Sequence record: NC_007456.1 | Reading direction: 5' to 3' (one strand) | DNA: 39,704 nucleotides | From: Escherichia phage K1F | In this document: in pieces, positions 1-39,704 of the stretch | How the letters are laid out: each line of letters begins with the position of its first letter | Position numbering within the stretch: the first letter of the stretch is position 1 | Notes under the pieces: model-generated | The model's input: the letters and a program-made list of their open reading frames with translations, nothing else | Databases searched by the model: none | Told to the model about the DNA's origin: nothing | Position numbers and translations under genes: made by a program

Positions 1-178
1 TCTCACAGTTCAAGAACCTCAAGTCTCCCCATAGGCCCTCTTTAAGTCCAGACCAAAGGCCCTACCCCAGTCTATCATAAGGTTGGACCGATGGTCAAGA
101 CGTCAGGTCAACGATAGGTCTAGGCTATGGCTTAGGGAAGGACGATAGGTGGTGACTATTGGTCTGTCTCTGAGTCTC
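1..178. repeat. Left direct terminal repeat (DTR), 178 bp, identical to 39527-39704
   Basis: Window start TCTCACAGTTCAAGAACCTC...CTGTCTCTGAGTCTC recurs exactly at the window end; typical of T7-like linear genomes. Confidence 0.95.
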
Positions 179-189
179 TATCTGTATCA

Positions 190-316
190 GACCATAGGTC
201 ACAGCCATAAGTCATAACCTCTACATCTCATAACCATAAGTCAAAACCTACAGTCTCACTAACCTACAGTCCTACAACCATAAGACACCAACACCTACAG
301 TCATAGACCTACAGTT
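190..316. repeat. Array of short direct repeats (CCTACAGT x4, CCATAAGTC-like x4) next to left DTR
   Basis: CCTACAGT at 247, 263, 294, 308; CCATA(A/G)GTC at 192, 205, 234, 278; analogous to T7 repeats flanking the terminal repeat. Confidence 0.7.
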
Positions 317-567
317 AATAGACACACAGCTATAGACTTAAGGTCAGAGACATGTTAGTCAAAGACTATATCCTCTTACACCATGAGGCCGACGATAGCT
401 CAATCAATATTATTTCGAATTACCTATTGACTATAGGTCCAGACTATGGCCTAATAGCTTCCGTCAACACGACACGGCAACAACCGGATAGTGAAGACGC
501 CTGGTCATCCCGGTTAAGTAGACAGCCTGATAAGTCATACGAACAACAGGCAGATGACAGAAAGTAG

Positions 568-597
568 TTGACAAGATGTAACGATAAGATGTAAGCT
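568..597 (+). promoter_or_regulatory. Candidate host sigma70 early promoter (TTGACA, 18-bp spacer, TAAGCT)
   Basis: Perfect -35 TTGACA at 568-573; weak -10 TAAGCT at 592-597; position matches T7 A-promoter region upstream of gene 0.3. Confidence 0.3.
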
Positions 598-784
598 GTA
601 CCACATCGAAACAACGGTGATGACCAACACTGAAATGGTCTACCTGAAGTCCTCTGACTGAAGGGAATGCTCTTTAACAATCTGGATAAACTCTTAATGT
701 GCGCCGATAGCGACTAACTACAGGGCCTTTGAGTCTACATCTGAAGGCCCTGACTGATAGTCACTAACTTAAAGGATGGACACT

Positions 785-1030
785 ATGAAACACTTAAGCA
801 CAATCACTAATCGCAATGAAGTATTCGTGAACACTAAAGGTTATGCGTGGATTCAGCTTAAAGAGATGACAGGAGCGCGTCACCGTGTGGTAGTGCGCAA
901 GGTCTCAAGCAAGCCGTTCAGCAACTACAGCGTAGATACTGTGCGTATAAACAACGAGACCTACCTGATAGACTCACAGATAACCGTGAGTCCTACAGCG
1001 GGCGTCTCAGCTCCTTATTTCGCTAACTGA
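785..1030 (+). CDS. Hypothetical early protein (82 aa; alternative start 776)
   Basis: ORF with AAGGA 9 nt upstream of ATG 785; first ORF after putative early promoter; no recognised homolog. Confidence 0.5.
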   Translation: MKHLSTITNRNEVFVNTKGYAWIQLKEMTGARHRVVVRKVSSKPFSNYSVDTVRINNETYLIDSQITVSPTAGVSAPYFAN

Positions 1031-1113
1031 GAGTGATTAACTACAGGTCGTTAGACTGCTAGCGGCCTGACTGATAGTCACTAACACATACTTAACTTTG
1101 AGAGGATATACCT

Positions 1114-1623
1114 ATGGAACGTAACGCTAACGCATACTATGAGCTGCTGGCTGCAACTGTTGAGCTGTTCAATGAGCGTATTCAGTACGACGAAATAACT
1201 GAAGGCGATGACTACAGCGATGCGCTGCATGAGGTCGTAGACGGTCAGGTTCCGCACTATTACCACGAGATTTTTACGGTGATGGCTGCTGATGGTATAG
1301 ACCACGAGTTCGAAGACTCTGGGCTGATGCCTGAGACCAAGGACGTAACGCGTATACTACAAGCTCGCATCTATGAGGCGCTGTATAACGATGTGTCTAA
1401 TAGCTCTGAGGTGGTCTGGTTTGAGGCTGAAGAGGAAGACGAAAAGGCTGAATATTGGGTAGTTGACACTAGAACAGGCGAGATAATTGAGGCAGCTGTA
1501 TCACTTTACGAGGCTATTGCATGTGCAAAAGAACTCTATGAGGAAGGTTTTCACATGCAGGTCGAAGACATCAACGATAACGTAGTGTTCGATCCTGCGG
1601 CTGCTGAGGAGGACTGCGAGTGA
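1114..1623 (+). CDS. 0.3: Ocr-like anti-restriction DNA-mimic protein (gene 0.3), 169 aa with C-terminal extension
   Basis: Strong similarity to T7 Ocr core (NERIQYDEI...[45 protein letters not shown]); highly acidic; SD GAGAGGA upstream. Confidence 0.9.
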
Positions 1624-1839
1624 TGGTAACTTATGGTCTCTGCCAGCACCACGTCACCAGCGCCCGGCTTATAGTCCAGACCGGGCGGTTAACCCATGAT
1701 GAGACTATGCGTCTCCTGAAGGTGGTCTACAAGCGCCGCAAGCGTATCCACGACAGTTTGCACGCTGAGTGATAGACGAGAGGCCGTCGACTGATAGGTG
1801 GCCTCAAAGATTATCACTTAAATTGATAGGAGTTAACTA

Positions 1840-2007
1840 ATGAAATTTACAATCATCGCACTTTACATCGCCAGCATTCTGTCATGGCTAACTGCGGTCA
1901 TAGTCGATGGGAATGCACTACGTCTTGGCTGGCTGGCAGTGGACATAATATTCTCTCCGGTAGGGATCGTGCGCGGTCTACTGATGTGGATTGGACTGGC
2001 GGGATAA
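1840..2007 (+). CDS. Small hydrophobic early protein (55 aa)
   Basis: ATG with AGGAG SD (taggagttaactaATG); two hydrophobic segments; not in ORF track (<60 aa). Confidence 0.45.
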   Translation: MKFTIIALYIASILSWLTAVIVDGNALRLGWLAVDIIFSPVGIVRGLLMWIGLAG

Positions 2008-2010
2008 TCT

Positions 2011-2208
2011 ATGAGTCTTGCACTATTGATAGCCATAGGCTATGGACTTATCGCCTACGTGCTGGTGAGAGACATCGACAAAGCGCGTAAAGTCTACAAA
2101 TTCAACTATGTACGTCTGGGCCGCTGGACTGTACGTCAACCTAACGGACGATTCATGCGCAACTTAGCGAACGTCTGGGATATAGCAACTATTGGGAGCA
2201 AACTGTAA
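2011..2208 (+). CDS. Small early protein (65 aa), N-terminal hydrophobic segment
   Basis: ORF track 2011..2208; starts 4 nt after previous ORF stop; position like T7 genes 0.4-0.6. Confidence 0.4.
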   Translation: MSLALLIAIGYGLIAYVLVRDIDKARKVYKFNYVRLGRWTVRQPNGRFMRNLANVWDIATIGSKL

Positions 2209-2288
2209 TGAAAACCGTATACATTAACAGACCATCTATCCGTTAGCAGTGTAGAGCAATACAGCGTGACGTGTTCTTACACCGCCGC

Positions 2289-2468
2289 ATGGAGGCTGAG
2301 GGCCATAAGTCCGAACTGATGTGTCTGGCGTATGGTGGACGACCGATCACTGACGATGGTAAACTTTTAGTCTCAGGCTGGAAGGCGATAGACCAACGGT
2401 CAACCATCAAGCACACGACTCACGGTGACTTCAGTCATCTTCACGCTAACCCACTGATATGCAAGTAA
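2289..2468 (+). CDS. Possible small early ORF (59 aa from ATG 2289; track gives GTG 2271)
   Basis: Open frame ending just upstream of promoter at 2474; no clear SD. Confidence 0.2.
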   Translation: MEAEGHKSELMCLAYGGRPITDDGKLLVSGWKAIDQRSTIKHTTHGDFSHLHANPLICK

Positions 2469-2473
2469 TTATG

Positions 2474-2496
2474 ACTTAACTATCACTATAGGACTC
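2474..2496 (+). promoter_or_regulatory. Phage RNAP promoter copy 1 (ACTTAACTATCACTATA|GGACTC), upstream of the RNAP gene
   Basis: Matches the 11-copy consensus; located 70 bp upstream of gene 1 start. Confidence 0.7.
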
Positions 2497-2565
2497 AAGG
2501 TCTAAGACTACAAGTGAAAGACCAAAGAGACTTTAAGTGAAAGACTAATAACAAGGACTTTAAGT

Positions 2566-5247
2566 ATGAGCGTCATCTCTATTGACAAACACGACTTCTC
2601 TGATGTGTCGAACGCCATTGAGCCGTTTAACCTGCTGGCCGACCACTACGGGCAAGACCTTGCAGTCAAACAGCTTCAGCTTGAGCATGAGGCATACACT
2701 GAAGGCGAGCGACGTTTCATCAAAAACCTTGAGCGACAGACTGAGCGCGGGGAACTGGCAGACAATCAGGTCGCCAAGCCTTTGATGCAGACTCTGGTTC
2801 CTAAGATTGCGCAAGCCGTCAAGGAGTGGCACGAAGGTCCAGACGGGAAGCTGTCAACCTCTCGTCCTAGCGTAGCGTTCACCATGTTGAGCACTGAAGA
2901 GAGGGCCGTTAAAGACCGTTCTCTACGCATCTCCTGCGAGTCTGCTGCTGTCATCATACTGAAGGTCATCCTCTCCAAGCTGGTCAAGCCTGAAGGGATA
3001 CCGATTACACCGATGGCCTCCGCGATAGGTCGCACACTTGAGGACGAAATCCGCTTCGGGCGCATCCGTGACAAGGAGAAGGAGCACTTCAAGAAGGCGA
3101 TAGCTGATAACCTGAACAAGCGAGCTGGTGCATCCTATAAGAAAGCCTACATGCAAGCGGTCGAAGCATCCATGCTGGAGCAAGGCCAACTGGAAGATGC
3201 ATGGGGGACTTGGAGTCCTACAGAGGCTGTCCACGTTGGCATCAAGATGCTTGAGATTGTCATCCAGTCAACACAACTGGTCGAGCTTAAGCGTTACGGT
3301 GCTGGCAATGCAGCGGCTGATGTCGAGATGGTCCACCTGTCAGACTTCTGGGTCAAGAAGATGGCACAACGTGGATTCAGCCTTGCGGGTATCGCACCAG
3401 TCTATCAGCCTTGCGTCGTTCCACCTAAGCCGTGGACGGGTGTCGTAGGCGGTGGTTACTGGGCCAAAGGTCGCAGACCATTACCGCTGATTCGCTTAGG
3501 CTCTAAGTCTGCGGTAGCACGTTACGAAGACGTGTACATGCCTGAAGTCTATGAAGCTGTGAACATCATTCAGAATACACCTTGGAAAGTGAACAAGAAG
3601 GTTCTGGACGTGGTGAACATGGTCGAGAAGCTGAACAACACGCCTATTGATGACATCCCTCAGATGGAACCACTGAAGCCTGAGGCTTATGCGGGTGAGA
3701 CCGAGGAGGAACTCAAGGCATGGAAGAAGGCTGCTGCTGGTATCTATCGCCGCGAGAAGGCCAGACAGTCACGCAGGTTGTCACTGAGCTTTATCGTTAA
3801 CCAAGCGAACAAGTTCTCTCAGTTCAAGGCTATATGGTTCCCGTACAACATGGACTGGCGCGGTCGCGTCTACGCTGTGCCGATGTTCAACCCTCAGGGT
3901 AACGACATGCAGAAGGGTCTCCTGACTCTGGCAGTTGGCAAGCCTATTGGTGCTGACGGTTTCAAATGGCTAAAGGTACACGGTGCAAACTGCGCGGGTG
4001 TCGATAAAGTCACCTTCGAGGAGCGCATCAAGTGGGTGGAAGACAACCACGACAACATCATGGCTGCTGCTAAAGCACCTATGGACAGCATTGAGTGGTG
4101 GGGAAAGTTAGACTCTCCGTTCTGTTTCCTCGCGTTCTGCTTCGAGTATGCTGGCGTAATGCACCATGGCCTGTCTTACTCCTGCTCGCTGCCGATAGCG
4201 TTCGATGGGTCCTGCTCTGGGATTCAGCACTTCAGCGCGATGCTTCGTGACCACATCGGTGGACATGCGGTAAACCTGACGCCTTCCGGTAAAGTCCAAG
4301 ACATCTACCGCATCGTGTCCGACCGCATTGAGGAGGAGCTTAAAGTCCTGCTGGTTAACGGCACGGACAACGAGATGGTAACTCACGAGGACAAGAAAAC
4401 TGGTGAGATTACCGAGCGTCTCAAGCTGGGGACACGAGAGCTGGCCCGTCAGTGGCTGACCTACGGTATGTCACGAAAGGTCACTAAGCGTTCGGTCATG
4501 ACTCTGGCCTACGGGTCGAAAGAGTACGGCTTCGCAGACCAAGTTTACGAGGACATCGTGATGCCAGCGATTGACTCAGGGTCTGGCGCTATGTTCACTG
4601 AACCAAGCCAAGCATCTCGCTTCATGGCTAAGATGATTTGGGAAGCTGTGAGTGTGACCGTAGTTGCTGCGGTTGACGCGATGAAATGGCTTCAGGGTGC
4701 TGCCAAGCTGCTGGCGGCTGAAGTGAAGGACAAGAAGACGGGTGAAATCCTGAAGCCTTGCCTTCCGGTACACTGGGTCACACCTGATGGGTTCCCGGTC
4801 TGGCAGGAATACCGCAAGAAGGATACTACTCGTCTGAACCTGATGTTCTTAGGGTCCTTCAACCTTCAACCTACCGTCAACAAAGGTACGAAGAAAGAGC
4901 TGGATAAGCACAAGCAGGAGTCAGGCATTAGCCCGAACTTCGTCCACTCACAAGATGGTAGCCACCTCCGCAAGACTGTAGTCCATACTCACCGCAAGTA
5001 TGGCGTGATGTCGTTCGCAGTGATTCACGATAGCTTCGGGACCATCCCGGCTGACGCTGAGTATCTGTTCCGTGGGGTCCGTGAGACTATGGTCGAGACC
5101 TACCGCGACAACGATGTGCTGCTTGACTTCTACGAGCAGTTTGAATACCAGCTTCACGAGAGCCAGCGCGATAAGTTGCCAGAGCTTCCGAAGAAAGGTA
5201 AACTGAATATCGAAGACATCTTGTCTTCAGACTTTGCATTCGCTTAA
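2566..5247 (+). CDS. 1: Single-subunit DNA-directed RNA polymerase (T7 gene 1 homolog), 893 aa
   Basis: Collinear similarity to T7 RNAP from N-terminus (KHDFSD...PFN.LADHYG) to C-terminal DFAFA; AAGGA SD. Confidence 0.97.
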   Translation: MSVISIDKHDFSDVSNAIEPFNLLADHYGQDLAVKQLQLEHEAYTEGERRFIKNLERQTERGELADNQVAKPLMQTLVPKIAQAVKEWHEGPDGKLSTSRPSVAFTMLSTEERAVKDRSLRISCESAAVIILKVILSKLVKPEGIPITPMASAIGRTLEDEIRFGRIRDKEKEHFKKAIADNLNKRAGASYKKAYMQAVEASMLEQGQLEDAWGTWSPTEAVHVGIKMLEIVIQSTQLVELKRYGAGNAAADVEMVHLSDFWVKKMAQRGFSLAGIAPVYQPCVVPPKPWTGVVGGGYWAKGRRPLPLIRLGSKSAVARYEDVYMPEVYEAVNIIQNTPWKVNKKVLDVVNMVEKLNNTPIDDIPQMEPLKPEAYAGETEEELKAWKKAAAGIYRREKARQSRRLSLSFIVNQANKFSQFKAIWFPYNMDWRGRVYAVPMFNPQGNDMQKGLLTLAVGKPIGADGFKWLKVHGANCAGVDKVTFEERIKWVEDNHDNIMAAAKAPMDSIEWWGKLDSPFCFLAFCFEYAGVMHHGLSYSCSLPIAFDGSCSGIQHFSAMLRDHIGGHAVNLTPSGKVQDIYRIVSDRIEEELKVLLVNGTDNEMVTHEDKKTGEITERLKLGTRELARQWLTYGMSRKVTKRSVMTLAYGSKEYGFADQVYEDIVMPAIDSGSGAMFTEPSQASRFMAKMIWEAVSVTVVAAVDAMKWLQGAAKLLAAEVKDKKTGEILKPCLPVHWVTPDGFPVWQEYRKKDTTRLNLMFLGSFNLQPTVNKGTKKELDKHKQESGISPNFVHSQDGSHLRKTVVHTHRKYGVMSFAVIHDSFGTIPADAEYLFRGVRETMVETYRDNDVLLDFYEQFEYQLHESQRDKLPELPKKGKLNIEDILSSDFAFA

Positions 5248-5261
5248 CAGGAGAGAGAGCT

Positions 5262-5477
5262 ATGAAATTTGCACACAAGCATACTGGCGTTAATGGTGGG
5301 ACTCAAATCGTGACCGTAACAGAACACAACGGCAAGGGTCTGGTGAAGACCACGGTCATCCCTACCGAGATGTCCAAGCAGCTTAACATCCCGTTCAAGA
5401 CTCTTGTAGATCTGGTCGAGTCCAGCCACGAGAAGTACCTGAAGGACGCAGTGTCCAAGCTGGAGCAGGCCAAATGA
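5262..5477 (+). CDS. Hypothetical protein (71 aa)
   Basis: ORF with strong SD (aacaggagagagagctATG) immediately after gene 1. Confidence 0.55.
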   Translation: MKFAHKHTGVNGGTQIVTVTEHNGKGLVKTTVIPTEMSKQLNIPFKTLVDLVESSHEKYLKDAVSKLEQAK

Positions 5478-5551
5478 CAGACCTACAGTTACTGGCCTTG
5501 TGGCTAGGAGCACTCGCAGTATTCACTTTAATCCAACGCAGAAGAGGTTAA

Positions 5552-5574
5552 CCTAAACTATCACTATAGGATTA
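5552..5574 (+). promoter_or_regulatory. Phage RNAP promoter copy 2 (CCTAAACTATCACTATA|GGATTA)
   Basis: Consensus match; position equals T7 phi1.1 promoters downstream of gene 1. Confidence 0.75.
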
Positions 5575-5618
5575 GACTCAAGGTCATGACTCAAAGTCGT
5601 GGCCTTCATGATTAACCC
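5573..5618 (+). promoter_or_regulatory. Conserved ~45-bp element A (TAGACTCAAGGTCAT...GTGGCCTTCATGATTAACCC), RNase III-site-like
   Basis: One of three near-identical elements (5573, 12860, 36453) at positions matching T7 R1.1, R4.7, R18.5. Confidence 0.4.
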
Positions 5619-5647
5619 TGAATAAACACTACTGGAGATTTAACCGT

Positions 5648-5828
5648 ATGTATCAGAATACTATCAACTTCGAGCGCATCCGTGAACGTCAGCAGACTTG
5701 AAGGTTACATTCCTAAGGGCCGCAAGCTGAACAAGACTAAACGTGGAGGTGGTATCAAGGGTGCTTTCCGTAACGCTGAGGGCAAAGACTCTATGGTCAA
5801 CCAAGAGAAATACTTCGTAGGAGCATAA
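5648..5828 (+). other. Gene 1.1-like coding region split across two frames (17-codon ORF 5648-5701, then +1-frame basic segment KGRKLNKTKR... ending 5828)
   Basis: ATG 5648 has GGAG SD and NFE motif; downstream frame has GRKLNKTKR motif recalled from T7 gp1.1 but only a GTG start (5682). Confidence 0.4.
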
Positions 5829-5832
5829 CGCT

Positions 5833-6096
5833 ATGGGCCGACTTTATAGTGGCAACCTCAACGCTTTCAGAGCAGCGTGTGACAGGCTCTATCAGTTAGA
5901 CTTCGCTGTCATATCTCAAGAGTTTCAAGACCATGTGTCACGCCAAGAGTGCATGAAACTCAGGGTAGAGGACCGAGCTGGTAACATCTTCGCGCTTAAG
6001 ACCTTCGAACACCGCGATGAAAACGTACTGTACAACACTGCAACAGGCTTCCTTAACTGTCTCGCTAACCAACTCGACACATGGAGCAAATCATAA
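5833..6096 (+). CDS. 1.2: gp1.2-like protein (T7 dGTPase inhibitor homolog), 87 aa
   Basis: N-terminus MGRLYSGNLNAF... closely matches T7 gp1.2. Confidence 0.88.
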   Translation: MGRLYSGNLNAFRAACDRLYQLDFAVISQEFQDHVSRQECMKLRVEDRAGNIFALKTFEHRDENVLYNTATGFLNCLANQLDTWSKS

Positions 6097-7118
6097 TGAC
6101 AACTATTAAAACTAACCCGCACCGCGCTGTAGATTACTCTGAGTCTGGCGTTAAGAAGGCACTGGCAGCAGCCGGGTCGCTGGAAGCTGAAGTGAAGTAT
6201 GACGGTGTGCGCCTGAATCTCCCGGTCCTGCGTGAAGGTGAGACCTACTGGCTGAGCCGTGAGTCTAAACCTCTTCCAGCCTTGGAGTGGATGAACTCTG
6301 AGTTAGGGAATGCGTGGACCCAAGCTGACTGGCGTTGGTTCCTACGTCAAGCTGGATACGAAGGCGTGGGTCTGATGATTGACGGAGAGGTCATGGTCAA
6401 AGGCGTTGACTTCAACACATCATCGGGTCTCATCCGAACGAAGTGGCTGAAGCCTAGCAACGAAGAGTTCGCTGAATGTTATCCGGGACGAGGCAATAAG
6501 GTCCCGTTCTGGGTAGCCCGGTCAAGACTTAAGGTTGTTGTATACGGTGTCGTAGACATGACAACCATTGCTGACCCGAAAGCCGAAGGTCCTATCCATA
6601 GCGTAACCCGCCTGAAGGCCGAAGCTATCGTCCCTCTCCTTCAGAAATACTTCCCGGAAATCGACTGGGTTCTCTCTGAGAGTCATACAGTGTTCAACCT
6701 TGAGTCTCTTCGTGATTTGTACGAGGAGAAGCGAGCAGATGGACATGAAGGTCTGGTAGTCAAGGACCCACTGGGAAAATACAAGCGTGGTAAGAAGTCT
6801 GGTATGTGGAAGATGAAGCCAAGTGAAGAGGCAGATGGTCACGTTGTTCGCCCGGTGTGGGGAACAGAAGGTCTAGCCAACGAAGGTATGGTCATCGGCT
6901 TTGACGTTATGCTCGAGAACGGGATGGAGGTCTCCGCAACTAACATTAGTCGCGCCCTTATGTCCGAGTTCACAGAGAATGTTAAGTCAGACCCTGACTA
7001 CTACAAGGGGTGGGCTTGCCAGATTACCTACATGGAGGAGACACCAGATGGCTCATTGCGACATCCCTCGTTCGACCAGTGGCGTGGGACGGAAGATAAC
7101 CCGACCATTAAGAGCTAA
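6096..7118 (+). CDS. 1.3: ATP-dependent DNA ligase (T7 gene 1.3 homolog)
   Basis: IKTNP...EVKYDGVR (adenylation Lys motif) ...DGEVMVKGVDFNT...EGLVVKDP...WKMKP...WACQITYMEETPDGSLRHPSF; start at ATG 6096 (track 6081) overlapping 1.2 stop. Confidence 0.93.
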   Translation: MTTIKTNPHRAVDYSESGVKKALAAAGSLEAEVKYDGVRLNLPVLREGETYWLSRESKPLPALEWMNSELGNAWTQADWRWFLRQAGYEGVGLMIDGEVMVKGVDFNTSSGLIRTKWLKPSNEEFAECYPGRGNKVPFWVARSRLKVVVYGVVDMTTIADPKAEGPIHSVTRLKAEAIVPLLQKYFPEIDWVLSESHTVFNLESLRDLYEEKRADGHEGLVVKDPLGKYKRGKKSGMWKMKPSEEADGHVVRPVWGTEGLANEGMVIGFDVMLENGMEVSATNISRALMSEFTENVKSDPDYYKGWACQITYMEETPDGSLRHPSFDQWRGTEDNPTIKS

Positions 7119-7127
7119 CTAAATGTC

Positions 7128-7160
7128 AACCCAGTGGTCTTATGACTGCTGGGTTTCTTT
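7128..7160 (+). terminator. Rho-independent terminator (early terminator TE analog)
   Basis: 12-bp stem AACCCAGTGGTC/GACTGCTGGGTT with TTAT loop followed by TCTTT; directly after ligase as in T7. Confidence 0.7.
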
Positions 7161-7182
7161 GCGTCTGGGCCACCAGCTAGAC

Positions 7183-7205
7183 CCTAAGCTATCACTATAG
7201 GACAA
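7183..7205 (+). promoter_or_regulatory. Phage RNAP promoter copy 3 (CCTAAGCTATCACTATA|GGACAA)
   Basis: Consensus match with G at -12. Confidence 0.7.
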
Positions 7206-7229
7206 CCATCAACAACCTAAGGAGACTCT

Positions 7230-7487
7230 ATGTCTAAGAACTTAATGTTCAACCGTTATTCTAATACCTTCCACCTGTCCAACAACCCGTTCGCTTGCAT
7301 TAAGCGCAACGAGAAACTTGGCTACTTCGGGAAGGCCGTTAAGCTGTCACCTACAGTCTATGCTCTGATTACTCCTGGAAAAGCTGAAGAGGCTCGCCAG
7401 AAGCGTGAGACAAATGTGCCCGTGGTCTACACTAAGTGGCCTCGCGTTCGGCTGTTTGTTGAGGTCGTAAAGGAGGTGTTCTTATGA
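7230..7487 (+). CDS. Hypothetical protein (85 aa), gene 1.4-1.6 position
   Basis: ORF with AAGGAG SD downstream of promoter 7183. Confidence 0.6.
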   Translation: MSKNLMFNRYSNTFHLSNNPFACIKRNEKLGYFGKAVKLSPTVYALITPGKAEEARQKRETNVPVVYTKWPRVRLFVEVVKEVFL

Positions 7488-7930
7488 CTACTTATGATAA
7501 TATGATTATCAAGCTAATCGATATGAACGATGGTAATCCAGACCATTTATATAACTGTTCCTTCAATTGTGCTGGAGTTCCTTGTAACATCTGCCCCGCT
7601 AAGGATGATGACGATATGACCTTAGGTGAAATCCGAGCGATGGACCCGCGTAAATCTCATCTGAATAAACTTGAGGTAACTCCTACAGATGACCAGCCTT
7701 CCACTGAATCAATCGAAGGTGTCACTAAGCCTTCCCATTACATGCTGTTCGACGACATTGAGGCTATCGAAGTGATTGCCCGTTCAATGACTCGTGAGCA
7801 GTTCAAAGGGTACTGCTTAGGGAACATCCTTAAGTACCGCCTACGCGCTGGTAAGAAAGTCAGAACTTGCTTACTTAGAGAAAGCCAGGGCGAAAGTTGG
7901 ATTCTATGGGGAACTGTACGAGAAACATAA
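7484..7930 (+). CDS. gp1.7-like protein (DUF3310-like motifs); C-terminus appears to continue in +1 frame to 7952
   Basis: Motifs KPSHY...IEAIEV...FKGYCLGNILKYRLRAGKK; after AAGAAAG (7853-7859) the +1 frame reads SELAYLEKARAKVGFYGELYEKHKDKCYDA*. Confidence 0.6.
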   Translation: MTTYDNMIIKLIDMNDGNPDHLYNCSFNCAGVPCNICPAKDDDDMTLGEIRAMDPRKSHLNKLEVTPTDDQPSTESIEGVTKPSHYMLFDDIEAIEVIARSMTREQFKGYCLGNILKYRLRAGKKVRTCLLRESQGESWILWGTVRET

Positions 7931-7941
7931 GGATAAGTGCT

Positions 7942-8169
7942 ATGACGCGTGAAGAACTTCAAGCTGCATCGGCGAAGCGTAGAGCGCAAAGATTTTATCG
8001 TGCATACAAGGCGCTGCGTAAGGGTATGTCGATGTTCAAATTAGGACACAGGGAGTATTGTGATAGCGACCTCCTACCGTTTGCTTATAAGAAGACACCT
8101 AGTCTGATTATCAAGGTAGAGGAGTATGAATATTCTGATGACTGTGTTATGGTGAACCGCTATGCTTAA
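7942..8169 (+). CDS. Hypothetical basic protein (75 aa)
   Basis: ATG 7942 with AAGGATAAG SD; in frame with track ORF 7897..8169. Confidence 0.5.
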   Translation: MTREELQAASAKRRAQRFYRAYKALRKGMSMFKLGHREYCDSDLLPFAYKKTPSLIIKVEEYEYSDDCVMVNRYA

Positions 8170-8266
8170 CGATGTTCTGTACTTCGGCTTAATTTGCGCT
8201 GGAGTAGGCGCGTTACTTCGCTTAATGTATTGGGAGATAGAGGTGGAATATGGTAAAACCAAGTGA
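8162..8266 (+). CDS. Possible small hydrophobic ORF (34 aa)
   Basis: ATG overlapping previous stop; weak SD. Confidence 0.25.
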   Translation: MLNDVLYFGLICAGVGALLRLMYWEIEVEYGKTK

Positions 8267-8348
8267 GTGGTGCCGTGAGATGTATGAGAAGACGCTCAAC
8301 CCGGACTACATCACGTTATACAACCAATGGAAGGAGCGCGGTTTATGA
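8250..8348 (+). CDS. Possible small ORF (32 aa)
   Basis: GAGGTGG SD; stop overlaps gene 2 start (ATGA). Confidence 0.35.
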
Positions 8349-8503
8349 CTGAGGTTGAGAAGAAATACATCGTGGAGCTTGAGGGTCGCGTTCAGTCCTT
8401 CGAGGTTCCGTTGTATGCAAAGTCTCTTGAAGAGGCTACCCTGAAGTCCCAAGAGTATGAGGACGCTGGGTTTGTGGTCGGACGGATTCGTCCTGAGACC
8501 TAA
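8345..8503 (+). CDS. 2: Gp2-like inhibitor of host RNA polymerase (52 aa)
   Basis: ...[17 protein letters not shown]...GFVVGRIRP resembles T7 Gp2 (FEVPIYAETLDEA...GFEVTRVRP); AAGGAG SD; not in ORF track (<60 aa). Confidence 0.75.
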
Positions 8504-8521
8504 ACTATCACTGTAGGACAG
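8499..8521 (+). promoter_or_regulatory. Phage RNAP promoter copy 4, variant (CCTAAACTATCACTGTA|GGACAG; G at -3)
   Basis: Consensus match except -3; overlaps gene 2 stop; upstream of SSB. Confidence 0.6.
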
Positions 8522-8560
8522 ACGTCCAGTTCGTAACTTTAAAATAGGAGATTTACACCG

Positions 8561-8614
8561 ATGGCTAAAGAGCAACTGAAGACTTTCACCACTCCGGTAG
8601 CTGGCATAGTTTGA
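8561..8614 (+). other. 17-codon leader ORF in frame with SSB gene, ended by TGA at 8612
   Basis: ATG 8561 has strong SD (AGGAGA, 10-nt spacing); same frame as ATG 8624; MAKEQLKTF resembles T7 gp2.5 N-terminus MAKKIFTS. Confidence 0.4.
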
Positions 8615-8623
8615 GCCTTACGC

Positions 8624-9259
8624 ATGGCTGACAAAGCAGACACCAAGTTTAACGAGCGTGGTGAGCATAAGGTTAACCTGACTTTCAGTCTGGATGACCC
8701 GAAGGTCCGTAAGATGATTGATGTCTTACAGAAGATTCACGACGATGCGTATGCGAAAGCACTTGCAGACCACGAGAAGAACCCACCTCAGGTTCAGCGT
8801 GGCAAGAAGCCTATTGAACCACGAGAAGGCGACATGCCGTGGATTGAGAATGGTGACGGTACTGTTACCATGAAGTTTAAATGCTTCGCGTCTTACCTGA
8901 AAGACGGCAAGTCCGAGCCTATCGTATTACGGTTCTACGACACCGATGCTAAACTCATCCGTGACGTCCCGAATATTGGCGCTGGCTCAAAGCTGAAGGT
9001 CAAGTTTAAAGTCCTGCCGTTTAAGTGGAACGCTGCGACTGGTGCAAGCGTTAAGCTCCAACTTGAGTCCTGCCTTCTGGTAGAACTGAAGGAGTGGAAA
9101 GGTGATGGTGCTGGTGGCGATGGTGGCTGGGGTGACGATGAAGACCTCGGTACTGGCTACAAAGCGTCAACCGATGGTGACTTCGGGTCTGATGACTTCG
9201 GTGACGATGGTTCCGAAGGTGGTGACGACTCCAACTCTGGTGGCGATTACGACTTCTAA
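8624..9259 (+). CDS. 2.5: Single-stranded DNA-binding protein (T7 gp2.5 homolog) with acidic C-terminal tail ending DYDF
   Basis: KVNLT...HEKNPP...RGKKPIEPREGDMPW...NGDGT...KFKCFASY...VKLQLESCLLVEL and acidic tail ...GGDYDF as in T7 (...DGDF). Confidence 0.9.
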   Translation: MADKADTKFNERGEHKVNLTFSLDDPKVRKMIDVLQKIHDDAYAKALADHEKNPPQVQRGKKPIEPREGDMPWIENGDGTVTMKFKCFASYLKDGKSEPIVLRFYDTDAKLIRDVPNIGAGSKLKVKFKVLPFKWNAATGASVKLQLESCLLVELKEWKGDGAGGDGGWGDDEDLGTGYKASTDGDFGSDDFGDDGSEGGDDSNSGGDYDF

Positions 9260-9711
9260 TGGCCCAATGGTCTGCAAAACGGGGGCACTCTGTGGGTGCC
9301 TACCGCTCTGGACTTGAAGCCAAGAACCAGCAGTGGCTGGAACAGAACGGCGTCAAAGCGGAGTACGAAAGCCATTATATCAACTATGTGATTCCGGCTT
9401 CCGACCACAAGTATACACCAGACTTTATCCTTCCTAACGGTATCATCGTGGAGACCAAAGGAATCTTCGCAGTGGAAGACCGTAAGAAGCACCTTATGGT
9501 ACGAGAACAGCACCCAGAGTTAGACATCCGGTTCGTGTTCTCAAGTTCCCGCTCCAAGTTATACAAAGGGTCTCCGACCACGTATGGCGCATGGTGCGAA
9601 AAGAACGGCTTTAAGTATGCCGATAAGTTCATCCCGGTTGAGTGGCTGCGAGAGACGACTGTACGTCTGCCTTCCGGCATTCTCATCCCAAAGAAAGGAG
9701 TTAAGAAATGA
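9259..9711 (+). CDS. 3: Endonuclease I, Holliday-junction resolvase (T7 gene 3 homolog)
   Basis: YRSGLE...YVIPAS.H.YTPDF.LPNGI.VETKG...DRKKHL.VREQHPELDIRFVFSSSRSKLYKGSPT.YG..CEK.G. Confidence 0.93.
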   Translation: MAQWSAKRGHSVGAYRSGLEAKNQQWLEQNGVKAEYESHYINYVIPASDHKYTPDFILPNGIIVETKGIFAVEDRKKHLMVREQHPELDIRFVFSSSRSKLYKGSPTTYGAWCEKNGFKYADKFIPVEWLRETTVRLPSGILIPKKGVKK

Positions 9712-10178
9712 GCAAGCAGTTTAAACTGTTAAGTGCTGAGTGTGGCTGGCCTTGTGGGACTATCGTTACCCAGTGTGAGAAGGACCCCCAGCCAGCGATA
9801 GGAATGATTCTAGTTGAGTGCCAGACTCCAGGCACCTACAAACACGGGTCTAAAGGCCACAATACGCAACCTGAGGGAATGTGGGGAGCGTGGGTCTGTA
9901 CTGAACGCCTTGAAGAAATCAAGACAGAAGAGAAACACCAAGTCCTGCCAACTTCGAGCGTACCTCCTGTGACTGTGAAGCGTGAAGTCCTGACAATCGA
10001 CAAGATTGGTGTGGGCCAGACGTTCATCGTCCACGGCAAGCCTGACGAAGTTTACGTGAAGATTAGCAACTCACACGTCTTCAACCATAAGCGTCTCCAG
10101 ATGCACACCACCGGACGCACAACGCTTCACCCAGCACATGAATCTAGTGGTCGTAGAATTGGTGGTGTACAATGGTAA
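9708..10178 (+). CDS. Hypothetical Cys-containing protein (156 aa) between genes 3 and 3.5
   Basis: ORF with AAGGAG SD, start overlaps gene 3 stop (ATGA); no T7 counterpart at this position. Confidence 0.6.
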   Translation: MSKQFKLLSAECGWPCGTIVTQCEKDPQPAIGMILVECQTPGTYKHGSKGHNTQPEGMWGAWVCTERLEEIKTEEKHQVLPTSSVPPVTVKREVLTIDKIGVGQTFIVHGKPDEVYVKISNSHVFNHKRLQMHTTGRTTLHPAHESSGRRIGGVQW

Positions 10179-10630
10179 GTAAGGTGCAATTCAACCCACG
10201 GTCCCGGACTGACGCTATCTTCGTTCACTGTTCGGCTACCAAGCCAGAGATGGACATCGGGGTAGAGACCATCCGTATGTGGCACAAGCAGCAGGCTTGG
10301 CTGGACGTAGGCTACCACTTTATCATCAAGCGTGATGGTACTGTGGAAGAGGGTCGCCCGGTAAATGTCGTAGGGTCACACGTTAAGGATTGGAACTCCC
10401 GGTCTGTAGGCGTCTGCCTTGTAGGTGGAATCAACGCTAAGGGTCAGTTTGAAGCTAACTTCACTCCAGCCCAGATGAACTCCCTGCGCAACAAGCTGGA
10501 TGACCTGAAGGTCATGTATCCTCAGGCAGAGATAAGAGCACACCATGACGTAGCACCAAAGGCGTGTCCAAGTTTCGACTTACAGCGCTGGCTGTCTACC
10601 AATGAACTGGTCACTTCCGACCGTGGTTAA
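10172..10630 (+). CDS. 3.5: N-acetylmuramoyl-L-alanine amidase / T7 lysozyme homolog (gene 3.5)
   Basis: VQF..R...DAIFVHCSATKP...WH..Q.WLDVGYHFIIKRDGTVE.GR...VGSH.KG.N..S.GVCLVGGI...AHHDVAPKACPSFDL.RW...ELVTSDRG. Confidence 0.93.
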   Translation: MVSKVQFNPRSRTDAIFVHCSATKPEMDIGVETIRMWHKQQAWLDVGYHFIIKRDGTVEEGRPVNVVGSHVKDWNSRSVGVCLVGGINAKGQFEANFTPAQMNSLRNKLDDLKVMYPQAEIRAHHDVAPKACPSFDLQRWLSTNELVTSDRG

Positions 10631-10654
10631 TAAACTCTAAGGGAGAACAACCCA

Positions 10655-10870
10655 ATGATTAAACTTATCGAATTTCTTGGTCGTCTGGTGGTGCGTGGTT
10701 ATCGTCGTGCTTCGGTACTGGAACGAAAGGTAGAAAAGAAGACTGCTGATGGTGCGGCTGATGCTGCTGCTCTGGCTGACAAGCTGACCATCGCGTCACT
10801 GGAAGCTGGCATGAAGGCTCGTCAGGCTGATACCAAAGCTGACCAGTTGGAGCAGTTCTTCAAAGACTAA
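10655..10870 (+). CDS. Hypothetical protein (71 aa), Ala-rich, likely helical
   Basis: ORF with GGGAGA SD after lysozyme gene. Confidence 0.55.
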   Translation: MIKLIEFLGRLVVRGYRRASVLERKVEKKTADGAADAAALADKLTIASLEAGMKARQADTKADQLEQFFKD

Positions 10871-10888
10871 ACTATCACCTTAGGGATG
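10866..10888 (+). promoter_or_regulatory. Degenerate phage promoter-like site (AACTATCACCTTA|GGGA; mismatches at -4 and -3)
   Basis: Shares the -13 to -5 block with the consensus; just upstream of gene 4. Confidence 0.35.
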
Positions 10889-10935
10889 GGACCATGAGTC
10901 CTGTCCCTCTGTTCGCATTTGTGATTAAGGAGTGA

Positions 10936-12856
<1,921 letters not shown>

Positions 12857-12859
12857 GTC

Positions 12860-12900
12860 TAGACTCAAGGTCATTCACAGCGAGTGGCCTTTATGATTAG
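12860..12900 (+). promoter_or_regulatory. Conserved ~45-bp element B (RNase III-site-like), before DNA polymerase gene
   Basis: TAGACTCAAGGTCATTCACAGCGAGTGGCCTTTATGATTAG; same family as 5573 and 36453; T7 R4.7 position. Confidence 0.4.
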
Positions 12901-12920
12901 ACTAAAGCGGAGGATTAACC

Positions 12921-14936
12921 ATGTTTGACCTTAAGGATATTTGGGGTTCGGACATCGAGACCAACGGTCTCCTTGACACCGTGTCCCAGTTCCATTGTGG
13001 GGTCCTGATTAATGCCGAGTCGAATGAGACCCTTAAGTATGGGGTAGCGCCGATGGTCGGTATCGTCGGTGGCTTCAAAGAGTATGTACAGAAGGTGGAA
13101 GAAATTGCTGCAACGCCTACGGGTATGCTGGTCTTCCATAACGGTATCAACTATGACGTCCCGGCTATAGACAAGCTGAAGCGTTTGTACTTTGGGAAAC
13201 GATTTAACTTCCCGAAACACAAGATGATTGATACCTTGGTGCTGGGCCGCTTGATGTATCCCAACATTAAGTTCTCAGACATGGGAGCGGTGAAAGCTGG
13301 TCGTCTGCCACCTAAGATGATGGGACGCCAGTCTCTTGAGGCTTGGGGCTATCGTCTCGGTGAGATGAAAGGTGAATACAAACACGATTACGTTGCCAAA
13401 TGCAAGGCTGAAGGTATCGAATATAAGGCTGGGGACGAATGGTTGTTCCCGTCTCAGGAGATGCTGGACTATAACGTTCAAGACGTTGTGGTCACACTGG
13501 CGTTGTTCAAGAAGTTCCTGACTGACAAGTATTACTTCCAGTCTGAACAGTTCGCTTTCGAACAGATTTATGCGTTGCGTCTGGAACATGATGCTGCGTG
13601 GACCTGTGCTAAGATGGAACGTAACGGCTATCCAATGAACACAGAGATGGTCGAAGGCTTATATCGTGAACTCACCGTCAAACGTGCAGAGTTGCTGGAC
13701 AAGCTGCGTTCGACTTTCGGTAGCTGGTACGCACCAAAGGGAGGCAAGGAGTTCTTCAGGCATCCACGGACAGGTAAGGACCTTCCGAAGTATCCGAGGG
13801 TCGTGTATCCTAAGGTTGGTGGCATCTTTAAGAAGCCGAAGAACAAAGCTCAACGATTAGGTCTTGAACCTTGTGAACGCGATACGCGAGACACGATGGA
13901 GGGAGCACCATTCACACCTATCACTTACGTTGAGTTTAATCCGGGAAGCGGGGACCACTTAGCGAAAGTTCTGATGGAGCGTGGCTGGGAGCCTGTGGAC
14001 TTCACTGACACCGGGAAACCTGTAGTCGATGACGAGACGTTAGAACATGTTAAGTTACCAGACGCAGAGGCTCAGGCTTGCGTAGAGCTGGTCCGTGAGT
14101 ATCTGGTAGTCCAGAAGCGCATAGGTCAGGCTGCTGAAGGTAAGAACGCATGGTTGAAACTTGTAGGGCCAGACGGACGTATGCACGGTTCAATCAACCC
14201 ATGTGGTGCAGTAACCGGACGTGCTACCCATAGTTCACCAAACATGGCTCAGGTCCCGGCTAACGGTGCTCCGTATGGTGAGACTTGCCGTGGTGCTTTC
14301 GGTGCAGCTTGGAACAAGACGGATGGTAAGCCAGACCCTTGGATTCAAGTGGGTGTGGATGCTTCAGGTCTTGAGCTTCGTTGTCTGGGGAACCGAGCGG
14401 CTCCGTTTGATGGTGGTGCCTATGCGAAGACTGTGGTAGAAGGTGACATCCACTGGGCCAACGCAGTAAACGCTGGGTTAGCACCTAACGTCCCACGCGA
14501 TAAGTCGAACCACGACCATGATGCTTTCCGTAATAACGCTAAGACGTTCATCTATGCGTTCCTGTATGGTGCAGGGGCCGCTAAGATTGGACTGATAGTA
14601 GGCGGTGGTAAGAAGGAAGGTTCAGCTCTCATGAAGAAATTCATTGAGGGTACACCAGCCATCAAAGACCTCAGGGAAGCTGTGAGTAATACGTTAATCT
14701 CTGAGTCCAAATGGGTAGACGGTGAGAATATCGTGAAGTGGAAACGCCGCTGGCTTAAAGGCTTGGATGGTCGACGCATCCACATCCGGTCTCCACACTC
14801 AGCACTTAACGCCTTACTTCAAGGTGATGGTGCGGTAGTCTGTAAGCACTGGATTGTTGAGACAGAACGTATGCTCGAAGAGGCCGGGTATGTCCACGGC
14901 TGGGAAGGAGACTTCGCGTACATGGCATGGGTGCAT
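12921..14936 (+). CDS. 5: DNA polymerase (T7 gene 5 homolog), exon 1 (672 codons, ends ...YMAWVH)
   Basis: 3'-5' exo motif DIETNGL; ...FHNG.NYDVPA...EAWGYRLGEMKGEYK...DYNVQDVVVT...; ORF track stops at TAA 14937-14939, the first intron codon. Confidence 0.9.
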
Positions 14937-15534
14937 TAACATCATGGTGCACATTAAATCTGGTGAACTCGGTGAACTCCTAATGGGACAATACCGAGCC
15001 AAGCCATAGGGAGGATGTATGAGAGGCAAGAAGTTAATTCTTGAGGCCACTGAGACTGGCTGCATAATCCCTACGTCACATAAATTGAATCAGGATGGAT
15101 ACTTCCGAAAGAGGACTAACGGTGTCCTTGAGATGTATCATAGAACTGTATGGATTAAAGCTAATGGTCCAATACCTGAAGGTTTCGAAGTAGACCACAA
15201 GTGTCGTAATAGAGCTTGTTGCAACGTCGAACATCTACAAGTATTAGACCGTGACTCACACTTAGTCAAGACCAACCAAGAGCGATACGCTGCTAGGAAG
15301 CTAGAAGCACGAGACTACTGGGTAGAGACTGGGTGTACAGGAACGAAGTTAGCCGAAGTATTCAATGTGTCGTTCTCAGCCGCCTGTGGGTGGATTAGAG
15401 AGTGGAAGGCGTAGAGACTATCCGAAAGGAGTAGGGCCGTGGGTGAGATTCCCACGTAACCCGAAGCGCCAGACAGTCACCTCAAAGACTGATGATATAG
15501 TCCGACACTTCCAGTAATGGGAGAATACAGAAAG
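14937..15534 (+). mobile_element. Group I-type intron (598 bp) in DNA polymerase gene, carrying an HNH endonuclease ORF
   Basis: Exon 1 ends in U (14936), intron ends in G (15534); P1-like pairing of exon GUGCAU (14931-14936) with GUGCAC (14947-14952); exons join in frame to give WVH|DELQIACRT. Confidence 0.7.
15019..15414 (+). CDS. HNH homing endonuclease (131 aa) within the intron
   Basis: HNH motif EVDHKCRNRACCNVEHLQV; strong SD AGGGAGGA; free-standing ORF. Confidence 0.85.
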   Translation: MRGKKLILEATETGCIIPTSHKLNQDGYFRKRTNGVLEMYHRTVWIKANGPIPEGFEVDHKCRNRACCNVEHLQVLDRDSHLVKTNQERYAARKLEARDYWVETGCTGTKLAEVFNVSFSAACGWIREWKA

Positions 15535-15690
15535 GATGAGTTACAGATTGCTTGTCGTACTCAAGAAATAGCAGAACGTACAGTCGAAATTGCGCAGCTA
15601 GCTATGCGTAAGGTGGGTGAGTTCTATAACTTTAAATGTGTCCTTGATACCGAAGGTAAGATTGGACCAACTTGGAAGGAGTGTCACTAA
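15535..15690 (+). CDS. 5: DNA polymerase exon 2 (51 codons: DELQIACRTQEIAERTVEIAQLAMRKVGEFYNFKCVLDTEGKIGPTWKECH)
   Basis: Matches remembered T7 DNA polymerase C-terminus (...VGCRTEEIAQ...WNFRCLLDTEGKMGPNWAICH); no SD before in-frame ATG 15517. Confidence 0.75.
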   Translation, partial: DELQIACRTQEIAERTVEIAQLAMRKVGEFYNFKCVLDTEGKIGPTWKECH

Positions 15691-15938
15691 TGGCTATGAC
15701 CAAACGTATGCGAGTTTCGTTCTCGCTGGGTGCTGTGTTGTTAACTGAAAACGTGGAGAACTTCAAGAAGACTCTCTGCGAGCTAAGCCGTAAGGTCCTC
15801 AACGGAGAGAAGACCACTGGTTTTGAGCGTAAGATGGTAGAGGTTGGTGTGACTGAAGGTCTGGAAGCTGTAGTCGAACTGGTCTTCAAGAAAAGTATTT
15901 GTCGACAGTCTGAAAGAAGACCTGAGCAACTACTCTGA
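15690..15938 (+). CDS. gp5.5-like protein (82 aa)
   Basis: MAMTKRMRVSF... resembles T7 gp5.5 N-terminus; AAGGAG SD; ATG overlaps polymerase stop (TAATG). Confidence 0.6.
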   Translation: MAMTKRMRVSFSLGAVLLTENVENFKKTLCELSRKVLNGEKTTGFERKMVEVGVTEGLEAVVELVFKKSICRQSERRPEQLL

Positions 15939-15977
15939 CCAGCCGAGCTTTGGTAACTTCCGGGTGGAGTTCGAACG

Positions 15978-16187
15978 ATGAGTGAATACTTACGGGTCCT
16001 AGCGGCCCTTAAGTCCTGCCCGAAGACCTTCCAGTCCAACTATGTGCGCAACAACGCTGCACTGGTGGCTGAGGCTGCGAGTCGTGGACATCTAAGCTGC
16101 CTGTCTATGGACGGGCGTAACAACGGTGCGTGGGAGATTACCGCTGCTGGCACCAAGTTCCTGAACCAACACGGAGGCTGTCTATGA
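15978..16187 (+). CDS. gp5.7-like protein (69 aa)
   Basis: MSEYLRVLAALKSCPKTFQSNYVRNNAALVAEAASRGH... resembles T7 gp5.7. Confidence 0.6.
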   Translation: MSEYLRVLAALKSCPKTFQSNYVRNNAALVAEAASRGHLSCLSMDGRNNGAWEITAAGTKFLNQHGGCL

Positions 16188-17050
16188 GTGACAAGAAGAT
16201 AGCTCTTGTTCTTGATGGTGATTACCTAGTGTTCTCATCTATGGCTGCGGCTGAGGATGAGACCGATTGGGGTGATGATATTTATACTCTGATTTGTGAC
16301 CACGCCAAGGCTCGTCGTATCCTTGAGAACACCATTTCTGAAATCGTTAAGAAGCGCAAGGCGTGGAAAGACGCTAAGATTGTGATGTGCTTCACTGATG
16401 ATTATAACTGGCGCAAGGACGTCCTGCCTACCTATAAGGCCAACCGTAAAGGTTCGCGCAAGCCTGTAGGATACAAGAAGTTCGTAGCCGAAGTGATGGC
16501 CGACCAACGGTTCAACAGCTTCCTGCGTCCTACGCTTGAAGGCGATGACTGTATGGGTATCATCGGGACACGACCTCAGATTGTAGGCTGTGACCATGCT
16601 GTTCTGGTGTCCTGCGATAAGGACTTCAAGACCATCCCGAACTGTGAGTTCTTCTGGTTAACCACTGGTGAAATCCTGAGTCATACGACTGCTGAGGCAG
16701 ACTACTGGCACATGGAGCAGACCATCAAAGGTGACACTACAGATGGCTACGGTGGCATTCCTGGGATGGGTGAGGATACCACTCGTGCATTCCTTGACGA
16801 GCCGTACTACTTCGTGCAGGAGAGCCGCGAGCTTAAGACTGGCAAGAACAAAGGCCAGATTAAGACTGAGTGGAAGAAGTATCCGAAGCGTGAAGACATG
16901 ACGTTGTGGGACTGCATGGTGACTCTGGCTGCTAAAGCTGGGATGACAGAGGAGGAGCTTCTGGTCCAAGCTCAGGTCGCTCGTATTTGTCGAGCATCTG
17001 ACTATGACCCTAAGTCCAAGGAGGTCATCCTGTGGACACCATCCATGTAA
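16184..17050 (+). CDS. 6: 5'-3' exonuclease (T7 gene 6 homolog)
   Basis: ...LVLDGDYLVF...CDHAKARRILE...NWRK...YKANRK...KPVGY...LEGDD.MG.I......VSCDKDFKTIPNC.F.W.TTG.IL...TIKGD.TDGY.GI.G; start ATG 16184 with GGAGG SD (track start 16130 is upstream in frame). Confidence 0.93.
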   Translation: MSDKKIALVLDGDYLVFSSMAAAEDETDWGDDIYTLICDHAKARRILENTISEIVKKRKAWKDAKIVMCFTDDYNWRKDVLPTYKANRKGSRKPVGYKKFVAEVMADQRFNSFLRPTLEGDDCMGIIGTRPQIVGCDHAVLVSCDKDFKTIPNCEFFWLTTGEILSHTTAEADYWHMEQTIKGDTTDGYGGIPGMGEDTTRAFLDEPYYFVQESRELKTGKNKGQIKTEWKKYPKREDMTLWDCMVTLAAKAGMTEEELLVQAQVARICRASDYDPKSKEVILWTPSM

Positions 17051-17176
17051 TATACTGGGCCGGACTTCTGGCCATTTACTGCATGTACAAGTGGTTCGGG
17101 TCGAACAACCGACCTAAACACTGAGTCTAACCGATAGTCATATCCTATCAATCCAACAGTCATCCATAGGTGAAAC

Positions 17177-17199
17177 ACTAAACTATCACTATAGGGACT
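17177..17199 (+). promoter_or_regulatory. Phage RNAP promoter copy 6 (ACTAAACTATCACTATA|GGGACT)
   Basis: Consensus match; T7 phi6.5 position. Confidence 0.75.
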
Positions 17200-17260
17200 T
17201 TAGGGCCTAAGATATGACTATAAGATAGACTTTAGTCTTAACTTAAAGAGGAGATTCAAG

Positions 17261-17533
17261 ATGGCTATTAATGCTATTGAAAACGTTGTTAAGCAGTTAC
17301 AGGAAGAAAGACTTGATGTCCCGAACATCTCCCAGTCTGCTATCCAGTTCCTGCACGTATTGTTCAACGCAAGCTACGCTGAGAAGATGGGAGCTATTAG
17401 TCTCCTCAAGCAGCAGGGCTACAGCGATGCGTTCATTGCCGGATTCATCAAGGGTCTCCAGTATTGCTCTGACACTCTCGACTCTGCGATTGCTATGCGT
17501 CGTGAGCTGAAAGATACCGTTCAGTTCGATTAA
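17261..17533 (+). CDS. gp6.5-like hypothetical protein (90 aa)
   Basis: ORF with GAGGAG SD; position matches T7 gene 6.5. Confidence 0.6.
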   Translation: MAINAIENVVKQLQEERLDVPNISQSAIQFLHVLFNASYAEKMGAISLLKQQGYSDAFIAGFIKGLQYCSDTLDSAIAMRRELKDTVQFD

Positions 17534-17547
17534 CTGTAGGAGGGACT

Positions 17548-17772
17548 ATGTGTTTCAGTCCGAAGATTAGCACTCCGAAGCCTTCGGTCCAAGCACCTGA
17601 ACCAGCACCTCTGAGTGAGGAAGTTGCGTCAGTTGACATCGGGGCTGAATCGGATGTGGACACCAATGAGACCAAAGGTATCAAAGACCTTAAGGTCAAG
17701 AAGGAGTCTGCACCTAAAGATAAATCGTCAGTTAGCCGCGCCATGCGAGCCTCTGGCGTCAACATGGGGTAA
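17548..17772 (+). CDS. gp6.7-like virion protein (74 aa)
   Basis: MCFSPKISTPKP... resembles T7 gp6.7 N-terminus (MCFSPKIKTPK); SD TAGGAGGG. Confidence 0.65.
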   Translation: MCFSPKISTPKPSVQAPEPAPLSEEVASVDIGAESDVDTNETKGIKDLKVKKESAPKDKSSVSRAMRASGVNMG

Positions 17773-17776
17773 GACA

Positions 17777-18181
17777 ATGCTACCATATCTCAACTCACGC
17801 GAAGGTCGCCACATGTGCGCTTGTCGCCTCTGGGAAGACGGGCAGTCTAACTTCAAGTCATTTGAGGACTTCAAGGCTCATACTTACCGTATGGCTGACG
17901 AGTTCGACGGTGAAGAATACACAATATACGATGTCTCAGGTCAACCAGTAGCGTATCTCTACATGCTGGCTACCGCATCTTGGCACCGACCAACTCCCGG
18001 TCTTGACCTTTCAATCGTCGCTATTCGTCGTGACTCGCAGTCCTCCCGCAAGGTTCTTGAGACTGTCAGACACATCATAGACGAAGAGTGCAATCGTTGG
18101 GGTCTTGGCTGGTATTCTCGTGTCAAGCATGTTTCCGGGTCGGTAGACATCGTAACAACTAAGGAGATTAATCGTGGGTAA
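17777..18181 (+). CDS. gp7-like protein (134 aa)
   Basis: ATG 17777 in frame within track ORF 17615..18181; start chosen to avoid overlap with 6.7; positional assignment. Confidence 0.5.
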   Translation: MLPYLNSREGRHMCACRLWEDGQSNFKSFEDFKAHTYRMADEFDGEEYTIYDVSGQPVAYLYMLATASWHRPTPGLDLSIVAIRRDSQSSRKVLETVRHIIDEECNRWGLGWYSRVKHVSGSVDIVTTKEINRG

Positions 18182-18422
18182 ATCAATCAGTAAGGCCTTC
18201 AAGAAAGTGGTGAAAAGTACGCTAGGGACCGTTGGTCTTGGCTCTGATGACGCGCCTAAGGTTGTTGAGGCTCAAACCCCAGCAGCACCAGTGGAAGTAC
18301 CGAACGACAAAGTGGAGGATGTGGATACTGAATCAACCGCATCTGACGAGAAGAAAGCGAAGCGTGCAGGTAAGCGTAGTCTTCAGGTCTCTCGCACCTC
18401 TGGTGGCGGTATTTCTATTTAA
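18174..18422 (+). CDS. gp7.3-like tail/virion protein (82 aa), GTG start
   Basis: MGKSISKAFKKVVKS...KRAGKRSLQVSRTSGGGISI resembles T7 gp7.3 (...KKSLSVARSSGGGINI); GTG 18174 preceded by AAGGAGA. Confidence 0.7.
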   Translation: MGKSISKAFKKVVKSTLGTVGLGSDDAPKVVEAQTPAAPVEVPNDKVEDVDTESTASDEKKAKRAGKRSLQVSRTSGGGISI

Positions 18423-18433
18423 GGAGGTGACTA

Positions 18434-20002
18434 ATGGCTGAACGTGAAGGGTTCGCTGCTGAAGGCGCGAAGGCAGTTTATGATAGACTGAAGAACGGTA
18501 GACAGCCATATGAGACACGCGCTCAGAACTGTGCTGCTGTCACTATCCCGTCACTGTTTCCTAAGGAGTCAGACAACTCATCTACTGAGTATACCACTCC
18601 GTGGCAAGCTGTAGGTGCTCGCTGCTTGAACAACTTGGCTGCAAAGCTGATGCTGGCGTTATTCCCGCAGTCACCATGGATGCGACTGACAGTCTCCGAA
18701 TATGAGGCCAAGACCTTGAGTCAGGACTCAGAGGCTGCTGCTCGTGTTGACGAAGGGCTTGCTATGGTCGAGCGTGTGTTGATGGCCTACATGGAGACTA
18801 ACAGTTTCCGTGTGCCATTGTTCGAAGCTCTGAAGCAGCTTATCGTCTCCGGTAACTGTCTGCTTTACATTCCAGAGCCTGAACAGGGTACTTACAGTCC
18901 TATGCGAATGTACCGCTTAGTGTCCTACGTTGTTCAACGTGATGCTTTCGGTAATATCTTGCAGATTGTGACTATCGACAAGGTAGCGTTTAGTGCTCTA
19001 CCGGAAGACGTTAAGTCCCAACTCAACGCAGACGACTATGAGCCTGACACAGAGCTGGAAGTATATACGCACATCTACCGTCAAGACGACGAGTACCTGC
19101 GTTACGAGGAAGTGGAAGGCATTGAGGTGACAGGGACCGATGGTTCCTACCCGCTGACTGCGTGTCCATACATCCCGGTACGAATGGTTCGACTGGATGG
19201 TGAAGACTATGGTCGTTCCTACTGCGAGGAGTATCTGGGAGACCTGAACTCGCTGGAGACGATTACAGAAGCTATCACCAAAATGGCTAAGGTAGCCTCC
19301 AAGGTGGTGGGCCTCGTTAACCCGAACGGTATCACGCAACCTCGTCGTCTGAACAAGGCGGCTACAGGTGAGTTCGTTGCCGGTCGCGTTGAGGACATCA
19401 ACTTCCTGCAACTGACTAAGGGTCAGGACTTTACGATTGCCAAGTCGGTGGCTGATGCTATCGAGCAACGTTTAGGCTGGGCCTTCCTTCTTAATAGTGC
19501 TGTTCAGCGTAATGCCGAGCGAGTCACTGCTGAAGAGATTCGTTATGTTGCTGGAGAACTGGAGGCGACCTTAGGTGGCGTGTACTCAGTACAATCCCAA
19601 GAGCTTCAGTTACCTATCGTCCGTGTGCTGATGAACCAACTTCAGTCTGCTGGCATGATTCCTGACCTTCCGAAAGAAGCGGTAGAGCCTACTGTCTCCA
19701 CTGGTCTGGAAGCGTTAGGTCGTGGTCAGGACTTGGAGAAGCTAACTCAGGCGGTTAACATGATGACTGGTCTTCAGCCGCTATCTCAGGACCCGGACAT
19801 CAACTTGCCGACCCTTAAGCTACGACTCCTGAACGCTCTGGGTATCGACACCGCTGGCCTACTCCTGACGCAAGACGAGAAGATTCAGCGCATGGCTGAG
19901 CAGTCGTCTCAACAGGCAGTTGTCCAAGGTGCTAGTGCTGCTGGTGCTAACATGGGTGCTGCTGTAGGTCAGGGAGCTGGTGAGGACATGGCTCAAGCCT
20001 AA
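18434..20002 (+). CDS. 8: Portal (head-to-tail connector) protein (T7 gene 8 homolog)
   Basis: Near-collinear identity with T7 gp8 (YETRAQNCA...IPSLFPK...PWQAVGAR.LNNLA.KLMLALFP...YRL.SYVVQRDAFGN...); AAGGAGGTGA SD. Confidence 0.95.
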   Translation: MAEREGFAAEGAKAVYDRLKNGRQPYETRAQNCAAVTIPSLFPKESDNSSTEYTTPWQAVGARCLNNLAAKLMLALFPQSPWMRLTVSEYEAKTLSQDSEAAARVDEGLAMVERVLMAYMETNSFRVPLFEALKQLIVSGNCLLYIPEPEQGTYSPMRMYRLVSYVVQRDAFGNILQIVTIDKVAFSALPEDVKSQLNADDYEPDTELEVYTHIYRQDDEYLRYEEVEGIEVTGTDGSYPLTACPYIPVRMVRLDGEDYGRSYCEEYLGDLNSLETITEAITKMAKVASKVVGLVNPNGITQPRRLNKAATGEFVAGRVEDINFLQLTKGQDFTIAKSVADAIEQRLGWAFLLNSAVQRNAERVTAEEIRYVAGELEATLGGVYSVQSQELQLPIVRVLMNQLQSAGMIPDLPKEAVEPTVSTGLEALGRGQDLEKLTQAVNMMTGLQPLSQDPDINLPTLKLRLLNALGIDTAGLLLTQDEKIQRMAEQSSQQAVVQGASAAGANMGAAVGQGAGEDMAQA

Positions 20003-20020
20003 ACTATCACTATAGGAACA
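19998..20020 (+). promoter_or_regulatory. Phage RNAP promoter copy 7 (CCTAAACTATCACTATA|GGAACA)
   Basis: Consensus match; overlaps portal stop; upstream of scaffold gene. Confidence 0.75.
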
Positions 20021-20110
20021 ACACAACTTGAGTGAGTGAACGCATAGCCAGCCGTAACGGGAGGGCAGGTTGTTGTGTTTCCTATTAACGACTTAAAGGA
20101 GAATGACTTA

Positions 20111-20995
20111 ATGTCTCAATCAGTTTATGCCGAGTTCGGCGTTAGCTCTAATGCAATCACTGGTTCCGTTGAGGACCTGAACGAACACCAGAAGTCTATG
20201 CTTGAACAGGACGTAGCTGTTCGTGATGGCGATGACGCTATTACCTTCAAGCAACTGGAAGCCGAAAACGAAGAGGCGACCGAAGAAGACGAGAACGTCG
20301 AAGAGACTGAGGGTGCTGAAGACAACGAGTCCGATGACGAAGAGTCTGAGACCGATGGTGAGCAACCTGAGTTCGTCGAACTTGGTGATGCACCTAAAGA
20401 GCTGACCGAAAGTGTCACCGCTCTGGATGAAAACGAAGCTGCATTCGACGACATGGTGTCTTCTGCTGTAGAAGCTGGCAAGGTCACTGCTGATGAAATT
20501 ACCGCTATCAAGGCTGAATACGCCAAGGACGGTAAGCTGTCTGACGCATCCTACGCTAAGTTGCAGGAAGCAGGTTACACCAAGCGTTTCGTAGATTCGT
20601 TTGTCCGTGGTCAGGAAGCTCTTGCTGAACAGTATGCTGCTGGTGTGGTTCGCTACGCTGGTGGTGCTGAACAGTTTAATCGCATCCTGTCACACCTTGA
20701 GTCCAACGACCCGTCAACTCGTGAAGCACTTGAAGCTGCTATCGTTCGTAAGGACATTGCGACTACCAAGGCTCTGCTGAATCTGGCTGGCAAGACTCTG
20801 GGTAAAGCTGTGGGTGTTAAACCTCAGCGTACCATCACCACTCAGGCTAAACCTGTGGTCGCACCTAAGGCTCCTCAGACCGAAGCATTCAGCTCCAAGG
20901 CTGACATGATTAAGGCAATGAGTGACCCGCGCTACCTGCGTGACGCTAAGTACACGATGGAAGTCCGCGCTAAGGTAGCTGCCTCAAGCCTGTAG
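20111..20995 (+). CDS. 9: Capsid assembly (scaffolding) protein (T7 gene 9 homolog), acidic
   Basis: Acidic Glu/Asp-rich protein between portal and capsid; start ATG 20111 with AAAGGAGA SD (track start 20075 is upstream in frame). Confidence 0.85.
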   Translation: MSQSVYAEFGVSSNAITGSVEDLNEHQKSMLEQDVAVRDGDDAITFKQLEAENEEATEEDENVEETEGAEDNESDDEESETDGEQPEFVELGDAPKELTESVTALDENEAAFDDMVSSAVEAGKVTADEITAIKAEYAKDGKLSDASYAKLQEAGYTKRFVDSFVRGQEALAEQYAAGVVRYAGGAEQFNRILSHLESNDPSTREALEAAIVRKDIATTKALLNLAGKTLGKAVGVKPQRTITTQAKPVVAPKAPQTEAFSSKADMIKAMSDPRYLRDAKYTMEVRAKVAASSL

Positions 20996-20996
20996 G

Positions 20997-21019
20997 ACTA
21001 AACTATCACTATAGGGAGA
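20997..21019 (+). promoter_or_regulatory. Phage RNAP promoter copy 8 (ACTAAACTATCACTATA|GGGAGA), phi10 analog
   Basis: Only copy with full GGGAGA at +1 to +6; sits before major capsid gene. Confidence 0.85.
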
Positions 21020-21135
21020 CCAAGAGATGCTCTGAAATGAAGAGACTCAATGTTTCCCTATTACTTCAGTCCATACGGATTGGGCGTACAGTAAGTAATA
21101 AACTTTATCTTTCAATTGAATAGGAGAATTAGCAT

Positions 21136-22179
21136 ATGGCAAACGTTCCGGGTCAGAAAATTGGTACAGACCAAGGTAAAGGCAAATCCAGCTCCGACGC
21201 TCTTGCGTTGTTCCTGAAGGTATTTGCCGGTGAAGTCCTGACCGCATTCACTCGCCGCTCTGTAACTGCTGACAAGCATATTGTCCGTACCATTCAGAAC
21301 GGTAAGTCTGCTCAGTTCCCGGTCATGGGTCGCACCTCTGGTGTGTATCTGGCTCCGGGTGAGCGACTGTCAGATAAGCGTAAAGGTATCAAACATACCG
21401 AGAAAGTGATTACCATTGATGGTCTGCTGACTGCCGATGTGATGATTTTCGACATTGAAGACGCTATGAACCACTATGACGTGGCTGGCGAGTATTCCAA
21501 CCAGTTGGGTGAAGCTCTGGCTATCGCTGCCGATGGTGCTGTTCTGGCTGAAATGGCCATCCTGTGTAACCTCCCGGCTGCATCCAACGAGAACATTGCT
21601 GGTCTAGGCACTGCGTCCGTACTTGAAGTAGGTAAGAAAGCCGACCTCGACACCCCGGCTAAACTTGGTGAAGCAATCATCGGTCAACTGACCATTGCTC
21701 GTGCGAAGCTGACCTCTAACTACGTTCCTGCTGGCGACCGTTACTTCTACACCACGCCTGACAACTACTCTGCAATCCTCGCGGCTCTGATGCCGAACGC
21801 TGCTAACTATGCTGCGCTGATTGATCCAGAGACTGGTAACATCCGTAACGTGATGGGCTTCGTTGTTGTTGAAGTTCCGCATCTGGTACAGGGTGGTGCT
21901 GGTGAGACTCGTGGTGACGATGGCATCACTATCGCTTCCGGTCAGAAACACGCGTTCCCGGCAACTGCCTCTAGTGACGTTAAAGTTACTATGGACAACG
22001 TTGTGGGTCTGTTCTCTCACCGTTCTGCTGTGGGTACTGTGAAGCTGCGTGATTTGGCGCTGGAACGTGACCGTGACGTAGATGCTCAGGGTGACCTGAT
22101 TGTCGGTAAATACGCTATGGGCCACGGTGGTCTGCGTCCAGAAGCAGCAGGCGCACTGGTTTTCAGCCCAGCGGAGTAA
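21136..22179 (+). CDS. 10: Major capsid protein 10A (T7 gene 10 homolog), 347 aa
   Basis: Long identity blocks with T7 gp10A (ALFLKVF.GEVLTAF.R.SVT...KHTEKVITIDGLLTADV...AMNHYDV...AILAALMPNAANYAALIDPE...KYAMGHGGLRPEAAGA). Confidence 0.97.
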   Translation: MANVPGQKIGTDQGKGKSSSDALALFLKVFAGEVLTAFTRRSVTADKHIVRTIQNGKSAQFPVMGRTSGVYLAPGERLSDKRKGIKHTEKVITIDGLLTADVMIFDIEDAMNHYDVAGEYSNQLGEALAIAADGAVLAEMAILCNLPAASNENIAGLGTASVLEVGKKADLDTPAKLGEAIIGQLTIARAKLTSNYVPAGDRYFYTTPDNYSAILAALMPNAANYAALIDPETGNIRNVMGFVVVEVPHLVQGGAGETRGDDGITIASGQKHAFPATASSDVKVTMDNVVGLFSHRSAVGTVKLRDLALERDRDVDAQGDLIVGKYAMGHGGLRPEAAGALVFSPAE

Positions 22180-22310
22180 GCACTTTTAGCCAACCTAACG
22201 TCGCTACAGTAGCGGCTGCACCTGAAGAGGAGACTCTAACTCCTCAACAGAAAGCTGCGCGTACTCGTGCTGCGAACAGGGCCGATAAACTGGCTGAGTC
22301 CAACAACTAA
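21136..22310 (+). CDS. 10: Minor capsid protein 10B by predicted -1 frameshift at GGTTTTC (22158-22164), about 391 aa
   Basis: Heptamer G GTT TTC in 0 frame near 10A end; -1 frame stays open 48 codons (QPSGVSTFSQPNVATVAAAPEEETLTPQQKAARTRAANRADKLAESNN) to TAA 22308-22310, just before Tphi. Confidence 0.6.
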
Positions 22311-22313
22311 TTG

Positions 22314-22352
22314 AAACCCCTTGGGTGCCTTCGGGTGCTTGAGGGGTTTTTG
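22314..22352 (+). terminator. Tphi-like terminator (AAACCCCTTGGGTGCCTTCGGGTGCTTGAGGGGTTTTTG)
   Basis: GC-rich hairpin with U-tract; near-identical in form and position to T7 Tphi. Confidence 0.85.
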
Positions 22353-22372
22353 CTTAAAGTGAGAGGAGACTT

Positions 22373-22939
22373 ATGGCTCAATACATTCCACTGAATGCTA
22401 ACGATGACTTAGATGCCATCAACGATATGTTAGCTGCTATCGGTGAACCAGCAGTCCTACAGCTTGACGAGGGGAACGCTGACGTATCGAACGCTCAACG
22501 TATCCTGCATCGTGTCAATCGTCAGGTCCAAGCTAAAGGATGGAACTTTAACATTAATGAAGCTGCTGTCCTGACACCTGATGTCCAAGACAACAGGATT
22601 CGATTCTTGCCGTCATACCTTCGTGTAATGACCGCTGGGGCCACCAGCTACTACAGCAACATGGGTGGATACCTGTACGACCTGTCCACTCAGTCAACCA
22701 CTTTCACCGACCCTATCACGGTAGAGCTTGTGGAGATGAAGCCATTCTCCGAGATGCCTGTGGTCTTCAGGGACTACATCGTCACTAAAGCTAGCCGTGA
22801 GTTCAACGCTAAGTTCTTCGGTAGCCCAGAGTCTGAACTGTACCTTCGTGAGCAGGAAGCAGAACTCTATCAGCAGGTCATGGAATACGAGATGGATACT
22901 GGTCGCTACAACATGATGTCCGACATTGGGAGGGACTAA
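22373..22939 (+). CDS. 11: Tail tubular protein A (T7 gene 11 homolog)
   Basis: ...AINDMLAAIGEP...NA.RIL...NRQ.Q..GW.FNI.E......FSEMP..FR.YIVTKASR.FN..FFG.PE; SD GAGAGGAGA. Confidence 0.93.
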   Translation: MAQYIPLNANDDLDAINDMLAAIGEPAVLQLDEGNADVSNAQRILHRVNRQVQAKGWNFNINEAAVLTPDVQDNRIRFLPSYLRVMTAGATSYYSNMGGYLYDLSTQSTTFTDPITVELVEMKPFSEMPVVFRDYIVTKASREFNAKFFGSPESELYLREQEAELYQQVMEYEMDTGRYNMMSDIGRD

Positions 22940-25296
22940 TGCCGCTTATTACGCAAAGCATAAAAAATCTTAAGGGCGGCATTAGCCAACAGCCTGACAT
23001 CCTGAGGTTCTCAGACCAAGGCGAGGCACAGGTTAACTGCTGGTCATCCGAGAGTGATGGACTCCAGAAGCGTCCACCTACAGTCTTCAAGCGACGTCTT
23101 AACATCGACGTTGGAAGCAACCCTAAGTTCCACCTGATTAACCGTGATGAGCAGGAGCAGTATTACATCGTGTTCAATGGGTCAAACATTCAGATAGTTG
23201 ACTTGAGTGGTAATCAATACTCAGTGTCAGGTTCGGTAGACTACGTTAAGTCCTCCAACCCACGAGATGACATCCGTGTCGTTACCGTGGCAGACTATAC
23301 GTTCGTCGTTAACCGTAAGGTTGTCGTCAAAGGTGGAAGCGAGAAGTCACACTCTGGTTATAACCGCAAAGCACGAGCTTTAATTAACCTACGTGGTGGA
23401 CAGTATGGTCGAACCCTTAAGGTGGGAATCAACGGTGGCGTTAAGGTCTCGCATAAGCTACCAGCAGGTAATGATGCCGAGAATGACCCACCTAAGGTGG
23501 ACGCTCAAGCCATTGGTGCAGCTCTGAGAGACCTTCTTGTCACTGCCTACCCTACCTTCACGTTTGACCTTGGGTCTGGATTCCTGCTAATCACAGCTCC
23601 TTCAGGGACCGATATTAATTCAGTGGAGACGGAGGATGGCTACGCTAACCAGCTAATAAGCCCAGTCCTAGACACTGTGCAGACAATCTCTAAACTACCT
23701 CTTGCCGCTCCTAATGGGTATATCATTAAGATTCAAGGTGAGACAAACAGTAGCGCCGATGAATACTACGTGATGTATGACTCCAACACTAAGACGTGGA
23801 AGGAGACAGTGGAGCCGGGAGTTGTCACTGGGTTCGATAACACCACAATGCCACACGCCCTGGTACGACAATCTGATGGCTCCTTTGAGTTCAAGGCTCT
23901 GGACTGGTCTAAGCGTGGTGCTGGTAATGATGACACAAACCCTATGCCTAGCTTCGTGGATGCCACGATTAACGATGTGTTCTTCTACAGGAACAGGCTA
24001 GGGTTCTTGTCAGGCGAGAACGTAATCATGAGCCGTTCAGCCAGCTACTTTGCGTTCTTCCCTAAGAGTGTGGCGACACTGAGTGATGATGACCCTATTG
24101 ATGTAGCTGTAAGTCACCCTCGAATCTCAATCCTTAAGTATGCCGTTCCGTTTAGCGAGCAGCTACTACTTTGGTCGGATGAGGTTCAGTTCGTGATGAC
24201 AAGCTCTGGTGTCCTTACCTCGAAGTCTATCCAGCTTGATGTAGGCTCAGAGTTTGCCCTAGGTGACAATGCCAGACCGTTCGCTGTAGGACGCTCAGTC
24301 TTCTTCTCAGCTCCTCGTGGGTCATTCACCAGCATTAAGCGATACTTCGCTGTAGCTGATGTGTCTGATGTGAAGGATGCAGATGATACAACTGGTCACG
24401 TACTGTCCTACATCCCTAACGGGGTGTTTGATATTCAAGGTACAGGGACTGAGAACTACATCTGCGTCAACTCTACAGGTGCATACAACCGTATCTACAT
24501 CTACAAGTTCTTGTTTAAGGACAGCGTACAGCTTCAAGCCTCTTGGTCACACTGGGAGTTCCCTAAAGATGATAAGATTCTTGCGTCTGCTTCTATTGGC
24601 TCTACCATGTTCATCGTTCGTCAGCACCAAGGAGGGGTAGACATTGAGCACCTTAAGTTCATCAAGGAGGCAACTGACTTTCCGTCAGAGCCGTATAGAC
24701 TCCACGTTGACTCCAAGGTGTCTATGGTCATCCCAATTGGCTCGTTTAATGCTGACACATATAAGACTACGGTTGACATTGGTGCTGCTTATGGCGGTAA
24801 CGCTCCGTCTCCCGGTCGGTACTATCTGATTGACAGTCAGGGTGCTTATTTGGACCTTGGGGAATTAACCAGTATCTCTACTGTGATTACCCTCAACGGC
24901 GATTGGTCAGGACGTACAGTGTTCATCGGACGGTCCTATCTGATGTCCTACAAGTTCTCACGGTTCCTGATTAAGATTGAAGATGATAGTGGCACTCAGT
25001 CTGAAGACACTGGTCGTCTACAGCTTCGTCGGGCTTGGGTCAACTACAGGGACACTGGCGCTCTGAGACTCATTGTCAGAAACGGTGAGCGAGAGTTCGT
25101 TAACACCTTTAATGGGTACACCCTTGGTCAGCAAACCATAGGGACTACTAACATTGGTGACGGGCAGTATCGCTTCGCTATGAATGGTAACGCATTAACC
25201 ACGAGTCTAACCTTAGAGTCCGACTATCCTACCCCAGTGTCAATCGTTGGATGTGGCTGGGAGGCGTCATACGCTAAGAAAGCTCGTTCCGTCTAA
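22939..25296 (+). CDS. 12: Tail tubular protein B (T7 gene 12 homolog)
   Basis: MPLITQSIKNLKGGISQQPDILRF.DQG...NRLGFLSGENV...ILKYAVPFSE.LL.WSDE.QFV...IGRLQLRRAWVNY...IVGCGWE. Confidence 0.95.
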   Translation: MPLITQSIKNLKGGISQQPDILRFSDQGEAQVNCWSSESDGLQKRPPTVFKRRLNIDVGSNPKFHLINRDEQEQYYIVFNGSNIQIVDLSGNQYSVSGSVDYVKSSNPRDDIRVVTVADYTFVVNRKVVVKGGSEKSHSGYNRKARALINLRGGQYGRTLKVGINGGVKVSHKLPAGNDAENDPPKVDAQAIGAALRDLLVTAYPTFTFDLGSGFLLITAPSGTDINSVETEDGYANQLISPVLDTVQTISKLPLAAPNGYIIKIQGETNSSADEYYVMYDSNTKTWKETVEPGVVTGFDNTTMPHALVRQSDGSFEFKALDWSKRGAGNDDTNPMPSFVDATINDVFFYRNRLGFLSGENVIMSRSASYFAFFPKSVATLSDDDPIDVAVSHPRISILKYAVPFSEQLLLWSDEVQFVMTSSGVLTSKSIQLDVGSEFALGDNARPFAVGRSVFFSAPRGSFTSIKRYFAVADVSDVKDADDTTGHVLSYIPNGVFDIQGTGTENYICVNSTGAYNRIYIYKFLFKDSVQLQASWSHWEFPKDDKILASASIGSTMFIVRQHQGGVDIEHLKFIKEATDFPSEPYRLHVDSKVSMVIPIGSFNADTYKTTVDIGAAYGGNAPSPGRYYLIDSQGAYLDLGELTSISTVITLNGDWSGRTVFIGRSYLMSYKFSRFLIKIEDDSGTQSEDTGRLQLRRAWVNYRDTGALRLIVRNGEREFVNTFNGYTLGQQTIGTTNIGDGQYRFAMNGNALTTSLTLESDYPTPVSIVGCGWEASYAKKARSV

Positions 25297-25320
25297 CTTA
25301 TTGAAGGGCCTATAGATTTA

Positions 25321-25343
25321 CCTTAACTATCACTATAGGGACT
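25321..25343 (+). promoter_or_regulatory. Phage RNAP promoter copy 9 (CCTTAACTATCACTATA|GGGACT)
   Basis: Consensus match; upstream of gene 13. Confidence 0.75.
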
Positions 25344-25372
25344 ATAGGCCCTTAAGGTTATAAGGAGACTTT

Positions 25373-25843
25373 ATGTATATTCGCAAGGCTACGGAACCAG
25401 ATGTCCACTACTTTCTGTGGCATCTTTCAGCAGATGATGTTAATGAGTGCAAAGCAAACTATGGGTCAACCGTTGGTCTCTCTGAAAGACTGCTTAAGCA
25501 CCTATCTCCGTCATCTGTGGTTTTAACGAACGGTGTAGGCGAAGTGTTTTCCTATGGTGGAAACCAAGGTGATAACGTATGGTTCTTGACTTCCGGTCTT
25601 GTCTATAAGCTGAGACCTAAAGAGAAGCGGGAGTTCATAAAGCGTATCTCTGAGTACAGGGACTTAATGTTAGACCAATACGGGACCATCTGGAACTACG
25701 TGTGGTCAGGCAATAAGTCTCACATTAAATTCTTGAAGTTACTAGGCGCTAGGTTTCACGATGAGTGGACCACAAGTCCGGTAACTGGTGAGCGTTTTCA
25801 ACTATTCACTATCTCTAAGGAGGACGTATGTGCGAGCCAGTAA
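25373..25843 (+). CDS. Internal virion protein A-like (gene 13 position), 156 aa
   Basis: ORF with AAGGAGA SD between tail tube B and gp14 homolog; positional assignment. Confidence 0.65.
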   Translation: MYIRKATEPDVHYFLWHLSADDVNECKANYGSTVGLSERLLKHLSPSSVVLTNGVGEVFSYGGNQGDNVWFLTSGLVYKLRPKEKREFIKRISEYRDLMLDQYGTIWNYVWSGNKSHIKFLKLLGARFHDEWTTSPVTGERFQLFTISKEDVCASQ

Positions 25844-26415
25844 GTATCGGTCTAGGAATCATGGCTGTAGCAGGGGCCACTATGTCCGCATCTCAACAGG
25901 CCAAAGCTGAGGGTGCTGCTATCGACGCTCAGAACCGACAGGCTCAGGAGATGGTTAAGCAGATGAATTACTCTGACGCCAACCTAAGGATGCAGGAGCG
26001 AGACCTTAAGGAACAGCAGATGGCTGAACTGACAGAGACCACGTTAAACGGTATCCGCAATCAGGGCATGGTACGAGCTGCGGTAGCTGAGTCCGGTCTG
26101 GAAGGAAACTCTATGGACAGGATTGAACGTCAGGTAGAGGGAGATACAGTCAAGGAGAGAGCAGGGATTACCGAAAGTTACAACCGCGACTATGCGGCTA
26201 TCTTTGGGAACCGTATCGCCAACATTGAGAACACCAAGTCTGCTATCCGTGGTCAAGGTAAAATCATCAAGACTAGCCCACTGGCTCATGCACTTAATGT
26301 TGCTAACGCCGGTATGCAGGGATACGCTGCTGGTAAGTCAATCTCTGGGGCATCAAGCTCTGGTGGTTCTGCACCGATTAGTGCTGCTAAAGGCACACCT
26401 ACAGGTCATAGCTAA
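25828..26415 (+). CDS. 14: Internal virion protein B (T7 gene 14 homolog)
   Basis: Size and composition like T7 gp14 (MC start, Ala/Gln-rich, ...NSMDRIER...); AAGGAGGA SD. Confidence 0.8.
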   Translation: MCEPVSIGLGIMAVAGATMSASQQAKAEGAAIDAQNRQAQEMVKQMNYSDANLRMQERDLKEQQMAELTETTLNGIRNQGMVRAAVAESGLEGNSMDRIERQVEGDTVKERAGITESYNRDYAAIFGNRIANIENTKSAIRGQGKIIKTSPLAHALNVANAGMQGYAAGKSISGASSSGGSAPISAAKGTPTGHS

Positions 26416-26426
26416 GAGGAGGACTA

Positions 26427-28709
26427 ATGGCTAGTAATATTGAATCAGCTCTGGCTAATCGGACTATGGGTCGTGGCAGAGCGCCGGGTAAAACTATCGC
26501 CGTCAACTATCAAGCAGCCAGCGTTCAGGCTCCAACTGGTGACTCAGGTCTGGCTCGGGCGTTAACCAACTTCGTTGAGTCTGGTACTGGATTATACAAG
26601 CAGTTCAAAGACGAGGAGAAGACACGGGCCGACGAGCGGTCTAACGAGATTATCCGTAAGCTGACACCTCAGCAAAGACGTGAGGCTATCCAGAACGGCA
26701 CATTGCTGTATCAGGATGACCCTTACGCTATGGAAGCACTTCGAGTCAAGACTGGTCGTAATGCTGCCTTTGCTGTAGACGACGAGATTAACGTTAAGAT
26801 TCAGAACGGTGAGTTCCGTACACGTCAGGACATGGAAGAGTATCGCCACCAGCGACTTCAGGACGCCGCTAAGTCCTATGCTGAAGAGGCGGGTATTAAC
26901 CCTACGGACGAGTTCTTCCAGCGTGGGTTCAACGATAACATCACAGACCGCAACATCGCTATCTATGGGTCTTTCAATAAGTATTTCAGCAAGCAGTCTG
27001 AAGAGACAGCAATGTTGAACACCCGTATTGAGATGAACTCATTCCTGAACGATGGCGACCTGATGCGTTCACCTGAGTCTGGCAAGACATTCATGGCCTA
27101 CCTTCGTGACGGACTGACTACTGCTGCTATCCCCTCGGACCAGCGAGCGCGGGAGGTCATTACCCAGACGGTCCGTGACGCAATCCAGAAGTCAGGCGGC
27201 TCAAACTTCCTACAGCAAGTACGAGGCGAGCGAATCACCCTTAACGGCGTGGATGCTACAGTCGAAGAGATTGTAGGACCTGATATCTTCAACGCTGCTA
27301 TTGTTGAGGCACAAGGAACTGAGTACAAGCTGGTGGCTAAGTATCAGGAAGACTTAGCGTTAGGCGTTCAGTCTGCGATTCTTCAGGACGACCCAACCAT
27401 CGGTCTGGCCCAGATTCAAAAACTCAAGGAGCAGAACAACCTGCTTCAACCGGGTGAAGAACTCACACCTCAGCGTCAGATGCTTATTAATGCCGAAGCC
27501 AGCTTACTGGAAGCGGTAAAGCGTAAGTCTGCTGAACAGGCGAAGGAGAACACGAAGTTAATCCAGACCCAGAACAAGCAACTGGTCATTGACCAAGTGT
27601 ATCAGCGACGTCTGGCTGGAGACAACGTGTCCACCAACTATGAGGACCTTCCGGTCTCTGAAGCCACAGGAGAGTTCAAGCGTTCAGACATGAACAACTA
27701 TGCGTCTTCTAAGCTACAGCAGATTGACCAGATGGACATACCTGAGGCTGCTAAGGACGCCCAGAAGGTGGCATTGTTAAGAGCTGACACTAACAACGGT
27801 CCGTTCCGTAATGCCTTCCAGACGCTTACTCAGGACGCTGCTGGTGAGTGGCAAGCTGCTGTCATCCGTGGACAGTACGACCCAGACAAGATGAAACGCT
27901 TCGAGTCTCTTCGTCGTGCCTACACTCAGGACCCTTCAAGTTTCGCTGCTCTGTATCCTGACCAAGCTCAGCTGTTCTCTACGTTCGACCAGATGGACAA
28001 GATGGGTCTGGACCCTCAGACGATGATTGAAGCTGATAAGCAAGCTGCAAGTCAAAGCCGTGAGATGCGCATGGAGTCAGACAAGGCGTGGCAGGAGTTG
28101 AAGAACGACTCTCGGAATAAGGACCTTTCGCGTCTTCCTACGTCTCTGGACTCAAGTGCTCGTAAGGTCTGGGACTCATGGTACTATCGTACAGGTAACG
28201 CTGACGCTGCAACTCAGCAGACTCAACGCTGGCTGAATGAGAACACCGTAACGTTCCAGTCTGAGGGTTCTGATGGTAAGTCCATCGGCATGGTGTCCAA
28301 ACACCAGCTTATGGTCGGGGATAACCCAGAGTCGTGGCAGGTGGGTCGAGACATTATAGACACAGCTCGTCAGCAGCTCATTAAGGCCAACCCTTGGGTA
28401 GTGAACTCTCAGTTGTCCGTTGTTGAACAGAACGGCTCTATCTTCCTCCAAGACGCTACGGGGACTATTCGTATTCGATACGATAAAGAACTTGTAGGTA
28501 AACTCTACCGCGAACAACAGCAGAAGGCACAAGATGCCGCATATGCTCAGGCAGAACGTGACGCTAACAAGCGAGCGCGTATCGTCGGGACTAAAGCTGC
28601 TGGTGACAAACGTCGAGCTGACCGAGAGGCCAACATCGAGAAGCGCGGTGGGATGTACAATGACGTCTCACTGGAGGGTATCGCAAATGCACTAATCGGT
28701 AAGGAGTAA
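26427..28709 (+). CDS. 15: Internal virion protein C (T7 gene 15 homolog)
   Basis: ADERSNEIIRKLTPQQRREAIQNGTLLYQDDPYAMEALRVKTGRNAAF matches T7 gp15 nearly exactly; collinear thereafter. Confidence 0.93.
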   Translation: MASNIESALANRTMGRGRAPGKTIAVNYQAASVQAPTGDSGLARALTNFVESGTGLYKQFKDEEKTRADERSNEIIRKLTPQQRREAIQNGTLLYQDDPYAMEALRVKTGRNAAFAVDDEINVKIQNGEFRTRQDMEEYRHQRLQDAAKSYAEEAGINPTDEFFQRGFNDNITDRNIAIYGSFNKYFSKQSEETAMLNTRIEMNSFLNDGDLMRSPESGKTFMAYLRDGLTTAAIPSDQRAREVITQTVRDAIQKSGGSNFLQQVRGERITLNGVDATVEEIVGPDIFNAAIVEAQGTEYKLVAKYQEDLALGVQSAILQDDPTIGLAQIQKLKEQNNLLQPGEELTPQRQMLINAEASLLEAVKRKSAEQAKENTKLIQTQNKQLVIDQVYQRRLAGDNVSTNYEDLPVSEATGEFKRSDMNNYASSKLQQIDQMDIPEAAKDAQKVALLRADTNNGPFRNAFQTLTQDAAGEWQAAVIRGQYDPDKMKRFESLRRAYTQDPSSFAALYPDQAQLFSTFDQMDKMGLDPQTMIEADKQAASQSREMRMESDKAWQELKNDSRNKDLSRLPTSLDSSARKVWDSWYYRTGNADAATQQTQRWLNENTVTFQSEGSDGKSIGMVSKHQLMVGDNPESWQVGRDIIDTARQQLIKANPWVVNSQLSVVEQNGSIFLQDATGTIRIRYDKELVGKLYREQQQKAQDAAYAQAERDANKRARIVGTKAAGDKRRADREANIEKRGGMYNDVSLEGIANALIGKE

Positions 28710-28713
28710 CATA

Positions 28714-31700
28714 ATGGCGACTCGTGGTATTCGCAATAACAATCCGGGGAACATCCGGGTAAGTAAGGACCAATGGGAAGGAATGACTGGAGATGATGGC
28801 GCATTTGTCACTTTCGATAGTCCAGAGTCTGGCGTCCGAGCTTTAGGTAAAAACCTGCTGTCCTACGGTCGCCAAGGTTATGACTCCATCGAGAAGATCA
28901 TCAACCGATGGGCGCCTCCTAATGAGAATGACACTCAGGCTTATATTGACTCAGTGGTGGCTGCGACTGGTATCCCAGCTACCCAGAGTCTAGACCTCTC
29001 GAACCCGGACACCCTGTCTGCTCTGGCGCAAGCTATCAGCTTCCATGAGACAGGTTCCCGGTACAACCCTGAAGTATACCAACAGGGGGTCGCAAGAGCA
29101 CTCAACGGTATCAGCCCAAAGACTCCACCAGTAAGCGCTAACGTATTTGACGCACTCACGGAAGGACTCAAGGCTAAACCTAAAGTAGCTCTGGGTGAGA
29201 ACCTTCCGACCGCTGCTGGTCTGAACATTGAGGGTCAAGCACCTGAAGCTCCCAACGAATCGTTCGGTGAGATGTTCTATAAGGCTACTGGAGAGACCAT
29301 GCAGGAACGAGAGGATCGCTCTACGTGGTTCGGTTTCGGTACGGCTACAGAAGCTGAAGTGAAGAACTCTATGGTCGGCGTGGCTATCCGCGCTGGTCAG
29401 ACTGAGGACTCACTGGATGTCATTGGCGATGTGTTCAACCCAACCCGATGGAATAACCATAAGTGGTCTCGTGAGGAGCTGGACCAGATTCGTAACGCTG
29501 GGGTTCTGCCTCAGTATTACGGGGTCATTACTGGTGGCTCCCCTCAGAACCTGACCGAGCTTATTAACTTGGCGCTTGAGAACCAGAAGTTTGACCAAGA
29601 GAAGGCCAAGGCCGGGACTGGCGCTCAACTGGCGGCTGGTGTGATTGGTGCTGGCGTGGACCCTCTGACCTACGTTCCTATTGCTGGGCAGGTAGGTAAA
29701 GGTGGGAAGCTAGTCAACAAGATGTTCACTGTGGCTGCTCAGTCTGGTGCTCTGGCTGGGGCATCCGAGATTGCTCGAACCTCAGTTGCTGGTGGGGACG
29801 CTCATGTGGCTGAGGCAATTATGGGCGGTGCTCTCTTCGGTGGGGGAATGACAGCTATCGGGGACGCTATCGGCAAGGCCTTAGGCAAGTCAACCAACGA
29901 GTTCGCCGGGCCAGCCACACGTCTGGAAGCCCGTGAGACTGCACGTAATGTTGATGGTCAGGACCTGTCGCGTATGCCAATCCGTGAAGGAGAGGAGACC
30001 TTTAGTCACCAAGGCGTTAAGTTCGCTGACGTGCCGAATGAGCCGGGAAGTGTACGATTAGAAGACGGTTCAATCCTGATTGGTGAGAACCCTCTGAACC
30101 CTAAGACACGTCAAGTCTTTGACGAAGTGATTGAGCCAGAACGTGCCGCTGCTGGTGTGAACCTTGGCGGACTTACCGAGATTGGTCTGAAGCTGCTTCG
30201 GTCTGAGAACCCGGAGATTCGTGGTGTAGCTACTGACTTAGTGCGTTCACCGACTGGTATGCAGTCTGGGGCCTCAGGTAAAATCGGGACCACTGCGTCT
30301 GACGTATTCGAGAGACTTCGTGCTGTAGACCATCGGTTCTACAACGACATCGACGATGCTGTTACTGAGGCACTCAAGGACCCTTACTTCCAGACAGCAT
30401 TCTGGCGAGACTCTGGCGCATTCCGTCAAGACATCTATCAGCGTGTGTCTATGGCTATCGAAGATGGTAGTGGGAACCTGAAGGCTGAACTGACTCCGGG
30501 AGAACTGAAAGTCTATGACCTGCTGAAGAACCAGTTCGACGCCAAGCGTGAGATGATGGAGAACCCAGCTATGTTTGGTCGGCCAGACGCTCAGTCTATC
30601 TTTCCGGGCAGCCGCTTCAAGGGAACCTACGTCCCGCATGTGTATAGCAAACAGATGAAGGAGCTGTACATCAAGGAGCTTGGGAGTCCAGAGGCGTTGC
30701 AGGAGGCCATCAAGAAGTCATGGTTGACCAGCTATGCGTCTCGACCTGAAGTCAAGAAACGCGTGGACGAGGCACTCTTAGAGGCTGACCCTACGTTGAC
30801 CCCAGAAGGACTTGCTGCTGCGGTCGATAAGTACGCCAACGATAAGGCTTACGGTATCTCTCACACCGAGCAGTTCGAACGTTCATCCGTAATGGAAGAG
30901 AACATCAACGGTCTGGTTGGTCTGGAGAACAACAGCTTCCTTGAGGCTCGTAACCTGTTCGATAGCGATATGTCAATCGTCCTACCTAACGGTCAGACCT
31001 TCAGTGTCAACAACCTGCGTGAGTGGGACATGGACAAGATTGTCCCGGCCTACAACCGTCGAATTAATGGCGATATTGCTATCATGGCTGGTACAGGCAA
31101 AACCACGAAGGACATGAAGGACTTGGTTGAGACCATGATGAACAAGGCTGGGGATGACGGTAAGTTGAAAGGTGAAGTATCTACCTTACGTGACACCTTG
31201 AAGATTCTAACTGGTCGTGCTCGACGTGATGGTGCTGATGATGCAGCCTTCGCTACCGTGATGCGCACAATGACAGACCTATCGTTCTTCGCTAAGAATG
31301 CCTACATGGGTGTTCAGAACTTAACGGAGATTGGTGGTATGCTGGCTCGTGGCAACGTTCGTGCAATGCTGCATGGAGTCCCAATTTTCCGTGACCTAGC
31401 CTTCCGTAACAAGAAGGTTGGGGCCTCAGAGATTAAGGACCTGCACAATGTTATCTTCGGTAAGGAACTGGATGACTCAATCCGTCCGTCTAAACAGGAT
31501 GTCATTGACCGTCTGCGATCTTACAGTGACCTAGGTCGTGGTACAGCTACAGCTCTGGGGACTGCCAAGTATTACACTGGCGAACTTGCAGTACGCTCTC
31601 CGTTCACTAAAGTCCTCAACGGTACGACCAACTACCTGTTAGATGCTGGACGTCAGGGCTTCCTGTCTGACATCGTGGAGCATAGCCTGACTGGTAGTAA

Positions 31701-32601
31701 GCGTAAGTTCGATGACCGCTGGCTGAAGACCGCTGGTATCTCTGACGAGCAGTGGAAGGGCATTAAGTCCCTCATCCGTGAGTCAGTGACGCGTGGTCCA
31801 GACGGGAAGTACACCATCAAGGATAAGAAGGCGTTCAGTCAGGACCCAAGGGCTATGGACCTGTGGCGTATGGGTGACACCATCGCTGATGAAACGTTAC
31901 TCCGTCCTCATAAGCTGTCCAACATGGACGCCAAGGCTTATGGTCCTATCGCTAAGACTGTCCTTCAGTTTAAGAACTTCGTCATCAAGTCCATCAATGG
32001 GCGAACCATGCGTACCTTCTATAACGCCACGAAGAACAACCGAGCGATTGACGCTGCACTATCGACCGTGATGTCTATGGGTCTGGCTGGTATCTACTAC
32101 ATGGCTCAGGCGCACGTCAAGGCTTATGCTATGCAGGATGGTCGAGACCGTGACTACCTTAAGCAAGCTCTGGACCCGACGATGATTGGTTATGCGGCTC
32201 TGTCCCGTAGTTCACATCTGGGTGGCCCACTTGGGGTAGCTAACATTCTAGGTGGCATCGCTGGGTATGAGGACACTAAGATGCTCCGTTCGTCTATCCT
32301 ACCTCGTTCGCCTACAGAGAAGCCTGAACGTGCCATCACGTTTGGTGCAGCTACAAGTGACCCTGTGATGAATGTTGTTGGTAACTTCTTGGAGCAGGTT
32401 CCAGCTTTCGGATATGCTGCTAACGTTGGCGTTTCTGCTTACAACTTGGCTGGCTACCTCAAGGCTGATACTCGTGTCAACGAGCGTGACTACATGACCG
32501 GGATGTATAATACGTTCCGTGAACTGGTTCCGAACGACCCCATTACCCAGAAGCTGTTGCTTGGAATGTTTGAGGAGCAAGGCATCCACATCAAGGACTA
32601 A
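28714..32601 (+). CDS. 16: Internal virion protein D (T7 gene 16 homolog), 1295 aa; N-terminal ~140 aa divergent from T7
   Basis: Collinear with T7 gp16 from about residue 190 (...FGFG.A.EAE...RLEARETARN...DLVRSPTGMQSGASGK...NPAMFG...GTYVPHVY...); N-terminus starts MATRGIRNNNPGNIR. Confidence 0.93.
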   Translation: MATRGIRNNNPGNIRVSKDQWEGMTGDDGAFVTFDSPESGVRALGKNLLSYGRQGYDSIEKIINRWAPPNENDTQAYIDSVVAATGIPATQSLDLSNPDTLSALAQAISFHETGSRYNPEVYQQGVARALNGISPKTPPVSANVFDALTEGLKAKPKVALGENLPTAAGLNIEGQAPEAPNESFGEMFYKATGETMQEREDRSTWFGFGTATEAEVKNSMVGVAIRAGQTEDSLDVIGDVFNPTRWNNHKWSREELDQIRNAGVLPQYYGVITGGSPQNLTELINLALENQKFDQEKAKAGTGAQLAAGVIGAGVDPLTYVPIAGQVGKGGKLVNKMFTVAAQSGALAGASEIARTSVAGGDAHVAEAIMGGALFGGGMTAIGDAIGKALGKSTNEFAGPATRLEARETARNVDGQDLSRMPIREGEETFSHQGVKFADVPNEPGSVRLEDGSILIGENPLNPKTRQVFDEVIEPERAAAGVNLGGLTEIGLKLLRSENPEIRGVATDLVRSPTGMQSGASGKIGTTASDVFERLRAVDHRFYNDIDDAVTEALKDPYFQTAFWRDSGAFRQDIYQRVSMAIEDGSGNLKAELTPGELKVYDLLKNQFDAKREMMENPAMFGRPDAQSIFPGSRFKGTYVPHVYSKQMKELYIKELGSPEALQEAIKKSWLTSYASRPEVKKRVDEALLEADPTLTPEGLAAAVDKYANDKAYGISHTEQFERSSVMEENINGLVGLENNSFLEARNLFDSDMSIVLPNGQTFSVNNLREWDMDKIVPAYNRRINGDIAIMAGTGKTTKDMKDLVETMMNKAGDDGKLKGEVSTLRDTLKILTGRARRDGADDAAFATVMRTMTDLSFFAKNAYMGVQNLTEIGGMLARGNVRAMLHGVPIFRDLAFRNKKVGASEIKDLHNVIFGKELDDSIRPSKQDVIDRLRSYSDLGRGTATALGTAKYYTGELAVRSPFTKVLNGTTNYLLDAGRQGFLSDIVEHSLTGSKRKFDDRWLKTAGISDEQWKGIKSLIRESVTRGPDGKYTIKDKKAFSQDPRAMDLWRMGDTIADETLLRPHKLSNMDAKAYGPIAKTVLQFKNFVIKSINGRTMRTFYNATKNNRAIDAALSTVMSMGLAGIYYMAQAHVKAYAMQDGRDRDYLKQALDPTMIGYAALSRSSHLGGPLGVANILGGIAGYEDTKMLRSSILPRSPTEKPERAITFGAATSDPVMNVVGNFLEQVPAFGYAANVGVSAYNLAGYLKADTRVNERDYMTGMYNTFRELVPNDPITQKLLLGMFEEQGIHIKD

Positions 32602-32619
32602 ACTATCACTATAGGAAAC
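32597..32619 (+). promoter_or_regulatory. Phage RNAP promoter copy 10 (ACTAAACTATCACTATA|GGAAAC)
   Basis: Consensus match; overlaps gene 16 stop; upstream of tail spike gene. Confidence 0.75.
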
Positions 32620-32665
32620 GGGAGGCGCTACCATAGGTCTCCGCTTAAATCACAAAGGAGGCATA

Positions 32666-35600
32666 ATGTCCACGATTACACAATTCCCTTCAGGAAACAC
32701 TCAGTACAGGATTGAGTTCGACTACCTAGCCAGAACGTTTGTTGTTGTTACGCTGGTGAATAGCTCTAACCCTACCCTGAACCGTGTACTGGAAGTTGGT
32801 CGAGATTACCGATTCCTTAACCCAACGATGATTGAGATGTTGGTGGACCAATCAGGTTTCGACATCGTTCGTATTCACCGTCAGACTGGGACTGACTTAG
32901 TGGTAGACTTCAGGAATGGCTCAGTGTTGACAGCTAGTGACCTGACCACTGCAGAGCTTCAGGCTATCCATATTGCAGAAGAAGGTCGAGACCAAACGGT
33001 TGACTTAGCGAAGGAATATGCCGATGCTGCTGGTAGCTCTGCTGGCAACGCTAAGGATAGCGAGGACGAAGCACGACGAATCGCTGAGAGTATCAGGGCA
33101 GCTGGTCTAATTGGTTATATGACCCGTCGCTCCTTCGAGAAAGGCTACAACGTTACAACATGGAGCGAGGTCCTGCTATGGGAAGAGGATGGTGATTATT
33201 ACCGCTGGGATGGTACGCTTCCAAAGAACGTTCCTGCTGGTTCAACTCCTGAAACTTCCGGTGGGATTGGATTAGGTGCGTGGGTTAGTGTTGGTGATGC
33301 TGCTTTAAGAAGTCAGATTTCAAACCCGGAAGGGGCAATACTCTACCCTGAATTACATAGAGCACGCTGGCTTGATGAAAAAGATGCTCGTGGTTGGGGT
33401 GCTAAAGGGGATGGTGTCACTGATGATACAGCAGCGTTAACGAGCGCATTAAACGACACACCGGTTGGACAAAAGATTAATGGCAATGGGAAGACATATA
33501 AGGTCACATCCCTGCCTGACATTAGTCGCTTCATCAACACTCGTTTCGTTTATGAGCGCATTCCCGGACAACCTCTTTATTATGCCTCTGAAGAATTTGT
33601 TCAGGGTGAGCTATTCAAAATAACGGACACCCCTTATTACAATGCGTGGCCTCAGGATAAAGCGTTCGTATATGAGAATGTGATATATGCACCTTACATG
33701 GGTAGCGATCGTCATGGTGTTAGTCGTCTGCATGTATCATGGGTTAAGTCTGGTGATGATGGTCAAACATGGTCTACTCCAGAGTGGTTAACTGATCTGC
33801 ATCCAGATTACCCTACAGTGAACTATCATTGTATGAGTATGGGTGTATGTCGCAACCGTCTGTTTGCCATGATTGAAACACGTACCTTAGCCAAGAACGC
33901 ATTAACCAATTGTGCATTGTGGGATCGCCCCATGTCTCGTAGCCTGCATCTTACTGGTGGTATCACTAAAGCTGCAAATCAGCGATATGCAACAATACAT
34001 GTACCAGACCACGGACTATTCGTGGGTGATTTTGTTAACTTCTCTAATTCTGCGGTAACAGGTGTATCCGGTGATATGACTGTTGCAACCGTAATAGATA
34101 AGGACAACTTCACGGTTCTTACACCCAACCAGCAGACTTCAGATTTGAATAACGCTGGAAAGAATTGGCACATGGGTACTTCTTTCCATAAGTCTCCATG
34201 GCGTAAGACAGATCTTGGTCTAATCCCTAGTGTCACAGAGGTGCATAGCTTTGCTACTATTGATAACAATGGCTTTGCTATGGGCTATCATCAAGGTGAT
34301 GTAGCTCCACGAGAAGTTGGGCTTTTCTACTTCCCTGATGCTTTCAATAGCCCATCTAATTATGTTCGTCGTCAGATACCATCTGAGTATGAACCAGATG
34401 CGTCAGAGCCGTGCATCAAGTACTATGACGGTGTATTATACCTTATCACTCGTGGCACTCGTGGTGATAGACTAGGTAGCTCTTTGCATCGTAGTAGAGA
34501 CATAGGTCAGACTTGGGAGTCACTGAGATTTCCACATAATGTTCATCATACTACATTACCTTTTGCTAAAGTAGGGGATGACCTTATTATGTTTGGTTCA
34601 GAACGTGCAGAAAATGAATGGGAAGCAGGTGCACCAGATGATCGTTACAAGGCATCTTATCCTCGCACCTTCTATGCACGCTTGAATGTAAACAATTGGA
34701 ATGCAGATGATATTGAATGGGTTAACATCACTGACCAGATTTATCAGGGCGGAATAGTTAACTCAGGTGTAGGTGTTGGTTCGGTAGTTGTGAAGGATAA
34801 TTACATCTACTACATGTTTGGTGGAGAGGACCATTTTAACCCATGGACATATGGAGATAACTCAGCGAAAGACCCATTCAAATCGGATGGTCACCCCTCG
34901 GATTTGTATTGCTACAAAATGAAGATTGGCCCAGACAATCGTGTTTCCAGAGATTTCAGATATGGTGCTGTACCCAACAGAGCTGTTCCCGTGTTTTTTG
35001 ATACGAATGGGGTTCGCACTGTTCCTGCGCCAATGGAATTTACAGGGGATTTGGGTTTAGGTCATGTGACCATTAGAGCCAGCACCAGTAGTAACATTCG
35101 CTCTGAAGTTTTAATGGAAGGTGAATATGGGTTTATCGGGAAATCTATACCGACTGATAACCCGGCAGGGCAGCGCATCATATTTTGCGGGGGTGAAGGC
35201 ACCAGTTCAACGACTGGCGCACAGATTACGCTATATGGTGCAAATAACACCGACTCAAGGCGAATAGTTTACAACGGAGATGAGCATCTATTTCAGAGTG
35301 CTGATGTTAAGCCTTATAACGATAACGTCACTGCGCTTGGTGGGCCTAGCAACCGTTTCACCACTGCATACCTCGGAAGCAACCCTATTGTTACTTCTAA
35401 CGGGGAGAGGAAAACAGAGCCGGTAGTTTTTGATGATGCTTTCCTGGATGCCTGGGGTGACGTTCACTACATCATGTACCAGTGGTTAGATGCTGTTCAA
35501 CTGAAAGGCAATGATGCTCGTATTCACTTCGGGGTTATTGCTCAGCAAATTCGTGATGTATTCATTGCACATGGTCTGATGGATGAAAACAGTACGAATT

Positions 35601-35860
35601 GTCGTTATGCTGTTCTGTGCTATGACAAGTATCCACGGATGACCGATACGGTATTTTCGCACAATGAAATCGTTGAACACACTGACGAGGAGGGTAATGT
35701 CACTACTACGGAAGAACCTGTGTACACCGAGGTGGTTATTCACGAAGAGGGTGAGGAGTGGGGTGTTCGGCCTGACGGAATTTTCTTTGCTGAAGCCGCT
35801 TATCAGAGAAGAAAACTGGAAAGAATCGAAGCCAGACTTTCTGCTCTTGAACAGAAGTAA
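32666..35860 (+). CDS. 17: Tail spike: T7 gp17-like N-terminal anchor + large catalytic region + C-terminal intramolecular chaperone domain; probable endosialidase
   Basis: N-terminus FDYLARTFVVVTLVNS...DYRF resembles T7 gp17; C-terminal 153 aa (from S911: TSNGERK...IHFGVIAQQIRDV...) is the self-cleaving chaperone-domain type; 1064 aa with Ser911 matches endoNF of phage K1F from memory. Confidence 0.9.
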   Translation: MSTITQFPSGNTQYRIEFDYLARTFVVVTLVNSSNPTLNRVLEVGRDYRFLNPTMIEMLVDQSGFDIVRIHRQTGTDLVVDFRNGSVLTASDLTTAELQAIHIAEEGRDQTVDLAKEYADAAGSSAGNAKDSEDEARRIAESIRAAGLIGYMTRRSFEKGYNVTTWSEVLLWEEDGDYYRWDGTLPKNVPAGSTPETSGGIGLGAWVSVGDAALRSQISNPEGAILYPELHRARWLDEKDARGWGAKGDGVTDDTAALTSALNDTPVGQKINGNGKTYKVTSLPDISRFINTRFVYERIPGQPLYYASEEFVQGELFKITDTPYYNAWPQDKAFVYENVIYAPYMGSDRHGVSRLHVSWVKSGDDGQTWSTPEWLTDLHPDYPTVNYHCMSMGVCRNRLFAMIETRTLAKNALTNCALWDRPMSRSLHLTGGITKAANQRYATIHVPDHGLFVGDFVNFSNSAVTGVSGDMTVATVIDKDNFTVLTPNQQTSDLNNAGKNWHMGTSFHKSPWRKTDLGLIPSVTEVHSFATIDNNGFAMGYHQGDVAPREVGLFYFPDAFNSPSNYVRRQIPSEYEPDASEPCIKYYDGVLYLITRGTRGDRLGSSLHRSRDIGQTWESLRFPHNVHHTTLPFAKVGDDLIMFGSERAENEWEAGAPDDRYKASYPRTFYARLNVNNWNADDIEWVNITDQIYQGGIVNSGVGVGSVVVKDNYIYYMFGGEDHFNPWTYGDNSAKDPFKSDGHPSDLYCYKMKIGPDNRVSRDFRYGAVPNRAVPVFFDTNGVRTVPAPMEFTGDLGLGHVTIRASTSSNIRSEVLMEGEYGFIGKSIPTDNPAGQRIIFCGGEGTSSTTGAQITLYGANNTDSRRIVYNGDEHLFQSADVKPYNDNVTALGGPSNRFTTAYLGSNPIVTSNGERKTEPVVFDDAFLDAWGDVHYIMYQWLDAVQLKGNDARIHFGVIAQQIRDVFIAHGLMDENSTNCRYAVLCYDKYPRMTDTVFSHNEIVEHTDEEGNVTTTEEPVYTEVVIHEEGEEWGVRPDGIFFAEAAYQRRKLERIEARLSALEQK

Positions 35861-35993
35861 TAAACAAAACCATTTTGCCATTAAGTTGGTGGGGTAGATG
35901 TTAGAAGGTTGTGGAGGTAGAGGCTAACTACACGCTAACCAACGTATGTAACAACTTTGGGTCACGGACGACCCGCTTTAAACTGGAGGTTTT

Positions 35994-36188
35994 ATGATTG
36001 AGTTAGACTTCAAGAATGAGGTCCTTAAAGCCTCTCCTATCGTCGGGACCGCTGCGGCTGATGGTGCCAGTCGGTTCTTCTTTGGACTCACACTGAACGA
36101 ATGGTTCTACGTTGCGGCTATCGCGTACACCGTTGTCCAAATTGGTGTGCTGGTCTACAAAACGATTAAAGGAGGTGGTAAAACATGA
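35994..36188 (+). CDS. 17.5: Holin (T7 gene 17.5 homolog), 64 aa
   Basis: ...SPIVGTAAADGASRFFFGLTLNEWFYVAAIAYTVVQIG... near-identical to T7 gp17.5 core; one TM segment; SD GGAGG. Confidence 0.85.
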   Translation: MIELDFKNEVLKASPIVGTAAADGASRFFFGLTLNEWFYVAAIAYTVVQIGVLVYKTIKGGGKT

Positions 36189-36448
36189 CGCAGATGGACT
36201 TAGAGAAGTTCCTATTGATGCTGGATACTGAACGTGCTCGACTCATGCTGCAAGACTTACGTGACGACTCTAAGCGTTCACCTCAGCTCTACAACGCCAT
36301 TGAGAAGCTGCTTGCTCGTCACAACTTTGTGTTAAGCAAGGTGTCTGTGGACGAGAAGACGCTGGCTGATATGGAGGCCCTGAACGCAGAGTACGATAAG
36401 GTGCTTTCAGCGACTGAGGATAATGACACCGGGTATGGTGTTCAATAA
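36185..36448 (+). CDS. 18: Terminase small subunit (T7 gene 18 homolog)
   Basis: ...RSPQLYNAIEKLLARH.F... matches T7 gp18 (RSPQLYNAIEKLLDRHKF); ATGA overlap with holin. Confidence 0.85.
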   Translation: MTQMDLEKFLLMLDTERARLMLQDLRDDSKRSPQLYNAIEKLLARHNFVLSKVSVDEKTLADMEALNAEYDKVLSATEDNDTGYGVQ

Positions 36449-36452
36449 GTGT

Positions 36453-36498
36453 TAGACTCAAGGTCATTACTATATGTAGTGGCCTTTATGGTTAACAC
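36453..36498 (+). promoter_or_regulatory. Conserved ~45-bp element C (RNase III-site-like), after gene 18
   Basis: TAGACTCAAGGTCATTACTATATGTAGTGGCCTTTATGGTTAACAC; T7 R18.5 position. Confidence 0.4.
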
Positions 36499-36550
36499 TA
36501 ACTAGTGGAGGCGACTCTACGTGAAAATCTGATAAACCGGGAGGGCAACT

Positions 36551-37000
36551 ATGCTCGAATTTTTAAAGAGGGCGGCTCCGTGGTTACTTGCAGCAGTGAT
36601 GTTTGCTGGTGGCTACCACACCGCTAACAATAAGTGGGAGGCTAAGGTCAATGCGGAATACACCTCGAATCTTAAGGCATCGGAAGATACAAGGCTTGCT
36701 GTCCAAGCTGAAGTCAACAAAGTGTCCAAACGGTTTCAGGACGAAATGTCCTCGTTGGAAGGCAGCACTGATAGGATTATTGCTGACCTTAAGTCTGACA
36801 ATAAGCGGCTGCTCATCCGAGTCAAACCTACGAGTGGAACCACGCAAAGTGACGGTCGATGCTTCATTGATGGTTACGCCGAACTTGACGAACGAGATGC
36901 TAAACGTCTTATCGCCATCGGAGTGAAAGGAGACAAGTGGATTAAGGCCCTTCAAGACACTGTGAGAGCCTTACAGCAAGAGAAGGAGGTGACGCATTGA
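36551..37000 (+). CDS. 18.5: Rz-like i-spanin (T7 gene 18.5 homolog)
   Basis: N-terminal TM segment ([15 protein letters not shown]), coiled-coil periplasmic domain; SD GGGAGGG. Confidence 0.8.
36651..36926 (+). CDS. 18.7: Rz1-like o-spanin lipoprotein embedded in +1 frame of 18.5 (gene 18.7 homolog)
   Basis: Signal/lipobox [16 protein letters not shown]; ...RWKAALIGL...ISGCSSES...[15 protein letters not shown] resembles T7 gp18.7; ATG 36651 within track ORF 36603..36926 (TTG start). Confidence 0.75.
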   Translation: MRNTPRILRHRKIQGLLSKLKSTKCPNGFRTKCPRWKAALIGLLLTLSLTISGCSSESNLRVEPRKVTVDASLMVTPNLTNEMLNVLSPSE

Positions 37001-38757
37001 GTAAAGACTTAGTGGCGCGTCAGGCGCTAATGACTGCCCGTATGAAGGCAGACTTCGTGTTCTTCCTGTTCGTCCTGTGGAAAGCTCTGTCACTCCCGGT
37101 CCCGACTCGCTGTCAGATTGACATGGCGAAGAAACTATCGGCTGGTGACAACAGGCGTTTCATCTTACAGGCGTTCCGTGGTATCGGGAAGTCCTTCATT
37201 ACGTGTGCATTCGTGGTCTGGAAGCTATGGAACAACCCAGACTTGAAGTTCATGATTGTGTCGGCCTCAAAGGAACGAGCCGATGCGAACTCCATCTTCA
37301 TCAAGCGAATCATCGACCTCATGCCTCAGCTTAAGGAACTCAAACCTAAGCAGGGACAGCGAGATGCGGTTATCAGCTTCGACGTTGGACCAGCCAAGCC
37401 GGACCACTCACCTTCGGTTAAGTCCGTTGGTATCACTGGTCAGTTGACTGGTAGTCGTGCTGACATCCTGATTGCCGATGACGTGGAGGTTCCGAACAAC
37501 TCAGCGACTCAGGCTGCACGAGACCGTCTGTCAGAGCTTGTGAAAGAGTTCGATGCTATCCTGAAGCCCGGAGGCACAATCATCTATCTGGGTACTCCTC
37601 AGAACGAGATGACCCTGTATCGTGAGCTGGAAGGTCGTGGGTACACCACTACTATCTGGCCTGCTCGTTATCCACGCGACAGGAAGGACTGGCAGTCTTA
37701 CGGCGACCGTCTGGCTCCTATGCTTCAGGCAGAACTGGAAGAGGACCCTGAGTCCTTCTACTGGCGTCCGACCGACGAGGTACGCTTCGATGATACGGAC
37801 CTGAAGGAACGTGAGTTGTCATATGGCAAGGCTGGCTTCGCTCTACAGTTCATGCTTAACCCGAACCTGAGTGATGCTGAGAAGTACCCTCTGAAGCTCC
37901 GTGACCTTATCGTAGCCGACTTGGACCCAGCGTCTAGCCCAATGGTATACCAATGGCTTCCTAACCCTCAGAACAAGCGTGAGGACGTTCCTAACGTTGG
38001 ACTCATGGGTGACTCATACCACACGTATCAGACTGTAGGTTCTGCCTTCAGTTCGTACACCCAGAAGATTCTGGTCATTGACCCTAGTGGTCGTGGTAAA
38101 GATGAAACTGGTTATGCGGTACTGTACCAGCTCAACGGCTACATCTTCGCTATGGAAGTTGGCGGTATGCGAGGTGGCTATGAAGACTCTACGCTGGAAG
38201 CCTTGGCTAAGATTGGTCGTAAGTGGAAGGTCAACGAATACGTCATTGAGGGTAACTTCGGTGATGGTATGTACCTTGAGCTATTCAAGCCTGTAGCGGC
38301 CCGTATTCATCCTGCTGCTGTAACTGAAGTGAAGAGTAAGGGTCAGAAGGAACTCCGCATCTGTGACGTTCTGGAGCCTATCATGGGGTCTCACCGACTT
38401 ATCGTTAACGCTGCTGCTATCGTCCAAGACTACCAGTCAGCCTCTGATAAGGATGGTGTGCGTAACCCTATCTACTCTCTCTTCTACCAGATGACCCGTA
38501 TCTCTCGTGAACGTGGAGCCTTGGCACACGATGACCGACTTGATGCGCTGGCTATCGGTGTACAGTTCTTCGTTGAGTCGATGGCTAAGGATGCCAACAA
38601 AGGCGAACGTGAAGTCACTGAGGAGTGGCTGGAAGAACAGATGGAGAACCCACGGAAAGGCTTCGAGTCCATCCACACTGAGTTCTGGGACAATGGGGTC
38701 CGGGTAACTCATGATACAGACGAGCTGGGACTAGGGTCCTACGTTACGTTCCATTAG
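36997..38757 (+). CDS. 19: Terminase large subunit (T7 gene 19 homolog), 586 aa, apparent TTG start
   Basis: ...[50 protein letters not shown]... nearly identical to T7 gp19; TTG 36997 preceded by AAGGAGGTGA, overlaps 18.5 stop. Confidence 0.93.
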
Positions 38758-38766
38758 CTGAGTGAA

Positions 38767-38815
38767 TAACTATAGGTGAAAACTGCATGAATACGCAGTT
38801 AGTAACCTATAGTTA
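38767..38815 (+). other. Nested inverted repeat / hairpin downstream of terminase gene
   Basis: TAACTATAGGT (38767-38777) is the exact reverse complement of ACCTATAGTTA (38805-38815); inner AACTGC/GCAGTT pair around an 8-nt loop. Confidence 0.6.
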
Positions 38816-38851
38816 CTACCAGTCTAACCTACTGTTTTACAAGGAGTTTGG

Positions 38852-38874
38852 ACTTAACTATCACTATAGGAAGA
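38852..38874 (+). promoter_or_regulatory. Phage RNAP promoter copy 11 (ACTTAACTATCACTATA|GGAAGA), phiOR analog
   Basis: Consensus match downstream of gene 19, as T7 phiOR. Confidence 0.75.
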
Positions 38875-39052
38875 CTACCGGTTACTTATAGTATTACTGT
38901 AGTGAATATACATATGCAGACTTTATGCAAGACCTTAGGAGGCAGACTCCGAGTTCTTACCTAAGGCTTGCACCGATGGAAGGAGGTGATATTAATCATA
39001 ATACCTCCAATACAGATAGTCACAGACCATAGATACAGGAGGTATGTAGCAT

Positions 39053-39214
39053 ATGGCAAAGACCAAAGCTGTACTTAAAGCTCTGGCGACCAATCGAGCT
39101 ACATACAGGTTTCTTGCTGCTGTTCTACTTGCTGCTGGCGTTACTACTGCTGGAAGTCAGTGGGTCGGGTGGGTCGAGACTCTCATATGTTCTCTGGTGT
39201 CTGAGTGTCGTTAA
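39053..39214 (+). CDS. Small hydrophobic protein (53 aa), gene 19.5 position
   Basis: ATG with AGGAGG SD; Ala/Leu-rich hydrophobic core; last ORF region before right DTR. Confidence 0.45.
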   Translation: MAKTKAVLKALATNRATYRFLAAVLLAAGVTTAGSQWVGWVETLICSLVSECR

Positions 39215-39249
39215 CGCCGTAATGGTAACAATCAACGAAAGGAGGTAGT

Positions 39250-39318
39250 ATGGACGAAGAGTCTTACGGTTCGTTCTCTGAAGAGGACTATAAGACGGAG
39301 TGGGAATACGCCCATTGA
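39250..39318 (+). CDS. Possible 22-codon ORF with strong SD
   Basis: AAAGGAGGT 5 nt upstream of ATG; acidic peptide MDEESYGSFSEEDYKTEWEYAH. Confidence 0.25.
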   Translation: MDEESYGSFSEEDYKTEWEYAH

Positions 39319-39444
39319 AGACCTAAGGTCAGTTCATAGCTGACGCTACTCTACTGACCTTAGCTACTGTAGTCAAGGACTTTAGGTAACACCTTAAGAG
39401 AAGCTCACTTAGGGTCATCCTACTTATTGGTCTATCCTAGTGTC

Positions 39445-39490
39445 GCCTGACCTACGGTCCTTGACCTACAGTGGCTGTGGCCTACAGCAG
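39445..39490. repeat. Short direct repeats (CCTACGGT/CCTACAGT/CCTACAGC) next to right DTR
   Basis: Same CCTACAGT motif family as at 247-315 beside the left DTR. Confidence 0.65.
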
Positions 39491-39526
39491 TGACGATGAG
39501 TTTTGGACCAAAAGTTTGAGACCACA

Positions 39527-39704
39527 TCTCACAGTTCAAGAACCTCAAGTCTCCCCATAGGCCCTCTTTAAGTCCAGACCAAAGGCCCTACCCCAGTCTA
39601 TCATAAGGTTGGACCGATGGTCAAGACGTCAGGTCAACGATAGGTCTAGGCTATGGCTTAGGGAAGGACGATAGGTGGTGACTATTGGTCTGTCTCTGAG
39701 TCTC
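39527..39704. repeat. Right direct terminal repeat (DTR), 178 bp
   Basis: Exact copy of 1-178. Confidence 0.95.

Follow-up and report, generated by a model that had tools for sequence, protein, structure and literature searches.

The open reading frame (ORF) between the endonuclease I and lysozyme genes in the window (the whole 39,704-nucleotide stretch analyzed here, record NC_007456.1) is gene 3.2 of coliphage K1F, a gene that is already annotated and placed in an existing PHROG family. Gene 3.2 is a hallmark of the genus Kayfunavirus as a whole and not a sporadic accessory gene. We tentatively read its product, gp3.2, as a non-enzymatic modular binding or adaptor protein (probability about 40%), whose C-terminal barrel would sit on a conserved target and whose N-terminal barrel would face a variable one.

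Megablast of positions 9200-10700 revealed 99.8% nucleotide identity to K1F (AM084414/NC_007636), a kayfunavirus, and matched 236 further phage records, mostly of Kayfunavirus; identity between the window and NC_007636 was 99.8-99.96% over the comparisons made. The NC_007636 annotation calls this ORF gene 3.2 ("gp3.2 protein") and places it between gene 3 (endonuclease) and gene 3.5 (amidase). The PHROG 16385 profile matches it over residues 1-156 (E 1.8e-89), and the ORF belongs to this family by profile and by genomic slot. PHROG 15211, a 74-aa family with the C-terminal module (C-module) only, matches gp3.2 residues 88-136. K1F gp3.2 (YP_424930), EcoDS1 gp3.2, CR44b gp3.01, and Dev2 gp3.2 are the same gene. 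The ORF has 257 homologs, and database entries across the family are all labelled "hypothetical" or "unknown function"; at the same position in relatives, no homolog with a known function was found. A literature search found no functional work on gp3.2 and no Kayfunavirus transcriptome or proteome.

A sequence-only reading had described a 156-aa ORF in this slot, preceded by an AAGGAG Shine-Dalgarno sequence, coupled to gene 3 by an ATGA junction, and without counterpart in T7. Most of this was borne out. The ORF listing contains the ATG-initiated ORF, AAGGAG lies at the expected place before the ATG (Table 1), and the ATG (9708-9710) shares bases with the TGA stop codon of gene 3 (9709-9711). 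In the T7 annotation, gene 3 ends and gene 3.5 starts at 10706. The ORF and its start are real, but its 3' end is frameshifted and the last 21 codons are artifactual.

Table 1. Features of the gene 3/gene 3.2/gene 3.5 locus and of related slots. Positions refer to the window unless another record is given.
Feature	Position	Strand	Remark
Nearest upstream phage-promoter-like site	8504-8519	+	Start of the unit with genes 2.5, 3, 3.2, 3.5, and 3.7
Gene 3 (endonuclease I)	9259-9711	+	Stop codon overlaps gene 3.2 start (ATGA)
Shine-Dalgarno sequence AAGGAG of gene 3.2	9695-9700	+	7 nt upstream of ATG; read from sequence
Gene 3.2 ORF as in the window, 156 aa	9708-10178	+	Only codons 1-135 in the family-consensus frame
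N-terminal domain, aa 1-72	9708-9923	+	Five-stranded SH3-like beta-barrel (predicted); fast evolving, hypervariable loops
Pro-rich linker, aa 73-90 (...QVLPTSSVPPVTVK)	9924-9977	+	Predicted disordered, pLDDT <50; alignments
C-terminal module, in-frame part, aa 91-135	9978-10112	+	Invariant Y..SNSH.F....Q.H.T; HMM 2-52; pN/pS 0.14
Single-base insertion	10111-10112	+	CC versus single C in the other K1F record and all relatives; alignment
Family-consensus gp3.2 tail DAQRFTQHMNLVVVELVVYNGK plus TAA	10114-10182	+	Adjacent frame; repaired translation, HMM
Gene 3.5 (amidase/lysozyme)	10172-10630	+	Gene 3.2, at its 3' end, contains the ribosome-binding site and start codon of gene 3.5
Next downstream phage promoter (site at 10871)	10867-10889	+	Identical to promoter annotated in EcoDS1
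Region with slot insert, Klebsiella phage vB_KpnP_BIS33	NC_047781, 10522-11550
Region with slot insert, Klebsiella phage KpV767	KX712070, 10406-11434
Region with slot insert, Yersinia phage YpsP-G	JQ965703, 8081-9110

The window copy differs from K1F YP_424930 by an extra C, which changes the last 21 residues. According to direct alignment, the window reads CACCA[C]CGG at 10111/10112; the bracketed C is not present in the other K1F deposit, nor in any of the 12 relatives compared. Even against K1F itself, tblastn alignments of the window gp3.2 fell into two pieces that differ in frame. Relative to the family, residues 136-156 of the window protein (GRTTLHPAHESSGRRIGGVQW) are out of frame: in the protein alignment, it ends with ...TTGRTTLHPAHESSGRRIGGVQW, as opposed to ...TTDAQRFTQH(L/M)NLVVVELVVYNGK in the other K1F record and in all relatives, so that the family tail ...DAQRFTQH(L/M)NLVVVELVVYNGK is not read in frame in the window ORF. 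Positions 2-52 of the C-module HMM match the called ORF, and positions 53-75 match the adjacent frame (E 1.1e-6). Indeed, dropping one C (single-C version of the site, ACCACGGAC) restores a 157-aa protein that ends with ...DAQRFTQHMNLVVVELVVYNGK, terminates at the stop codon 10180-10182, and is identical to YP_424930 (gp3.2 of NC_007636).

Genome-wide, 15 differences separate the window from NC_007636 (11 single-base indels and 4 substitutions). At the sites checked, the window version was the deviant one, with conserved features broken in genes 2.5, 4, and 3.5. Gene 2.5, which is essential in T7, has an internal stop (its ORF starts at 8624 and has 211 aa versus 232), the conserved ...NNDF end of gp4 is replaced by a 20-aa extension, and gp3.5 carries G42A. 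Since the extra C occurs in this deposit only and other indels of the set disrupt gene 2.5 and the gp4 end, it is almost certainly a sequencing or base-calling error of this sequence version. Programmed frameshifting to produce an alternative tail was ruled out on the same grounds. Differences from NC_007636 were noted near 2243/2258, 5698, 7856, 8610/8631, 10111, 10294/10297, 12631, and 15898. In view of the 11 indels, ORF-level findings near those sites call for caution.

To survey the slot between genes 3 and 3.5, we joined the last 300 nt of gene 3 to nt 12-311 of gene 3.5 (window 10183-10482) as a chimeric query, which matched 1,291 Studiervirinae records. In about 1,070 of them, including T7, the query aligned as a single piece of ~600 bp with 60-80% identity, i.e., the slot is empty. 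In about 220 Kayfunavirus-level records the slot is filled, and the query aligned in two pieces spanning either 828 bp, which corresponds to the 74-aa form, or about 1,044-1,074 bp, which corresponds to the long forms. Relative to T7, gene 3.2 is an extra gene, as had been proposed. A tblastn search with the gp3.2 protein yielded 218 records, only 52 of them with ≥80% coverage; in most records, the similarity is confined to residues 92-135. When 1.84 billion cluster representatives were searched exhaustively, only 15 clusters (50% identity) were returned, all with the gp3.2 phage module, and profile searches beyond those clusters added only a subgroup from Providencia phages. In this sister group (PSTCR2, MN855780), the C-module is about 44% identical to that of the main group, the gp3.2 homolog lies directly 3' of endonuclease I with a 4-nt overlap, and two to three extra small ORFs separate it from the amidase gene.

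Kayfunaviruses with gene 3.2 infect many Enterobacterales hosts. Two records with other host labels, MT350292 (Enterococcus phage EFA-1) and PV615262 (Acinetobacter phage vB_Aba_01KA), are 91-95% identical to the K1F-type locus, and their labels are probably due to host misassignment or contamination.

Further inserts were seen in this slot. In the Salmonella phage PRF-SP1 (locus L007, 1487-1936), a 149-aa ORF resembling HNH-type homing endonucleases lies between gene 3.2 and the amidase gene. In PRF-SP8, the halves of the chimeric query map to two separate positions of the record, consistent with an insertion of the PRF-SP1 type. In two loci of the MN855780-type Providencia-phage subgroup (L008, 4432-4990; L009, 4434-5138), two to three small ORFs of 49-116 aa precede the amidase gene; they have no Pfam matches and are not paralogs of either gp3.2 barrel. 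Non-Kayfunavirus Studiervirinae also carry inserts, of about 430 bp in BIS33, KpV767, and YpsP-G (Table 1) and of about 140 bp in Salmonella phage Ayanbimpe (PQ139365); in vB_KpnP_BIS33, the annotation includes a second "endonuclease". Homing endonucleases may insert into this slot recurrently.

Throughout the window, 11 phage-promoter-like sites with the pattern ACTATCAC(T/C)(A/T)TAGG.. were found, versus 0.3 expected by chance. These ACTATCACTATAGG-type sites are on the plus strand at 2479, 5557, 7188, 8504, 10871, 17182, 20003, 21002, 25326, 32602, and 38857; the site at 10871 is the variant CACCTTAGGGA, the same as the annotated EcoDS1 promoter. Between 8500 and 11200, there were no intrinsic-terminator-like sites, and the only two sigma-70-like matches, located inside genes 2.5 and 3.5, equal chance expectation; none belongs to gene 3.2. 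Since gene 3.2 has no promoter or terminator of its own, it is part of a unit with genes 2.5, 3, 3.5, and 3.7. It is cotranscribed and translationally coupled with endonuclease I, and by analogy to T7 we infer that it is a middle-period (class II) gene.

Selection was analyzed as nonsynonymous (pN) and synonymous (pS) divergence. For the C-terminal 68 codons of seven phages, pS was 0.07-0.66 and pN was 0.006-0.17. Mean values per segment among eight K1F-type phages were pS 0.159 and pN 0.020 for gene 3, pS 0.595 and pN 0.244 for the gene 3.2 N-domain, pS 0.527 and pN 0.121 for the linker, pS 0.352 and pN 0.049 for the C-module, and pS 0.316 and pN 0.043 for gene 3.5. Because pS is far above pN in both domains, gene 3.2 is coding, and we conclude that it is a real gene under purifying selection. 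The constraint on the C-module (pN/pS 0.14) equals that on the flanking enzymes (0.13-0.14 for genes 3 and 3.5), whereas the N-domain (0.41) changes its amino acids 5-12 times faster than the C-module and these enzymes. The raised pS of the N-domain (0.60) indicates allele exchange and deep coalescence; its pN/pS is overall below 1, and positive selection is not demonstrated by these ratios. A DNA-level cause for the conservation of the C-module was ruled out, since pS (0.24-0.66 in this comparison) greatly exceeds pN (0.006-0.17) and there is no promoter or terminator inside the gene.

As a separate observation, synonymous divergence of endonuclease I is unusually low (pS 0.16) compared to gene 3.5 (0.32), the C-module (0.35), and the N-domain (0.60), and across about 1.4 kb the gene 3/3.2/3.5 locus is a mosaic of coalescence depths. 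The low value of gene 3 could reflect a recent sweep, recombination, or added constraint (an internal 3B start, the 2.55 overlap).

These data bear on the proposal that the ORF is a moron-like accessory gene and, more broadly, on the views that it is a moron or a mobile insertion, or that the ORF is spurious or decaying and does nothing for the phage. Most Studiervirinae, T7 included, lack the gene, the window copy appears to carry a frameshift, and natural truncated or deleted alleles without the C-module exist (P0129, P0131, P0134). Given these alleles, gene 3.2 would seem dispensable, at least transiently, and the accessory part of the proposal holds to this extent. The moron-like part does not: the gene lacks a promoter and a terminator of its own and is fixed at the Kayfunavirus level (about 220 of about 220 records) and in the Providencia-phage sister group. 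Moreover, purifying selection on the C-module is strong (pN/pS 0.14, with pS up to 0.66), the protein has no homing-endonuclease or transposase motif, and the frameshift is one of 11 indels, a sequencing artifact. We reject the moron, mobile-element, and spurious-ORF readings as highly improbable on the selection and distribution data.

The absence of a recognizable motif, already noted from the sequence, was confirmed by wider searches. Searches of Pfam, NCBIfam, PADLOC, and PDB with the full protein, both domain profiles, and nine variants found nothing significant. For K1F gp3.2 and nine variant members, no Pfam match reached the gathering threshold or was better than E 0.076; the best PDB match, to a DM10-like stretch of CMF34/CARP4 (E 0.13), was treated as chance. 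Among curated families of defense-related proteins, searched with PADLOC, there was no match for K1F gp3.2 and only subthreshold noise for two variants. HNH, GIY-YIG, and LAGLIDADG motifs were not detected by Pfam or NCBIfam, nor was a transposase motif. Neither the rest of K1F, nor the T7 3-3.5 region, nor the extra ORFs of the Providencia-phage subgroup yielded a paralog of gp3.2.

The only hint in the sequence had been a series of Cys and His residues (CGWPCG...QCEKD...ECQTPG...C). K1F gp3.2 indeed has five Cys and several His residues within its N-terminal 65 residues, as a zinc-finger-like, metal-binding accessory protein might. However, in 20 diverse N-domains only C23 is invariant, while relatives freely substitute Tyr, Ala, Arg, Lys, Ser, Leu, or other residues for C12, C16, C38, and C64. 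As C23 is the sole invariant cysteine of those in K1F, short of the three to four ligands of a zinc finger, there is no metal-binding motif in the N-domain. Furthermore, this domain is confidently predicted as an SH3-like barrel without a metal site, and there is no Pfam zinc-finger match. The hint is not upheld; the nonconserved cysteines effectively refute a Cys-rich metal-binding protein, which we regard as very improbable.

AlphaFold2, run with a 39-sequence alignment, predicted N-domain residues 1-72 confidently (pLDDT about 92) with five strands; the linker came out disordered, and confidence in the C-terminal part was poor. The predicted N-domain superposes on known SH3-like domains as a five-stranded barrel. 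Its hypervariable positions (8-12, 16, 25, 28-33, 39, 43, 49, and 64-67) lie mainly in predicted loops, and mean entropy is 0.73 bits in the strands versus 1.44 bits elsewhere. The basic C-module is only tentatively predicted to be a small SH3-like beta-barrel, with a hydrophobic final strand. Its best structural neighbors include the RNA- or ribosome-binding barrels EF-P domain I, L2, eIF5A, and RimP. The near-invariant core of the C-module is Y..SNSH.F..Q.H.T..RF, and Y, SNSH, F, Q, H, T, and RF are invariant in both subgroups. The pI of the C-module is 8.5-10.1 in all variants, versus 4.5-8.9 for the N-domain, which is below 7 in six of eight variants. An internal duplication as the origin of the two barrels was rejected (hhalign probability 0.2%), and a BFVD structure search matched only gp3.2 family members and other uncharacterized phage proteins. 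The resemblance to the SH3-like fold, which is shared by eukaryotic SH3 domains and the bacterial SH3-like, Tudor, and KOW domains (EF-P domain I, FeoA, ribosomal L2, eIF5A), is one of fold only, with no sequence-level relationship to the Pfam SH3, KOW, and Tudor families, and no function was transferred from it.

The protein family is modular. A common linker and C-module follow at least seven unrelated N-terminal segments, the linker being conserved along with the C-module across the differing N-domain types, and the C-module also stands alone as a protein of 74-75 aa (SH4, Dev2). In a metagenomic protein of 226 aa (P0121), a K1F-type N-barrel, a Vec13-type segment, and the conserved C-module are arranged in series, which shows that N-terminal cassettes can be stacked.

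From this architecture we infer action by binding, a division of labor between the barrels, and a host-facing role. In the binding or adaptor reading, the 157-aa gp3.2 would present two unrelated small SH3-like barrels on a flexible Pro-rich linker, with no enzyme-family signature detected. The basic C-barrel, with its polar core, would dock on a partner shared by all phages of the genus and their hosts, which would be nucleic acid or a conserved DNA-metabolism protein. A conserved target is suggested because the gene is fixed genus-wide in phages of many Enterobacterales hosts. The N-barrel, with hypervariable loops and exchanged or lost between phages, would provide a variable host-facing specificity for takeover or counter-defense. 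The occurrence of the C-module behind at least seven unrelated N-segments, alone, or in a three-module form argues for this reading, as do the contrasts in rate and pI between the domains, the location of the hypervariable sites in predicted loops, and the lack of a match to any catalytic family in Pfam, NCBIfam, PADLOC, or PDB. Against it, narrow counter-defense genes mostly have a sporadic distribution, and fixation throughout a genus is atypical of them; a small catalytic, metal-binding, or ligand-binding site could just as well be formed by the invariant His, Ser, Asn, Thr, and Arg residues; and the N-domain pN/pS below 1 does not demonstrate positive selection.

Many of the small class II proteins of T7 (gp1.2, gp2, gp4.5, gp5.5, gp5.7, and gp5.9) bind host proteins stoichiometrically, which favors a binding or adaptor protein as a prior and not as a test. 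Like them, gp3.2 is small, is encoded in a DNA-metabolism neighborhood under phage promoters, has no enzymatic motif, and appears dispensable. Unlike them, it has two domains with a swappable N-domain, and it has no sequence or fold relationship to them.

In a more specific version of the binding reading, gp3.2 would serve endonuclease I (gp3) as a dedicated partner or regulator, kept at a fixed ratio by translational coupling. It would then bind the gp3 dimer or its branched-DNA substrate and tune the timing and specificity of junction resolution and host DNA breakdown. In line with this, the 3/3.2 ATGA junction is intact in every genome examined, including the distant subgroup with a 44% identical C-module, whereas the 3.2/3.5 junction was broken at least twice (by the HNH gene in PRF-SP1 and by two to three small ORFs in MN855780 and L009). 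The basic C-module is compatible with DNA binding, and the gene is fixed across the genus. However, a homologous endonuclease I serves about 1,070 other Studiervirinae that have no gene 3.2, alleles without the C-module (P0129, P0131, P0134) occur beside an intact gene 3, and a single ancestral insertion followed by vertical descent also explains the conserved adjacency. We consider a dedicated gp3 partner unlikely.

In a second such version, gp3.2 would be a small basic nucleic acid binder, functionally like the Sso7d, KOW, and Sm barrels. During replication and recombination, it would coat or bend phage DNA or bind RNA, and the N-domain would be an accessory that can be dispensed with. The stand-alone form of 74-75 aa with a pI of about 10, the RNA- and ribosome-binding barrels among the structural neighbors of the C-module, and the location of gene 3.2 among DNA-metabolism genes are in favor; the invariant Ser, Asn, His, Thr, and Arg residues would be typical of phosphate-backbone contacts. 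This, too, is unlikely in our judgment.

Beyond the binding or adaptor reading, gp3.2 could be the founding member of a modular class of phage host-interaction proteins, composed of an anchor barrel and a retargeting N-cassette; this is possible, if rather doubtful. The anchor would dock on the phage's own endonuclease I or DNA-metabolism complex or on a conserved host complex, and the N-barrel would retarget it to strain-variable host factors, e.g., defense proteins. Such roles would account for an N-domain that is exchanged among lineages and a C-module that stays frozen.

As a scan finding, gene 3.2 is ordinary and does not point to a new kind of system. The analysis adds the corrected C-terminus of gp3.2 and the single-base indel errors of this sequence version, a structural description of the protein as two unrelated small beta-barrels (predicted), one frozen and one swappable, and the recognition of gene 3.2 as a Kayfunavirus-wide hallmark. 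Kayfunaviruses, K1F among them, serve in therapy and as models against encapsulated E. coli and Salmonella Typhi. Because gene 3.2 is fixed in this genus and has an N-domain with an arms-race-like pattern, it is a reasonable candidate for targeted study.

Follow-up and report, generated by a model that had tools for sequence, protein, structure and literature searches.

A predicted self-splicing group IA2 intron that interrupts the polymerase gene of Escherichia phage K1F and carries an HNH endonuclease gene

Gene 5 introns and related endonuclease genes of phages

Gene 5 of phages ΦI and W31 is interrupted by introns of subgroup IA2 that hold an open reading frame (ORF) in P6a, occupy site 881 (E. 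coli numbering) and splice both in vivo and in vitro, as reported in PMC3428280. These introns and the endonuclease I-TslI were described by Bonocora and Shub (2004, J Bacteriol 186:8153), as cited in the same paper. Free-standing endonucleases of the gene 5.3 type and the idea of 'collaborative homing' were attributed to Bonocora and Shub (2009) in PMC3984707 and PMC10448857.

The window analysed here is the whole 39,704-bp sequence of phage K1F (NC_007456.1), and all the features given below lie on its + strand. K1F belongs to the genus Kayfunavirus of the family Autographiviridae. When compared to AM084414, the sequence was 99.96% identical over the compared region, with 16 differing positions, none of them inside the feature described here. 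The intron of K1F gene 5 is already known, belongs with the gene 5 introns of the ΦI/W31 family and is nothing new in kind. Gene 5 is given as a two-piece join in the GenBank records of K1F (AM084414), 13a (EU734174) and Kaz2018 (MN510331), and the K1F intron was named in a 2016 paper. The suspicion of an earlier note on this DNA, made from the sequence without database searches, that the arrangement was probably known biology was therefore correct.

The ΦI/W31 and K1F introns are alike in interrupting gene 5 after the His of motif C, in being IA2 introns without P2, in having the ORF in P6a and in encoding an HNH protein of 131 aa, and their lengths are close (601 and 598 nt). They differ in their hosts, which are T7-like Teseptimavirus for ΦI/W31 and Kayfunavirus for K1F. 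Compared to the ΦI-type intron, that of K1F has a P1 loop 3 nt shorter and an immediate in-frame stop (UAA, bases 1-3). Site 881 in the E. coli Pol I numbering corresponds to the His of VHDE. A contig that encodes exactly I-TslI (L155) carries a 601-nt intron at this same site, bordered by ...GUGCAU|...|GAUGAA, the K1F borders being ...GUGCAU|...|GAUGAG; identity between both introns was 79% overall, 87% in the 5' part of the ribozyme, 93% in its 3' part and 73.5% (nucleotide) in the ORF.

Other phage systems share part of these traits. The gene 5.3-type HNH proteins of T3, phiYeO3-12 and their relatives resemble gp5.3, the protein encoded in the K1F intron, in a core that is 42-48% identical, in the motifs SHK-N-DGYFR and C-N-x-x-H-L and in their association with the same polymerase gene. 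Unlike gp5.3, they are encoded outside introns, past the stop codon of a gene 5 without interruption, and they do not have the C-terminal tail of approximately 40 aa, similar to a helix-turn-helix, that is found in gp5.3 and I-TslI. The td, nrdB and sunY introns of T4 are self-splicing group I introns in which the ORF is looped out and an in-frame stop lies a short distance past the 5' splice site. Like the K1F intron, they are phage-borne and interrupt essential genes of nucleotide or DNA metabolism, whereas their host genes are others and their endonucleases are of the GIY-YIG type (I-TevI, I-TevII) or of another HNH type (I-TevIII). The introns of SPO1 (encoding I-HmuI), SP82, Bastille, Pf-WMP3 (encoding I-PfoP3I) and phiL7 are also of subgroup IA2, with an HNH gene in P6a, and interrupt conserved motifs of family A polymerases, but at sites 674 and 676 instead of 881, and their longer endonucleases are only distant relatives (PMC3428280).

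Reading frames and splice junction of K1F gene 5

Exon 1 of gene 5 (DNA polymerase) extends from 12921 to 14936 and comprises 672 codons that end in ...AWVH, the last of them being CAU, as supported by the ORF list, a Pfam match to DNA_pol_A (1e-27) and the alignment with T7 gp5. The ORF itself (12921-14939) reads ...YMAWVH and is then closed by TAA at 14937-14939. Exon 2 (15535-15690) contributes 51 codons, DELQIACRT...GPTWKECH, plus the stop at 15688-15690, and its PHROG match is the C-terminus of DNA polymerase. Between both exons lies a 598-nt group I intron (14937-15534), assigned through RF00028, the empty site and covariation, whose first bases are the in-frame UAA and whose last base is ωG (G15534), whereas the last base of exon 1 is U14936.

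When position 14936 was joined to 15535, a 723-aa protein was obtained that matched T7 DNA polymerase end to end (PDB 6n7w, E 1e-271), and the alignment with T7 gp5 across ...FAYMAWVH|DE[L/I]Q... had no gap at the junction. The stop at 14937-14939 and the resumption of the frame at 15535, both proposed in the earlier note, are thereby confirmed.

The intron-less relative Peacock provided the exact empty site, ...GGGUUCAC|GAUGAG..., from which precisely 598 bp are absent. At this site its gene 5 reads ...CATGGCATGGGTTCAC|GATGAGCTACAG..., equivalent to K1F exon 1 abutting exon 2, and the intron-less gene 5 of Peacock or SH3 reads ...GGGTTCAC|GATGAG... at the point of insertion. The 598-nt insert preceded by an exon-terminal U and ending in G, as had been claimed, was found at the same coordinates. 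The spliced K1F exons are predicted to read ...GGGUGCAU|GAUGAGUU...; no transcript support was found for the K1F spliced junction, and the GenBank join is the sole record of the exact spliced protein.

The junction falls between the His and the Asp of polymerase motif C (VH|DE). In family A polymerases, the Asp of this motif is a catalytic metal ligand. As the break precedes this catalytic Asp, the 672-aa product of an unspliced RNA should be inactive. It is almost certain, in our opinion, that K1F gene 5 is interrupted by a mobile self-splicing group IA2 intron at 14937-15534; by analogy with the introns of ΦI and W31, we infer that the RNA is catalytic and that splicing takes place in K1F itself.

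Structure of the ribozyme and of the endonuclease gene within it

The group I nature of the insert, also proposed in the earlier note, was assayed by a covariance-model search. With Rfam model RF00028, a full-length match was obtained at 14927-15524 (model positions 1-253, E 3.4e-7, 35.7 bits), below the gathering threshold of 50 bits, which is a curation cut-off and not a structural feature; the related introns scored 35-50 bits. A scan of the whole 39,704-bp window with the default Rfam gathering threshold gave no match, and only the E-value mode detected the intron. The low score is probably due to the 396-nt ORF insertion and to the missing P2, a helix that is present in some relatives. 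As the score was below the threshold, the structure was tested by comparison.

Related introns were gathered from GenBank phages and IMG/VR contigs, their ORFs were removed, and the 17 distinct 'mini-introns' thus obtained were aligned (alignment A2). The IA2 secondary structure was then laid over the columns of this alignment, and helices P1, P3 to P9, P7.1 and P7.2 were scored, with partners slid by 1-3 columns and 500 shuffles as controls. Standard pairs occupied 95.9% of the cells, compared to 34-48% when the partners were slid and to a mean of 82.1% in the shuffles. Changes on both sides were detected for 28 of the 56 pairs (5-10 when slid; shuffled mean, 16.7), and the covariation score reached 0.41, a value attained by none of the 500 shuffles (mean, 0.143), versus 0.08 at most for the slid controls. 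As the variable hairpins were aligned by MAFFT, the pair counts for P5 and the outer part of P7.2 are probably underestimates. In K1F, every one of the core helices was fully paired. Therefore, the P3-P7-P9 core, on which the earlier note had made the intron depend, folds and co-varies across the 17 introns.

The P1 hairpin (14931-14952), supported by the minimum free energy (MFE) fold and by covariation, pairs 14931-14938 (GUGCAU|UA) with 14945-14952 (UGGUGCAC). Within it, exon GUGCAU (14931-14936) faces intron GUGCAC (14947-14952), as was already noticed from the sequence, and the helix runs two further pairs into the intron. The 5' splice site follows U14936, which forms a wobble pair with G14947; this U·G was conserved in 16/16 sequences, and the terminal G in 17/17 introns. 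Compensatory changes were found in three of the eight P1 pairs, and the guide tracks the exon in the different introns (GUGCAU/GUGCAC, GUCCAU/GUGGAC, AUGCAU/GUGCAU). The P1 loop also holds the segment CAUC (14940-14943), the P10 guide, complementary to the first four bases of exon 2 (GAUG, 15535-15538); P10 has just 4 bp, and it is weakly and partly conserved across the related introns.

In the core, the 5' strand of P3 (UCUGGUG, 14959-14965) pairs with CGCCAGA at 15467-15473, a partner identified by covariation; five of the seven pairs were compensatory and 97.5% were paired, the variants including UCUGG/CCAGA, CUGGG/CCCAG, CUUUG/CAAAG, GUUGG/CCAAC and CCCGG/CCGGG. It is followed by the P4-P5 domain (14968-14998), in which P4 is formed by 14968-14973 with 14993-14998 and P5 by 14978-14981 with 14985-14988. 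The 5' strands of P6 and P6a lie together at 14999-15007, the CC at 14999-15000 pairing with GG at 15408-15409 and the CCAU at 15004-15007 with GUGG at 15402-15405; in one of the related introns (L012), P6a is ACUGU/ACAGU.

On the 3' side of the ORF, the 5' strand of P7 (GACUAU, 15416-15421) pairs with AUAGUC at 15497-15502, forming a pseudoknot with P3 and being recovered in the MFE fold. Its 3' strand is inside a near-invariant core, GAUAUAGUCCGACAC, and two compensatory pairs were found in phage Arash. The P8 hairpin (AGUC...GACU, 15475-15490) and the P9 hairpin (CUUCC/GGGAG, 15508-15523) were both recovered in the MFE fold as well, with compensatory changes in 3/3 counted pairs and in 4/5 pairs, respectively; their sequences differ almost entirely between the relatives, with the pairing kept. 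The P9 loop carries the AUG (15517) of a spurious ORF annotated as 'gp5.4'.

Introns of subgroup IA2 are recognised by P7.1 and P7.2 between P7 and the 3' strand of P3, joined by G-U-A (PMC3428280). The K1F intron shows this hallmark at 15422-15462, where P7.1 (15422-15429, with a GAAA loop) and P7.2 (15434-15462) are connected by an A-GUA linker. Compensatory pairs amounted to two of two in P7.1 and to four of nine in P7.2, and the GUA was invariant in A2. Therefore, the intron was assigned to subgroup IA2 on the basis of P7.1 and P7.2 joined by the invariant GUA.

When K1F segments were folded alone, the MFE structure of 15413-15534 recovered P7, P7.1, P7.2, P8 and P9 (z = -2.7), and that of 14927-15030 recovered P1, P4 and P5, with a stability not significantly above that of the shuffles (z = -1.05).

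The gene inserted in P6a (15019-15414) encodes gp5.3, a 131-aa HNH homing endonuclease identified by its domain matches, its identity to I-TslI and the conservation of its motifs. Its recognition in the earlier note as an HNH endonuclease with its own Shine-Dalgarno was borne out by the matches to Pfam PF13392 HNH_3 (7e-16; 58 bits, the curated cut-off being 24.8) and to PHROG 6254 'HNH endonuclease' (3e-46), as well as by the sequence GGGAGG at 15009-15014, 4 nt upstream of the AUG. A BLASTP-type comparison, proposed in the same note, showed 79% identity to I-TslI of ΦI (AAV53690.1) along the full length and without gaps. The HNH motifs (D-H60, C-x4-C-C-N-x2-H and H81-x3-N) are intact and were conserved in 15 relatives, both intron-borne and free-standing. 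A search of PDB sequences with gp5.3 gave only matches at chance level, with no relative of solved structure detectable by sequence.

The ORF starts just past the 5' strand of P6a, its last codons form the 3' strands of P6a and P6, and its UAG stop ends one base ahead of the 5' strand of P7 (15416). The activity of gp5.3 as an endonuclease on intron-less alleles is presumed from the ΦI/W31 system.

Distribution, splicing and mobility of the intron

The intron was found in 38 phage records (Kayfunavirus, Teseptimavirus and others), and gene 5 is uninterrupted in many close relatives. The VH|DE site is also occupied by related introns in three further sequences (L012-L014), the polymerases of which are only 24-33% identical to K1F gp5. 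Homologous endonuclease genes were also detected as free-standing genes that immediately follow an uninterrupted gene 5 (L011, L015-L029). Decay of the endonuclease inside intact ribozymes was observed twice, as a 419-nt intron in which the HNH core is internally deleted (L060) and as a premature stop at codon 9 (L012). Inserts of 161 bp and 375 bp near gene 5 of 216Ecol046PP and Salmonella ST17 were not related to the intron, and corresponded to additional small genes that separate genes 5 and 5.5.

In Citrobacter phage NS1, the early region contains a copy of the intron that is accompanied by 51 nt of exon 1 and stops precisely at the 3' splice site; its endonuclease gene is intact and its ribozyme mutated. 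The junction of this copy with the early region was present in no other record, and is equally compatible with transposition or with an assembly artefact.

Phage Kaz2018 has the same length and intron coordinates as K1F, yet it is a different phage, with 94.5% identity across the region. No differences were found between both phages along 14934-15540, that is, the intron plus 3 upstream and 6 downstream exon bases, whereas the flanking exons diverge by around 8-12%, with a difference every 6-10 nt approximately, predominantly in the third base of codons; identity per 200 nt was 88-92%. Such identical introns within flanks that are about 10% divergent indicate a recent lateral transfer. In Kaz2018 the exon carries GUU where K1F has GUG, resulting in a U-C mismatch in P1, with the obligatory CAU present; intron-less Kayfunavirus alleles read GUU CAC|GAU GAG.

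A complete co-varying ribozyme flanking the ORF would be needless for the plain insertion of an endonuclease gene, a scheme in which the polymerase would be split into polypeptides of 672 aa and around 51-57 aa that assemble without splicing. Such assembly could be suggested by the separate 'gp5.4' ORF (15517-15690) placed over exon 2 in the K1F GenBank record and by the two separate DNA polymerase CDSs annotated in several related phage records, and phage genes split by endonucleases are known, as indicated by a title cited in PMC10448857. However, the only in-frame AUG of the second piece (15517) is located in the P9 loop and is not preceded by a Shine-Dalgarno, the break would separate the His from the catalytic Asp of motif C, and the orthologous introns of ΦI and W31 splice, according to PMC3428280. 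A polymerase made in two pieces was thus considered extremely unlikely. An intein, or any other insertion removed at the protein level, would suit the location of the insert in a highly conserved catalytic motif, which is typical of inteins, but it is already refuted by the reading frames: the first codon of the insert is an in-frame UAA, and the endonuclease ORF, which has a start codon and a Shine-Dalgarno of its own, is separate from both exons. In addition, the Pfam search revealed no Hint or intein domain.

It was also judged very unlikely that the K1F intron is a decayed relic with an inactive ribozyme or endonuclease, in which splicing would be poor or dependent on factors and homing would have been lost. 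The decay of the endonuclease in the related introns L060 and L012 and the P1 mismatch of Kaz2018 would speak for such a state, whereas in K1F all core helices are paired and the HNH motifs are intact, and an intron that is 100% identical despite the differences in the flanks implies recent spread. As T7-like phages require gene 5 and K1F is a laboratory phage that is propagated, splicing must be adequate.

A functional intron in K1F gene 5 would most simply operate as follows. Gene 5 would be transcribed through the intron as a single pre-mRNA, and the ribosome translating exon 1 would halt at the UAA that opens the intron (bases 1-3), leaving the ribozyme free to fold from P1 to P9, with the P3/P7 pseudoknot and the P7.1/P7.2 extension. 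An external guanosine would then attack after U14936, held by the U·G pair of P1, and the freed exon 1 would attack after ωG15534, aligned by P10 (CAUC/GAUG). The resulting CAU|GAU ligation would restore motif C and the 723-aa polymerase. Meanwhile, gp5.3, the K1F version of I-TslI, would be translated from its own Shine-Dalgarno. In a mixed infection, it would presumably cut or nick an intron-less gene 5 near the site, and repair from the intron-bearing copy would result in homing.

It is possible, but on balance unlikely, that the intron is now spreading among Kayfunavirus genomes with almost no co-conversion of flanking exons, possibly also to non-allelic sites, as in NS1. If this were the case, an unusual route of transfer would be suggested, for example one with an RNA-mediated step, or repair that starts from a nick and converts only a very short tract, and NS1 would capture a mobile intron in the process of becoming a free-standing homing endonuclease gene. 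The sharp boundary of identity between K1F and Kaz2018 and the ectopic copy of NS1 constitute the residual interest of this locus.

For annotation, the finding means that the true product of gene 5 is a 723-aa polymerase encoded by two exons, and that two annotated features are artefacts, namely the ORF 'gp5.4' and, inside the Kaz2018 intron, a 'hypothetical protein' of 50 aa. The intron escapes the default threshold of Rfam, and in many records of related phages the polymerase is still entered as two separate CDSs. K1F gene 5 represents a textbook case of a selfish intron that resides, with its endonuclease, where the codons of an essential gene are most conserved, and the intron-borne, free-standing and decayed versions of the endonuclease illustrate the published ideas of 'collaborative homing' and of the homing cycle.

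Annotation of the intron and its flanks

The gene 5 intron scored 35.7 bits against the Rfam group I model, and a scan of the whole window at the default gathering threshold of 50 bits leaves it unreported; related copies of the intron scored 35-50 bits. In the records of several related phages (Ro45lw, CLB_P1, Aeromonas PT2, Edwardsiella DT115P1 and Yersinia vB_Yep_15), the DNA polymerase is entered as two separate CDSs with no join.

Two short ORFs annotated at this site look like artefacts. The 'gp5.4' ORF of the K1F annotation (window 15517-15690) corresponds to exon 2 with an in-frame AUG as its start; this AUG is located in the P9 hairpin loop and lacks a Shine-Dalgarno sequence. The family matches of 'gp5.4' were to the DNA polymerase C-terminus only. 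The 50-aa 'hypothetical protein' annotated in phage Kaz2018, whose intron is identical, lies inside the intron (15365-15517), and no family match was found for it.

Genome ends and differences between the K1F records

The first 178 bases of Citrobacter phage NS1 matched both ends of the window (1-178 and 39527-39704), indicating T7-type direct terminal repeats. Therefore, the window is a complete linear genome.

When compared with the other K1F record, AM084414, the window differed by single-base indels at 12631 and also at 2243/2257, 5698, 7856, 8610/8630, 10111 and 15898. Sequencing errors, in one record or the other, are the probable cause. At 12631, an additional G removes the canonical end of the primase/helicase (...WENNDF, then stop) and puts a read-through tail 21 aa longer in its place, so that the ORF ends at 12699, and the extra T at 15898 makes gp5.5 shorter.

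Related introns in other genes and phages

A relative of the intron without an ORF was found in the 180-kb Salmonella phage Arash (OQ632216, about 1375-1593), in a family A polymerase and at a site different from that of K1F. Its 3' half is 74% identical to the K1F intron, with compensatory changes in P7. The Arash record labels the exons 'DNA polymerase nu' and 'DNA polymerase theta', and a small 'hypothetical protein' is annotated within the intron.

The 15-nt core motif GATATAGTCCGACAC, made up of the P7 3' strand and J7/9, was present in at least 120 viral contigs from IMG/VR (L034-L153). Most of the contigs listed appear to hold other IA2-type introns, in different genes and phage groups; therefore, the motif is a useful exact-match probe for the class.

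Free-standing, decayed and possibly displaced endonuclease genes

A counterpart of window 14886-15534 was found in the early region of phage NS1 (MN715150.2, 814-1479), downstream of a homologue of K1F 1-822, while gene 5 of NS1 itself is uninterrupted. In this copy, a 51-nt piece of gene 5 exon 1 precedes the complete intron, and the copy ends precisely at the 3' splice site. Its HNH protein is 100% identical to that of K1F, and its ribozyme is altered by indels and substitutions in the core, including a 10-nt insert at P6 and a P7 3' strand that reads GATATACTCC. The junction between intron and early region was absent from every other record. The copy is either an artefact of assembly or an ectopic transposition that turned the endonuclease gene into a free-standing one.

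Free-standing homologues of gp5.3, the intron-encoded HNH endonuclease, were also found directly 3' of an uninterrupted gene 5 in IMG/VR contigs L025-L029, L011 and L015-L024. The T3-type proteins (L025-L029) are 42-48% identical to gp5.3 and lack the helix-turn-helix-like region, about 40 aa long, at its C-terminus; in their polymerase genes, the intron site reads AUU/AUA CAC|GAC GAA.

Two further introns, L060 (11008-11426) and L012 (1489-1902), carry decayed endonuclease genes, around which the ribozyme core helices are still paired. With its HNH core (about aa 31-95) lost by deletion, the L060 intron is just 419 nt long. In L012, a stop at codon 9 interrupts the ORF, which is otherwise 59% identical to gp5.3. 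The decay of the endonuclease genes in both introns fits the idea of a homing cycle.

Follow-up and report, generated by a model that had tools for sequence, protein, structure and literature searches.

Positions 20,997–21,019 of the stretch of DNA analysed here (39,704 nt, hereafter the window) read ACTAAACTATCACTATAGGGAGA and lie 5' of a major capsid gene. A first-pass annotation had taken this site for one of eleven phage promoters whose -12 to -8 block differs from that of T7, and had proposed that they are served by an RNA polymerase with a specificity of its own. The site therefore raises two questions: whether the repeats are indeed promoters of a phage-encoded polymerase, and on which bases and residues a specificity distinct from that of T7 would depend. 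The first 20 kb of the window show 99.9% identity to the K1F record AM084414/NC_007636 (Kayfunavirus, Studiervirinae) and about 93–95% identity to many other Kayfunavirus genomes; the deposited K1F record contains annotated genes and no promoters. AAGAACCTCAAGTCTCCCCATAGGCCCTCT is found near both ends (1–60 and 39530–39590, with PWM matches at 34 and 39560), which is consistent with direct terminal repeats of the T7 kind and hence with the window being a complete linear genome.

Identification of the promoter set

The search with the pattern ACTAAACTATCACTATAGG, in which up to 3 mismatches were allowed, returned 11 matches, none with more than 2 mismatches and every one on the + strand (starts: 2474, 5552, 7183, 8499, 10866, 17177, 19998, 20997, 25321, 32597 and 38852), against a chance expectation of 0.03; none of 100 dinucleotide-preserving shuffles reached 11. 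A position weight matrix (PWM) derived from these sites (span -22 to +8) and scanned over both strands recovered exactly the same eleven (32–41 bits), with the next-best match at 16.3 bits (+1 = 17223) and nothing above 6.2 bits on the - strand. An element of about 23 bp (-17 to +6) is repeated through the genome far above chance, as T7-like promoters are. The sites are the following.

2474–2496, + strand: phi1, +1 = 2491, ACTTAACTATCACTATA followed by GGACTC; 75 nt 5' of the RNA polymerase gene, identical in phages Vec13, CLB_P1, yong1 and ST16
5552–5574, + strand: phi1.15, +1 = 5569, CCTAAACTATCACTATA followed by GGATTA; positional counterpart of T7 phi1.1A/B
7183–7205, + strand: phi1.6, +1 = 7200, CCTAAGCTATCACTATA followed by GGACAA; G at -12
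8499–8521, + strand: phi2.5, +1 = 8516, variant with G at -3; overlaps the end of gene 2, 45 nt 5' of gene 2.5
10866–10888, + strand: phi4, +1 = 10883, variant with C at -4 and T at -3; 5' of the primase/helicase gene 4A
17177–17199, + strand: phi6.5, +1 = 17194, ACTAAACTATCACTATA followed by GGGACT
19998–20020, + strand: phi9, +1 = 20015, same as the published PK1F part
20997–21019, + strand: phi10, +1 = 21014; 5' of the major capsid gene 10A, the sole GGGAGA site
25321–25343, + strand: phi13, +1 = 25338, found by pattern match and PWM
32597–32619, + strand: phi17, +1 = 32614; 5' of the endosialidase tailspike gene 17
38852–38874, + strand: phiOR, +1 = 38869; after gene 19, positional counterpart of T7 phiOR

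All of them are located between genes or reach into the final codons of the gene 5' of them, and the next gene (1, 1.15, 1.6, 2.5, 4A, 6.5, 9, 10A, 13, 17 and 19.4, respectively) starts 30–184 nt downstream. Ten occupy map positions equivalent to those of T7 promoters (1.1, 1.6, 2.5, 3.8/4, 6.5, 9, 10, 13, 17 and OR), and the eleventh, phi1, lies directly 5' of the polymerase gene; both the sense orientation and the parallel with the T7 map are those of T7-like promoters. The placement of phi1 before gene 1 suggests that synthesis of the polymerase is under positive feedback. The equivalent position in T7 carries no phage promoter, while the full-consensus phi1 is conserved in Vec13, CLB_P1, yong1 and ST16.

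Positions -16, -15, -13, -11 to -5, -2, -1, +1 and +2 are invariant across the eleven sites. The -7 to +2 core, CACTATAGG, is identical in K1F and T7, as had been stated, and all sites start with GGA or GGGA; the full GGGAGA at +1 to +6 is likewise confined to the capsid promoter. The upstream consensus, presented at first as fixed, varies at -17 (A or C, 6:5) and at -14 (A or T, 8:3). The -12 to -8 block is ACTAT, and not the CGACT of T7, in 10 of the 11 sites; the exception is site 7183 (GCTAT, with G in place of A at -12), and -11 to -8 do not vary. A further difference, overlooked by the first-pass annotation, is found at -17 to -13, where K1F has (A/C)CT(A/T)A, with C-16 and T-15 invariant, and T7 has TAATA.

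The polymerase and its recognition loops

A T7-type single-subunit RNA polymerase, as expected for promoters of this kind, is encoded in the same genome, and two of its loops are relevant to promoter recognition.

2566–5247, + strand: gene 1, T7-type single-subunit RNA polymerase, 893 aa; full-length match to the T7 RNAP structures 1aro and 1cez (1276 bits)
4825–4878, + strand: codons of the specificity loop, K1F residues 754–771, corresponding to T7 744–761; TTRLNLMFLGSFNLQPTV in K1F, QTRLNLMFLGQFRLQPTI in T7
2842–2874, + strand: counterpart of the T7 AT-rich recognition loop; DGKLSTSRPSV in K1F, KAKRGKRPT in T7 (93–101)

Inspection of the specificity loop, which had been recommended as a check, revealed the substitutions Q754S, R756N and I761V with respect to T7 (T7 numbering) and retention of R746, N748 and Q758, i.e. 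the combination that defines the K1F specificity class. The AT-rich recognition loop, whose remodelling had gone unnoticed, is two residues longer than in T7 and has three basic residues fewer.

By homology to T7, the segment from -4 to +2 (TATA followed by GG) would be the region of melting and initiation, with transcription from the first G. The β-hairpin of the specificity loop is expected to read -12 to -5 in the major groove, and the N-terminal loop would read -17 to -13, an assignment that we presume from knowledge of the T7 structure. As to individual contacts, the retained R746 would fit C at -7 and the retained Q758 T at -8, while R756N would fit the changes at -9 and -10. The three substitutions R756N, Q754S and I761V re-target the hairpin from CGACT to ACTAT at -12 to -8, so that the K1F and T7 polymerases largely ignore each other's promoters. 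Positions -11 and -10 differ from T7 although N748 is unchanged, which indicates that the three key residues do not correspond to bases in a simple one-to-one manner; the change at -11 may depend on 754S/761V or on an altered geometry of the hairpin. A second specificity element is suggested by C-16 and T-15, which do not vary over the 11 sites in any of 5 genomes (K1F and four relatives), in combination with the altered N-terminal loop.

Specificity relative to T7

For comparison of the two promoter types, separate matrices were derived from the 17 promoters annotated in T7 and from the 11 K1F sites. With the matrix of their own type, T7 promoters reach +26 to +40 bits and K1F sites +30 to +38 bits; with the matrix of the other type, the values are -18 to -2 bits for T7 promoters and -31 to -3 bits for K1F sites; scans of the K1F and T7 genomes revealed no sites of the other type above 10 bits. 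With neither CGACT at -12 to -8 nor TAATA at -17 to -13, the K1F sites are not T7 promoters proper.

Experiments on this specificity class have been published. Temme et al. 2012 transferred the K1F hairpin to T7 RNAP and the K1F bases -12 to -7 to a T7 promoter and obtained 17-fold induction from the pair; their set of four polymerases, in which T7(K1F)/PK1F and T7/PT7 are included, was reported to be highly orthogonal (PMC3458549). The graft, by which T7 RNAP is switched from CGACT to ACTAT at -12 to -8, is 754S/756N/761V (PMC11880802, Table 2), exactly the loop differences found in the K1F polymerase. According to the same study, residues 748, 756 and 758 and bases -12 to -8 are the dominant covarying positions across T7-like phages, residue 756 being coupled to -9 and -10, and K1F is among the nine specificity clusters that are named; the orthogonality of the grafted set is modest (value 8 in Table 2; relatively high non-cognate activity in the text). 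In Halomonas and E. coli, the native K1F RNAP with promoter gacatggctcaagCCTAAACTATCACTATAGG is employed for orthogonal expression, and the PK1F sequence in the supplement, gacatggctcaagcctaaactatcactatagg (PMC12218169), is K1F site 19998 plus its 13 upstream bases. In the related phage Ro45lw, promoter ACTTAACTATCACTATAGGGACT was tested in vitro and its start mapped to the first G, with a minimal promoter ACTTAACTATCACTATAGGGA spanning -17 to +4 (+1 = G; PMC12272871), and a 2026 description of another Kayfunavirus lists CTWAACTATCACTATAGG repeats as putative promoters (PMC13298934). For K1F itself no transcription start sites were found in the literature covered. The proposal that the phage has its own RNAP specificity is borne out by the full-length T7-type polymerase with S/N/V at 754/756/761, by the lack of cross-scoring and by the published orthogonal pairs; the sequence evidence and the experiments together support it and make it already known.

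Conservation in related phages

Four related Kayfunavirus genomes, those of Vec13, CLB_P1, Hafnia phage yong1 and Salmonella phage ST16, were scanned with the K1F matrix, and each contains the same eleven sites at orthologous positions. The block from -17 to +2 is 99.3% identical (830/836, 44 orthologous comparisons) vs 78% for the ungapped flanks, and -12 to -8 is invariant at 4 of 5 positions over the 11 sites in 5 genomes. A promoter is in several instances kept although one flank has been completely replaced, which places promoters at mosaic junctions, and they may therefore serve as short shared homologies for recombination. Flanks at such junctions are 5509–5551, 7140–7182, 20021–20074 and 21028–21073; in relatives the conserved 19-mer is bordered on one side by wholly unlike sequence, for example 5' of phi1.15 (in yong1) and 3' of phi9 and phi10.

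The K1F-type hairpin TTRLNL(M/L)FLGSFNLQPTV is present in every genome that has the K1F promoter, among five full genomes and fifteen IMG/VR loci that include the RNAP gene, whereas the hairpin of the IMG/VR locus L117 is a different one, QARLKLTFLGQANVFMTY, and that locus uses the promoter ATTAGGTAGCACTATAGG instead. A scan of IMG/VR with AACTATCACTATAGG found mainly contigs of about 40 kb, on each of which there were up to 9 matches, along with isolated single matches, and added nothing beyond this linkage of loop and promoter. L117 belongs to another T7-like phage, whose own promoter occurs six times, and the reverse strand of this locus (137–215) bears a single K1F-type core, AAGATAACTATCACTATAGG, 57 nt 3' of the leftmost promoter; as this core lacks the K1F block at -17 to -13, it could be a chance occurrence or a relic of recombination. 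ST16 (locus L005) possesses what looks like a genuine additional promoter, ACTAAGCTATCACTGTA followed by GGATAG (+1 = 21329, - strand, 28 bits), located 5' of the DNA polymerase gene 5 in the position of T7 phi4.7, where K1F has no site.

Alternative explanations

The eleven repeats are almost certainly the middle and late promoters of K1F, read by its own T7-type polymerase, the product of gene 1. Hot spots of recombination would likewise be expected at mosaic breakpoints, where the repeats lie when related genomes are compared, and one could imagine signals for recombination, packaging or RNA processing that merely resemble the T7 core. Such an identity is scarcely credible, given that the core is the same as in T7 promoters, that every site points in the sense direction and their order along the genome follows the map of T7 promoters, that the phi9 copy drives expression with K1F RNAP (PMC12218169) and that a near-identical 21-mer is the mapped promoter of Ro45lw RNAP (PMC12272871); the breakpoints are compatible with promoters acting as short shared homologies. 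Alternatively, the difference at -12 to -8 could be neutral, with T7- and K1F-type polymerases recognizing each other's promoters efficiently, as the -7 to +2 core common to both phages and the limited orthogonality and relatively high non-cognate activity of the grafted sets (PMC11880802) might be taken to indicate. We regard this as very unlikely, in view of the orthogonality of T7(K1F)/PK1F to T7/PT7 reported by Temme et al. (PMC3458549), the invariance of four of the five bases in all five genomes, the failure of the two matrices to cross-score, and the dominant covariation of 748/756/758 with -12 to -8, in which K1F forms one of the nine clusters (PMC11880802).

A different doubt concerns only phi2.5 and phi4, which the first-pass annotation had suspected of being weak or non-functional. 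The former indeed has G at -3, as described (CACTGTA); for the latter, the reported CTTA at -5 to -2 has to be corrected to C at -4 and T at -3, i.e. CCTTA at -5 to -1 (CACCTTA). Their changes fall within the TATA melting region and their scores with the K1F matrix are the lowest of the set (32.3 and 29.9 bits, respectively, vs 33–38 bits), which would suit decayed, non-functional relics. However, the variant bases are kept exactly in all four relatives (Vec13, CLB_P1, yong1 and ST16) while nearby flanking bases differ, and G at -3 recurs in phi1.6 of yong1 and in the extra ST16 promoter 5' of gene 5, which makes it a recurrent, tolerated state; moreover, T7 phi2.5 (T at -1, A at +1), phi3.8 (A at -2) and other class II promoters also deviate within -5 to +1, and both K1F variants lie 45–56 nt 5' of essential replication genes. 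Because of the conservation in four relatives and the recurrence of G at -3, decay to non-function is improbable. Judged from their sequences, phi2.5 and phi4 look like promoters that are maintained rather than decayed and are probably weaker promoters for replication genes, so that of the original suspicion the weaker activity remains plausible and the loss of function does not.

Terminator, a rejected twelfth site and other elements

The scans and folding predictions also revealed a candidate terminator in the gap between genes 10 and 11.

22313–22350, + strand: Tphi-like terminator, hairpin and U-run, AAACCCCUUGGGUGCCUUCGGGUGCUUGAGGGGUUUUUG (-26.2 kcal/mol, z = -3.1), predicted to end the phi9 and phi10 transcripts

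Gene 10A contains a slippery GGTTTTC, and the -1 frame continues uninterrupted for about 50 codons beyond the stop of 10A (22177–22179), up to the Tphi-like terminator (window positions about 22157–22310). This looks like a T7-style 10A/10B frameshift product, unannotated in AM084414.

The next-best PWM match, a twelfth site at 17206–17228 (+1 = 17223; CCTAAGATATGACTATA followed by AGATAG, 14–16 bits), was rejected. Situated 29 nt 3' of the start of phi6.5, it has the same sequence in all five genomes, but only because the whole phi6.5 leader is conserved; with mismatches at -11, -7 and +1 it is probably not a promoter. Folding of the phi6.5 leader (17194–17265) yielded no significant structure (z = +1.0). 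Consensus scans of positions 1–9000 for sigma-70 promoters and terminators gave fewer matches than shuffled sequences.

Significance

With the window being the K1F genome and its promoters known, the finding is correct but ordinary. The promoters and the specificity loop of K1F have been known since 2005–2012 and are standard parts for orthogonal transcription, and as a discovery the present result carries little weight. Three small refinements remain: the variant sites are conserved and not decayed, the -17 to -13 block differs from that of T7, and a conserved promoter fronts the polymerase gene. Taken further, these observations would point to an unexploited determinant formed by -17 to -13 and the N-terminal loop, and to a graded hierarchy of promoters with conserved variants before replication genes and feedback through phi1, in which we infer the relative strengths of the eleven sites; we put this forward tentatively, as a possibility that is open to serious doubt. 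If true, the second determinant and the hierarchy would refine the K1F transcription programme without constituting a new kind of system.

Comparison with known systems

The K1F specificity class is established in synthetic biology through the work of Temme et al. 2012 and Segall-Shapiro et al. 2014 and through the Halomonas K1F system. From the PK1F class the present set differs in nothing of substance: the genome is the same (99.9%), as are ACTAT and 754S/756N/761V. The engineered PK1F of Temme et al. has K1F bases at -12 to -7 in a T7 background, whereas the native sites have (A/C)CT(A/T)A at -17 to -13. The Ro45lw promoter ACTTAACTATCACTATAGGGACT equals -17 to -1 of K1F sites 2474 and 38852; Ro45lw is a different species of the same genus, Kayfunavirus, and the experiments were done on Ro45lw and not on K1F.

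The T7 class II/III promoters (TAATACGACTCACTATAGGGAGA) are alike in the 23-bp element, the -7 to +2 core, the G start and the sense orientation, and T7 also shares 10 of the 11 map positions, the Tphi-like terminator after gene 10 and a homologous polymerase. The two phages differ at -12 to -9 (CGAC in T7 vs ACTA in K1F), at -17 to -13 (TAATA vs (A/C)CT(A/T)A) and in the number of promoters (17 annotated vs 11): K1F lacks counterparts of T7 phiOL, phi1.3, phi4c, phi4.3 and phi4.7 and has an extra promoter just 5' of gene 1. Over 23 bp, the six class III promoters of T7 do not differ from one another, whereas the late promoters of K1F vary at -17, -14 and +3 to +6.

Phage T3, with the promoter AATTAACCCTCACTAAAGGGAGA, represents another natural re-targeting of the same hairpin. 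Its block, ACCCT (PMC11880802, Table 2), agrees with that of K1F in having A at -12 and C at -11. The solutions differ in that T3 combines N748D with CC at -10/-9, whereas K1F keeps N748 and combines R756N with TA at -10/-9.

Follow-up and report, generated by a model that had tools for sequence, protein, structure and literature searches.

The closest described system is gene 10 of bacteriophage T7, whose -1 shift site was reportedly mapped to Phe codons through protein sequencing by Condron et al. in 1991. In the T7 record (NC_001604), 10B is annotated as a joined coding sequence, and a frameshift efficiency of about 10% has been cited for the gene (PMC1635266). A review gives the heptamer GGTTTTC as the T7 gene 10 shift motif decoded by bacterial ribosomes, presents this gene as its example of a signal in which X_XX is G_GU, and describes the CCCC of the terminator, more than 200 nt downstream, as implicated in stimulation of the frameshift (PMC5009743).

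Escherichia phage K1F has its own published record at this gene. A -1 frameshift in K1F gene 10 was described as adding 44 triplets to give a minor capsid protein; in the same work, a stable fluorescent g10b::gfp phage was obtained, fusions to 10A failed, and the authors speculated in 2018 that K1F needs 10B (PMC6277420). Display of GFP-EGF on K1F via g10b, with a reported interaction with EGFR, is described in a further paper, whose Discussion puts the number of g10b copies on the K1F capsid head at 26, with no source visible in that passage (PMC10367136). Ig-like adhesins have been displayed on K1F through the same end of the -1 frame (PMC13370021). Published display work by others has thus shown that K1F phages carry cargo fused to the -1-frame end, and the 10A/10B frameshift is, in view of this gene10b work, already known for K1F itself. 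In the K1F literature, we found no junction-spanning peptide, gel evidence, 10B stoichiometry or efficiency measurement.

Annotation of the recoding event is inconsistent across Kayfunavirus, where many records wrongly call the protein of 347-349 aa a 'minor capsid protein' and leave the joined CDS out. The K1F records AM084414 and NC_007636 annotate only 10A, and the 391-aa sequence was absent from the protein collection searched. In OM867676 (L003), PV714130 (L086) and the PRF-SP, STP-SP and CRW-SP series, it is the 347-aa frame-0 protein that is labelled 'minor capsid protein (10B)', and OM867676 and PV714130 have no joined CDS annotated. Because the joined CDS is omitted from the records, the predicted 391-aa virion protein is missing from protein databases. 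For engineering, low-copy display of proteins on the K1F surface through this site is established, and knowledge of the exact slip codon and frame is of practical use; with respect to mechanism, the K1F case adds nothing new, since the T7 paradigm dates from 1991.

Gene 10A and the open -1 frame at its 3' end

The window, that is, the whole stretch of DNA that was analysed, comprises 39,704 nucleotides of K1F (NC_007456.1), and all positions refer to it (Table 1). Our analysis indicates that 22158-22164 is very probably the K1F gene 10A/10B recoding site, from which a -1 slip would give a 391-aa minor capsid protein. The host gene is a Studiervirinae major capsid gene (genus Kayfunavirus) with the gp10A fold, as the Gp10A-like capsid domain PF21703 covers 10A residues 60-342 in a Pfam search (E 5e-105), and the exact 347-aa protein is recorded as AAZ72994.1 and CAJ29383.1. 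The listed genes around the shift site are all on the plus strand, and nothing suggests that the only minus-strand ORF over it, one of 35 aa at 22086-22193, is a gene. The phage promoter core ACTATCACTATAGG was found in seven plus-strand copies with at most three mismatches against 0.01 expected, a count in which the copy at 21002-21019 matches perfectly by construction, since it supplied the search pattern, and the other six differ from it by one to three bases.

Table 1. Positions of the features of gene 10 and its surroundings in the window
Feature	Position	Strand	Details and basis
Gene 10A, major capsid protein	21136-22179	+	Frame 0, 347 aa, stop TAA 22177-22179
Overlap of the two open frames (0 and -1)	22110-22176	+	22 codons; -1-frame stop TAA 22107-22109 just before
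Slippery heptamer G_GTT_TTC (Val342-Phe343), candidate shift site	22158-22164	+	Phase and T7 homology
10B-specific segment	22164-22310	+	-1 frame, 48 codons and TAA 22308-22310; C22164 read twice
Conserved tail core ETLTPQQKAARTRAANRA	22230-22283	+	Alignment with T7, BLASTP E 1e-11
Tphi-type terminator hairpin	22313-22351	+	17-bp stem, UUCG loop, U-run; CCCC at 22317-22320
Putative phi10-type phage RNA polymerase promoter	21002-21019	+	Upstream of gene 10; ACTATCACTATAGGGAGA; function assigned from the T7-like promoter consensus
Promoter core copies	5557, 17182, 20003, 21002, 25326, 32602, 38857	+	Pattern search

The 3' end of 10A reads CTG GTT TTC AGC CCA GCG GAG TAA in frame 0. A sequence-only reading of the window had placed the heptamer G GTT TTC five codons before this stop, had the -1 frame open from there for 48 codons to the TAA at 22308-22310, just before the Tphi hairpin, and predicted a capsid species of about 391 aa. 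Each of these statements about the sequence was borne out: TTC and the stop are codons 343 and 348, respectively, with four sense codons between them; the 48-codon stretch was reproduced, within a -1 frame that is already open from 22110; the hairpin begins three bases after the 10B stop; and the shifted product was computed as 391 aa. Its calculated mass is 41.0 kDa, compared with 36.4 kDa for 10A. The 10B product exceeds 10A by 44 residues (391 - 347), and the -1-frame tail itself, QPSGVSTFSQPNVATVAAAPEEETLTPQQKAARTRAANRADKLAESNN, has 48.

The -1 ORF (open 22110-22307) overlaps the end of 10A, passes its stop and cannot be started independently, as it contains no ATG, GTG or TTG codon; no start-to-stop ORF of at least 30 aa appears for the -1 frame in the ORF list. 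The +1 frame at the end of 10A is crowded with stops. Since only the overlap is open in both frame 0 and the -1 frame, a productive -1 shift must fall inside it. In the Pfam match, the capsid domain runs up to residue 342 and no further, precisely to the candidate shift site, and this boundary, along with the lack of a start codon in the -1 ORF, means that the tail could arise in no other way than by extension of the capsid protein at its C terminus.

Between 21000 and 22400, the window is 99.9% identical to AM084414, with a sole difference at 22285, where it has A and AM084414 has C. The change converts Ala to Asp at 10B residue 385; Ala stands at this residue in AM084414, in Penshu1 and EcoDS1, and in the relatives with a K1F-type tail that were examined. 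As base 22285 lies beyond the 10A stop, the substitution is invisible in the annotated proteins.

The slippery heptamer and the route to 10B

The heptamer lies in the phase that fits tandem slippage, as (22158-21136) mod 3 = 2. The 10A gene of T7 ends GTG GTT TTC AAA GTG GAG TAA, with an identical in-phase heptamer four codons before the stop, and in both phages G_GTT_TTC follows a common RPEAAGAxVF motif of the orthologous capsid gene, four to five codons before the end of 10A. The canonical form X_XXY_YYZ has three identical X bases, whereas X_XX is G_GT here.

Under the mechanism that we favour, the majority of ribosomes on the late gene 10 mRNA would terminate at the TAA at 22177-22179 and yield the 347-aa major capsid protein, and a minority would move one base backwards on G_GUU_UUC, with tRNA-Phe in the A site re-pairing to UUU instead of UUC and tRNA-Val in the P site re-pairing, only partially, to GGU instead of GUU. 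Decoding would then resume with CAG at 22164 and run for 48 codons to the 10B stop, and the product would combine the complete capsid fold with the 48-residue C-terminal tail and take its place in the assembled head as a minor subunit exposed at the surface. By analogy with T7, we infer both the exact slip codons and a ribosomal, as opposed to transcriptional, mechanism in K1F, and an efficiency of the order of 10% would be expected on the same grounds.

The tail could also be reached by another route, through deletion of a base in the T-run by the phage RNA polymerase or through a ribosomal shift elsewhere in 22110-22176. The K1F display data are compatible with either mechanism, as they show a capsid fusion in the -1 frame and do not map the site, and the partial P-site re-pairing allowed by the heptamer also speaks for some such route. 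The T-run, however, comprises only four bases, and the runs on which transcriptional slippage is known to occur are far longer. When the codons of the overlap were read by eye, no in-phase slippery motif other than GGTTTTC was seen, GTT-TTC is strictly conserved, in line with tRNA re-pairing, and the same heptamer is the one named as the ribosomal shift motif of T7 gene 10 (PMC5009743). We therefore consider a different route very unlikely and retain tandem ribosomal slippage on G_GTT_TTC as the preferred reading.

The length of the -1 ORF alone is without significance (p 0.07-0.12), given that 7% of dinucleotide shuffles of 22164-22372 were open for at least 48 codons, a proportion that rose to 12% with gene-10 composition. 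A null derived from how far the -1 and +1 frames stay open beyond the stop codons of the window's 39 remaining long ORFs was dropped in favour of these shuffles, since in a compact genome the genes that follow push its values up. The count of GGTTTTC in the genome is likewise ordinary (3 against 3.7 expected); only the copy at 22158 was found in slip phase inside a gene, as the one at 1546 lies out of phase and the remaining one on the minus strand. The probability of an in-phase heptamer within the 22-codon overlap is approximately 1.3e-3, and jointly with the openness of the frame approximately 1e-4. An ORF length compatible with chance would also suit a second alternative, in which an ancestral 10B has left the -1 frame behind as a remnant without expression and GGTTTTC has been kept only for its conserved Val-Phe. 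It is the comparative evidence, not the length of the ORF, that decides the case.

Homology of the tail and spelling of the site in relatives

The K1F tail aligns with the T7 10B tail, QSGVMLGVASTVAASPEEASVTSTEETLTPAQEAARTRAANKARKEAELAAATAEQ, at 36 positions, 23 of them identical (64%; pairwise BLASTP E 1e-11), demonstrating that the two are homologous, and the full-length 10B proteins are 70% identical. This homology removes chance as an explanation for the extension. Both tails contain the core (E)TLTPxQxAARTRAANxA, within which L368, T369, P370, Q372, AARTRAAN at 374-381 and A383 of 10B are invariant among K1F-like sequences, L011, L033 and T7; conservation is poor in the N-terminal half of the tail. 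In both phages, the 10B stop stands just upstream of the Tphi hairpin, inside which lies CCCC. The two also differ in several respects: the K1F tail has 48 residues and that of T7 56, the T7 insert ASVTSTE is missing in K1F, and the K1F tail ends in DKLAESNN whereas that of T7 ends in RKEAELAAATAEQ.

Selection on the -1 frame was evident from the codon positions at which the K1F and T7 tails differ, with 11, 13 and 31 differences at -1-frame positions 1, 2 and 3, respectively, over 44 aligned codons (chi-square p 0.0013). The pN/pS of the tail was 0.31 against T7 and 0.49-0.51 against the short-tail relatives L011 and L033, values that rest on a protein-guided codon alignment, which somewhat favours a result of selection. 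The position bias and the pN/pS against T7 together indicate that the -1 frame has been read as protein since the K1F and T7 lineages split, as would not be the case for an unexpressed remnant. Among the closest relatives, pN/pS was about 1, as a remnant would show, and this value (1.25 on 17 changes) rests on too few substitutions to be informative.

The spelling of the site in relatives bears on the same question. A tblastn search with the 48-aa tail gave 33 records at E values of around 1e-3, and, as the low-complexity filter masks the Ala/Arg-rich core, we relied instead on 78 IMG/VR loci, plus T7 and T3. Val-Phe is spelled GTT-TTC or GTT-TTT in 31 relatives, 30 of which have a plausible -1 extension of at least 42 codons. 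A recognisable tail was present in 0/21 of the relatives that have a GTC, GTA or GTG Val codon and no Lys-type site; their -1 frames are junk that runs through the terminator or into gene 11. The contrast between the two groups has a Fisher p of 3e-8, without correction for phylogeny. A third group has N_NNA_AAG a few codons further on, as in T3, with Big_2 Ig-like extensions of about 88 aa. The synonymous wobble base of the Val codon thus tracks the extension, being T in 31/31 slippery relatives and in 0/21 of the others, a pattern predicted by selection for slipperiness and not by a heptamer kept for its Val-Phe.

The one exception among the 31 relatives, L009, has a 1-nt deletion at approximately 1838-1845 of its locus (window 22177-22180) that changes GTAAGC to GTAGC, whereby the 10A stop becomes TAG and the otherwise conserved tail moves out of the -1 frame. 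Behind the deletion lies either an error in sequencing or natural loss of 10B; the out-of-frame tail suggests that 10B may be dispensable, as that of T7 is said to be. In a further locus, L018, the end of the extension is garbled.

Such dispensability and the frame-breaking deletion lend the remnant alternative some support, as does the failure of folding and of an Rfam search to reveal a proximal stimulator. Set against it are the wobble base of the Val codon, the third-position bias with its pN/pS of 0.31 against T7, and the K1F phages with -1-frame cargo that fluoresce and are reported to interact with EGFR, and we accordingly regard an unexpressed remnant as extremely improbable. The central proposal of the sequence-only reading, a T7-type programmed -1 frameshift giving 10B, gains support from T7 homology, -1-frame selection, the spelling of the site in relatives and published K1F display. 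The resemblance of the extension to the T7 10B tail that it noted was also confirmed, as ETLTPQQKAARTRAANRA at 22230-22283 of K1F is matched by ETLTPAQEAARTRAANKA in T7.

Stimulators, possibly exchangeable extensions and related recoding systems

Folding revealed no stable structure 5-9 nt downstream of the site, the first predicted hairpin lying 35 nt downstream at 22200-22216, and there was no Rfam match in 21900-22500. The local fold at the site is ordinary (z -0.77), and the z of -2.5 obtained for a longer region may be due in large part to the terminator, whose hairpin is the biggest element of that fold. The terminator is annotated at the same place in EcoDS1 and Penshu1. A distal stimulator in the K1F Tphi is possible by analogy with T7; the K1F CCCC lies approximately 153 nt downstream of the site, compared with more than 200 nt in T7, and the G-run that follows the T7 site is absent in K1F, where no complementary G-run was found near the site. 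The GGAG just before the 10A stop of K1F, T7 and T3 was considered as a relevant element and discarded, as close relatives have GGCG or GATG there. For the tail itself, Pfam returned no match, and AlphaFold2 modelling on a seven-sequence 10B alignment failed (mean pLDDT 31); a helix at residues 370-390, with a pLDDT of about 60 in that failed model, is weakly suggested.

Several unrelated extensions were observed behind the same slip site. An extension of 91-96 aa in the -1 frame (...DVTDWS...YSRRTNSLYFKA...VRSFNV) follows GTT_TTC in the Kayfunavirus-like phages L010, L013-L023, L026, L027, L070, L074 and L075, the slip sequence being C_GTT_TTC in L026 and L027, and one representative of this module had no Pfam match. 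L028 carries a Big_2 domain at the same slip site. In two metagenomic loci, L042 (approximately 1250 to the end) and L058 (approximately 965 to the end), the capsid gene ends in CTG GTT TTT, and more than 277 codons of the -1 frame pass without a stop before the locus itself ends. This extension comprises a Big_2 domain (Pfam E 1e-11) and, after it, some 190 residues in which GDS..., GTNN... and DGTH-like motifs occur. These motifs, recognised by eye, were read as an SGNH-hydrolase/esterase, an assignment that Pfam did not support on the partial sequence and that we did not adopt; judged from its sequence, the extension could be a capsid-displayed enzyme made by frameshifting.

The extension cargo is modular and the slip site fixed, with G_GTT_TTC/T preceding a short T7-like tail, the 91-96-aa module, Big_2, or Big_2 with esterase-like residues. 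The capsid body of L011 (capsid approximately 801-1838) is 97% identical to that of K1F, and its tail, QRGLTSRKLVGDTESLTEVEQELTPQQKAARTRAANKARKEAELAATE, ends like those of T7 and L033 and unlike that of K1F, a mixture suggesting that recombination may have occurred at or near the shift site. We tentatively put forward, as a possibility somewhat short of probable, that the slip site of gene 10 is no mere peculiarity of T7 and serves, in phages like K1F and those related to them, as a fixed docking point at which unrelated C-terminal capsid decorations are exchanged by recombination. If this were true, the K1F signal would work without a proximal stimulator, whatever lies downstream.

Compared with other recoding systems, K1F would share with dnaX and IS3-type signals tandem or A-site tRNA slippage on a heptamer by E. 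coli ribosomes. Those signals have a proximal hairpin or pseudoknot, whereas folding shows no proximal structure in K1F, and dnaX additionally has an upstream Shine-Dalgarno-like element, of which none was seen by eye just upstream of the K1F site. T3 and phiYeO3-12 resemble K1F in that their orthologous capsid gene gives a minor capsid protein through a -1 shift only a few codons ahead of its stop; unlike K1F, they slip on Lys codons (C_CCA_AAG), and what is added is a Big_2 Ig-like domain of 89 aa (Pfam E 4e-10) unrelated to the K1F/T7 tail. Kluyvera phage Kvp1, a T3-like phage with a different tail, slips, as K1F would, on a U-run and Phe codon, TTTTCA, and its 10B, shifted at this sequence, has been verified by mass spectrometry. 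In the Kayfunavirus members Penshu1 (MK903281) and EcoDS1 (EU734172), site, tail and terminator are nearly identical to those of K1F; as predictions at the level of annotation, the Penshu1 record gives a joined 'minor capsid protein ... produced by -1 frameshift', and that of EcoDS1 notes a 'region of similarity to gp10B' that 'may be translated via slippery sequence'.

What the first reader, a model, noticed from the sequence alone, without database searches (positions are those of the whole stretch)
32666..35860. Tail spike is a chimeric probable endosialidase with a self-cleaving C-terminal chaperone domain
The first ~150 aa resemble the virion-attachment domain of T7 gp17 (FDYLARTFVVVTLVNS...), the central ~750 aa do not resemble the T7 fiber, and the last 153 aa (after Ser911, 35399-35857) look like the intramolecular chaperone domain released by autoproteolysis in endosialidases and other tail spikes. 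Length 1064 aa and cleavage at Ser911 match what I recall for endoNF of coliphage K1F, which would make the host a K1-encapsulated E. coli. This marks horizontal replacement of the receptor-binding module.
Basis: partly seen in the sequence, partly recalled or inferred. Interest (0 to 1): 0.5.

Follow-up and report, generated by a model that had tools for sequence, protein, structure and literature searches.

The report
Phage K1F endosialidase tail spike

Summary
The ORF at 32666-35860 (+) is real and encodes 1064 aa. Its DNA is 100% identical to gene 17 (endosialidase endoNF) of Escherichia phage K1F, and the whole window is a K1F genome. Residues 245/246-910 are identical to the crystal structures of the mature enzyme. 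Residues 790-1064 match the pre-cleavage structure 3gw6 apart from its engineered S911A. Pfam finds a T7 tail-fibre N-terminal domain, all four endosialidase domains and Peptidase_S74. The active-site residues, Arg897 and the Ser911/Lys916 dyad are all present. Close Kayfunavirus relatives with other enzymes are 95-96% identical in DNA up to window ~33300 (aa ~211) and again from ~35892. The endosialidase part also occurs in unrelated podo-, sipho- and myophages. This confirms a horizontally exchanged cassette.

- T7 similarity ends at aa ~116, not ~150.
- A further module (Tail_spike_N, aa 156-211) belongs to the conserved N-terminal part.
- Cleavage is before Ser911, so the released domain is 154 aa and starts at window 35396.

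Verdict: interpretation supported, already known, low interest.

The parts
32602..32619 (+). Phage-RNA-polymerase promoter-like site directly upstream of gene 17 (ACTATCACTATAGGAAAC)
   Evidence: The core ACTATCACTATAGG recurs 10 times in the window, always on the + strand, against 0.03 expected by chance. This copy lies between the gene 16 stop (32601) and the gene 17 start. Its function as a promoter is inferred by analogy with T7-type promoters and was not tested.
32666..35860 (+). Gene 17: precursor of tail spike endosialidase endoNF, 1064 aa plus stop
   Evidence: ORF confirmed. 100% DNA identity to K1F gene 17 / sia. Deposited annotation: 'precursor of gp17, endosialidase, tail spike protein'.
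32693..33010 (+). T7 gp17-like tail-attachment (anchor) domain, aa ~6/10-116
   Evidence: Pfam Phage_T7_tail covers aa 10-115, E 3.4e-16. PDB T7 gp17 N-terminus 7boz matches aa 6-116. tblastn to T7 gene 17 gives 41% identity over aa 6-113.
33131..33298 (+). Tail_spike_N module (aa 156-211), shared with CBA120 TSP1/3/4-type spikes; the last part of the conserved Kayfunavirus N-terminal block
   Evidence: Pfam PF18668 covers aa 156-211, E 4.8e-19. PDB 4oj5, 5w6h, 5w6f and 6nw9 match from aa 155. The block aa 1-211/224 is 91.5-91.9% identical in sister phages that carry other enzymes.
33299..33400 (+). Junction segment (aa 212-245), the left edge of the exchanged cassette
   Evidence: DNA identity to sister Kayfunaviruses stops at window 33298-33300. 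Endosialidases of phAPEC8 and K1-5 start aligning at aa 212 and 234.
33401..35395 (+). Mature endosialidase catalytic part (aa 246-910): N-terminal extension 246-312, six-bladed beta-propeller 313-754 with inserted beta-barrel 424-506, and stalk 757-910
   Evidence: Identical to PDB 1v0e, 1v0f, 3gvl, 3gvj, 3gvk and 3ju4 chains. Pfam End_N_terminal, End_beta_propel, End_beta_barrel and End_tail_spike all match. H350, R549, E581, R596 and R647 are present and are named as catalytic or sialic-acid-binding residues in PMC12632334.
35396..35857 (+). C-terminal intramolecular chaperone domain (aa 911-1064, 154 aa), released by autoproteolysis; Ser911 codon at 35396-35398, Lys916 codon at 35411-35413
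   Evidence: Deposited mat_peptide 'gp17-CTD' covers residues 911-1064. Pfam Peptidase_S74 covers aa 916-971. PDB 3gw6 (aa 790-1064) is identical except S911A. The S911/K916 dyad and R897 are described in PMC8326128 and are present here.
35861..35903 (+). Short 3' flank that travels with the cassette (right edge of the exchanged segment)
   Evidence: Similarity to sister Kayfunaviruses resumes only at window 35892 (L003) or 35904 (L002). The spacer 35858-35995 shows no significant RNA structure, z = -0.39, and no terminator-like site was found there.

Best explanation
This is gene 17 of coliphage K1F, encoding the tail spike endosialidase endoNF. The N-terminal ~116 aa, homologous to T7 gp17, anchor a homotrimer to the phage tail. 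A linker and a Tail_spike_N module (aa 156-211) follow. Residues 246-910 form the endo-alpha-2,8-sialidase (beta-propeller with inserted beta-barrel, then a stalk), which binds and depolymerises the polysialic-acid K1 capsule so that the phage can reach the cell surface. Residues 911-1064 are an intramolecular chaperone needed for folding and trimerisation of the stalk. Once the stalk is folded, the Ser911/Lys916 dyad, helped by Arg897, cuts the Thr910-Ser911 bond and the chaperone is released. The segment from aa ~212 to ~40 bases past the stop codon is a horizontally exchanged cassette placed on a Kayfunavirus (T7-like) backbone. What is shown here: sequence identity, domain content, presence of the functional residues, and the mosaic breakpoints. 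What is taken from the literature on this same protein: enzymatic activity, the chaperone role and self-cleavage.
For: - Identity: 100% DNA identity to K1F gene 17 in three records. Window 28166 to the end is identical to AM084414 28161-39699. The rest of the window differs from AM084414 at only 15 small sites, none in gene 17.
- Structures: the mature-enzyme crystal chains are identical over aa 245/246-910, and the pre-cleavage structure 3gw6 is identical over aa 790-1064 except S911A.
- Domains: Phage_T7_tail, Tail_spike_N, four endosialidase domains and Peptidase_S74 all score above Pfam's cut-offs.
- Residues: H350, R549, E581, R596, R647, R897, S911 and K916 are present. They are invariant in the endosialidases of K1-5, K1H and phAPEC8.
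- Deposited annotation: mature peptide 2-910 and CTD 911-1064.
- Mosaic: 95-96% DNA identity to two sister Kayfunaviruses up to window ~33300 and again from 35892-35904, with nothing detectable in between.
Against: Nothing found contradicts this. Two limits apply. No experiment can be run here, so activity and cleavage rest on published work on the identical protein. The role of aa 117-245 (linker plus Tail_spike_N) in K1F is not addressed in the papers I could read, which describe K1F gp17 as having only an anchor domain of ~140 residues.
Confidence: 0.98

Rival explanations
1. The central domain is a different kind of capsule depolymerase (for example a pectate-lyase-like beta-helix lyase or hydrolase) rather than an endosialidase.
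For: There is a weak, sub-threshold Pfam hit to Pect-lyase_RHGA_epim over aa 244-263 only (18.2 bits against a cut-off of 27). The WGAKGDGVTDD motif there is shared with the start of many beta-helix spikes, including 9vvr.
Against: That hit covers 20 residues and is below threshold. Residues 246-910 are identical to solved endosialidase structures and match all four endosialidase Pfam domains at E down to 1.8e-222.
Confidence: 0.005
2. The C-terminal 154 aa are a permanent receptor-binding or trimerisation tip that stays on the spike, not a released chaperone.
For: Some tail spikes keep their C-terminal domains. The two sister-phage spikes compared here show no similarity to this protein beyond aa 211-224, so they carry no detectable homologue of its C-terminal domain.
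Against: Peptidase_S74 matches above threshold and the Ser911/Lys916 dyad and Arg897 are present. All mature-enzyme crystal chains end at Thr910. The deposited record annotates a released CTD. PMC8326128 describes release of the ICA domain of endoNF.
Confidence: 0.01
3. The T7-like N-terminus and the endosialidase diverged together in one lineage by vertical descent, with no module swap.
For: None specific.
Against: Identity with sister Kayfunaviruses drops abruptly from 95-96% to undetectable at window ~33300 and returns just past the stop codon. Endosialidase domains 52-83% identical occur in Vectrevirus, Kagunavirus and Phapecoctavirus genomes, joined to different N-termini.
Confidence: 0.01

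Closest known systems
EndoNF (gp17) of Escherichia phage K1F; records AJ505988.2, AM084414.1, NC_007636.1; PDB 1v0e, 1v0f, 3gvj, 3gvk, 3gvl, 3ju4, 3gw6
   Same: Everything: 100% DNA identity over the 3195-base gene, the same length (1064 aa), the same domains, and the same catalytic and cleavage residues.
   Different: Nothing within the gene. Elsewhere, the window differs from AM084414 at 15 small sites before position 22286, so it is probably an independent sequencing of K1F.
Endosialidases of other K1 phages: K1-5 gp47 / K1E (Vectrevirus), K1H / 63D type (Kagunavirus siphophages), phAPEC8 / phi92 type (myophages), CUS-3 (P22-like prophage)
   Same: The catalytic part and the S74 chaperone domain are homologous (72%, 48% and 53% identity in blastp). 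All eight functional residues are conserved.
   Different: They have different N-termini and ways of attaching to the virion. K1-5 gp47 aligns only from aa 234 and has no T7-like anchor; in the literature it docks through an adaptor protein (PMC6872550).
T7 gp17 tail fibre
   Same: The N-terminal tail-attachment domain is homologous over aa 6-116 (about 41% identity). The gene sits in the same position, between gene 16 and gene 17.5.
   Different: No similarity beyond aa ~116. The T7 fibre binds lipopolysaccharide (PMC6872550). I know of no enzymatic part or released chaperone in T7 gp17, but that was not tested here.
Tail spikes of sister Kayfunaviruses (PDB 9vvr; MZ234021.1 LM33P1-type; PQ336909.1 SH4-type Salmonella Typhi phage)
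   Same: The N-terminal 211-264 aa are nearly identical and the flanking genes are the same. 9vvr also has a homologous S74 domain with Ser and Lys aligned.
   Different: Their central receptor-degrading domains are unrelated to the endosialidase.
Other Peptidase_S74 / intramolecular chaperone autocleavage domains (GA-1 gp12 neck appendage 3gud, T5 L-shaped tail fibre 4uw8, eukaryotic MyRF)
   Same: The C-terminal chaperone domain is homologous, and self-cleavage uses a Ser-Lys dyad.
   Different: The upstream passenger domains differ. In MyRF the domain stays on the membrane, and the stalk arginine equivalent to R897 is not used (PMC8326128).

Membership tests
Bacteriophage endosialidase (endo-N-acetylneuraminidase, endoN) | Beta-propeller catalytic domain with inserted beta-barrel, N-terminal extension and tail-spike stalk (Pfam PF12217, PF12195, PF12218, PF12219) | tested here: met
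   All four domains match far above Pfam's cut-offs: 738, 161, 130 and 269 bits. Residues 246-910 are identical to the solved structures.
Bacteriophage endosialidase (endo-N-acetylneuraminidase, endoN) | Active-site and sialic-acid-binding residues H350, R549, E581, R596, R647 | tested here: met
   All are present and invariant in K1-5, K1H and phAPEC8 endosialidases. They are named as key catalytic residues in PMC12632334.
Bacteriophage endosialidase (endo-N-acetylneuraminidase, endoN) | [quoted passage not shown] | not testable with these tools
   Taken from the literature on the identical protein (PMC12632334; deposited annotation).
Peptidase S74 / C-terminal intramolecular chaperone (ICA) domain | Sequence match to the Peptidase_S74 model | tested here: met
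   PF13884 covers aa 916-971 at 36.3 bits against a cut-off of 22. There is homology to 3gud, 7y5s, 6eu4 and the 9vvr C-terminal domain.
Peptidase S74 / C-terminal intramolecular chaperone (ICA) domain | Ser-Lys catalytic dyad at the cleavage site (S911, K916), plus stalk R897 | tested here: met
   The sequence reads IVT-S911-NGER-K916, and R897 is present. All three are conserved in three other endosialidases. Ser and Lys are aligned in 9vvr. Their roles are described in PMC8326128.
Peptidase S74 / C-terminal intramolecular chaperone (ICA) domain | Autoproteolytic release after trimer folding | not testable with these tools
   Indirect evidence: mature crystal chains end at Thr910, the pre-cleavage structure needed the S911A mutation, and the deposited record has separate mat_peptide features.
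T7-like gp17 tail-attachment (anchor) domain | Match to Phage_T7_tail and to the solved T7 gp17 N-terminus, in the gene-17 position | tested here: met
   PF03906 covers aa 10-115 at 59.7 bits against a cut-off of 25.2. 7boz matches aa 6-116. The gene lies between gene 16 and gene 17.5.
Escherichia phage K1F (Kayfunavirus K1F) | Near-identity of the whole genome to K1F records | tested here: met
   99.9% identity over window 1-25000, only 15 small differences in the first 28.2 kb, and zero differences from 28166 to the end.

The most novel reading that the evidence does not exclude
The only under-described part is aa ~117-245. The papers I could read present K1F gp17 as a single-spike protein with just a ~140-residue anchor. 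Yet aa 156-211 are a confident Tail_spike_N module of the kind found at the N-termini of spikes in multi-spike phages (CBA120 TSP1/3/4). The natural recombination junctions sit right after it, at aa 211, 224 and ~250-264. It could therefore be a conserved recombination 'socket', or have an unrecognised docking or binding role in K1F. A near-identical N-terminus has already been solved (PDB 9vvr), so even this may already be explained.
Probability: 0.08. Interest if true: 0.25.

Novelty: already known. Interest (0 to 1): 0.05.

Why it matters
As a discovery it does not matter, because this is the reference endosialidase. Its crystal structures, chaperone mechanism, evolution and even a full deep-mutational scan have been published. 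It is useful as a calibration point: the first-stage reader identified the protein, its host and its maturation site correctly from raw sequence alone. The breakpoint mapping gives exact window coordinates for the exchangeable cassette (~33300 to ~35900), which is the kind of boundary used in receptor-binding-protein engineering of K1F.

Tried and rejected
- **Transcription terminator or structured RNA downstream of gene 17.** The consensus scan found no terminator-like site in the spacer. The RNA fold of 35858-35995 is no better than shuffles (z = -0.39). Rfam found nothing at gathering thresholds anywhere in the window.
- **Sigma-70 promoters around the gene.** Six sites were found against 6.7 expected, so there is no signal.
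- **Primary papers.** Schwarzer 2009 (PMC2666599) and Scholl & Merril 2005 (PMC1317022) are not held. The cleavage position therefore rests on the deposited annotation and on the crystal chain ends. Identifying the window as the 39,704-bp Scholl & Merril K1F deposit is from memory only.
- **Alternative depolymerase reading.** The idea came from the weak Pect-lyase hit. I rejected it because the hit covers 20 residues and is below threshold.

Full report
**1. Observation**

The window has an ATG-to-stop ORF at 32666-35860 on the + strand encoding 1064 aa. An AAGGAGG ribosome-binding site lies a few bases upstream of the ATG. The gene sits between a 1295-aa gene-16-type internal virion protein (28714-32601) and a small lysis/holin gene (35994-36188). 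Small terminase, Rz-like and large terminase genes follow. This is the T7-type late gene order.

**2. Identity**

- Megablast of the gene against 50,697 phage records gives 100% identity over all 3195 bases to three Escherichia phage K1F records: AJ505988.2 (sia, endo-alpha-sialidase), AM084414.1 and NC_007636.1 (gene 17).
- Window 28166 to the end is identical to AM084414 28161-39699.
- The first 28.2 kb differ from AM084414 at 15 small sites only, all before 22286. Window 1-25000 is 99.9% identical to K1F.
- The window is therefore a K1F genome, 5 bases longer than AM084414. From memory, the other published K1F sequence (Scholl & Merril 2005) is 39,704 bp, which is the window's length. I could not verify this because the paper is not held.

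**3. Anatomy**

Pfam places seven domains above threshold:

| Domain | Residues |
|---|---|
| Phage_T7_tail | 10-115 |
| Tail_spike_N | 156-211 |
| End_N_terminal | 246-312 |
| End_beta_propel | 313-754 |
| End_beta_barrel (inserted in the propeller) | 424-506 |
| End_tail_spike | 757-910 |
| Peptidase_S74 | 916-971 |

- PDB chains of mature endoNF (1v0e, 3gvl and others) are identical to aa 245/246-910 and all end at Thr910.
- 3gw6, the pre-cleavage stalk plus chaperone, is identical to aa 790-1064 except Ser911Ala.
- The T7 gp17 N-terminus (7boz) matches aa 6-116.
- CBA120-type spikes (4oj5, 5w6h, 5w6f, 6nw9) match from aa 155.
- A recently solved spike, 9vvr, is almost identical over aa 1-~250 and then diverges. 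It again has a homologous S74 domain, with Ser and Lys aligned.

**4. Functional residues**

H350, R549, E581, R596, R647, R897, S911 and K916 are all present. They are invariant in the endosialidases of K1-5 (Vectrevirus), K1H (Kagunavirus) and phAPEC8 (Phapecoctavirus). PMC12632334, a deep mutational scan of this very protein, names the first five as key catalytic or sialic-acid-binding residues. It describes the architecture as an N-terminal binding domain, a central catalytic domain and a C-terminal chaperone domain that is cleaved off. PMC8326128 describes S911/K916 as the serine-lysine dyad needed for autocleavage. It says R897 of the triple beta-helix plays a key role, so that cleavage needs a correctly folded stalk, and that the domain is released afterwards.

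**5. Cleavage position**

The deposited K1F record annotates the mature peptide as residues 2-910 and gp17-CTD as residues 911-1064. This agrees with the crystal chain ends. Ser911 is therefore the first residue of the released domain, which is 154 aa (window 35396-35857).

**6. Module exchange**

- Two sister Kayfunaviruses with other enzymes were compared: MZ234021.1 (LM33P1 type) and PQ336909.1 (SH4 type, from Salmonella Typhi).
- They are 95-96% identical to the window in DNA from gene 16 through the first 633 bases of gene 17, up to window 33298-33300 (aa 211).
- No similarity is detectable after that until window 35892-35904, about 35-45 bases past the stop codon. From there, identity is 87-96%.
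- At protein level, identity is 91.5-91.9% over aa 1-224 and 1-211 and nil afterwards.
- From the other side, the endosialidases of phAPEC8, K1-5 and K1H begin to align at aa 212, 234 and 85.
- Catalytic-part homologues occur in 137 phage records spanning podo-, sipho- and myophage backbones, CUS-3 records and a Mannheimia phage.
- The exchanged cassette is therefore about window 33300-35900. The junction lies after the Tail_spike_N module, not at aa ~150.
[quoted passage not shown] The anchor/enzyme boundary has also been exploited to re-target K1F and KP32 experimentally (PMC13352976).

**7. Expression signals**

The 18-mer ACTATCACTATAGGAAAC lies at 32602-32619, directly after the gene 16 stop. 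Allowing up to 3 mismatches, it occurs 10 times in the window, always on the + strand, against 0.03 expected by chance. Nine of the ten copies keep the core ACTATCACTATAGG exactly, and the tenth has one mismatch in it. I infer it is the phage RNA polymerase promoter, by analogy with T7. No sigma-70 excess, terminator or structured RNA is associated with the gene.

**8. Verdict**

The object is the reference endosialidase itself, so it is already known and interest is low. The only part that the papers I could read leave undescribed is aa ~117-245 (linker plus Tail_spike_N). Even this has a near-identical solved homologue (9vvr).

Noticed in passing
window 14927-15524 (+), with ORF 15019-15414: The DNA polymerase gene (gene 5; first exon ORF 12921-14939) is interrupted by a group I intron. 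Rfam Intron_gpI matches over the full model at 35.7 bits, below the gathering score of 50, with E 3.2e-7. The intron carries a 131-aa HNH endonuclease ORF (Pfam HNH_3, E 7e-16). AM084414 annotates gene 5 as a two-piece join with gene 5.3 inside, so this is known. The default Rfam scan at gathering thresholds missed it.
   Followed up: partly
window 2244-22285: The window differs from K1F record AM084414 at 15 small sites. There are paired +1/-1 indels at 2244/2258, 8612/8631 and 10294/10297; unpaired single-base indels at 5699, 7858, 10112, 12631 and 15898; and substitutions at 7885, 7888, 7897 and 22285. These look like discrepancies between two independent sequencings. Several would shift reading frames in small early genes.
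   Followed up: partly
window 2479, 5557, 7188, 8504, 17182, 20003, 21002, 25326, 32602, 38857 (+): Ten copies of the 18-mer ACTATCACTATAGGAAAC (up to 3 mismatches) are present, all on the + strand, against 0.03 expected by chance. Nine keep the core ACTATCACTATAGG exactly, and the copy at 8504 has one mismatch in it. They are presumably the set of phage RNA polymerase promoters.
   Followed up: partly
public record MN510331.1 (vB_EcoP_PR_Kaz2018), compared with the window: This record has exactly the window's length (39704) and identical gene 17 coordinates (32666-35860). It aligns 1-25000 to 1-25000 in a single piece, yet identity is only 94.8-97.3%. About 5% divergence with no net indels suggests a reference-guided consensus built on a K1F scaffold.
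   Followed up: no
public records PV615262.1 and KX523699.2: 'Acinetobacter phage vB_Aba_01KA' (host listed as A. baumannii) carries an endosialidase gene 97.3% identical to this one. It is almost the same length as E. coli phage vB_Eco_1RS (39611 vs 39612 bp). 'Salmonella phage IME207' (host listed as Klebsiella) has a catalytic part 97.6% identical. The host labels look doubtful for K1-capsule-specific spikes.
   Followed up: no
public record KP137434.1 (Mannheimia phage vB_MhM_587AP1): Its 'tail fiber protein H' is 35% identical to aa ~306-876 of the endosialidase catalytic part (E 2e-99). The host is M. haemolytica serotype A2. From memory, that serotype has a polysialic-acid capsule, so this may be an endosialidase outside the Enterobacteria.
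   Followed up: no
public record M63657.1, compared with window 32666-35727: The oldest K1F endosialidase record is 99.8% identical and stops 133 bases before the true end of the ORF, yet it annotates a terminator. This is consistent with early sequencing errors that hid the C-terminal chaperone domain.
   Followed up: no

Follow-up and report, generated by a model that had tools for sequence, protein, structure and literature searches.

The window, that is, the whole 39,704-nt stretch of Escherichia phage K1F DNA that was analysed (NC_007456.1), contains at the right end of the genome gene 19, coding for the large subunit of terminase and preceded by genes 17, 17.5, 18 and 18.5/18.7 in the same order as in phage T7. 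Gene 7.3 is located far upstream, between the gene 7 homologue (gene 6.8) and the portal gene 8. Neither gene 19 nor gene 7.3 begins with ATG. The features of the two start regions are listed in Table 1.

Table 1. Features at the starts of genes 19 and 7.3 of phage K1F (positions of the window; SD, Shine-Dalgarno sequence)
Feature	Position	Strand	Basis
Gene 7.3 SD, TAAGGAGA	18160..18167	+	Direct reading; 8 nt, 6-nt spacer; -9.1 kcal/mol
Gene 7.3 GTG start codon	18174..18176	+	Earliest start codon in the ORF; both K1F records annotate it
Gene 7.3, 82 aa, no internal Met	18174..18422	+	ORF; Pfam PF11653; alignment with C-terminal half of T7 gp7.3
Gene 6.8 (gene 7 homologue) TAA stop	18179..18181	+	ORF 17615..18181; 8 nt into gene 7.3
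Gene 18.5 (Rz-like spanin)	36551..37000	+	ORF; annotated as 18.5; weak Pfam Rz match
Gene 19 SD, AAGGAGGTGA	36983..36992	+	Direct reading; inside the 3' end of gene 18.5
Candidate small hairpin pairing the TTG and the 18.5 stop, SD unpaired	36993..37017	+	Folding; weak evidence
Gene 19 TTG start codon	36997..36999	+	First ATG/GTG/TTG past the in-frame TAA; start in NC_007636
Gene 19, terminase large subunit, 586 aa	36997..38757	+	ORF; Pfam; homology to T7 gp19; PDB matches
Gene 18.5 TGA stop	36998..37000	+	2-nt overlap with the TTG (TTGA)
Met12 ATG, rival gene 19 start	37030..37032	+	Used by the 39,704-bp K1F record (575 aa) and by MN510331
Met16 ATG, rival gene 19 start	37042..37044	+	Used in the ZG49 record (locus position 542 = codon 16)

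Judged by its domains, its full-length similarity and its genome position, the product of gene 19 is a T7-type terminase large subunit (gp19). It possesses both domains by which the T7 type is recognized, the Terminase-T7_RNaseH-like nuclease domain (PF22530, 6.2e-38, residues 361-468) and the terminase ATPase N-domain (PF03237, 1.4e-5, residues 61-176), each scoring above its curated cut-off. The K1F and T7 proteins are both 586 aa long and share 66% identity over 577 residues, in an alignment that begins at K1F residue 8 and hence upstream of Met12. A solved relative of 586 aa, 8dgc_E, is aligned with the K1F protein from residue 1 (5.5e-247), and 4bij_A is matched with 1.4e-216.

The assignment of the gene 19 start to the TTG at 36997, proposed in the earlier note, is well supported by the SD, by the absence of alternatives, by conservation, by N-terminal homology and by existing annotation. 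The terminase frame is closed by a TAA at 36943-36945, and no ATG, GTG or TTG occurs between it and position 36997. The SD comprises 10 nt in perfect complementarity to the 3' end of 16S rRNA, with a duplex energy of -17.4 kcal/mol, the third strongest among 58 K1F genes. The spacer between SD and TTG had been given as 6 nt; it measures 4 nt (CGCA), or 7 nt when counted from the GGAGG core. With a 10-nt SD and a spacer within the 4-9 nt expected of SD-led non-AUG initiation, gene 19 belongs to this class, as does gene 7.3 with its 8-nt SD and 6-nt spacer. Since the TGA of gene 18.5 occupies 36998-37000, start and stop overlap as TTGA, just as had been read before.

Comparison of start codons among homologs, the check suggested beforehand, was carried out for gene 19 on 28 K1F-like sequences (13 of them distinct); the sources were IMG/VR, GenBank and the window, and the search patterns accepted any letter as first base of the codon. 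TTG is present in 28 of 28. The 13 positions formed by AAGGAGGTGA and the TTG are invariant in the 13 distinct K1F-like junctions, in contrast to the spacer, where three of four positions vary; as these phages are close relatives, few independent events stand behind the invariance. A pattern scan recovered the TTG in three metagenome contigs as well, three other pattern matches being unrelated sequences found by chance. CCT is the final sense codon of gene 18.5 in 7 of 17 distinct junctions, so that the first T of the TTG is four-fold degenerate for gene 18.5 and a change to CCA would give an ATG and leave the 18.5 protein unaltered, yet the T is kept. In K1F itself a change of TTG to ATG would replace the last residue of 18.5, His, by Gln. 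By this reasoning the coding constraint of the overlap does not account for the retained TTG.

The non-ATG starts of both K1F genes are already known. A 2.3-kb segment around the gene 19 start is 100% identical to the other K1F entry, AM084414 / NC_007636 (39,699 bp), to which the window is offset by +5; after this offset the sequences and the annotated starts are identical without any difference, gene 19 beginning at the same TTG and gene 7.3 at the same GTG. As these starts are publicly annotated and the reference start of T7 gene 19, which they mirror, is itself a GTG, the novelty of the start sites is nil; the T7 GTG was absent from the earlier note. The public records nevertheless disagree about the terminase. 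CAJ29395/YP_424964 has 586 aa counted from the TTG, whereas AAZ73005/YP_338131, from the 39,704-bp K1F record, has 575 aa and starts at Met12, as deduced from an exact look-up of the 575-aa protein. Among six sampled K1F-like records, TTG is used in four, Met12 in MN510331 and Met16 in ZG49. A general statement that ATG is the sole start codon is found in a paper on Citrobacter phages of the K1F-like type (PMC4925675). The literature search found nothing specific on GUG initiation of T7 gene 19, on K1F start codons, on non-canonical terminase starts or on the abundance of T7 gp19, and it turned up neither proteomics nor ribosome profiling of K1F.

Some public records deserve comment for other reasons. 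Those labelled 'Enterococcus phage EFA-1' and 'Acinetobacter phage vB_Aba_01KA' have about 96-97% nucleotide identity to the K1F terminase region, and such hosts would not be expected within a coliphage genus; Morganella phage MopsHU1 comes about as close. MN510331 has a length of 39,704 bp and gene coordinates as in the window, yet its identity is only 96.7%. K1F gene 5, coding for DNA polymerase (window about 12922-15691), is given in RefSeq as a join of two pieces with the HNH endonuclease gene 5.3 in between, an arrangement that suggests an intron with a homing endonuclease.

The GTG start of gene 7.3 at 18174, likewise claimed in the earlier note, holds: TAAGGAGA lies upstream of it, NC_007636 is annotated in the same way, and an ATG start is impossible because the 82-codon ORF contains no in-frame ATG. 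The GTG overlaps the end of gene 6.8, whose stop codon ends 8 nt into gene 7.3. The protein matches PF11653 (VirionAssem_T7) with 5.7e-10, above the cut-off, and is 49% identical to T7 gp7.3 in its C-terminal 49 residues. With this T7 virion assembly / host-range protein it shares a basic N-terminus (MGK...KK; MGKSISKAFKK in K1F and MGKKVKKAVKK in T7), the C-terminal SGGGI(S/N)I (SGGGISI and SGGGINI, respectively) and a site just before the portal region. In 23 K1F-like loci, taken from IMG/VR portal-gene loci carrying 7.3 upstream, the same codon is GTG in 21, ATG in one and TTG in one. Such variation among close relatives is the behaviour of an initiator, as a change at an internal codon would alter the residue, and it also indicates that GTG is not strictly required. 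Gene 7.3 starts with ATG in T7 and in every non-K1F-like genus sampled; GTG at this codon characterises the K1F-like clade. The earlier view that both genes pair a strong SD with a non-ATG start stands for terminase and fits gene 7.3 less well, as the SD energy of the latter is average (genome median -8.95 kcal/mol).

Two sets of candidates were set aside during this survey. TTG starts called automatically for gp7.3 in L126 and L133 were dropped in favour of an ATG with its own SD two codons upstream, and 122-140-aa 'members' of the gp7.3 cluster were rejected as extended gp7.3, being gene 6.8/7 homologues. The 90%-identity protein cluster that contains K1F gp7.3 (82 aa) and mixes in these 122-140-aa proteins looks like a clustering artefact. 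As for gene 6.8 itself, the start given in RefSeq is a TTG (window 17624) that falls some 150 nt within gene 6.7. Its homologues are annotated with 122-140 aa and start with MLPYLNS (corresponding to a window ATG near 17777, just past the 6.7 stop) or MCACRLWEDG, and the annotated TTG thus looks too far upstream.

T7 gene 19 (NC_001604) resembles K1F gene 19 in family, length and genome position and in combining a strong SD (TAAGGAGG in T7) with a start codon other than ATG; it differs in several details. The T7 gene is annotated from a GTG at 37370 rather than from a TTG, and its SD is shorter (-12.1 vs -17.4 kcal/mol). Its GTG lies 22 nt past the 18.5 stop whereas the K1F TTG overlaps that stop, so that stop/start coupling to gene 18.5 is not conserved between the two phages. 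The first in-frame ATG of T7 gene 19 is residue 42, inside the conserved block.

Start codons of the large terminase gene (terL) were compared across 31 loci, T7 included, with at least 69% identity to K1F over the N-terminal region; the loci were grouped by hand into 14 lineages, were sampled as the 'best 80' from one collection, and had their starts called by SD strength and homology only. Non-ATG starts occur in seven of the 14 lineages, namely TTG in the K1F-like phages and L024 and GTG in T7, L010, L017/L032, L022/L023 and L028, and ATG in the other seven. In T7, L024 and L028 the calls are unambiguous because no in-frame ATG precedes the conserved block; the remaining four non-ATG lineages do have a downstream in-frame ATG, rejected only for its missing SD and the loss of homology. 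Genes 17.5, 18 and 18.5 of the same loci show one non-ATG start in 41, against 7 of 14 for terL (Fisher p = 1.2e-4): gene 18 always begins with ATG, as does gene 18.5 essentially throughout, and T7 provides the only exception for gene 17.5. The portal gene has ATG in 63 of 67 loci and a non-ATG start in only one of 12 comparable lineages (p = 0.036 against terL). The SDs of non-ATG terL lineages are the stronger ones, with a mean of -13.8 vs -11.8 kcal/mol (one-sided Mann-Whitney p = 0.02). Genome-wide, non-ATG starts are annotated for 8 of 58 genes in K1F and 6 of 57 in T7, mostly small or doubtful ORFs. Taken as a modest and preliminary result, T7-like phages seem to use non-ATG starts disproportionately for their large terminase.

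The sister contigs L017 and L018 encode terL proteins with near-identical N-termini, the former from a GTG at 1474 (VNKDQQ...) and the latter from an ATG at 1471 (MANKDQQ...), differing in both codon and register; this pair shows that the start codon can turn over rapidly and easily at terL. More distant T7-like relatives appear to use ATT, or CTG or ATA, for the large terminase. In contigs L041 (1477), L043 (1474) and L044 (1477) no ATG, GTG or TTG is present before the conserved block, and the best candidate start is an ATT 6 nt past GAGGTGA that overlaps the upstream TAA (ATTAA). For L078 (about 1459-1464) the only candidates are CTG and ATA, overlapping a TGA (CTGATA). Other distant relatives have the stop/start junctions TAGTG (L070) and TAATG (L045). 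In E. coli reporters, codons other than AUG, GUG and UUG support 0.01-2% of AUG initiation (bioRxiv 10.1101/063800). A separate peculiarity was encountered in the terL homologues of L016 (1318-1503) and L019 (1327-1503), which possess a Pro- and Lys-rich N-terminal extension of about 60 aa (MPRRKIDPEFVGPMPKRRKK...) that is absent from K1F and T7.

Translational coupling through overlapping stop and start codons, at junctions of the ATGA or TAATG type, is familiar from bacterial and phage operons. The K1F gene 19 junction shares with these the four-base NTGA overlap, with two shared bases, and an SD inside the upstream gene; it differs in starting with TTG instead of ATG. An overlap of the kind that could permit coupling is found both at TTGA (36997-37000) and at gene 7.3, whose first 8 nt, from the GTG at 18174, still belong to gene 6.8.

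The explanation that accounts best for these observations, and in which considerable confidence can be placed, is that gene 19 is translated from the UUG at 36997 to give the 586-aa large terminase. Its 10-nt SD, fully complementary to the 3' end of 16S rRNA, would recruit ribosomes 4 nt upstream of the UUG, and as the UUG overlaps the UGA of gene 18.5, ribosomes finishing 18.5 could also restart there by termination-reinitiation coupling. For gene 7.3, translation would begin at the GUG at 18174, which follows an ordinary SD and overlaps the end of the upstream gene. The combination of a non-AUG codon with an extended SD may further set terminase output at a level preferred by selection, since terL, alone among the nearby genes, repeatedly uses GTG or TTG in T7-like phages.

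Tuning of expression by the start codon, as the earlier note had supposed, is plausible, and published measurements bear on it in two ways. When the initiation region was optimised, mRNA with a UUG start performed in vitro like AUG mRNA from 20 to 40 deg C (PMC5499595), so that a UUG preceded by a 10-nt SD need not be a 'weak start'. In the same study nutrient limitation and ppGpp affected every non-AUG start more strongly (PMC5499595), which offers an alternative to down-tuning: terminase synthesis might be tied to the physiological state of the host. A wider form of the idea is that selection in T7-like phages favours non-AUG initiation of terL, by GTG or TTG and in distant relatives apparently by ATT, CTG or ATA, in many cases joined to the stop codon of the preceding gene, with dosage or host-state dependence set at the start codon and with ATG lineages compensating by weaker SDs. 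This wider form is possible and should be regarded as rather doubtful.

It is very improbable that the terminase begins instead at Met12 or Met16, with the TTG unused, although several public annotations do so, as described above. The first 11 or so residues are poorly conserved between genera, which also speaks for a later start. Variable sites among K1F-like sequences are distributed over the three codon positions as 2/3/4 in codons 2-11 and as 10/4/26 in codons 12-50, so that codons 2-11 lack a third-position excess and offer no independent sign of coding in their substitutions; the extreme N-terminus is simply poorly constrained. Neither ATG is accompanied by an SD (-4.0 kcal/mol at Met12 and -2.0 at Met16, vs -17.4 at the TTG), and the invariant 10-nt SD points, at the correct spacing, to the TTG. 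Met12 is replaced by Val (GTG, again without an SD) in ZG49-like relatives, and both positions are non-Met in T7 gp19, that of Met16 being Leu. Homology to T7 gp19 reaches upstream of Met12, that to 8dgc_E extends to the first residue, and the lineages T7, L024 and L028 indicate that the family clearly tolerates non-ATG starts.

A more serious contender, although short of an even chance, is that the TTG and GTG are genuine starts without any tuning role, produced neutrally by mutation and overlap at sites where a strong SD makes the codon nearly irrelevant. The equality of UUG and AUG in vitro is in its favour, as are the shifts of the 7.3 codon between GTG, ATG and TTG within near-identical phages, the GTG/ATG difference between the sisters L017 and L018, the presence of ATG in half of the terL lineages, and the position of the first base of each start codon inside the coding sequence of the upstream gene. 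Neutrality is harder to reconcile with the concentration of non-ATG starts in terL relative to three neighbour genes and the portal gene of the same phage groups, with the retention of TTG where ATG would be synonymous for gene 18.5, and with the still rarer candidate codons of the distant relatives. Obligate coupling, in which gene 19 translation depends mainly on ribosomes ending at the 18.5 stop because a hairpin blocks independent initiation, and terminase output late in infection tracks spanin translation, is unlikely. It would draw on the TTGA overlap, on the stop/start overlaps at distant terL genes (ATTAA, CTGATA, TAGTG, TAATG), and on the hairpin at 36993-37017, which pairs both the TTG and the TGA with -8.7 kcal/mol (z = -2.2; 7 of 200 shuffled sequences fold as well). 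The hairpin is marginal, however, its stability ranging from -1.4 to -8.7 kcal/mol among K1F relatives, and the 101 nt around the gene 19 start fold no better than shuffled sequence (z = -1.0). At the T7 gene 19 start, where a 22-nt gap separates the two genes, folding revealed no equivalent hairpin, and the free 10-nt SD of K1F should permit independent initiation. Under the preferred explanation, in which ribosomes would both enter at the free SD and resume after finishing 18.5, a ribosome terminating on 18.5 would open the hairpin.

For the K1F clade the practical value of these results lies in annotation: where the records conflict, the evidence favours the TTG, which restores 11-15 N-terminal residues to the terminase. 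Gene-specific control through the start codon, if true, would be a modest addition to the understanding of late gene expression in T7-like phages, and would be relevant to engineered K1F or T7 genomes in which the starts are 'cleaned up' to ATG.

Follow-up and report, generated by a model that had tools for sequence, protein, structure and literature searches.

What is the nested inverted repeat that lies between the large terminase gene and the last phage promoter of Escherichia phage K1F, and does it act in DNA or in RNA? Coliphage K1F belongs to the genus Kayfunavirus, in the subfamily Studiervirinae. The window, i.e. the whole stretch of DNA that was analyzed, is sequence record NC_007456.1 (39,704 nt), and its queried right end is 100% identical to AM084414 and NC_007636. 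The terminal repeat of K1F occupies positions 1–178 and 39527–39704. The phage has 11 matches to its 23-bp promoter consensus, all 11 of them on the + strand, and the eleventh and last of these is phiOR, whose homologue is annotated under that name in the EcoDS1 and T3 records.

A sequence-only reading of the window had pointed to a perfect 11-bp inverted repeat that encloses a 6-bp inverted repeat with an 8-nt loop, starting 10 bp after the gene 19 stop codon and ending about 40 bp before the last phage promoter. We find this description to be accurate. Arms, inner arms, loop, and distance from the stop all lie where they had been placed, with 10 nt between the stop codon and the start of the repeat and 36 nt between the end of the repeat and phiOR.

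Architecture of the stem-loop after gene 19

The nested repeat forms the inner part of a predicted stem-loop of ~75 nt, made up of an outer stem, a lower stem, an internal loop, an upper stem, and an apical loop. The features of the locus are the following.

36997–38757, + strand: gene 19, large terminase subunit (586 aa); an ORF, annotated as gp19 in AM084414
38755–38757, + strand: gene 19 stop codon TAG, part of the outer stem's 5' half; pairing of 38754–38760 is predicted
38754–38827, + strand: the complete RNA stem-loop of three tiers, in the 3'-UTR of gene 19, predicted from the minimum free energy (MFE) fold, a covariance model, and covariation
38754–38764, + strand: outer stem, 5' half (TTAGCTG. 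GTG); predicted pairing, with double-sided changes at pairs 6-73 and 8-70 of alignment A2
38767–38777, + strand: lower stem, 5' arm TAACTATAGGT; perfect 11-bp inverted repeat
38778–38780, + strand: internal loop, 5' side GAA; conserved in Kayfunavirus groups A–C and in Berlinvirus despite differing stems
38781–38786, + strand: upper stem, 5' arm AACTGC; inner 6-bp inverted repeat
38787–38794, + strand: apical loop ATGAATAC, 8 nt; common pattern A-U-NNNN-A-M
38795–38800, + strand: upper stem, 3' arm GCAGTT; inner 6-bp inverted repeat
38801–38804, + strand: internal loop, 3' side AGUA; a near-invariant aGTA block in a 28-sequence alignment
38805–38815, + strand: lower stem, 3' arm ACCTATAGTTA; perfect 11-bp inverted repeat
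38817–38827, + strand: outer stem, 3' half (TACCAG. CTAA); predicted pairing and covariation
38825–38840, + strand: spacer motif TAACCTACTGTTTTAC in the hairpin–phiOR interval; conserved, travels with the element
38852–38874, + strand: phiOR promoter 23-mer ACTTAACTATCACTATAGGAAGA; 35.8 bits with the position weight matrix (PWM), +1 at 38869, outside the hairpin

Two parts of this structure had been left out of the sequence-only reading: the outer stem (38754–38764/38817–38827), which contains the stop codon, and the 3 × 4 internal loop of GAA and AGUA.

The predicted RNA fold has a free energy of –27.9 kcal/mol, compared with –11.6 ± 2.6 kcal/mol for shuffled sequences (z = –6.3), and none of 200 shuffles folds as well. 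The hairpin stem is AT-rich (37% GC). A fold is likewise predicted for the single strand as DNA (–13.5 kcal/mol, z = –5.5). Taken alone, the 11-bp repeat is only weakly significant, because three places in K1F carry a perfect inverted repeat with arms of 11 bp or more and a spacer of 3–40 nt, compared with a mean of 0.8 in shuffled sequences. The strong evidence for the element comes from relatives, which conserve it with compensatory changes, and not from the repeat itself.

We also considered a small ORF of 34 codons that starts at an ATG in the loop (38787) and has AGGTGA upstream. Its length is only 10 codons in the L016 group, 4 in the L017 group, and FE44 has no ATG there; it was rejected as a coding sequence.

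Conservation and covariation in related phages

Homologous loci were gathered from IMG/VR (24 close relatives), from metagenomes by means of a DNA-pattern scan (8 loci), and from a few GenBank records; a scan of IMG/VR for the repeat returned the same contigs again. A broader set comprised 80 Studiervirinae loci anchored on the C-terminus of gp19. Among related GenBank records, 190 of 211 (~90%) cover the region, and the corresponding FE44 query is covered by 53 records.

An ungapped alignment of 21 distinct Kayfunavirus sequences has standard pairs in 79.9% of cells for the K1F structure, a cell count that, like the others given here, overstates the number of independent events, as many of the aligned sequences are close relatives. 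In the same alignment, both partners have changed at 11 pairs. Covariation scores 0.217, a value that falls to 0.080 or less when the 3' partners are slid by 1–3 columns and that none of 500 shuffles reaches. Compensatory changes are seen in at least 4 lineages, and in the lower stem they affect 8 of the 11 pairs within Kayfunavirus. For example, pair 23-57 reads A-U in K1F, G.U in loci L004, L008, and L051, and G-C in the L016 group.

Stems can also be exchanged as blocks, and wholesale replacement is found in Kayfunavirus groups C and D. Specifically, the top of the lower stem (TAGG/CCTA) is swapped for CGCA/TGCG in the SH4/SFPH2 group, the lower stem of the L018 group is swapped for GTACCG/CGGTAC, and in the outer stem CTG/CAG of K1F stands against ACC/GGT of the L016 group. 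The upper stem is paired in ~88–90% of cells across relatives, with one C-G pair changed to a compensated G-C pair in Berlinvirus.

A covariance model trained on Kayfunavirus sequences only (R1) gives one strong match in the K1F genome, at 38754–38827 (104 bits), and finds no further copies in K1F with its filters turned off. The same model detects a hairpin directly 3' of the gene 19 stop in the FE44/PhiV-1 group of Berlinvirus (E = 3e-5 to 5e-4), whose gp19 C-termini are only ~56% identical to that of K1F. With the Berlinvirus sequences added, double changes are found at 16 of 27 pairs. The sequence-only reading had let its proposal depend on conservation in related genomes, and the element is indeed kept in both Kayfunavirus and Berlinvirus.

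A second model that includes Berlinvirus (R2) has no match in T7, T3, K11-like phages, or more distant clades. These phages carry different hairpins at the same place; in T7 and T3, there are only two small ones after gene 19, with z of about –1 to –1.4. Some structure is found after gene 19 in most Studiervirinae clades, and in a few distant ones it is a true hairpin with a U-tract.

The element is also missing from some closer relatives. In PE3-1-like and CR44b-like phages, the left half of the element has given way to an HNH homing-endonuclease gene that lies immediately downstream of the gene 19 stop; CR44b still has a 9-bp hairpin, though a different one, and PE3-1-like phages have none. 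Insertion of an HNH gene at this same spot has occurred in several lineages. Because the element is missing from these viable HNH-insertion phages, it is dispensable. Any benefit it brings is modest or replaceable, since PE3-1 and CR44b are viable and have lost it to the insertion.

Outside the hairpin, the spacer motif TAACYTACTG(T/A)T recurs in Kayfunavirus, in FE44 (GTAACTTACTGATATAC), and in loci L104 and L132, and it is found in a weaker form in T7 (GTTACTGAAAAG). Within the hairpin, the apical loop of relatives reads AUAGGUAA, AUGUAUAA, or AUGGGUAA.

The internal loop is the most distinctive part of the structure. A two-tier hairpin with GAA opposite AGUA occurs only once in K1F on either strand, against 0.03 expected by chance. 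The sarcin-ricin, or bulged-G, motif is a 5 × 4 loop composed of a tHS A-G pair, a tWH U-A pair, a bulged G, and a tHH A-A pair, for which AGUA is the characteristic sequence, facing GAA or GAC on the other strand (PMC8450098; PMC13085918). In K1F, AGUA lies opposite GAA in the right polarity and is closed by a Watson–Crick pair (U38777-A38805) beside the A.G position, as the motif demands, so the loop matches the sarcin-ricin consensus in its letters and would be predicted to adopt the corresponding geometry.

The strict form of the two-tier hairpin is present in Kayfunavirus group A and in Berlinvirus, on unrelated stems; FE44, for instance, reads GCGG-GAA-AGGUGC...GCACUU-AGUA-CCGC. Groups B and C keep GAA and AGUA within larger internal loops, and in group D of Kayfunavirus (L018, L025) the hairpin is retained without the GAA/AGUA loop. 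The flank at the lower tSH position is U/A in K1F and FE44, which is allowed and ambiguous with a Watson–Crick pair, and A/A in group C, which is also allowed; the U/U of group B is absent from the allowed list. The K1F loop thus shares with the sarcin-ricin motif (bulged-G motif, eukaryotic loop E) the AGUA/GAA sequence, the closing pair, and conservation while the helices vary. It differs in that it sits in the 3'-UTR of a phage mRNA rather than in rRNA, a riboswitch, or RNase P, that the match is one of sequence only, and that one subclade replaces the motif.

Proposed protection of the 3' end and its alternatives

Several observations bear on whether the pairing is maintained in RNA or in DNA. 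On the + strand, the lower and upper stems of the aligned sequences contain 39 G.U cells against 10 A.C cells, and this excess of G.U places the + strand under the pairing constraint. Nonetheless, the – strand gives the better fold in 8 of 26 sequences, and the G.U asymmetry alone cannot rule out + strand DNA, because single-stranded DNA also accepts G.T and a DNA fold is predicted for the region. The free replacement of the arms, together with the conserved non-Watson–Crick loop, argues for RNA. The sequence-only reading had offered, without deciding between its candidates, two roles in RNA, a stabilizer of the mRNA 3' end and an RNase III site. A role at the RNA level is supported by the covariation, the G.U excess, and the + strand promoters. 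A T7-type RNase III site in particular finds no support in sequence similarity to the RNase III-like sites of K1F itself, as discussed below.

With moderate confidence, we propose that a cis-acting structured RNA of ~75 nt, with the repeat at its core, ends the terminase message, where it would act as a barrier to exonucleases or define the 3' end. We infer both that the RNA is produced and folds this way in vivo and that it protects the message. Rightward late transcripts of the phage RNA polymerase would read through gene 19 and would not stop at the hairpin, because no U-tract follows the stem. The nascent RNA would fold into the three-tier stem-loop, with the stop codon within its outer stem. 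Host 3'-to-5' exonucleases, entering from the genome end, from a concatemer junction, or from an endonuclease cut, would then stall at the base of the hairpin; alternatively, the 3' end could originate from an endonuclease cut in or near the loop. As a result, the gene 17.5–19 message would be stabilized and set apart from the phiOR unit ~50 nt downstream. The non-Watson–Crick loop would make the structure more stable, and a protein may dock there as well.

A role at the transcript end is supported by the recurrence of structure after gene 19 across Studiervirinae, including the few clades in which a hairpin is followed by a U-tract. Moreover, where the 3' ends of a T7-like phage have been mapped, intrinsic terminators are predicted at only 5 of 22 termination sites (PMC10134795), so 3' ends other than those of terminators are common. 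The barrier explanation may be incomplete, because a plain barrier needs neither a conserved internal loop nor a conserved apical loop.

Protective stem-loops at the 3' ends of phage and bacterial mRNAs, including the T7 hairpins left after RNase III, resemble the K1F element in lying directly after the last codon of a polycistronic late transcript. The K1F hairpin has no U-tract, would therefore act after transcription, and is dispensable yet conserved. Furthermore, it adds a sarcin-ricin-type loop and an apical-loop pattern, and its 3' end is a putative one. T7 and T3 manage with their two small, statistically unremarkable hairpins, an observation that speaks against a barrier.

Processing by RNase III offers another route to a similar end product, and one that we regard as unlikely. 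According to this explanation, the hairpin would be a T7-type site that the host enzyme cleaves at the internal loop or close to it, so that the upstream message retains a protective hairpin at its 3' end and the phiOR-proximal RNA is freed. The geometry is suitable: ~8 stacked layers, an internal loop, and an 11-bp stem amount to ~21–22 layers in total. The element shares with the T7/T3 RNase III signals (R0.3 ... R18.5) an irregular hairpin of about two turns, an asymmetric internal loop, and an intergenic position on the + strand of a polycistronic late transcript. It also resembles the two-tier hairpins at the other intergenic sites of K1F, and the R13-like site of this phage has a perfect 12-bp stem containing CUAUAG as well. 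However, the upper stem of the K1F element is shorter than in those signals (6 bp vs ~11 bp), and the hairpin lacks the motif of the canonical K1F sites at ~5575–5620 and 36448–36500, i.e. GACUCAAGGUC...GGCCUUxAUGxUUAAC, or GACTCAAGGTC...GGCCTTxATGxTTAAC in its DNA form. The T3 record marks RNase III stem-loops (R18.5) and has none between gene 19 and phiOR, and no RNase III site is annotated in that interval in the T7 and EcoDS1 records. To our knowledge, none of the ten RNase III sites of T7 lies at this position, and we know of no RNase III site that features a rigid sarcin-ricin loop.

What an exonuclease barrier leaves unexplained, namely loops that are conserved while all three stems covary, is a typical signature of specific recognition. 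Sarcin-ricin motifs recur as interaction modules (PMC8450098; PMC13085918), the element adjoins phiOR and the conserved spacer motif, and an interaction of gp19 with the phage RNA polymerase has been reported to take place during maturation (PMC3276506). The GAA/AGUA loop and the apical loop could thus belong to a protein-binding regulatory RNA that recruits the terminase, the polymerase–lysozyme complex, or a host RNA-binding protein, an explanation that we consider quite unlikely. The same low probability attaches to its proposed effect, which would be to tune the expression of the terminase or to couple late transcription to phiOR replication priming or packaging initiation. A binding partner is neither known nor predictable, the HNH-insertion phages are viable in the absence of the element, group D has no loop consensus, and T7 and T3, in which packaging has been studied, do not carry the element. 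It is similarly doubtful, in our judgment, that the element represents an undescribed family of structured RNAs in Kayfunavirus and Berlinvirus whose module recruits a protein and thereby links late expression to replication or packaging, or autoregulates the terminase.

We regard it as very unlikely that the hairpin makes the phage RNA polymerase pause or terminate and so reduces read-through into phiOR, perhaps together with the class II-like sequence TACTGTTTT downstream. A stable hairpin does close the last long operon, as would be expected of such a signal, and hairpins with a U-tract are found at the same place in a few distant clades. In this respect, it is like T-phi, the class I terminator of K1F at 22313–22350, which served as positive control and closes a highly transcribed late block with a GC-rich stem followed by UUUUU (GGGGTTTTT). 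The element after gene 19, by contrast, is AT-rich and is followed by CTACCAGTCTAACC, with no U-run directly after the stem; the nearest T-run lies 21 nt beyond the lower stem and is not kept in groups B–D or in FE44. A terminator scan of 38000–39704 returned 0 sites with a terminator-like hairpin and a T-run, which agrees with the earlier view that the repeat is not a classic intrinsic terminator. The class II pause/termination consensus is ATCTGTT. This sequence does not occur in 38754–38827; the nearest approach to it is TACTGTTTT at 38830–38838, and CTACTGTTTTAC at 38829–38840 differs from the consensus by two swapped bases. The concatemer-junction signal of K1F, TATCTGTA (179–186, after the left terminal repeat), keeps the ATCTGT core, which suggests that the K1F polymerase uses the standard class II sequence, and the spacer does not match it.

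The sequence-only reading had also raised the possibility of a DNA hairpin involved in concatemer processing and packaging. This reading, in which a hairpin or cruciform near the right end would serve in the processing of concatemers, in packaging, or as part of an origin, is disfavored, and we consider it highly improbable. The T7 processing hairpin lies ~190 bp from the terminal repeat, and Chung and colleagues reportedly placed it between phiOR and the right terminal repeat. The K1F element is upstream of phiOR and ~710 bp from the right terminal repeat, so it is outside the phiOR–repeat interval typical of a pac-type location. Its arms are conserved in their pairing and not in their sequence, the pairing is strand-asymmetric (G.U > A.C), and viable HNH-insertion phages do without it. 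A better candidate in K1F is another inverted repeat, at 39323–39363, which has sequence-invariant arms and is better placed for concatemer processing. What speaks for a DNA hairpin is the perfect 11-bp inverted repeat, its ability to fold as single-stranded DNA, and its position within the right 5% of the genome, to which packaging specificity has been mapped (PMC3276506). The element resembles the right-end hairpin intermediate of T7 concatemer processing (Chung, Nardone & Hinkle 1990, as cited in PMC4925675), which is likewise an inverted repeat close to phiOR, toward the right terminus. It differs from this intermediate in that phiOR separates it from the terminal repeat, from which it is too distant, and in having covariation of the RNA type in place of a conserved sequence.

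That the repeat has no function at all, being a chance palindrome, a decayed promoter copy, or the scar or target of a homing endonuclease, is hardly credible, and the covariation largely refutes it. In its favor, one 11-bp repeat can easily arise by chance, HNH genes insert there in several lineages, and the arms share AACTATAGG with the promoter; against it, compensatory changes are present in at least 4 lineages and detection extends across genera. A promoter relic was tried separately, as the arms read TAACTAT-AGG, i.e. the promoter minus CACTAT. Their best PWM score is –11 bits, compared with 29.9–37.7 bits for the 11 real promoters, and the resemblance is confined to the K1F subclade, whereas the fold is general; it was therefore rejected as the function.

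Annotation status and significance

The element has no match in Rfam that overlaps it, even at E ≤ 10, and there is no feature annotation at its position in the K1F, EcoDS1, CR44b, FE44, T7, and T3 records. Our literature search, which did not extend to the K1F genome paper (Scholl & Merril 2005), found neither a described element at this place nor a map of transcript ends for a T7-group coliphage. As such, the ~95 bp between gene 19 and phiOR are unannotated in the records examined, though T7-like genomes are among the best annotated and are widely engineered.

The element is a conserved mRNA 3' stem-loop, which is a familiar kind of structure; its unusual feature is the sarcin-ricin-type module, as judged from its consensus. 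If it is merely a stabilizing hairpin, the finding is useful but ordinary. K1F is a chassis for therapy and engineering, and its polymerase and promoter serve as orthogonal parts. Genome engineers should note that an apparently "empty" intergenic landing site, one that homing endonucleases also favor, is not neutral. For the phages themselves, the late operon gains a regulatory element in the form of a covarying RNA fold with a conserved non-Watson–Crick module.

An inverted repeat near the right terminal repeat

The right end of the genome carries several features besides the gene 19 hairpin, the predicted three-tier stem-loop that follows the large terminase gene, and one further element borders the left terminal repeat (1-178).

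Sequence features near the genome ends
179-186: TATCTGTA, directly 3' of the left terminal repeat
38825-38840: spacer motif TAACCTACTGTTTTAC, between the gene 19 hairpin and phiOR, the last promoter
38861-38905: inverted repeat across the phiOR start site, arms TCACTATAGGAAGACTA / TAGTATTACTGTAGTGA
~38926-38972: 44-nt hairpin in the phiOR transcript
~38982-39008: GGAGGTGATATTAATCATAATACCTCC, in the structured phiOR leader
39250-39318: unannotated 22-codon acidic ORF (MDEESYGSFSEEDYKTEWEYAH)
39323-39363: second perfect 11-bp inverted repeat, arms CTAAGGTCAGT / ACTGACCTTAG, 19-nt spacer

The second inverted repeat begins 4 nt past the stop of the 22-codon ORF and is centred ~184 bp to the left of the right terminal repeat, which starts at 39527. 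Its arms are sequence-invariant among relatives while the spacer varies, which reverses the conservation pattern of the gene 19 hairpin. Given the location expected for a T7-type right-end processing hairpin, reportedly from Chung et al. 1990, this repeat is a better-placed candidate for that role than the gene 19 hairpin. The ORF itself follows a strong Shine-Dalgarno sequence (AGGAGGT, 39240-39246) and is missing from the annotation of AM084414, another K1F record, where gene 19.4 is the only gene listed in the region.

Pause-like sequences and phiOR structure

The spacer motif is kept as TAACYTACTG(T/A)T in Kayfunavirus, the Berlinvirus representative FE44, and loci L104 and L132, with weaker conservation in T7 (GTTACTGAAAAG). 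It is similar to the class II pause signal ATCTGTT of T7-type polymerases, yet does not match it. In T7, the class II pause signal at the concatemer junction reads TATCTGTT, and the K1F counterpart of this signal is the sequence at 179-186. Downstream of the spacer, the phiOR transcript is densely structured over its first ~140 nt (38861-39009), and the entire intergenic stretch 38748-39058 has a z of -4.9.

A promoter-enclosing repeat and two K1F sequence versions

A 12-bp perfect inverted repeat at 25304-25354 (AGGGCCTATAG... / ...CTATAGGCCCT) encloses a phage promoter (25321-25343). In T7, the phi13 promoter overlaps the R13 RNase III site, and the K1F repeat with its promoter is probably the counterpart of this arrangement. 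At 39704 bp, the window exceeds AM084414/NC_007636 (39699 bp) by 5 bp. This difference builds up stepwise between ~7.1 kb and 17 kb (0, +1, +2, +3, +5), indicating that two versions of the K1F sequence differ by small indels in their early and middle region.

Insertions and small hairpins after gene 19

ORFs resembling HNH homing endonucleases are recurrently inserted directly 3' of the gene 19 stop (38757/38758 in the window). Homologous sites carrying such insertions are those of L002/L058, L012/L057/L062, L015/L063, L086, L092, L102, L106, L109, L117, and Yepe2 (H105), which within the sample span Kayfunavirus, Berlinvirus, and further Studiervirinae clades. Kayfunavirus genomes with the insertion have lost the left half of the gene 19 hairpin.

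Clades without the K1F-type element have in common two small hairpins after gene 19, with UAUGCA-loop-UGCAUA first and GRCCA-CGGAWG-GYC second.

Loci with the two small hairpins
T7 (L026): 3132-3190
T3 (L142): 2353-2400
K11-like loci: L112-L131

The loop of the second hairpin is kept across clades as its stem varies (ACGGA[A/U]G, elsewhere CATGGAGG), and this hairpin with its conserved loop may be a separate conserved element.
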